64,000 bases of DNA, from positions 51,460,001 through 51,524,000 of the forward strand of contig OZ241828.1 in the NCBI GenBank assembly GCA_965202585.1. The letters run 5' to 3'. The translations under genes and the position numbers were made by a program. Position 1 is the first letter of the stretch; each line of letters starts with the position of its first letter. Positions 1-64,000 of the stretch are shown in pieces. The DNA is from Thalia democratica (lineage: Eukaryota). A model generated the notes under the pieces. That model was not told where the DNA came from. It made no database searches and was given only the letters and a program-made list of their open reading frames with translations.

Positions 1-808
1 AATAAGTGAATAAAAAGATGGGTGGATATTATGCAGGTAGGAATTGATCGCGGATGGGAATTGTAAGTATACCATTTTTTATGGTAAACATTTTAAACCA
101 AAAAAAAAAAACTTTAAGATAAAATTAATTAAAAAATAAGTATAAAGCTAACCAAATATAAATTTTAGATTAAAATAAAAGTAACCACTCATTAAAAAAA
201 CCATTACTGCCAATTTTAACTATGGCAACCATAGTCTATTATGGGCACCACTTCGTTTTCTCCCTAAAACTTCTAATTTATAATTATTTATGTTCACTTT
301 TGTGTAATCTAAATTATATTAAGAAACCTGATGATCTGGACGGTATGACGGTAGGATAGGAGCATTGCCGCCCGTTGCGCTTGTCGATTGGGTGTCTGCT
401 GAGCCTATGAACTGCTATGCTAATTAGTTTGGGTTTAGGTGCCTATTCTTAGCAACAAGATACATGTAACGAAACAAAAAAAATCAGAAAAAAGAGCTCC
501 GTCCGACAGTATCTCCTTTTTCGAAAAAAAACAATTTTCTGTTTTCCCTTTTGACGAGAGTAACTACAAAAATTGTTTGCTTGACTCTTTTACAGAACAG
601 GGAACTTACCGTACATGATATTTCTCCTTACATAAAAATTATTATTTAGTGTACTACTTAAAATTTCAATATAATTGATATAAAACTTTAGTACTTTTCT
701 TACTAGGCCTTCTAGATTATTTTATATAAATATTTAAAGTAGCATGAAAGGTACCCAATAGAGATGAAATAGAAATAGTTTTGATGATAATTAACTGATA
801 AAAAGCAT

Positions 809-30718
<29,910 letters not shown>

Positions 30719-33260
30719 TTTACACAAATTACCATCAACTTAGTTTCACACAATAAGTTGTGCTCCTTAAATTTATTTATAACTGAATAATCAGCAGTTT
30801 ATGATCTTTTTTCGCTATACAATCTACAATAACTACTTAATGTCTATACGCTCTGATATGCTAATACAATGTACATAATCATTATTTAAGTATTGCAGGA
30901 GGTTTAGTTAAGCAATTTAAAAAGTATCAATTAGTTCTTGTTAAGTTTATAATTACACCTGACGCCAATTTTGTGAAGATTCGGAAGCGTCATTTGTTTT
31001 CAGAACTTAAAGTAAACTTCAAATAACTCTATTTTTAACAAAATAATTATCTTAATAAAACTTATGCACTTCGACAGTAAAGAGCATTTAGTTAAACTAG
31101 TTTTTTATAAAAAAAAATTTTAAATTTTTTTTTTATAACTATAATTATTGTTCCCGTTAATATTTGGAAATAGCTTTTGATTATCAATTACAAAAATTTA
31201 AGTCAATTAAAACAAGTTTTTTAATTAGCATGCTATAGCTATTTTTTAATTGATTTGTATTTTCATGTTCGTTTGTGTTTTTTGCTTTAGTTTTTATCAC
31301 ATTTTGAACTCATTTAAATTTTATGTGGTGTTTTATTACTTATTCCATCCAATTTTGATAGAATTAATAATCTTACTTCACAACGTTTTAGTAAAACTAT
31401 TTTGATTTTAACAATCATAAAGGTAACTACAGTTTTTTTATTGCGTTTCGAATATCGAGTTACATAATAAACAAAAAAAAAGTTGTTAGTTTTTACTAAT
31501 TAAAATCATTACAACTATTTTTTGATTTCTAAAAAACTGTTGAGTTGTAGTAGTAACAAATAAATCCAATGTCTACATCAAATAAATAAACAAATACAAA
31601 ATAAGACCTTTATTGAATTTTTATGAAAATAAATATAAGTTAGTTTACTGTTAATAAAATTAAAACAGTATCAAGACAAGCAAACAAGCACTCATTGTTC
31701 TTACTACTTACAAAAAGTGTTTTTCTATAAAGTATCTTTATCTTACCCACCAAAGTTTATGCTGAAAGGCTAGACACTAAAGTACAATTTAAAACTCTGG
31801 TTAAGCTGGATAAATTACATGGGTCAACTACACGATAAGGCTTAATAACATTATTGTTTTGTCTAAGGTGATTTAGGGATATGTTTATTAAACTAAGCAT
31901 TTAATACAAGTTTTTGTTTTACTTTTTCAGTATATCAAAAAGTTTAAAACAAGTAATAAGCTTTAAATTTTTAATACGCTAAAGTAAACTGTTCTTATCA
32001 CGAGCGAGCTTTCCTTTTTTTTTCGAGTTCTAGTGCAAAAGCTTTATACCAAACTAGACTTAAATGTTAAAAATTTATTAATCGACTTGTACATAAATTA
32101 ATGTATGCTTTTATTTTACAAATTTTTATTTCAGATATGTATATGAAAATATTTTTTTGTAAAAGAACAATCAGTTATAGAATTTTTTAGCCTGTGAAAA
32201 AAAACAACTTTAAATATTGTTATATCTAGCTTTTGTAAAAGTTTGACTTTTAGTTCTAAAAAAGTACAAAGAAAAAATTAATTTTAACTGTTGGTAAATT
32301 AAATTGTACTTTTCTTTATTGACTTAAGTTAATGCATTTAAAAACTATATAAGCTTTTTAATACCCATTTTTGGTCTTAAGAACGATATTTTTTACTTAA
32401 ACAGTTTTTGTTTATCCTCAAATCGACAAAGCTTGCGCTTTAGTAGCTTTGAAATCAAAACGATGATTTTATTAAACATAAAGTGTTTTGCCGCGTAAAG
32501 ATTTAGATTTACTAATGTTAGTAAATGAAATAAAAAACTGGAAGTACACAAAGTAATCTACTAAACTTCTTTTCACCTACTAGATGTAACAAGTTCCGGT
32601 TAAAAAAAAACTTATAATTGTTATGTTTTCTTAGTTTTGTCGTTAATGATAAATATTAGTTATATATAAGATGTATAATCATGATAAAGAACAATTCAGC
32701 AATGATTGTTGTTGTGTACTAAAGTGTTTTTATACCTTTTTTAAATGATTGCATAAAGAAAGACCCATTTTATTCCATAATGTTATAGTTTTACAAAGAA
32801 TAACTTTTTTCTCAAAAGCATTCTTGTTGAAAAAAAAAGTTAATAGTAATGATTATGTTTATTGGGGGTATTTGTGTTATACATTTTATTTTTCATACCG
32901 CTAAAAAACTTGTTGGAAATATGCTAAAGGCAGCATTTCTTTTAAAACTAGTAAATTAAAAAAAAAAAACATTTTGAACAAAAATATCTGTATAAAATTC
33001 TTAACAAATGTTGTACTTTTTAAATCCTTGATACCAAAATTTATTACTAACTAAATCTATGTATAACTGTGTCGTTATTTCGAAGATTTGAATAGATATT
33101 TTCAAGTCTTAAATTAAAGAAGGAGAATTTAACGTTTGCTTAGTCAGTTTTTTTTTTGTAGACTGAAAACTAATGAACTAAATGTTAAAACTTTCAAAGT
33201 TGTTTAAAGTATAAGTCAGTAAATAATAAAAATGCTTAAAATTTTACCAATACTCTTATA

Positions 33261-33625
33261 TTTTTGTAACTATACAGAGAGTAGACAAAAAATCCTATAT
33301 GTTTTACATTTATACTTTTATTGAAAAAACGCAAAAATTCTTGCTTTTTAAATTAAAATACAAAGCTATTGGTCTACTTTTTACATTTTTATTGTAAGTT
33401 ACTGTAAATATTGAAGCCTTATTGACCATTATCTACACAAAGATAAACAAGATACACAATTGCGCTTAAAAATATTTTTTATAAGTAAAACAAAATCATT
33501 TTGTTCAAAAATTTACTTTAAGGAATTTTAGCGTGAATTTTTCTACTTTTTTAATACTTTTGCTCTAAAATGATGTTAATCAATGAAGTATCAGTTTTAA
33601 GAAAAATACTTTTTACCAGCTTAAC
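33261..33625 (+). repeat. Left arm of a ~365 bp inverted repeat pair (partner 44110-44477)
   Basis: TTCTACTTTTTTAATACTTTTGCTCTAAAATGATGTTAATCAATGAAGTATCAGTTTTAAG is the reverse complement of sequence at ~44135-44195. The match continues to TATACAGAGAGTAGACAAAAA. Also present in copy B (~52488-52864 and ~63706-64000). Confidence 0.85.
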
Positions 33626-33796
33626 AATTTATTAATAAAGCAAATTATTTTCATTTATGAACTGTTTATTTTATGTTGTTCATTAAAATCATTATTTTCA
33701 TATCCAAATCTGATCACATTTAAAACTCTCTCACAACTCACCACTCATCATCACTATCAACCACACTCTCACGCTTTTTCGTTGTCCACATTGCAT

Positions 33797-36721
33797 TCAT
33801 TTTTTCAAAGGTTCGCTACCGCTCACACTGTCACAATCACTCTCACAATCACTCTCACAGTCACTCTCACAATCACTGTCACAATCACTCTCACAATCAC
33901 TCTCACCATCACTCTCACAATAACTATCACTCTCACAATCACTCTCACAATCACTCTCACAGTCACTCTCACAATCACTCTCGCTATCACAATCACTCTC
34001 ATTGTCACAATCACTCTCGCTTTCAATGTCTGTCTCATCAACTCTTATCTTAAACAAGTCCCACTGGCTCTCGCAAGAATCTTGTATCTTGATAGAACTC
34101 TCGCATACATCTACACGGTTGCTTTCACTGTCTTTCATGCTTTCTGTTCCAAAAAGAGTTTTGACCTTAAAGCTTCCCACCTCATTGCTTTCCTTTTCAT
34201 TGAAACTCTCCGGTTCAACAGCAGGTTTTTTATAACGGCTCTGCCTTTCACCAGTTTCATCACCATCACAATCTCTGAGACTTTTTAACTCATCACCTTC
34301 ATTATCGTCGTCATCAGAGTGTTCTTCTTCACCATCGCAACTATCACTATTATCATCACTACTCTCTTCCTCTGGAGCCATCATATAACTGTCGCTCAAG
34401 CAAAGATCTGTGTAATTCAAATAGCAATTAAGTTACCAACTTGTTATAACTTTCGATTAACAAAACAGCGTATTGAATATGTTGTTGAGAAGTTTATGAA
34501 AACACGTTAAAAAATTATTAATTTAAAATACTACTTACCGTGGAGTGTAAAGTGAGGAATTTTATCTACATAGATCGTCGTGGATTCTATTGACTCTGCT
34601 TCTGTAAAAGATATTATAGTAATTTACGAAACTTAAGTTTGTAAACATTTTAGTTTGTTCTGTTAGGGACGTTTCTTGAATATGCTGCAGTGTTACAAAT
34701 TTAAAATAAGTTTTTAGTTTGTTTTTACGTTGTATTTTATTTTTTTCGTTTAATGAACTTAAAAAAGAGTTGATTACTGTAAGTCGTAACCGTTATATGT
34801 TGAAAATTCATGACTTGTTCTTACAAAACATTCTGTTAAAAGTAAGAAAAAAGGTTATTAAATAGTTTAACTTATAAAAAAAATGTAAAAATGTTTTAAA
34901 GATATACCTTCAACGGATCCGTGTTCATTTTCCGCTGCTGTTTTAATCTGATCTTCATCTTCTTCAGCAGAAGTTTCTTCATCTTCTTCAGCAGACGTTT
35001 CTTTATTTTCTTCAGCAGAACTTTCTTCATTTTCTTCAGCAGAACTTTCTTCGTTTTCTTCAGCAGAACTCTTTTCGTTTTCTTCAGCAGAAGTTTCTTC
35101 AGTAGAAGTTTCTTCAGCAAAAAATTTCTCTAGTAAAAAGGCAGCAATTTTTCTACGAACGCTCCTTGCAACTTTGATAAAAGCATCAGCCTAATTTGTT
35201 TGAAAAGTATTGTTAATAAACATTTGCAGTTAAAAGTGCAGCAATATAAAGTTAATGATTGATGTGTTAAAGTATGTCTAAAAAGTTATTATCTTTAAAC
35301 TATTTCAACTATGTTTTAAATTTTTTTAAATGTTTATACTATAAAAAGTAACTGAAAATTGAAATATGTTTTTCATTTAAAATGTTATTATAAAGAACAG
35401 TAGTGTATCAAAACAATAAGAAAGTTTGTCAGTCTAACATTTTTGGAAAAAACACATACACCATTGTTTAAAGGCAAATTCTCATCAATTGTATAATTTT
35501 AAGTGAAAAACTAAAAACTTACCAACAAAAGAACAACTTTGCTAAGAACATGAAATGAGATCGTGTTCAGTTTTTTAACGGAAATAGTGAACCAATGCTT
35601 TACAGTTTGCAGCTTAGATACAACCAAGATGAAATAAAAAGGAGATACACTTGCTATAATTATCAAAGATTTTGCTATCAGCTGAAAAATTTTGTGAAAA
35701 CCAGAAGCACAACGTTGAAAAATATACTTTAGTGCGACAATCAAAGCAGCAAACCTGTATTTAAAATATTTCTATTGTTTTTAATGATAACTAATATTGT
35801 TAGTTACTTCTAAAAACGATAGTTTATTTACTTTTTGAACTCAATGCAGTAAAATTAAATGTCTTGTACCAATACATCTAATACTGTATGGTCACTGAGT
35901 TATTTTTGTAATTATATAATAGAAATAATAACACTTAAGTATAACTTAATTTCAATTTTTCATACTATTTAGTTCTCTGTATGCTAACTTTGGCAAAAAA
36001 AGTAAATGGAAAATAATAACTAGTTAAATAAGGACCATAATATGTTTTTTAAACTATGCTAAGAGTTTTGTCTGAAATTAGTAAATAGTCTGAGACTCTG
36101 AAGTTCTAATAAAGATATTAAAATATTTGTTGTGCCTATTTCCAAAGGTTAACGCTAGTATTTTACAAACTGTTTTTTTTTTGGCTATTAATTTTTTTTA
36201 AATAGTCTATACGCAGGAGGTGAAAAAATTCTTGATTTAATTGTTTTATTATTGAATAGTTTTGATGTCAAATTTTACGTTATAATTAACTATTATAATA
36301 TAGTATTTTATATAAAAATGTTTACTAACAAGTATTTTGCTGCTATCTTTGCCAAAGAGAATTCAACTATCGTGAGGAGTTCCGAGCCTAGATAAAACTT
36401 TTCTGCAATTTTTACTCTTTTCTGTCCGTATATTGTATTTATCTGACCAATGATCGTCTTTTTTTCTTCCTTTGGTTCAGGTAAGATCCATTTTTTTATT
36501 TTATCTAAGAACTTGTCGTTGCTTTCTTCGGGTTTCTCAACGAACCCTTCCAAAAAGTCTACTACTTTTTTTTCGTATGTCACTGATTTGTCTATGTTGT
36601 CAATAACCTCAACTTCTATCATAGTATTATTCTTTACTATGCTTAAGATCAATTTTGTACTTATGATGCACAATGAGCACAAAAATAGTGCTTGAAGTAT
36701 TTTTTTCTTCATAACCGGCAT
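33797..36721 (-). CDS. Uncharacterised hydrophobic protein with acidic Ser/Glu/Asp/Cys repeat tail, copy A (526 aa, C-terminus frameshifted)
   Basis: Exons 36721-36330, 35754-35523, 35190-34908, 34601-34539, 34407-33797. GT-AG sites and phases 2,0,1,1 chain into one ORF. N-terminal hydrophobic stretch ILQALFLCSLCIISTKLILSIV, further hydrophobic segments in exon 2, then SAEE and ESDC repeats. Structure is conserved in copy B. Confidence 0.8.
33828..34020 (-). repeat. Coding 12-bp minisatellite, (ESDC)n, copy A
   Basis: GAGAGTGATTGT units on the minus strand, within the last exon of the acidic gene. Confidence 0.95.
34955..35115 (-). repeat. Coding 24-bp minisatellite, six (T/S)SAEExEE-type units, copy A
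   Basis: ACTTCTGCTGAAGAAAATGAAGAA-like units in exon 3. Confidence 0.92.
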
Positions 36722-36912
36722 TCTGATTACTAAAAAATATATGTAATCTTACTATTTTATATTTTCAACCAAAATATAAAACAACGTCATAATTAGTTTA
36801 GTAACTATAATGTGTATTTTAGAAAAATATTTGTTTAAATTACTGTTAAGTATAGAAAATGATTTTTTTTTATATAATAAATTCAAATAATTTATTTAAT
36901 TAAATACTAGAA

Positions 36913-38197
36913 CAGGGGTCGGCAGGCGGAAGGTACTCGGGGGTCAAATTTCGAATTTGAAATATGTTCGGGGGCCGTAGTTTTAGTCAGACATTTTAAA
37001 TTATTTAGTTTTAAACAGTCTAATACTTGAGTCTAAGTTATATATGTATATAGGGCTTATTATTAAAAGATAAAAGTGCGCTTTTTGTCTTAATGAACTC
37101 ACTATGTATCCAACTAACTATTAATTTCATACTTGGTAATTTAAGTACTTAACTACCACCTACTAGCACAAAACTAAGTTTTTTTACTTTAAAAAAAATC
37201 TATAGTTTTGCTCAAAATTTAAAGATATCTTCAATAGGATTGTTTATATTAAGTTCAGTATATACTTAAAAACGTTTGAGAAAAGTTTTTTAAAAACTTT
37301 AGGAGAATATATATTTCAATTTAATAGTCTTTTAATTGCCTTTTTAATTTGGCCTTCCTATAATGAATCTATTGAGTTCTCCGACTTTGTACCCTGATAT
37401 CTCAAAAACTAGTATGAATTTTACAAAACGGTAAAAAGTAACTGTAAGCTAAGTTAAAGATCTGTAAATAAGATTAACATGTAAAATAAGTGCTTCCCCC
37501 CAATGGTCTTAATATACATGACAATTAATAATATAATAACTTAAATATTAATTTAAAAACTTGAAAAAATAAAATAATTGATCTTATATTATTATCTATT
37601 CATAATGATGTTTTTACTCTTTCTTTAAAAATCAACTATTAAATGCAGTGAAAAAGTTTTTTGATGAAGAGCTACAAATAAATTAATTGTTCAGCAAAAC
37701 ACTTAGTGTGATTAAAGAAGTACCTTTTTATTTAAATACTGTGCAAAGGTTGAAATTACATTGGAAACTACTAAAATGTGCATTAATGAGAATTATTCAA
37801 TAAGTACTAATCTCATAACTTACGAAATCCAAGAATAGCCCAAGCAAATTAAAAGCATTTTAACAGAAACTTTAGATCAACAGAAGCAGGAAAGACCCCA
37901 ATGTTTCTACTGTGAAGAAAATCTCATAAATGTACAATCTGTCTTTTTAATTTTTAAGTTTAAGCGGTAAAAATATTATTTTATATAACGTACAAAATAT
38001 AGAATAATTCAAAATACAGAACTTTAACCAAAAAAATCAACTTATAATTAAATTATTAGTGTGCCGCAACAACATGCTCGCCTCAGAATTACCTTTTGCG
38101 GGCCGCATCCCATTAAAACTAAAAAACTGCTCGCGGGCCGCAGATTTACTCTTCGAGGGCCACATGCGGCTCGCGGGCCACGTGTTGCCGACCCCTG
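36913..38197. mobile_element. Non-autonomous hAT-type DNA transposon, copy A
   Basis: TIRs CAGGGGTCGGCA / TGCCGACCCCTG, subterminal GCGGGCC motifs, 8-bp target duplication tactagaa / gactagga (gactagaa / gactagga in copy B). No transposase ORF. Confidence 0.88.
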
Positions 38198-39006
38198 GAC
38201 TAGGAAATAAAAACCAATACAAAAGTTGTGCTATAGTTTATAAATTAGTTCAGGAGTCAGCAAACTGCTGCCTGTGGGCCACATTATTTTTTTTTATTAA
38301 TTCATTACAAGTTTGCTACTTTAAAATTTTGCTTTTCAGCTTCATGATTTTTAATTAGTCAGTCTAAAATAACCTTTTATTTTAACAAAAATGCTCATAA
38401 AATGTGTTTTTAAGTAGTTGCCAATCTTTATTTTATGTCATAGAAAATAACTATGTACAAACTCTTTAAAAGTTTGCAAATCCAAGTTTATACTTTTAAA
38501 CCAATTAATTTACCATACTTAAGAAGACATTCTTAAGTATGCGACTCGATAACCGAAAGGTTTTTCGTACAACAGGACCTAAAACCAAATATTTTGAGTG
38601 ATTATTGTCGTTTAATGAACAGTAATAAAATATAAACAAACTGTATTAGCTCGAAAATTTTGCGTAGAATTTTTTTAAATTTAGATATATATAGATTTTT
38701 TAAATTGGCTTCTAAATTTATGTTGTTGCAAACAATACTGCAAAACCTTCAAAATTTCTGTATTATGAACACTTTAAAAACTGGTTGTTCTTATTTTTTA
38801 AGAATTTACAAATTCGGTTTGATATAAAAGGGTAATATTTTATGTTGTGCTTAAAATTGTGTACAACTTTACTCTGTAAAAGATAACAGGCTTTACAAAA
38901 AGCTGTAACAAATCAATTTCTTAGTGACCAATACCAACAAATGACCGATTCATGATTTATCGTAACAACCCGTTTGTAGATTGATAACTACAATTCATTC
39001 AGTTGT

Positions 39007-39049
39007 GACTGACTGATGAATCCTAATCAGGACGAAACCGGTCTCAGTC
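39007..39049 (+). ncRNA. Minimal type I hammerhead ribozyme, copy A
   Basis: GACTGA CTGATGA A-TCCT-AATC-AGGA-C GAAAC CG GTC^ TCAGTC. 6-bp stem I, palindromic stem III ACCGGT, A-C mismatch at the base of stem II. Confidence 0.8.
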
Positions 39050-42000
39050 CACCGAAGGCTTGTGGTCTGATGATCGAGATGATCAAACCTTGTTAACTCG
39101 TTCAATTCTATTTATCACTAAAGTAAAAGTAGCTTTTTTGCTAAAGTAAAAAATCTGATAAAGAAAGTATTATTAATTTTTATTATATAAAGTTGTTTTT
39201 ATAAAAACTTTTAAACTCTATATACAATTTTTTTAACTCTAGAAAATTTTTAAGTCTATATAGGGTTTCTCAAAAAGGCTATATTGCCTCTTTTATAAGT
39301 TGGGACCAATAACTAGTAAGGGAAGCAAAGGGAATGCAGCTATTTTAAGTTTTTTGGCAGTTGTAGAATAATTAATGAACTTAACTTACACTACACATTC
39401 TGAGGTTTGTAATGAAGAGTGAAAAAAGGTCACCCTGTTACTAAAACTACAACTGATAACGCGAATATTTTTATTTTCTAGACCGAAAAAACAAAACGCC
39501 TTCAGATCCCAGTCCCTTTTGTTGTTAAATTAAAATTAACGTAAGTGTGTTTCCGTTGATTAAAAAAATCCGAAAACTTTGACATTTTCTAAAATGAGTT
39601 TTTATAGACGTTAATTTAAATTTATCAAAGTATTTTTCTATATGAAGTAGTAATGCTATCGGATTTTAAAAGTAAAAAACATATCATAAAAACAATTTTT
39701 GTAAATAGAAGTACTCTTAAATTATTAAAAATAAATAAATAAATAATGTAAAAACTTAACGATCTATTTTAGTATTGCTACCCACACTCAAATAAACAGT
39801 GGTTTAAAAAATTGTTTCTTACTAAAAAACAGTTTACTTGTCAAAAACGGAATCTTTTTTTATTAAAAATATTTATTATTTTATCAATTTTTATAGTAAA
39901 TGCATATGTTTTGTTGTTAGAAACTTATTTTGCGCGAAAAAAGGCAAATCTAGGAATGGGCAATGTAAGGCCTGCTAATGCTTACTAATTTAAAGTGGAA
40001 TCCGGTCAGCAAAAGGAAAAGCTTCTCTCTGCAATCATGTAAATATGATCTGGATACCAAGTTTTGAAACTTAAACTAGATATAGTAGTTAAAAAAATTC
40101 ACTTAGAATAAGTATTTAGTCGAAGTTAATTGGGTAATTTAGTAATTTTGGTGAATTATAACAAATCAAAATGCCCACAAAGGACTAAATTTTTTCACAT
40201 CTAACCTGCCGACTAAATTCTTTGCCCGCCTATAATGTAAGTTAAGAATGTAAGTTCTTATAAATGTTACATTATATGTATTATTTTTGTTAGCTTTAAC
40301 TTTTACAATATTATATTTATGACTTACCATAAGTTAATTACAAGAAACTTTAAAAAATTGATGTTTTCTAAACTTATTTAAAAAAAGCTTCAAGCTTTTT
40401 TATGACATTAAAACTAACACTCTTTTTGTTTCATTAAAACTAAGTTGTTGAGATATAAAAACACTTTAGTTTTTTGTTGCCAAATCTAAACGTTTAATTT
40501 TTTTGTACATGCAAATGTCAAGTTTATCAAGTTATTAGTCATATAAAAACTTTAGAGCTTAGATTTTTTTTAATTTATAACAAGTTTTGCAAAAATGTCC
40601 TGAACTCATCTATTTTAATTTTAAAACAGCTGTTAGATGAGTTGCAGATAATCAATTGCTCTTGTAAAAATAACGTTATTACAGTTTTTTCTTACACTTT
40701 TTAAAAATTTAATATAAGTTTACAAACCATTGAAAAAATAAAAATGGCTGTTAAATTTGGTCTTGAAAACTTTTGTTCATTTAATCTGCTAAGATTTTTT
40801 TCTGCTGTGACATACGTTTTAACTTAATTAAACATCAAATTTGACAAAAGCAATTTGAAGGTTTTTACAATAAAAGTTTAGAAAGAACTCTGACTCTTAC
40901 CTATATTTGTTAAATTTAGATGTTTTATTAAAACTTTTGTCCGCAAAGGTTGGTCTTTCAATGTGTTCCTTATAAAAGGCTACCAACATTTAATCTATCC
41001 TGTAACTATAAAATATAGATGATAGCTTTTAGACTTTAAGTACATTATGTTTATACGTTTTATGTATACACGTCCTGGACATGACGTAAAACTGTTCTGG
41101 TGTATGACTCGATAACCGAAAGGTTTTTTCGTGCACCAGGTCCTTGGACCAAACTTTTTGAGCGTTTTTTGTCGTTCAATAAACAATATATACACTTTGA
41201 TCGCTAACTCTAATCTATTTTTTACGAAAAAATTACTTGTTAAGTTTTAATTTTTAATTTTTAATTTTCAATTTTTAACAAATAGTACTATAAATTTAAT
41301 TAAAAACTATTCAAATTAAAATAAAGCAGTAAAAAAAACTTTAAGTATTTATATTTAGTCTAAATGCTTTATTCAAACTTACAAACATCATTTTAGACTA
41401 CGGCTGGGTAACTTTTCTGGTGAGCGGGTCAGATTTACTAAATAAAGTCTTTTGAGGGCTGGACTTGTTAAAATGTTCTTACAAGCCACATAATAAGAAG
41501 AAAATTGATATCATATAAAGTTTTAAAATTTTTTAAAAGAAAACTATATTAAAATAGTTTTTGAATAATCACTATAGTGTACTTAAAAACTAAGTTTCAT
41601 AATATTTTTTATAAAAAGTCTCAGTTTTATTTGTTATACATTACTTTTTTTAATTTGTTCTGAATTTAAAGTTTTAGTTTTCCTTATATGTTTATGTTGT
41701 AAAGTTTGTTAAATATAATATTAGTTTTTCAAACGTCTTTTTATGTATACCAACGAATAAAAATCATGTAACTTGTTAGATTATTAAGTAAAATAAGTTA
41801 TGAGGTACATAAATACATTTTTCTGAGTGGTTTTACATAGAGAACTGTATTGAGACATTTAAAAGTGTAAATCAATTATTGAAATCTAATTAAGCTTGCT
41901 TTAAAATCTGACTTTCTTCAAATCAAGTTAAGAATAAGAAAGATAATCTGAAAGATAATGGTTATAATTTAGAAAGATAATCTAGTCTATATAGTTGTTT

Positions 42001-42588
42001 TAGTATTACAAAATTAAATGAAAGATGTCTAAATTACTGATTATACGTTATAAGGGATCGACATTTTTGTCTTTTTTCTTAAAGGTTTTTAAAAGTAAAT
42101 CATTTAAATGAATATAATTTTTTAAAGTTTATTATGAAATTTTTACTTAACGTATATTTAGTTTATACACTTTTTTAAACAGATTCATGTCACTTACAAT
42201 TTTTGTTAAACTATAGTTATTGATTGTTCAGTATACAAATAAAGTAAATACTTCAAAGTTAAAATTTTTAAGTATAATAAATTAATACTTTAGTAAATTA
42301 ATGTTTAGTGCATAAAAAACTGTAATGCATATTTAAGATAATTTAAAGTATAATTTGAAAAGCTATCTAACAAGTAATTAATATTTAGTTTATATACAAT
42401 TAGACTATAAAATATCTTTAATGTAAAAACTTTGTTTTTCCTTTTTTGCTGGAAAATAGTAAATAAGCATTAAAACTGTAAATATATGTAAATCATAATT
42501 AACTATAAACAGTAAATTTTAGTTACTTATTTTCTTATTAAACTATAAGCTTTAAGTCAACACATTAAATTTTCAGTTTTTTAAATGG

Positions 42589-42875
42589 AAGCCTCATCGC
42601 TACCGTCCAGGAACATTTGCTCTTCGCGTGATCCGCAGACCCCAGAAGTCAACTGAGCTCTTTATCTACAAGCTGCCCTTTCAGCGCCTCGTTAGTGAAA
42701 TCGCTCAGGACTTCAAGATGGATCTGCGTTTCCAGAGTGCTACGATCGGTGCACTTCAAGAAACTACTGAAGTTTACTGGTGAAGTCTTTACAAAGACAC
42801 TAATTCGTGTGGCATCCATGCAAAGAGAGTGACATTTACCAAAATGTATAAAGCATCTGAGGAGAAATAGCCTGA
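42589..42875 (+). pseudogene. H3.3: Histone H3.3-derived 5'-truncated pseudogene, copy A
   Basis: Translates [58 protein letters not shown], then an in-frame TGA and a later deletion, ending atc tga gga gaa ata gcc tga (decayed IRGERA-stop). QSATIG resembles H3.3 QSAAIG rather than canonical QSSAVM. No N-terminal tail, no intron. Confidence 0.92.
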
Positions 42876-44109
42876 TCCGTATAAATTGGATTACTGACTG
42901 CTGGTAGACTCTTACCTGCTGACTGCTTGGGAAGTCTTTTAGACTGATACGTATTTAAAGAATTGTTACTAATATTTTTAAAAGTGAAATTAGTTTATTG
43001 TAAATCGTTTCAAATTTATTTTTTCTTAGAATATTTTTACAGTTGCTTGTTTAAATTCATCTTTTAGTTCATATGTTTATATTTTTTTAGTAAGTTGTTT
43101 TTTTGGTCATTTCAAATAGAAATTTGCAACAAAATATTTTGCTAGTTTCATATTAATCCTAAATAAAAATTTCAAATAATAGACAAATTTTCTAAATTAT
43201 CTAAATATATCTTTTATTATTTAATTGACCTGATAAAAATTGTTCATTGCAGTCGATATTGTTACATTAGACAATACTTTGTTAATAAAATTTAGTATAT
43301 GAAAAACTAAGTATAAACTTATTGTAGCAATATTTAAGTAAGACCAAATAGTTTTTATTATATAAGTTCGAACTATATTTAAATTACCTTTTTAAGATCT
43401 TAAATTTATAACTTACTAACGAACAATAAACGCAATAATAGTTATCATTTAATCTAACAAAAAAGTATTAATTTCTTATGTAATAAAATATATATCATTT
43501 AAATAACTCGTGTTGCAAGCAAACTGGAAATTCCGAATTCATAAGGTTCTGAAATATATAAAACACAAAAAACATCAAACTTCTTGTAAAAGTTGTTCAC
43601 ATATAACAAATGAGAAAGATTGCATTTTCTTAAAAGTACTAGTCAACTACTAAATTCTATTTTACTTAGAATGCAAATTTGTAAAATATTGTTGTTATCT
43701 GTTAATTATAGGTATGAATATGTTCTAATTTTTGTACTTTAAAATGTTTATAATTACTACGAAATCGAGTTAAATAGATAATAAGGTATTATTTGAGATT
43801 ATTAGAAGAAAACTAAAAAATAATTTATGTAACAACAACAGACTTTTTTCTTCACAAAGTCAATTTGTTTATCAATATTTAACTTTTGCAGCAACCCAAT
43901 TAAAGTTATTAGTTGATTTATCTTGAGCTTTCAATTTGTTTAGTTTTGTGTGATGCGAACAATATTATGTTTAATTAAAATAATTTTATAGACATCTTTC
44001 AACATCTTTTACCAAAAATTTTCTATTAAGCTGAAACTAAACTATCAAAATAGATAAACTTCTATAACTGCAGTTAAATGTTAGTTCAGTGTATTTATAA
44101 ATACTTCAA

Positions 44110-44477
44110 ATTAAACTGATAAAAAGTATTTCGCTTAAAACTGATACTTCATTGATTAACATCATTTTAGAGCAAAAGTATTAAAAAAGTAGAACATATA
44201 TTAGAGGCGTCACGCTAAAGTTCCTTAAAGTAAATTTTTGAACAAAATGTTTTTAGTTTTACTTAAAAAAAAACTAAGCGCAATTGTGTATCTTGTTTTA
44301 TAGTTAATGGTCAATAAGGCTTCAATACTTAAAATAATTTACAACAAAAATGTAGAAAGTAGACCAATAGCTTTGTATTTTAATTTAAAAAGCAAGGATT
44401 TATGCATTTTTTTTAATAAAAGTATAATTATAAAACGTATAATAATTTTTGTCTACTCTCTGTATAATTACAAAAAA
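44110..44477 (-). repeat. Right arm of a ~365 bp inverted repeat pair (partner 33261-33625)
   Basis: Reverse-complement match to 33261-33625 and to ~52488-52864. Confidence 0.85.
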
Positions 44478-45063
44478 CAGTTTTACTTCAATTTTAAATA
44501 AAAAGTCAATTCTTAATAATATAGTTCACTTAATCTATAAACTTTAAATTATTAGTCAAAAGTTATATCGAATAATGCAGTCTATCAAATACTTTTATTT
44601 TAATATCTAACCTGAATGAAAACTTTAGCAATTAGTGTTTCAATACACTTTTTAAACTTATTTAATAAACTTTAACACTAATTACCAATTTGTAAACTTA
44701 AATTATACCTTTCACTTTTAAAATTTTGAATCTTTTATAAATTTATGCTTTTACTAGTAAATAAATATATCTTTCTTGGTTGAGTTTTTTCACAAACTAA
44801 TTACAAGAATGATAAAGTCTGTAATACAAAACATAACTAAAATTAGGTAAATACTTCTACAACTAGTGCCCAATGACAAAAATTTAAATTGCAGGTTTTA
44901 TTGACAAAAATTTAAATGAAAATTTTACTTATTTTTATTATAAAGATATAGAAAAACAATTTAATTAGTAGTTCTTGTTGACAAGCTTTTCTAATAAATA
45001 AACTTTAAGGTTCATAAACTTCTGAAAAAAAAATGTACTATGTAAACTAGTGATAGGTTTTGT

Positions 45064-45186
45064 TAGGGGTATGCAACATAAGGTCCGCGAAGTGATAATA
45101 ACCGGCCCACCAATGTTTACAAATTATAAGTAGTATTCGGCCTGCGAAAGGTAAAACTTCTACCCTCGGGCATGTAAATCTGGTCC
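45064..45186 (+). mobile_element. Isolated hAT left-end fragment
   Basis: TAGGGGTATGCAACATAAGGTCCGCG..CCGGCCC..CGGCCTGCG resembles hAT termini of the CAGGGGT..CAAC..CGGCCCGCG type. Similar lone ends occur at ~38251-38285 and ~41399-41465 and in copy B. Confidence 0.45.
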
Positions 45187-45787
45187 ATTAAACCAAATTT
45201 AAAACTTACACTCTATATTCTCGATTTTGAACTGAAGAGCAAAAAGTAAAAATATTTTAGGTATAATCAACTGGAGATTTAAAACTTACACTAGATAGAG
45301 TAATAAAAAAAAGTTCTAATACAATTAGTATTTTTCAAAATGAATTGGATAATTGAATAATTTTCTTAAACTAAATGAAAAAAAGTGCTCAAGATAGGGT
45401 TACCACCTGAAGCGTATAATTATTTTTTTACTTACTAACCACTGGTTATAACCTACACAGTGAAAATAAGTTTTTTTCTTAAGACTATTTATTTGTATAA
45501 GAAGAAACCAGTTTACAATATTTTATAACCTATTCTTTTTAAAAAAATATGTACTATTTAGTTTATTTTTCCTATTTAACTAATTTATTCACAGTATTGC
45601 AATATTTTAATCAATTTTCAGTAAAAAACACGTAGTTTACTACATAATTATCTTTTTAATAATTAATCACCGGTTATAATCTACCTATTTTTTGTATGAA
45701 AGAAAACAGTTAGTAATTTTATCACCAATTTTAATAAAGAAGTCTGTGCTGTGTAGTTCTATTTTTAATCATAGACATTATCCACAG

Positions 45788-46020
45788 CGTTGCATCTACT
45801 TTTTTTGCAAGCATCCGTCGTTGGACGATTGACTTTCAAACGAGAAGATAATGAAAAGTATCCGTGAGAGGTCGCAAGAGCGCAGGTGGGCGGACAACGA
45901 CGCGTGCTTCAGCGCCGCAATCGACGACGATTTCGACGTGTAGCTGTGCGGAACACGTTGCAGAATTTCAACAAGGTTTACCTCCAATGGGTCAAGCACT
46001 GCTACCAGAGAAGAGAAAAA
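45788..46020 (+). pseudogene. PCNX: Degenerate duplicate of pecanex exon 37
   Basis: Aligns to 26100-26333 but has TGG>TGA, TGG>TAG, a 1-nt deletion (GTGACG>ACACG) and four missense codons. Splice sites CAG/GTGAGT are retained. No duplicate of exons 1-36 precedes it. Confidence 0.93.
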
Positions 46021-46328
46021 GTGAGTTGATGTTTAATCTAATAAATTCCTTATTTTAATAAAAATTTGTTTTATTTATTCCTGCTCTAAATAATTTTTAC
46101 TTACTGTTTTATTTTTTTGATTAAACACTTTTATTTTAGGTTTGTTTAATACTGAAAGTCTCTTATAGAAAAGAAATATTAAAATGTTTCTAATTAACTT
46201 CAAAATAAAGTAAACACTTTAAAAATGTACAATCATAAACCTTCTTTTATTCGCTTAACTTAATGCTTTTGTTATTCCTGATGCCAAATCTTGTTAACAT
46301 TCCAATATATATACTTTTAATTTTTAAG

Positions 46329-50001
<3,673 letters not shown>

Positions 50002-52970
50002 TTTACACAAATTACCATCAACTTAGTTTCACACAATAAGTTGTGCTTCTTAAATTTATTTATAACTGAATAATCAGCAGTTTATGATCTATTTTCTCTA
50101 TACAATCTACAATAACTATTTAATGTATATACGCTCTGATATGCTGATACAATGTGCATAATCATTATTTAAGTATTGCAGAAGGTTTAGTTAAGCAATT
50201 TATAAAATATCAATAAGTTCTTGTTAAGTTTATAGTTACACCTGACGCCAATTTTTTTAAGATTCAGAAGCGTCAGTTGTTTTCAGAATTTAAAGTAAAC
50301 TTCAAATAACTCCATTTTTAACGAAATAATTATCTTAATAAAACTTATGCACTTCGACAGTAAAGAGCATTTATTTAAACTAGTTTTCTATAAAATTTAT
50401 TTTTACTATTTTTCTTATAAAAAAATAACTATAATTTATTGTTCCCTTAAATATTTAGAAATAGCTTTTGATTATCAATTACAAAAATTTAAATAAATTA
50501 AAACAAGTTTTTTAATTAGCATGCTATAGCTATTTCTTGATTGTTTTGTATTTCTATGTTCGTTTGTGTTTTTTTCTTGCTTTAGTTTTTATCACATTTT
50601 GAACTCATTTAAATTTTATGTGGTGTTTTATTACTTATTCCATCCAATTTTGATAGAATTAATAATCTTACTTAACAACGTTTTAGTAAAACTATTTTAA
50701 TTTTAACAATCATAAAGGTAACTACAATTTTTTTATTGCATTTCGAATATAGAGTTACATAATAAACAAAAAAAAATTGTTAGTTTATACTAAATAAAAT
50801 CATTACAACTTTTTTGATTTCTAAAAAATTGTTGAGTTGTAGTAGTAACAAATAAATCCAATGTTTACAAATAAACAAATACAAATTAGACCTTTATTGA
50901 ATTTTTATGAAAATAAATGTAAGTTAGTCTACTGTAAATAAAATTAAAACAGTATCAAAGCAAGCAAACAAACATTCATTGTTCTTACTACTTACAAAAA
51001 GTGTTTTTTTATAAACTATCTTTATCTTGAAATTTATGCTGAAAGGCTAGACACTAAAGTATGATTTAAAACTCTGGGTAAGCTGGATAAATTACATGGG
51101 TTAACTACACAATAAAGCTTAATAACATTGTTTTGTCTAAGGTGATTTAGGGATATGTGTATCAAACTACGCATTTAATACAAGTTTTTGTTTTACTTTT
51201 TCAGTATATCAAAAAGTATAAAACAAGTAAACTTTGAAATCTTTAACACGCTAAAGTAAAGTGTTCTTATCAAGAGCGAGCTTTCTTTTTTTTTTGAGTT
51301 CTATTGCAAAAGCTTTATACCAAACTAGACTTAAATGTTAAAACTTTATTAATCGCTTGTACATAATTAGTGAATTTTATAAATTTTTATTTTAGATATG
51401 TATATGAAAATATTTTAATGTAAAAGAACAATAAGTTATAGAATCTTTTTAGCCTGTGAAAAAAAAACAACTTTAAATATTGTTATATCTAGCTTTTGTA
51501 AAAGTTTAATTTTTTAGTTCAAAAAAGAAAAAAAAAAAACTGGTAGTAAACGAAATTGTAGTTTTCTTTATTGATTTAGGTTTATTGCATTTAAAAACTA
51601 TATGAGCTTTTTAATACCCATTTTTGGTCTTAAGAACGATATTTTTACTTAAACAGTTTTTGTTTATCCTTAAATTGACAAAGCTTGAGCTTTAGTAGTT
51701 TTGAAATTAAAACGATTATTCTATTTAAACATAAAGTGTTTCGCCGCGTAAAATTTAGATTTACTTAATTAAAATGAAATAAAAAACTGGAAGTACACAA
51801 AGTAATCTACTAAACTTCTTTTTACCTACTAGATGTAATAAGTTCCGGTTAAAAAAAACTTATAGTTGTTATGTTTTCTTAGTTTTGTCGTTAATGATAA
51901 ATATTAGTTATATATAAGATGTATAATCATGATAAATAACAATTCAGCAATGATTGTTGTTGTGTGCTCATGTATTTTTATACCTTTGTTAAATAATTGC
52001 ATAAAGAAAGATTTTATTCTACAATGTTATAGTTTTACAAAGAATAACTTTTTTTTTTTAATTATTCTTGTTGAAAAAAAAAATAATAGTAATGATTATG
52101 TTTATAGGGGGTATTTGTGTTATACATTTTTTTCATACAGCTAAAAAACTTGTTGGAAATATGCTAAAGGCAGCATTTCTTTTAAATCCAGTAAACTAAA
52201 AAAAAACATTTTCAACAAAAATATCTGTATAAAATTCTTAACAAATGTTGTACTTTTTAAATCCTTGATACCAATTTTTTTTACTAACTAAATCTACGTA
52301 TAACTGTGTCGTTATTTCGAAGATTGAATAGATATTTTCAAGTCTTAAACTAAAGAAGGAGAATTTAAGGTTTGCTTAATCAGTTTTTTTTTGTAGACTT
52401 AAAACTAATGAACTAAGTTTTAAAACTTGTTTAATGTAAAAGTCAGTAAACAATAAAAATGCTTAAAATTTTACCAATACTCTTATATTTTTGTAACTAT
52501 ACAGAGAGTAGACAAAAAATCCTATATGTTTTACAATTATACTTTTATTGAAAAAATTCAAAAATTCTTGCTTTTTAAGTTAAAATACAAAGCTATTGGT
52601 CTATTTTTTACATTTTTATTGTAAGTTACTTTAAATATTGAAGCCTTATTGACCATTATCTACACAAAAAGATAAACAAGATACACAATTGCGCTTAAAA
52701 ATACTTTTTATAAGTAAAACAAAATCATTTTGTTCAAAAAATTACTTTAAGGAATTTTAGCGTGACGCCTCTAATATATGTTCTACTTTTTTAATACTTT
52801 TGCTCTAAAATGATGTTAATCAATAAAGTATCAGATTTAAGCAAAATACTTTTTACCAGCTTAACAATTTATTAATAAAACAAATTATTTTCATTTATTG
52901 ACTGTTTATTTTATGTTGTTCATTAAAATAATTATTTTCATATCCAAATATGTTCACATTTAAAACCCTC

Positions 52971-55900
52971 TCACCACTCATCATCACTATCAACCACACT
53001 CTCACGCTTTTTCGTTGTCCACATTGCATTCATTTTTTCAAAGGTTGCTTTATTGCTTTCTGAAAGCATACACACTTTATGCTCGTCGGTGTAACGGTAC
53101 GAGACAAATTTATCGCTACCGCTCACACTGTCACAATCACTCTCACAATCACATTCACAGTCACTCTCACAATCACTCTCACAATCACTCTCACAATCAC
53201 TCTCACAGTCACTCTCACAATCACTCTCACAGTCACTCTCACAGTCACTCTCACAACCACTCTCGCTATCACATTCATTCTCATTATCACAATCACTATC
53301 ATTGTCACAATCACTCTCGCTATCAATGTTTGTCTCATCAACTCTTATCTTAAACAAGTCCCACTGGCTCTCGCAAGAATCTTGTATCTTGATAGAACTC
53401 TCGCATACATCTACACGGGTGCTTTCACTGTCTTTCATGCTTTCTGTTACAAAAAGAGTTTTGACCTTAAAGCTTCCCACCTCATTGCTTTCCTCTTCAT
53501 TGAAACTCTCCGGCTCAACAGCAGGTTTTTCATAACGGCTCTGCCTTTCACCAGTTTCATCACCATCACAATCTCTGAGACTTTTTAACTCATCACCTTC
53601 ATCACCGTCGTCATCAGAGTGTTCTCCTTCACCATTGCAACTCTCACTATCTTCATCGCTACTCTCTTCCTCCGGAGCCATCATATAACTGTCACTCAAG
53701 CAAAGGTCTGTGTAATTTAAATAACAATAAGGTTACCAACTTATTATAATTTTCGATTAACAAAACAGCTAATTGAACATGTTGTTGAGTAGTTTATGAA
53801 AACACGTTAAAAAATTATTAATTTAAAATACTACTTACCGTGGAGTGTAAAGTGAGGAATTTTATCTACATAGACCGTCGTGGATTCTATTGACTCTGCT
53901 TCTGTAAAAGATATTATAGTAATTTACGAAACTTAAGTTTGTAAATATTTTAGTTTGTTCTGTTAGGGACGTTTCTTGAATATGCTGCAGTGCTACAAAT
54001 TTAAAATATGTTTTTAGTTTGTTTTTACGTTGTAAATTATTTTTTCGTTTAATGAACTTAAAAAAGAGTTGATTACTGTAAGTCGTAACCGTTATATGTT
54101 GAAAATTCATGACTCGTTCTTACAAAACATTCTGTTAAAAGTAAGAAAAAATGTTATTAAATAGTTTAACTTATGAAAAAATGTAAAAATGTTTTAAAGA
54201 TATACCTTCAACGTATCCGTGTTCATTTTCCGCTGCTGTTTTAATCTGATCTTCATTTTCTTCATCAGAAGTTTCTTCATTTTCTTCAGCAGAAGTTTCT
54301 TCATTTTCTTCATCAGAAGTTTCTTCGTTTTCTTCATCAGACGTTTCTTCATTTTCTTCAGCAGAAGTTTCTTCATTTTCTTCATCAGAAGTTTCTTCAT
54401 TTTCTTCATCAGACGTTTCTTCATTTTCTTCAGCAGAAGTTTCTTCAGTAGAAGTTTCTCCACTTTCTCCAGTAGAAGTTTCTTCAGCAAAAAATTTCTC
54501 TAGTAAAAAGGCAGCAATTTTTCTACGAACGCTTCTTGCAACTTTGATGAAAGCATCAGCCTAATTTTTTTAAAAAGTATTGTTAATAAACATTTGCAGT
54601 TAAAAGTGCAGCAATATAAAGTTAATGATTGATGTGTTAAAGTATGTCTAAAAAGTTATTATCTTTAAACTATTTCAACTATGTTTTCAATTTTTTTAAA
54701 ATGTTTATACTATAAAAAGTAACTGAAAATTGAAATATGTTTTTCATTTAAAATGTTATTATAAAGAACAGTAGTGTATCAAACCAATAAGAAAGTTTGT
54801 CAGTCTAACATTTTAGGAAAAAACACATACACCATTGTTTAAAGGCAAATTCTCATCAATTGTATAATTTTAAGTGAAAAACTAAAAACTTACCAACAAA
54901 AGAACAACTTTGCTAAGAACATGAACTGAGATCGTGTTCAGTTTTTTAACGGAAATAGTGAACCAATGCTTTACAGTTTGCAGCTTAGATACAACCAAGA
55001 TGAAATAAAAAGGAGATACACTTGCTATAATTATCAAAGATTTTGATATCAGCTGAAAAATTTTGTGAAAACCAGAAGCACAACGTTGGAAAATATATTT
55101 TAGTGCGACAATCAAAGCAGCAAACCTGTATTTAAAATATTTCTATTGATTTTAATGATAAGTAATACTGTTAGTTATTTCTAAAAACGAGACTTTATTT
55201 ACTTTTTGAACTCAATGCAGTAAAATTAAATGTCTTGTACCAATACATCTAATACTGTATGGTCACTGAGTTATTTTTTTAATTACATAATAGAAATAAT
55301 AACACTTAAGTATAACTTAATTTCAATTTTTCATACTATTTAGTTCTCTGTATGCTAACTTTAGCAAACAAAGTCAATAGAAAATAATAACTAGTTATAT
55401 AAGGACCATAATATGTTATTTAAACTATGTTAAGAGTTTTGTCTGAAATTAGTAAATAGTCTGAGACTCTGAAGTCCTAATAAATATATTAAAATATTTG
55501 TTGTGCCTATTTCCAACGGTTAACGCTAGTATTTTACAAACTGTTTTTTTTTTGGCTATTAATTTTTTTAAATAGTCTATACGCAGGAGGTAAAAATTTT
55601 CTTGATTTAATTGTTTTATTATTGAATAGTTTTGATGTCAAATTTTACGTTATAATTAACTATTATAATATAGTATTTTATATAAAAATATTTACTAACA
55701 AGTACTTTGCTGCTATCTTTGCCAAAGAGAATTCAACTATCGTAAGGAGTTCCGAGCCTAGATAAAACTTTTCTGCAATTTTTGCTCTTTTCTGTCCGTA
55801 TATTGTATTTATCTGACCAATGATCGTCTTTTTTTCTTCCTTTGGTTCAGGTACGATCCATCTTTTTATTTTATCTAAGAACTTATCGTTGCTTTCTTCG

Positions 55901-56091
55901 GGTTTCTCAACGAACCCTTCCAAAAAGTCTACTACTTTTTTTTCGTATGTCACTGATTTGTCTATGTTGTCAATAACCTCAACTTCTATCATAGTATTAT
56001 TCTTTACTATGCTTAAGATCAATTTTGTACTTATGATGCACAATGAGCACAAAAATAGTGCTTGAAGTATTTTTATCTTCATAACCGGCAT
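52971..56091 (-). CDS. Uncharacterised hydrophobic protein with acidic Ser/Glu/Asp/Cys repeat tail, copy B (592 aa, apparently full length)
   Basis: Exons 56091-55700, 55125-54894, 54560-54206, 53901-53839, 53707-52971. Same splice phases as copy A, open throughout, ends ...KKRESVVDSDDEW-stop. Confidence 0.83.
53128..53330 (-). repeat. Coding 12-bp minisatellite, (ESDC)n, copy B
   Basis: Same unit, different variant order from copy A. Confidence 0.95.
54250..54490 (-). repeat. Coding 24-bp minisatellite, eight TS(A/D)EENEE units, copy B
   Basis: Units run A,D,D,A,D,D,A,D, i.e. a 72-bp higher-order repeat. Confidence 0.92.
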
Positions 56092-56282
56092 TCTGATTAC
56101 TAAAAAATATATGTAATCTTACTATTTTATATTTTCAACCAAAATATAAAACAACGTCATAATTAGTTTAGTAACTATAATGTGTATTTTAGAAAAATAT
56201 TTGTTTAAATTACTGTTAAGTATAGAAAATGATTTTTTTTTATATAATAAATTTAATTAATTTATTTAATTAAAGACTAGAA

Positions 56283-57568
56283 CAGGGGTCGCCAAGCTGA
56301 AGGTACTCGGGGGCAAAATTTCGAATTTGAAATATGTTCGGGGGCCGTAGTTTTAGTCAGACATTTTAAATTATTTAGTTTTAATCAGTCTAATACTTGA
56401 GTCTAAGTTATATATGTATATAGGGATTATTATTAAAAGATAAAAGTGCGCTTTTTGTCTTAATGAACTCACTATGCATCTAATTAACTATTAAGTTCAT
56501 ACTTGGTAATTTAACTACTTAACTACCACCTACTAGCACAAAATAAAGTTTTTTTACTTTAAAAAAAACCTATAGTTTTGCTCAAAATTAAAAAAATTCT
56601 TCAATAGGATTGTTTATATTAAGTTCAGTATATACTAAAAAGGTTTGAGATAAGTTGTTTAAAAACTTTAGGAGAATATATATTTCAATGAAATAGTCTT
56701 TTATTTGCCTTTTTAATTTAGCCTTCCTATAATGAATCTATTGAGTTCTCCAACTTTGTACCCTGATATCTAAAAACTAGTATGAATTTTACAAAACGGT
56801 AAAAAGTAACTGTTAGCTAAGTTAAAGATCTGTAAAATAAGATTAACATGTAAAAAAAGTGCTTCCCCCCAATAGTCTTAATATACATGACAATTAATAA
56901 TATAATAACTAGAATATTAATTTAAATACTTGAAATAAATAAAACAATGATCATATATTATTATCTATTTATAATGATGTTTTTACTCTTTCTTTAAAAA
57001 TCAACTTTTAAATGCAGTGAAAAAGTTTTTTGATGAAGAGCTACAAATAAATTAATTGTTCAGCAAAACACTTAGTGTGATTAAAAAAAGTACCTTTTTA
57101 TTTAAATACTGTGCAAAGGTTGAGATTACATTGGAAACTACTAAAATGTGCATTAATGAGAATTATTCAATAAGTACTAATCTCATAACTTACGAAATCC
57201 AAGAACAGCCCAAGCAAGATTAAAAGCATTTTAACAGAAACTTTAGATCAACAGAAGCAGGAAAGACCCCAATGTTTCTACTGTGAAGAAAAGCTCATAA
57301 ATGTACAATCTGTCTTTTTAACTTTTTAAGTTTAAGCGGTAAAAATAGTATTTTATATCAGGTACAAAATATAGAACAATTCAAAAAACAGAACTTTAAC
57401 CAAAAAATCAACTTATAATTAAATTATTAGTTTGCCGCAACAACATGCTCGCCTCAGAATTACCTTTTGCGGGCCGCATCCCATTAAAACTAAAAAAATG
57501 CTCGCGGGCCGCAGATTTACTCTTTGAGGGCCACATGCGGCTCGCGGGCCACGTGTTGCCGACCCCTG
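56283..57568. mobile_element. Non-autonomous hAT-type DNA transposon, copy B
   Basis: CAGGGGTCGCCAA ... TTGCCGACCCCTG with TSD gactagaa / gactagga. Confidence 0.88.
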
Positions 57569-58365
57569 GACTAGGAAATAAAAACCAATACAAAAGTTGT
57601 GCTATAGTTTATTAATTAGTTCAGGAGTCAGCAAACTGCTGCTTGTGGGCCACATTATTTTTTTTTATTAATTCATTACAAGTTTGCTACTTTAAAGTTT
57701 TGCTTTTCAGCTTCATGATTTTTAATTAGTCAGTCTAAAAAAGCCTTTTATTGCAACAAAAATGCTCATAAAAGGTGTTTTTAAGTAATTGTCAATCTTT
57801 ATTATAGGTCATAGAAAATAACTATGTACACACTCTTTAAAAGTTTGCAAATCCAAGTTTATACTTTTAAACCAATTGTTTTACATTACTTAACAAGACA
57901 TTCTTAAGTATGCGACTCGATAACCAAAATGTTTTTTCGTACAACAGGACCTAAAACCAAATATTTTGAGTGTTTTTTTGTCGTTTAATGAACAATAATA
58001 AAATAAAAACAAACTATATTAGCTTGAAAATTTCGCGTAGAAGTTTTTTTAAATTTAGATATATATAGATTTTTTTAATTGGCTTCTAAGTTTATGTTGT
58101 TGTAAGCAATACTGCAAAACCTTCAAAATTTCTGTATTTATGAACACTTTAAAAACTGGTTGTTCTTATTTATTAAGAATTTACAAATTCGGTTTGATAT
58201 AAAAGGGTAATATTTTATGTTGTGCTTAAAATTGTGTAGAACTTTACTCTGTAAAAGATAACAAGCTGTAACAAATCAATTTGTTAGTGACCAATACCAG
58301 CAAACGACCGATTCATGATTTATCATAATAACCCGTTTGTAGATTGATAACTACAATTCAGTTGT

Positions 58366-58408
58366 GACTGACTGATGAATTCTAATCAGGACGAAACCGG
58401 TCTCAGTC
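58366..58408 (+). ncRNA. Minimal type I hammerhead ribozyme, copy B
   Basis: Same as 39007-39049 except one C>T change that gives a U-G pair in stem II. Confidence 0.78.
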
Positions 58409-61400
58409 CACCGAAGGCTTGTGGTCTGATGATCGAGATGATGAAACCTTGTTAACTCGTTCAATTCTATTTATCACTAAAGTAAAAGTAGCTTTTAAGC
58501 TAAAGTAAAAAATCTGATAGAGAAAGTGTTATTAATTTTTATTATATAAAATTGTTTTTATAAAAACTTTTAAACTCTATATACAATGTTTTTAACTCTA
58601 GAAAATTCTTAAGTCTATATATGGTTTCTCAAAGAGGCTATATTGCCTCTTTTATAAGTTGTGACCAATAACTAGTAAGGGAAGCAAAGGGAATGCAGCT
58701 TTTATGAGTTTTTGGGCAGTTGTAGAATAGTTAATGAACTTAACTTACACTATACATTCTGAGGTTTGTAATGAAGAGTGAAAAAAGGTCACGCTGTTAC
58801 TAAAACTACAACTGATAACGCGAATGTTTTTATTTTCTTGACCGAAAAAACAAAACGCCTTCAGATCCCAGTCCCTTTTGTTATTAAATAAAAATTAACG
58901 TAAGTGTGTTTCCGTTGATTAAAAAATCCAAAAACTTTGACATTTTCTGAAATGAGTTTTTATAGACGTTAATTTAAATTTATCAAAGTATTTTTCTATA
59001 TGAAGTAGTAATGTTATCGGATTTTAAAAGTAAAAAACATATCATAAGAACAATTTGCTGTAAATAGAAGTACTCTTAAGTTATTAAAAATAAATAAATA
59101 AATAATGTAAAAACTTAACGATCTATTTTAGTATTGCTACCCACACTCAAATAAACAGTGGTTTAAAAAATTGTTTCTTACTAAAAAACAGTTTACTTGT
59201 CAAAAACGGAATCTTTTTTTATTAAAAATATTTATTATTTTATCAATTTTTATAGTAAATGCATATGTTTTGTTGTTAGAAACTTATTTTGCGCGAAAAA
59301 AGGCAAATCTAGGGATGGGCAGTGTATGGCCTGCTAATGCTTACTGATTTTAAGTAGATTACGGTCAGCAAAAGGAAAGGCTTCTCTCTGCAATCATGTA
59401 AATCTGATCGGGAAACCAAGTTTTGAAACTTAAACTAGATATAGTAGTTAAAAAAATTCACTTAGAATAAGTATTTTGTCGAAGTTAATTGGGTAATTTA
59501 GTAATTTTGGTGAATTATAACAAATCAAAATGCCCACAAAGGACTAAAAATTTTTCACATCTAACCTGCCGACTAAGATCTTTGCCCGCCTATAATGTAA
59601 ATTAAGAATGTAAGTTCTTATAAATGTTACATTACATGTATTACACTTGTTAGCTTTAACTTTTACATTATTATGTTTATGACTTACTATAAGTTTATTA
59701 CAAGAAACTTTAAAAAATTGATGTTTTCTAAACTTATTTAAAAAAAGCTTCAAGCTTTTTTATGACATTAAAACTAATACTCTTTTTGTTTCATTAAAAC
59801 TAAGTTGTTGAGATATAAAAATACTTTAGTTTGTTGTTGCCAAATCTAAACGTTTAACTTTTTTATACATACAACTGTCAAGTTTATCAAGTTATTAGTC
59901 ATATAAACTTTGGAGCTTAGATATTTTTATTTATAACAAATTTTGCGAAAATATCCTAAATTCATTTATTTTAGTTTTAAAACACCTGTTAGATGAGTTA
60001 CAAATAATCAATTGCTCTTGTAAAAATAACGTTATTACAATTTTTTCTAAAACTTTTTTTAAATTTAATACAAGTTTATAAACCATTGACAAAATAAAAA
60101 AGGCTGTTAAATTTTGCCTTGAAAACTTTTGTTCATTTAATCTAGCCAAGATTTTTATCTGCTGTGACATACGTTTTAACTTGATTAAACATCAAATTTG
60201 ACGAAAGCAAGTTGAAGGTTTCTACAATAAAAGTTTAGAAAAAAGACTCTTACTTACATATGTTATATTTAAATGTTTTATTAAAACTTTTGTCCGCAAA
60301 GGTTGGTCTTTCAATGTGTTCCTTATAAAAGGCTGCCAACATTAAGTCTATCTTGTTACTATAGAATATAGATGATAACTTTTAGACTTTTAGTAAATTA
60401 TGTTTATACGTTTTATGTATACATGTCCTGGACATGACGTAAAACTGGGCTTAATCACTTTTTTCACAATTTAGTCTTATTTTATTGAGTTGTAACTAAG
60501 CTATGAGTTGCTCTTTGCAGATTTTTAAAGCTCAAAATATTGTTAAGATAAAGCTGGTTGAAGTCGGAGACTACAATAGTACTAATCAAGACCCCCTAAT
60601 ACCTAAAATGACTTCTAAAGGGGATTTTCGTTACTTTAAAAAAATGTCAGGCTAAATTGGTCTCAGTCAGACTAAATGAAAAAAATTTCGCGCACGAACC
60701 CTGTCGATGACCGAAAGGTTTTTTCGTGCACCAGGTCCTTGGACCAAACTTTTTGAGCGTTTTTTGTCGTTCAATAAACAATATACATACTTTGATCGCT
60801 AACTCTAATCTATTTTTTACAAAAAAATTACTCGTTAAGTTTTAATTTTTATTTTTTAATTTTCAATTTTTAACAAATAGTAGTGTAAATTTAATTAAAA
60901 ACTATTCAAATTAAAATAAAGCAGTAAAAAAAACTTTAAATATTTATAATTAGTCTAAAATACTTTATTCAAACTTACAAACATCATATTAGACTACGGC
61001 TGGGTAACTTTTCTGGTGAGCGGGTCAGATTTACTAAATAAAGTCTTTTGCGGGCCGGACTTGTTAAGATGTCCTTACAAGCCACATAATTAGAAGAAAA
61101 TTGATATCATAAAATATTTTTATAATGTTTAAAAAAAAAACTTAATTAAAACTGTTTTTGAATAATCACTATAGTGAACTGAAAAACTAAGTTTCATAAT
61201 ATTTTTTATAAAAAGTCTCAGTTTTATTTGCTATACATTACTTTTTTTTTAATTTGTTCTGAATTTAAAGTTTTAGTTTTCCTTATATGTTTATGTTGTA
61301 AAATTTGTTAAATACAATATTAGTTTTTAAAACGTCTTTTAATGTATACCAACGAATAAAAATTATGTAACTTGTTGGATAATTAAAAACTCATTTTGAA

Positions 61401-62184
61401 GGATATAAATACATTTTTCTGAGTGGTTTTACATAGAGAACTGTATTGAGACATTTAAAAGTGTAAATCAATTATTGAAATCTAATTAAGCTTGCTTTAA
61501 AATCTGACTTTCTTCAAATCAAGTTAAGAATAAGAAAGATAATCTGAAAGATAATGGTTATAATTTAGAAAGATAATCTAGTCTATATAGTTGTTTTAGT
61601 ATTACAAAATTAAATGAAAGATGTCTAAATTACTGATTATACGTTATAAGGGATCGACATTTTTGTCTTTTTTCTTAAAGGTTTTTAAAAATAAATCATT
61701 TAAATGAATATAATTTTTTAAAGTTTATTATGAAATTTTTACTTAACGTATATTTAGTTTATACACTTTTTTAAACAGATTCATGTCACTTACAATTTTT
61801 GTTAAACTATAGTTATTGATTGTTCAGTTTACAAATAAAGTAAATACTTCAAAGTTAAAATTTTTAAGTATAATAAATTAATACTTTAGTAAATTAATGT
61901 TTAGTGCATAAAAAACTGTAATGCATATTTAAGATAATTTAAAGTATAATTTGAAAAGCTATCTAACAAGTAATTAATATTTAGTTTATATACAATTAGA
62001 CTATATAATATCTTTAATGTAAAAACTTTGTTTTTCCTTTTTTGCTGGAAAATAGTAAATAAGCATTAAAACTGTAAATATATGTAAATCATAATTAACT
62101 ATAAACAGTAAATTTCAGTTACTTATTTTCTTATTAAACTATAAGCTTAAAGTCAACACATTAAATTTTCAGTTTTTTAAATGG

Positions 62185-62471
62185 AAGCCTCATCGCTACC
62201 GTCCAGGAACATTTGCTCTTCGCGTGATCCGCAGACCCCAGAAGTCAACTGAGCTCTTTATCTACAAGCTGCCCTTTCAGCGCCTCGTTAGTGAAATCGC
62301 TCAGGACTTCAAGATGGATCTGCGTTTCCAGAGTGCTACGATCGGTGCACTTCAAGAAACTACTGAAGTTTACTGGTGAAGTCTTTACAAAGACACTAAT
62401 TCGTGTGGCATCCATGCAAAGAGAGTGACATTTACCAAAATGTATAAAGCATCTGAGGAGAAATAGCCTGA
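62185..62471 (+). pseudogene. H3.3: Histone H3.3-derived 5'-truncated pseudogene, copy B
   Basis: No difference from 42589-42875 found by eye (offset 19596). Confidence 0.92.
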
Positions 62472-64000
62472 TCCGTATAAATTGGATTACTGACTGCTGG
62501 TAGACTCTTACCTGCTGACTGCTTGGGAAGTCTTTTAGACTGATACGTATTTAAAGAATTGTTACTAATATTTTTAAAAGTGAAATTAGTTTATTGTAAA
62601 TCGTTTCAAATTTTTTTTTTCTTAGAATATTTTTACAGTTGCTTGTTTAAATTCATCTTTTAGTTCATATGTTTATATTTTTTTAGTAAGTTGTTTTTTT
62701 GGTCATTTCAAATAGAAATTTGCAACAAAATATTTTGCTAGTTTCATATTAATCCTAAATAAAAATTTCAAATAATAGACAAATTTTCTAAATTATCTAA
62801 ATATATCTTTTATTATTTAATTGACCTGATAAAAATTGTTCATTGCAGTCGATATTGTTACATTAGACAATACTTTGTTAATAAAATTTAGTATATGAAA
62901 AACTAAGTATAAACTTATTGTAGCAATATTTAAGTAAGACCAAATAGTTTTTATTATATAAGTTCGAACTATATTTAAATTACCTTTTTAAGATCTTAAA
63001 TTTATAACTTACTAACGAACAATAAACGCAATAATAGTTATCATTTAATCTAACAAAAAAGTATTAATTTCTTATGTAATAAAATATATATCATTTAAAT
63101 AACTCGTGTTGCAAGCAAACTGGAAATTCCGAATTCATAAGGTTCTGAAATATATAAAACACAAAAAACGTCAAACTTCTTGTAAAAGTTGTTCACATAT
63201 AACAAATGAGAAAGATTGCATTTTCTTAAAAGTACTAGTCAACTACTAAATTCTATTTTACTTAGAATGCAAATTTGTAAAATATTGTTGTTATCTGTTA
63301 ATTATAGGTATGAATATGTTCTAATTTTTGTACTTTAAAATGTTTATAATTACTACGAAATCGAGTTAAATAGATAATAAGGTATTATTTGAGATTATTA
63401 GAAGAAAACTAAAAAATAATTTATGTAACAACAACAGACTTTTTTCTTCACAAAGTCAATTTGTTTATCAATATTTAACTTTTGCAGCAACCCAATTAAA
63501 GTTATTAGTTGATTTATCTTGAGCTTTCAATTTGTTTAGTTTTGTGTGATGCGAACAATATTATGTTTAATTAAAATAATTTTATAGATATCTTTCAACA
63601 TCTTTTACCAAAAATTTTCTATTAAGCTGAAACTAAACTATCAAAATAGATAAACTTCTATAACTGCAGTTAAATGTTATTTCAGTGTATTTATAAATAC
63701 TTCAAATTAAACTGATAAAAAGTATTTCGCTTAAAACTGATACTTCATTGATTAACATCATTTTAGAGCAAAAGTATTAAAAAAGTAGAACATATATTAG
63801 AGGCGTCACGCTAAAGTTCCTTAAAGTAAATTTTTGAACAAAATGTTTTTAGTTTTACTTAAAAAAAAACTAAGCGCAATTGTGTATCTTGTTTTATAGT
63901 TAATGGTCAATAAGGCTTCAATACTTAAAATAATTTACAACAAAAATGTAGAAAGTAGACCAATAGCTTTGTATTTTAATTTAAAAAGCAAGGATTTATG

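Follow-up and report, generated by a model that had tools for sequence, protein, structure and literature searches.

The question raised by this locus is what kind of protein carries a tail of more than 300 residues dominated by glutamate, aspartate and serine, in which one of two repeat systems places a cysteine at every fourth position. The gene lies on the minus strand (56091..52971) of a 64,000-nucleotide stretch of the Thalia democratica genome, which we refer to as the window, and consists of five exons with a coding sequence of 1779 nt (592 amino acids) and GT..AG boundaries at all introns. Exon 1 (55700..56091; aa 1-130 plus 2 nt) contains the start codon, a signal-like hydrophobic segment and the N-domain. 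Exon 2 (54894..55125; aa 131-208) encodes a lysine-rich hydrophobic or amphipathic region, and exon 3 (54206..54560; aa 209-326) a conserved basic juxta-hydrophobic helix followed by the first acidic block. The short exon 4 (53839..53901; aa 327-347) carries the conserved motif ..ESTT.YVDKIPHFTLH, and exon 5 (52971..53707; aa 348-592 and the stop codon) holds the DLCLSDSYMMAPEEESSDEDS motif, a disordered acidic stretch with cysteines, the CESD repeat and a C-terminal module. A truncated paralogous copy of 526 aa, with the same five exons, occupies the preceding tandem unit on the same strand (33797..36721).

The gene is real and is transcribed in nature: marine metatranscriptome contigs fall on its exons only, with support for three of its four splice junctions. 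For intron 3, an RNA joint (53901|54206) matches the model exactly and fixes the 3' end of exon 3. For intron 4, the loose end of an RNA at 53839 agrees with the opening 23 nt of exon 5 at all but 2 positions, and exon 4 has RNA support at both junctions. The joint that spans intron 1 (55131|55706) connects exons 1 and 2 in frame, is non-canonical, lies 6 nt off the model and probably derives from a variant copy; the modelled exon 1 donor, TT|GTTAGT, is homologous to the TT|GTGAGT of the paralogues. Intron 2 is the one intron without RNA support, and its position, splice sites and frame are retained in paralogues. The five-exon structure proposed in a first-pass annotation is thus borne out, spliced transcripts included. 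The stop codon lies in a GTGAGT/GTGAGA-like sequence, which raised the idea of a hidden sixth exon. We consider this unlikely: a putative poly(A) signal, AATAAA, is found some 75 nt beyond the stop (52894..52899, minus strand, in flanking sequence conserved in all aligned paralogues), and homology to the paralogues ends there, although the contigs contain no RNA 3' end.

Does the protein belong to a known family? All protein searches were run exon by exon rather than with the spliced 592-aa sequence, and they agree with the first reading of the locus, which recognised none. Pfam-A returned no metal-binding family for the four long exons at E<=1, and only sub-threshold noise (tRNA_anti-like, PARP) when every exon and all 22 N-domain homologues were used; a sequence profile search of the PDB gave nothing below E 0.09, and the ESM Atlas, searched by features, had no usable match to either exon 1 or exon 5. 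With exon 1 as query, the word-index search covers proteins of 72-228 aa; the exhaustive profile search, free of such a length limit, went through 1.84 billion proteins and produced 11 matches and no known family. The CESD repeat alone matches Trypan_PARP (PF05887) at 18.2 bits (E 0.0026); as the gathering threshold is 100 bits, we discard this match as compositional. The sole long protein matched in the exhaustive search is P0016, a multi-saposin of 2808 aa. A saposin B-type domain is a four-helix unit with six conserved cysteines in three disulfides. The N-domain has one helix similar to the first helix of saposin, which gave rise to this summed match, but the six defining cysteines are absent, the N-domain has no conserved cysteine, and A1, aligned by hhalign with 17 saposin repeats, reaches a probability of 1.5% over 29 columns; we treat the match as chance similarity. 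The N-domain itself comprises about 90 aa without any cysteine and is modelled by AF2 as helices only (pLDDT 52), while the non-repeat tail is modelled without secondary structure (pLDDT 55); both models are too poor for a fold search.

Relatives of the gene are found in its own genome and, beyond it, as unnamed fragments in marine metagenomes only, in line with the earlier description of the gene as lineage-restricted. Exon 1 has at least 14 matches in the genome, four of them in a four-unit tandem array and the others dispersed across 1.3 Mb; distant paralogues, whose acidic tails differ, come on top of these. Intact C-terminal modules number 11. Conservation extends to all five exons in the C4 paralogues, and in the distant C6 and C7 paralogues the N-domain and the exon-4 motif persist alongside other hyper-acidic repeats. 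By these comparisons the gene is a member of a previously undescribed multigene family with at least a dozen copies, known so far only from the marine planktonic animal Thalia democratica and its close relatives. Because the C6 and C7 tails are hyper-acidic despite their different repeats, we regard the acidic tail as a constant of the family.

How much of the protein is maintained by selection? In an AT-rich genome, the repeats might be neutral by-products of slippage and unequal exchange in a young, partly decaying array, with only the N-domain and a few motifs mattering, a reading that we consider unlikely. It draws on the four array copies, where exons (95-97.7% identity) are no better conserved than introns (95.4-98.2%), and on the loss of reading frame in two of them: the window's other copy and a second one (L012) share one 67-nt frameshift deletion inside the C-terminal module, leaving the truncated end ..SGSEPLKK-stop, and the deleted form also appears as a joint in a DNA contig (53045|53113, run X3). 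A further copy, L024, is a pseudogene with stops, and repeat number is highly variable, the 24-bp repeat being present 4-7 times in close paralogues but absent from the distant C4 paralogues L015-L019. With two of its four copies truncated, part of the array may be decaying. The remainder of the duplicated unit contains no other gene-sized ORF, which supports the view of this as the only complete gene in the unit, but the suggestion that the gene is why the duplication persists is weakened by an array of four units in which two copies are frameshifted and have lost the C-terminal module.

Against neutrality stand the transcription of the gene in nature, the retention of an acidic tail throughout the family, distant members included, and the substitution pattern. 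Purifying selection is seen in exon 1 (omega 0.23-0.57) and is strong in the motifs of exon 4 and the start of exon 5 (dN about 0); for exon 4 against L015 and L019, dN is about 0.045 and dS 0.8-1.1. The middle part of exon 5 gives omega 0.43-0.71, and outside the repeats even the four array copies have omega values of about 0.4-0.6.

The C-terminal module (52974..53135, minus strand; 54 aa ending KKRESVVDSDDEW) requires a different explanation. It is near-identical among paralogues at the nucleotide level, with 91-96% amino acid identity to the 10 other intact copies, a dS of 0.04-0.14 compared with about 0.5 elsewhere, and conservation that stops about 18 nt past the stop codon. Sequence comparison thus indicates that the near-identity of the C-terminal 51 codons reflects gene conversion; homogenisation of this kind, as opposed to deep selection, counts in favour of the neutral reading. 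RNA structure was rejected as the cause of its synonymous conservation (z = +0.53). Concerted evolution is clear here and restricted to 170 nt of coding sequence. Its motif KKRESVVDSDDE is retained in P0021, an ORF from another species.

We now turn to the tail itself, the feature that most invites a functional guess. It spans aa 233-592, or 360 aa, with 52% E+D+S, a net charge of -110 and 21 cysteines, and includes both repeat systems: a 24-bp tandem repeat encoding TS[A/D]EENEE (54250..54447, minus strand, aa 247-311; 8.2 copies in TRF with 93% matches) and a 12-bp repeat encoding (C-E/D-S-D)n (53126..53301, minus strand, aa 479-540; 14.7 copies in TRF). The description of a long E/D/S tail with two repeat systems therefore holds, and the kinase motifs noticed with it are also real, the tail containing 47 [ST]xx[DE] sites, with Ser or Thr inside D/E clusters as in CK2 acidic clusters, and 14 SxE sites.

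The first-pass annotation had likened the C-x3-C spacing to that of metal-binding proteins such as vanabins, and a periodic cysteine array could in principle be a dedicated metal chelator or mineralisation scaffold. Cysteine is kept in about 90% of the repeat units over 11 copies, and the combination of cysteine and acidic composition recurs in the other-species fragment P0021, which speaks for such a role. The period is the weak point: the strict C-x3-C run comprises 9 cysteines (aa 499-531) with three 6-residue spacings ahead of it, the spacings summed over 11 copies are 4 residues (116 times), 6 (29) and 8 (12), and P0021 has irregular spacing. Intact paralogues have between 5 and 22 cysteines, and the tail of the C6 paralogue, which keeps the motif KQIPHFTLE, has none at all. 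By the alignments, the strict spacing of every fourth residue is a product of recent expansion of the 12-bp repeat, and what is conserved across species is the cysteine plus acidic composition only, not the period. The likeness to metal sites is accordingly weak, and we think a dedicated chelator improbable.

Comparison with known chelators and scaffolds leads in the same direction. Vanabins are small, basic, helical and fully disulfide-bonded, with about 18 cysteines. They are metal-binding proteins of ascidians, themselves tunicates, and share cysteine richness with the tail here, but the tail is acidic, predicted to be disordered and without a Pfam match to any metal-binding family, and we reject vanabin membership. 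Metallothionein- and phytochelatin-like chelators have C-C, C-x-C and C-x-x-C clusters, about 30% cysteine and few other side-chain ligands. Membership of this class is likewise rejected, with spacings mostly of 4 and 6 residues, only two C-x-C in the tail and a cysteine share of about 22% in the repeat region and 6% in the tail. Calsequestrin, histidine-rich Ca-binding protein, junctate and the chromogranins, and the biomineral proteins Asprich, Aspein, DSPP and the coral acid-rich proteins, share an extreme net negative charge, low complexity, phosphorylatable serines and variation in repeat length; however, they are luminal or secreted, mostly Asp-rich without periodic cysteine, and no homology to them was found. 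We know of no mineralised tissue in the presumed host group. The proposal that the protein belongs with the vanabins or the mineral-matrix proteins is thus left without support.

Where the tail resides depends on the hydrophobic segments that precede it. The N-terminal stretch noted earlier as a signal or anchor is confirmed (aa 8-29, summed Hessa-type dG about 0). Of the two to three further hydrophobic segments, three exist (aa 118-144, 156-180 and 195-216), but they are lysine-rich and marginal (dG +2.6 to >+4 kcal/mol), and their hydrophobicity is not retained in the paralogue L016, which has nothing below +4 there; these dG values come from a simple scale applied without position weighting. 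The region of aa 116-232 has a net charge of +14, and exon 2 is just 27-39% identical in paralogues L015-L017 and L019. The paralogues L019, L020 and L021 carry a span-competent segment at the end of exon 2 (dG -0.3 to -1.5), followed by the conserved basic helix of exon 3, A-D-A-F-I-K-V-A-R-S-V-R-R-K-I-A-A-F-L-L-E-K-F-F, an arrangement that fits the positive-inside rule. In the subfamily of the gene itself, His, Lys and Asp occur within the homologue of this ancestral span (dG > +4), and the best alternative span is at +2.6. The earlier term "membrane-tethered" therefore receives little backing from the weak segments of the gene's own subfamily, but is supported by the clear span at the homologous place in distant paralogues, and for this reason we prefer a type I topology that places the tail in the cytosol.

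Since the spans of the own subfamily are weak and L016 has none below +4, the protein could instead be soluble or peripheral, with its tail in the lumen. In a fuller version of this alternative, which we regard as possible, with perhaps a quarter of the weight on it, the signal is cleaved or kept as an uncleaved type II anchor and the tail, with the rest of the protein, is luminal or secreted. A Golgi kinase would then phosphorylate the S-x-E sites of this polyanion, its cysteines would cross-link it, and it would serve as a Ca2+-binding or condensing matrix component, for instance of granules, mucus, tunic or mineral. The subfamily is clearly hydrophobic at the N-terminal segment only, the tail offers its 14 S-x-E sites, and the conserved multibasic RSVRRK and KKR are, by eye, possible convertase sites. 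Distant paralogues with a good span and then a basic cluster at the homologous position are hard to reconcile with it, as is the single N-x-S/T sequon in the whole tail; moreover, 21 unpaired-looking cysteines in disorder, of unconstrained parity among paralogues, would be unusual in an oxidising compartment.

The same multibasic sites bracket the tail, and the change from a +14 middle region with amphipathic helices to a -110 tail recalls ascidian peptide precursors, which consist of a signal, a cationic peptide and an anionic extension. The tail would then be a neutralising pro-region, cut at these sites to release cationic amphipathic (antimicrobial-like) or other peptides. This we judge very improbable: at about 120 aa the region is far above known precursors, neither Pfam nor the exhaustive profile search found homology to such a family, and a mere pro-region would not need the conserved motifs of the tail.

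A different layout again is that of CRAM of Trypanosoma brucei, with a signal, an extracellular repeat array, a membrane span and a short cytosolic tail, its repeats preceding the span and facing outward. CRAM, like the predicted membrane protein here, is dominated by a long array of short repeats rich in cysteine and acidic residues, and is a candidate HDL receptor whose biochemical role is still debated (PMC9719944). The two, one from a protist and one from an animal, have no sequence relation, and we reject a CRAM-like order for the present gene, in which all hydrophobic segments (aa 8-216) lie ahead of both repeat arrays and for which the searches did not return CRAM.

Taking these observations together, we favour, tentatively and with somewhat less than even confidence, a type I membrane protein of the secretory pathway whose disordered acidic tail lies in the cytosol and binds partners or cations. 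The N-terminal signal peptide would direct the protein to the secretory pathway and be cleaved there, and the basic hydrophobic region would keep it in or on the membrane; in the ancestral form, a single span with the conserved R/K-rich stop-transfer helix would make it type I, with the C-terminal two-thirds in the cytosol. In the tail, fast-changing repeat blocks alternate with a few strongly conserved short motifs, namely the IPHFTLHDLCLSDSYMM-acidic cluster, LFKIRVDET and the C-terminal KKRESVVDSDDE[W/C]. We expect such a tail to act as a polyanion with its charge raised further by phosphorylation, the motifs docking partner proteins for sorting or tethering and the carboxylate/thiol blocks binding cations with high capacity and low specificity.

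On this preferred type I reading, the protein resembles sorting receptors and convertases that have CK2-phosphorylated, PACS-1-binding tails of the furin/CI-MPR type, with which a signal, a luminal domain, a span with basic stop-transfer and serines in D/E clusters would be shared; those tails, however, measure tens of residues compared with 360 here and lack cysteine repeats, and the orientation of the tail here is a prediction. Conserved tail motifs with such serines include SSDEDSES and ESVVDSDDE, and by eye none of the FFAT-like, LIR, YxxPhi or dileucine patterns fits the conserved motifs. A bolder version, to which we give only a slim chance, is that these proteins are lineage-private, membrane-tethered thiol/carboxylate polyanions, a gene-encoded, membrane-bound counterpart of phytochelatin that, on the surface of an organelle, would sequester metal ions such as Zn, Cu, Cd, Fe or V or pass them on, its capacity quickly tuned as repeats expand and as the dozen paralogues undergo unequal crossing-over and gene conversion.

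If a function were established, this would be a new animal family among the few membrane-bound polyanions, and a case of a tail built from micro- and minisatellites that is kept useful despite fast change in length. The results have as yet no bearing on a long-standing question; they yield a verified gene model and a family definition (the N-domain plus the conserved tail motifs) that should aid annotation of this genome and its relatives. A last detail concerns the 5' end of exon 1, where a T-run is followed by an AG, 8 nt before the ATG, that may serve as a trans-splice acceptor.

The gene under study lies on the minus strand and consists of five exons (56091-55700, 55125-54894, 54560-54206, 53901-53839 and 53707-52971) with GT..AG at every intron border; its coding sequence of 1779 nt begins at the ATG at 56091 and encodes 592 aa. 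Upstream of this ATG there is an in-frame stop within a few codons, and an AG after a T-run lies 8 nt before it. Parts of the window are present in two marine metatranscriptome runs and in the DNA runs of two coded organisms, and on this gene the metatranscriptome contigs cover the exons and leave the introns at zero depth. At intron 3, one RNA contig joins 53901 to 54206, an exact match to the model. At intron 4, a loose RNA contig end at 53839 agrees with the opening 23 nt of exon 5 except at 2 positions. Intron 2 receives no RNA support from these contigs; its position, splice sites and frame are kept in the paralogues. The five-exon gene of the first-pass annotation, which was to be given up if spliced transcripts were absent, is thus borne out by the exon-only coverage, the spliced joint at intron 3 and the support for intron 4.

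Intron 1 raises the question of alternative splicing. Here an RNA contig joins 55131 to 55706, keeping the exon 1-exon 2 frame and length of the model and giving K-Y-R in place of K-Y-L. The implied cut is a non-canonical GT..AA, the joint re-uses the final six intron bases (ATACAG), and the exon 1 donor of the model, TT|GTTAGT, has TT|GTGAGT as its homologous counterpart in four paralogues. This joint is probably a variant-copy transcript placed on a look-alike intron end, not an alternative splice form.

The exon-1 peptide has at least 14 matches in the 802-Mb assembly: four near-identical copies on the contig of the window (C4; 51.496, 51.516, 51.538 and 51.554 Mb), eight more on C4 at 51.97-52.78 Mb (53-88% identical), one more on C717, and distant copies on C6 (34% identical) and C7 (29% identical). 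With the spliced protein as tblastn query, all five exons are matched in the C4 paralogues. In the C7 paralogue (L021:1761-3899, minus; 17.49 Mb) the helical N-domain is joined to a 712-aa ORF of (ESCDEEEENIGEIEE)n, a 15-residue repeat of about 45 units with one Cys per unit. The C6 paralogue (L020:3576-4340, minus; 56.82 Mb) joins the N-domain to a Cys-free (DDELDDEVDGEV)n tail and keeps the exon ending KQIPHFTLE, then DLGLNYGYPM. Comparing the C4, C6 and C7 sequences, we read four features as family constants: a signal-like start, the helical N-domain, a hydrophobic/basic region, and a hyper-acidic repeat tail interrupted by an IPHFTL..DL.L motif. A pseudogene of family exons 4-5 with several in-frame stops lies on C4 at 52.350 Mb (L024:6405-7206, plus).

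Beyond this genome, a word-index search finds 11 unnamed ENA marine metagenome fragments (54-90% identity), two of which were traced to Tara Oceans contigs carrying the same exon border. An exhaustive HMM search (22-sequence profile against 1.84 billion representatives) returns 11 hits only; 10 are short unnamed ORFs of the same kind, and the remaining one, a 2808-aa multi-saposin protein, is ruled out as a relative by a profile-profile comparison probability of 1.5%. Pfam, the PDB sequence profile and the ESM Atlas give no family match, so that the earlier statement that no family is recognisable holds across all these searches. The gene is genuine and expressed, and it belongs to a lineage-restricted family not described before.

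E, D and S together make up 52% of the tail (aa 233-592), which has a net charge of -110 and contains 21 Cys. TRF recovers both repeat systems claimed earlier, each on the minus strand: a 24-bp repeat encoding TS[A/D]EENEE (54250-54447, 8.2 copies), present in the closest subfamily only, and the 12-bp CESD repeat encoding C-E/D-S-D (53126-53301, 14.7 copies). The Cys at every fourth residue is seen as described for nine Cys (aa 499-531), but in ORF P0021, the fragment from another species, the Cys/acidic region is irregularly spaced. Across 11 copies the CESD region varies in length (41-109 aa) and Cys number (5-22), with Cys spacings of 4 residues (116 times), 6 (29), 8 (12), 2 (3) and 10 (2). 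Because of this variation and the irregular fragment, the exact period of four is taken to be young and no conserved structural feature; the conserved trait is the composition of Cys plus carboxylates. In the CESD repeat and its paralogous counterparts there are 167 GAG and 15 GAA codons for Glu, against a genomic G+C content of about 27%; this excess is a signature of unit identity kept up by repeat homogenisation. The non-repeat tail is without secondary structure in the AF2 prediction (pLDDT 55), which fits a disordered region with short linear motifs.

Conservation differs along the protein. Exon 1 has dS of 0.13-1.4 and omega of 0.23-0.57, and the non-repeat middle of exon 5 has dS of about 0.5-0.66 and omega of 0.43-0.71. 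In exon 4 and the first 22 codons of exon 5, dN is about 0 at dS of up to about 1, the pattern of strong protein-level constraint on the peptide ESTT.YVDKIPHFTLHDLCLSDSYMMAPEEESSDEDS. In the last 51 codons, which lie in the C-terminal module (52974-53135), both site classes are conserved (dS 0.04-0.14). Nucleotide identity among paralogues collapses about 18 nt past the stop codon, the module's RNA folds no better than shuffled RNA, and the one fragment from another species has just 56% identity here, keeping KKRESVVDSDDE and ending in C, not W. Gene conversion within this genome, we conclude, homogenises the module, atop a shorter protein-level motif. The sequence after the stop resembles the CESD unit, so the module has repeat-like DNA on both sides, and these flanks probably favour the conversion. 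All paralogues have the stop codon embedded in a GTGAGT-like sequence (52960-52975); compared with other copies, the 592-aa gene has a 7-nt deletion right after the stop, leaving GTGAGA. Diverged C-terminal modules (..DKFV.YRYNDE..ESV.DSDDEW-stop, 57-60% identical, with deletions) are also joined to a non-acidic 94-aa ORF on C6 at 6.616-6.624 Mb (L023:4559-4943, minus); they may have arisen by shuffling of the module or be remnants of its decay.

The first-pass annotation described a membrane protein with several hydrophobic segments. Scored by a summed biological hydrophobicity scale with no position weighting, only the N-terminal segment (aa 8-29) is clearly insertion-competent at about 0 kcal/mol, and scores for the three that follow run from +2.6 to above +4 kcal/mol; in subfamily L016 no segment falls below +4 kcal/mol. 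A good span sits at the very end of exon 2 in each of three distant or divergent paralogues, L019, L020 and L021 (-0.3, -1.5 and -0.6), and C4 copies carry a conserved basic helix, ..IKVARSVRRKIAAFLLEKFF, after that position. Signal peptides of the classical short type are present in distant paralogues. The simplest ancestral architecture would be a signal peptide, a luminal helical domain, one span, a basic stop-transfer and a cytosolic acidic tail. For the 592-aa protein too we lean modestly towards this arrangement over a luminal tail, which we hold to be only somewhat less probable. A cytosolic tail would offer 47 CK2-type sites and reduced thiols, and its conserved motifs look like docking sites; a luminal one would present 14 S-x-E sites together with Cys able to form cross-links. 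In either compartment the tail could plausibly bind cations.

By composition the nearest analogue is trypanosome CRAM (PMC9719944), a non-homologous protein with its modules in the opposite order. The 592-aa protein has one aspect in common with each of acidic-cluster sorting tails, calsequestrin-like Ca buffers and acidic mineral-matrix proteins. Tests of its membership in the vanabins, saposins, PARPs and metallothioneins are negative in all four cases. What the first reading observed is confirmed, and its interpretation is borne out in part only.

What had been called a tandem duplication of 19.7 kb is in fact an array of four units (C4:51490117-51555200; window 26000-64000 and beyond), with unit lengths near 19.3, 21.9 and 16.7 kb, and the pecanex 3' piece is likewise in four copies (51.490, 51.509, 51.531 and 51.548 Mb). 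Among the four gene copies, introns are 95.4-98.2% and exons 95-97.7% identical, and the non-repeat parts have pS of 0.03-0.06 and omega of 0.4-0.6; these values point to modest, though detectable, selection on the array copies, and the proposal that the duplication persists owing to the 592-aa gene gains no positive support. Copy 1 (36721-33797) and copy 3 (L012, C4:51532300-51538500) share an identical 67-nt deletion, in copy 1 within 33797-33870, that frameshifts the C-terminal module to ..SGSEPLKK-stop; copy 2 (the 592-aa gene) and copy 4 are full length. This alternating truncated-full order points to duplication of a block of two units. DNA contigs of sequencing run X3 also show the deleted form, with a joint at 53045|53113, and copy 1 has CATAAA where the paralogues keep a conserved AATAAA.
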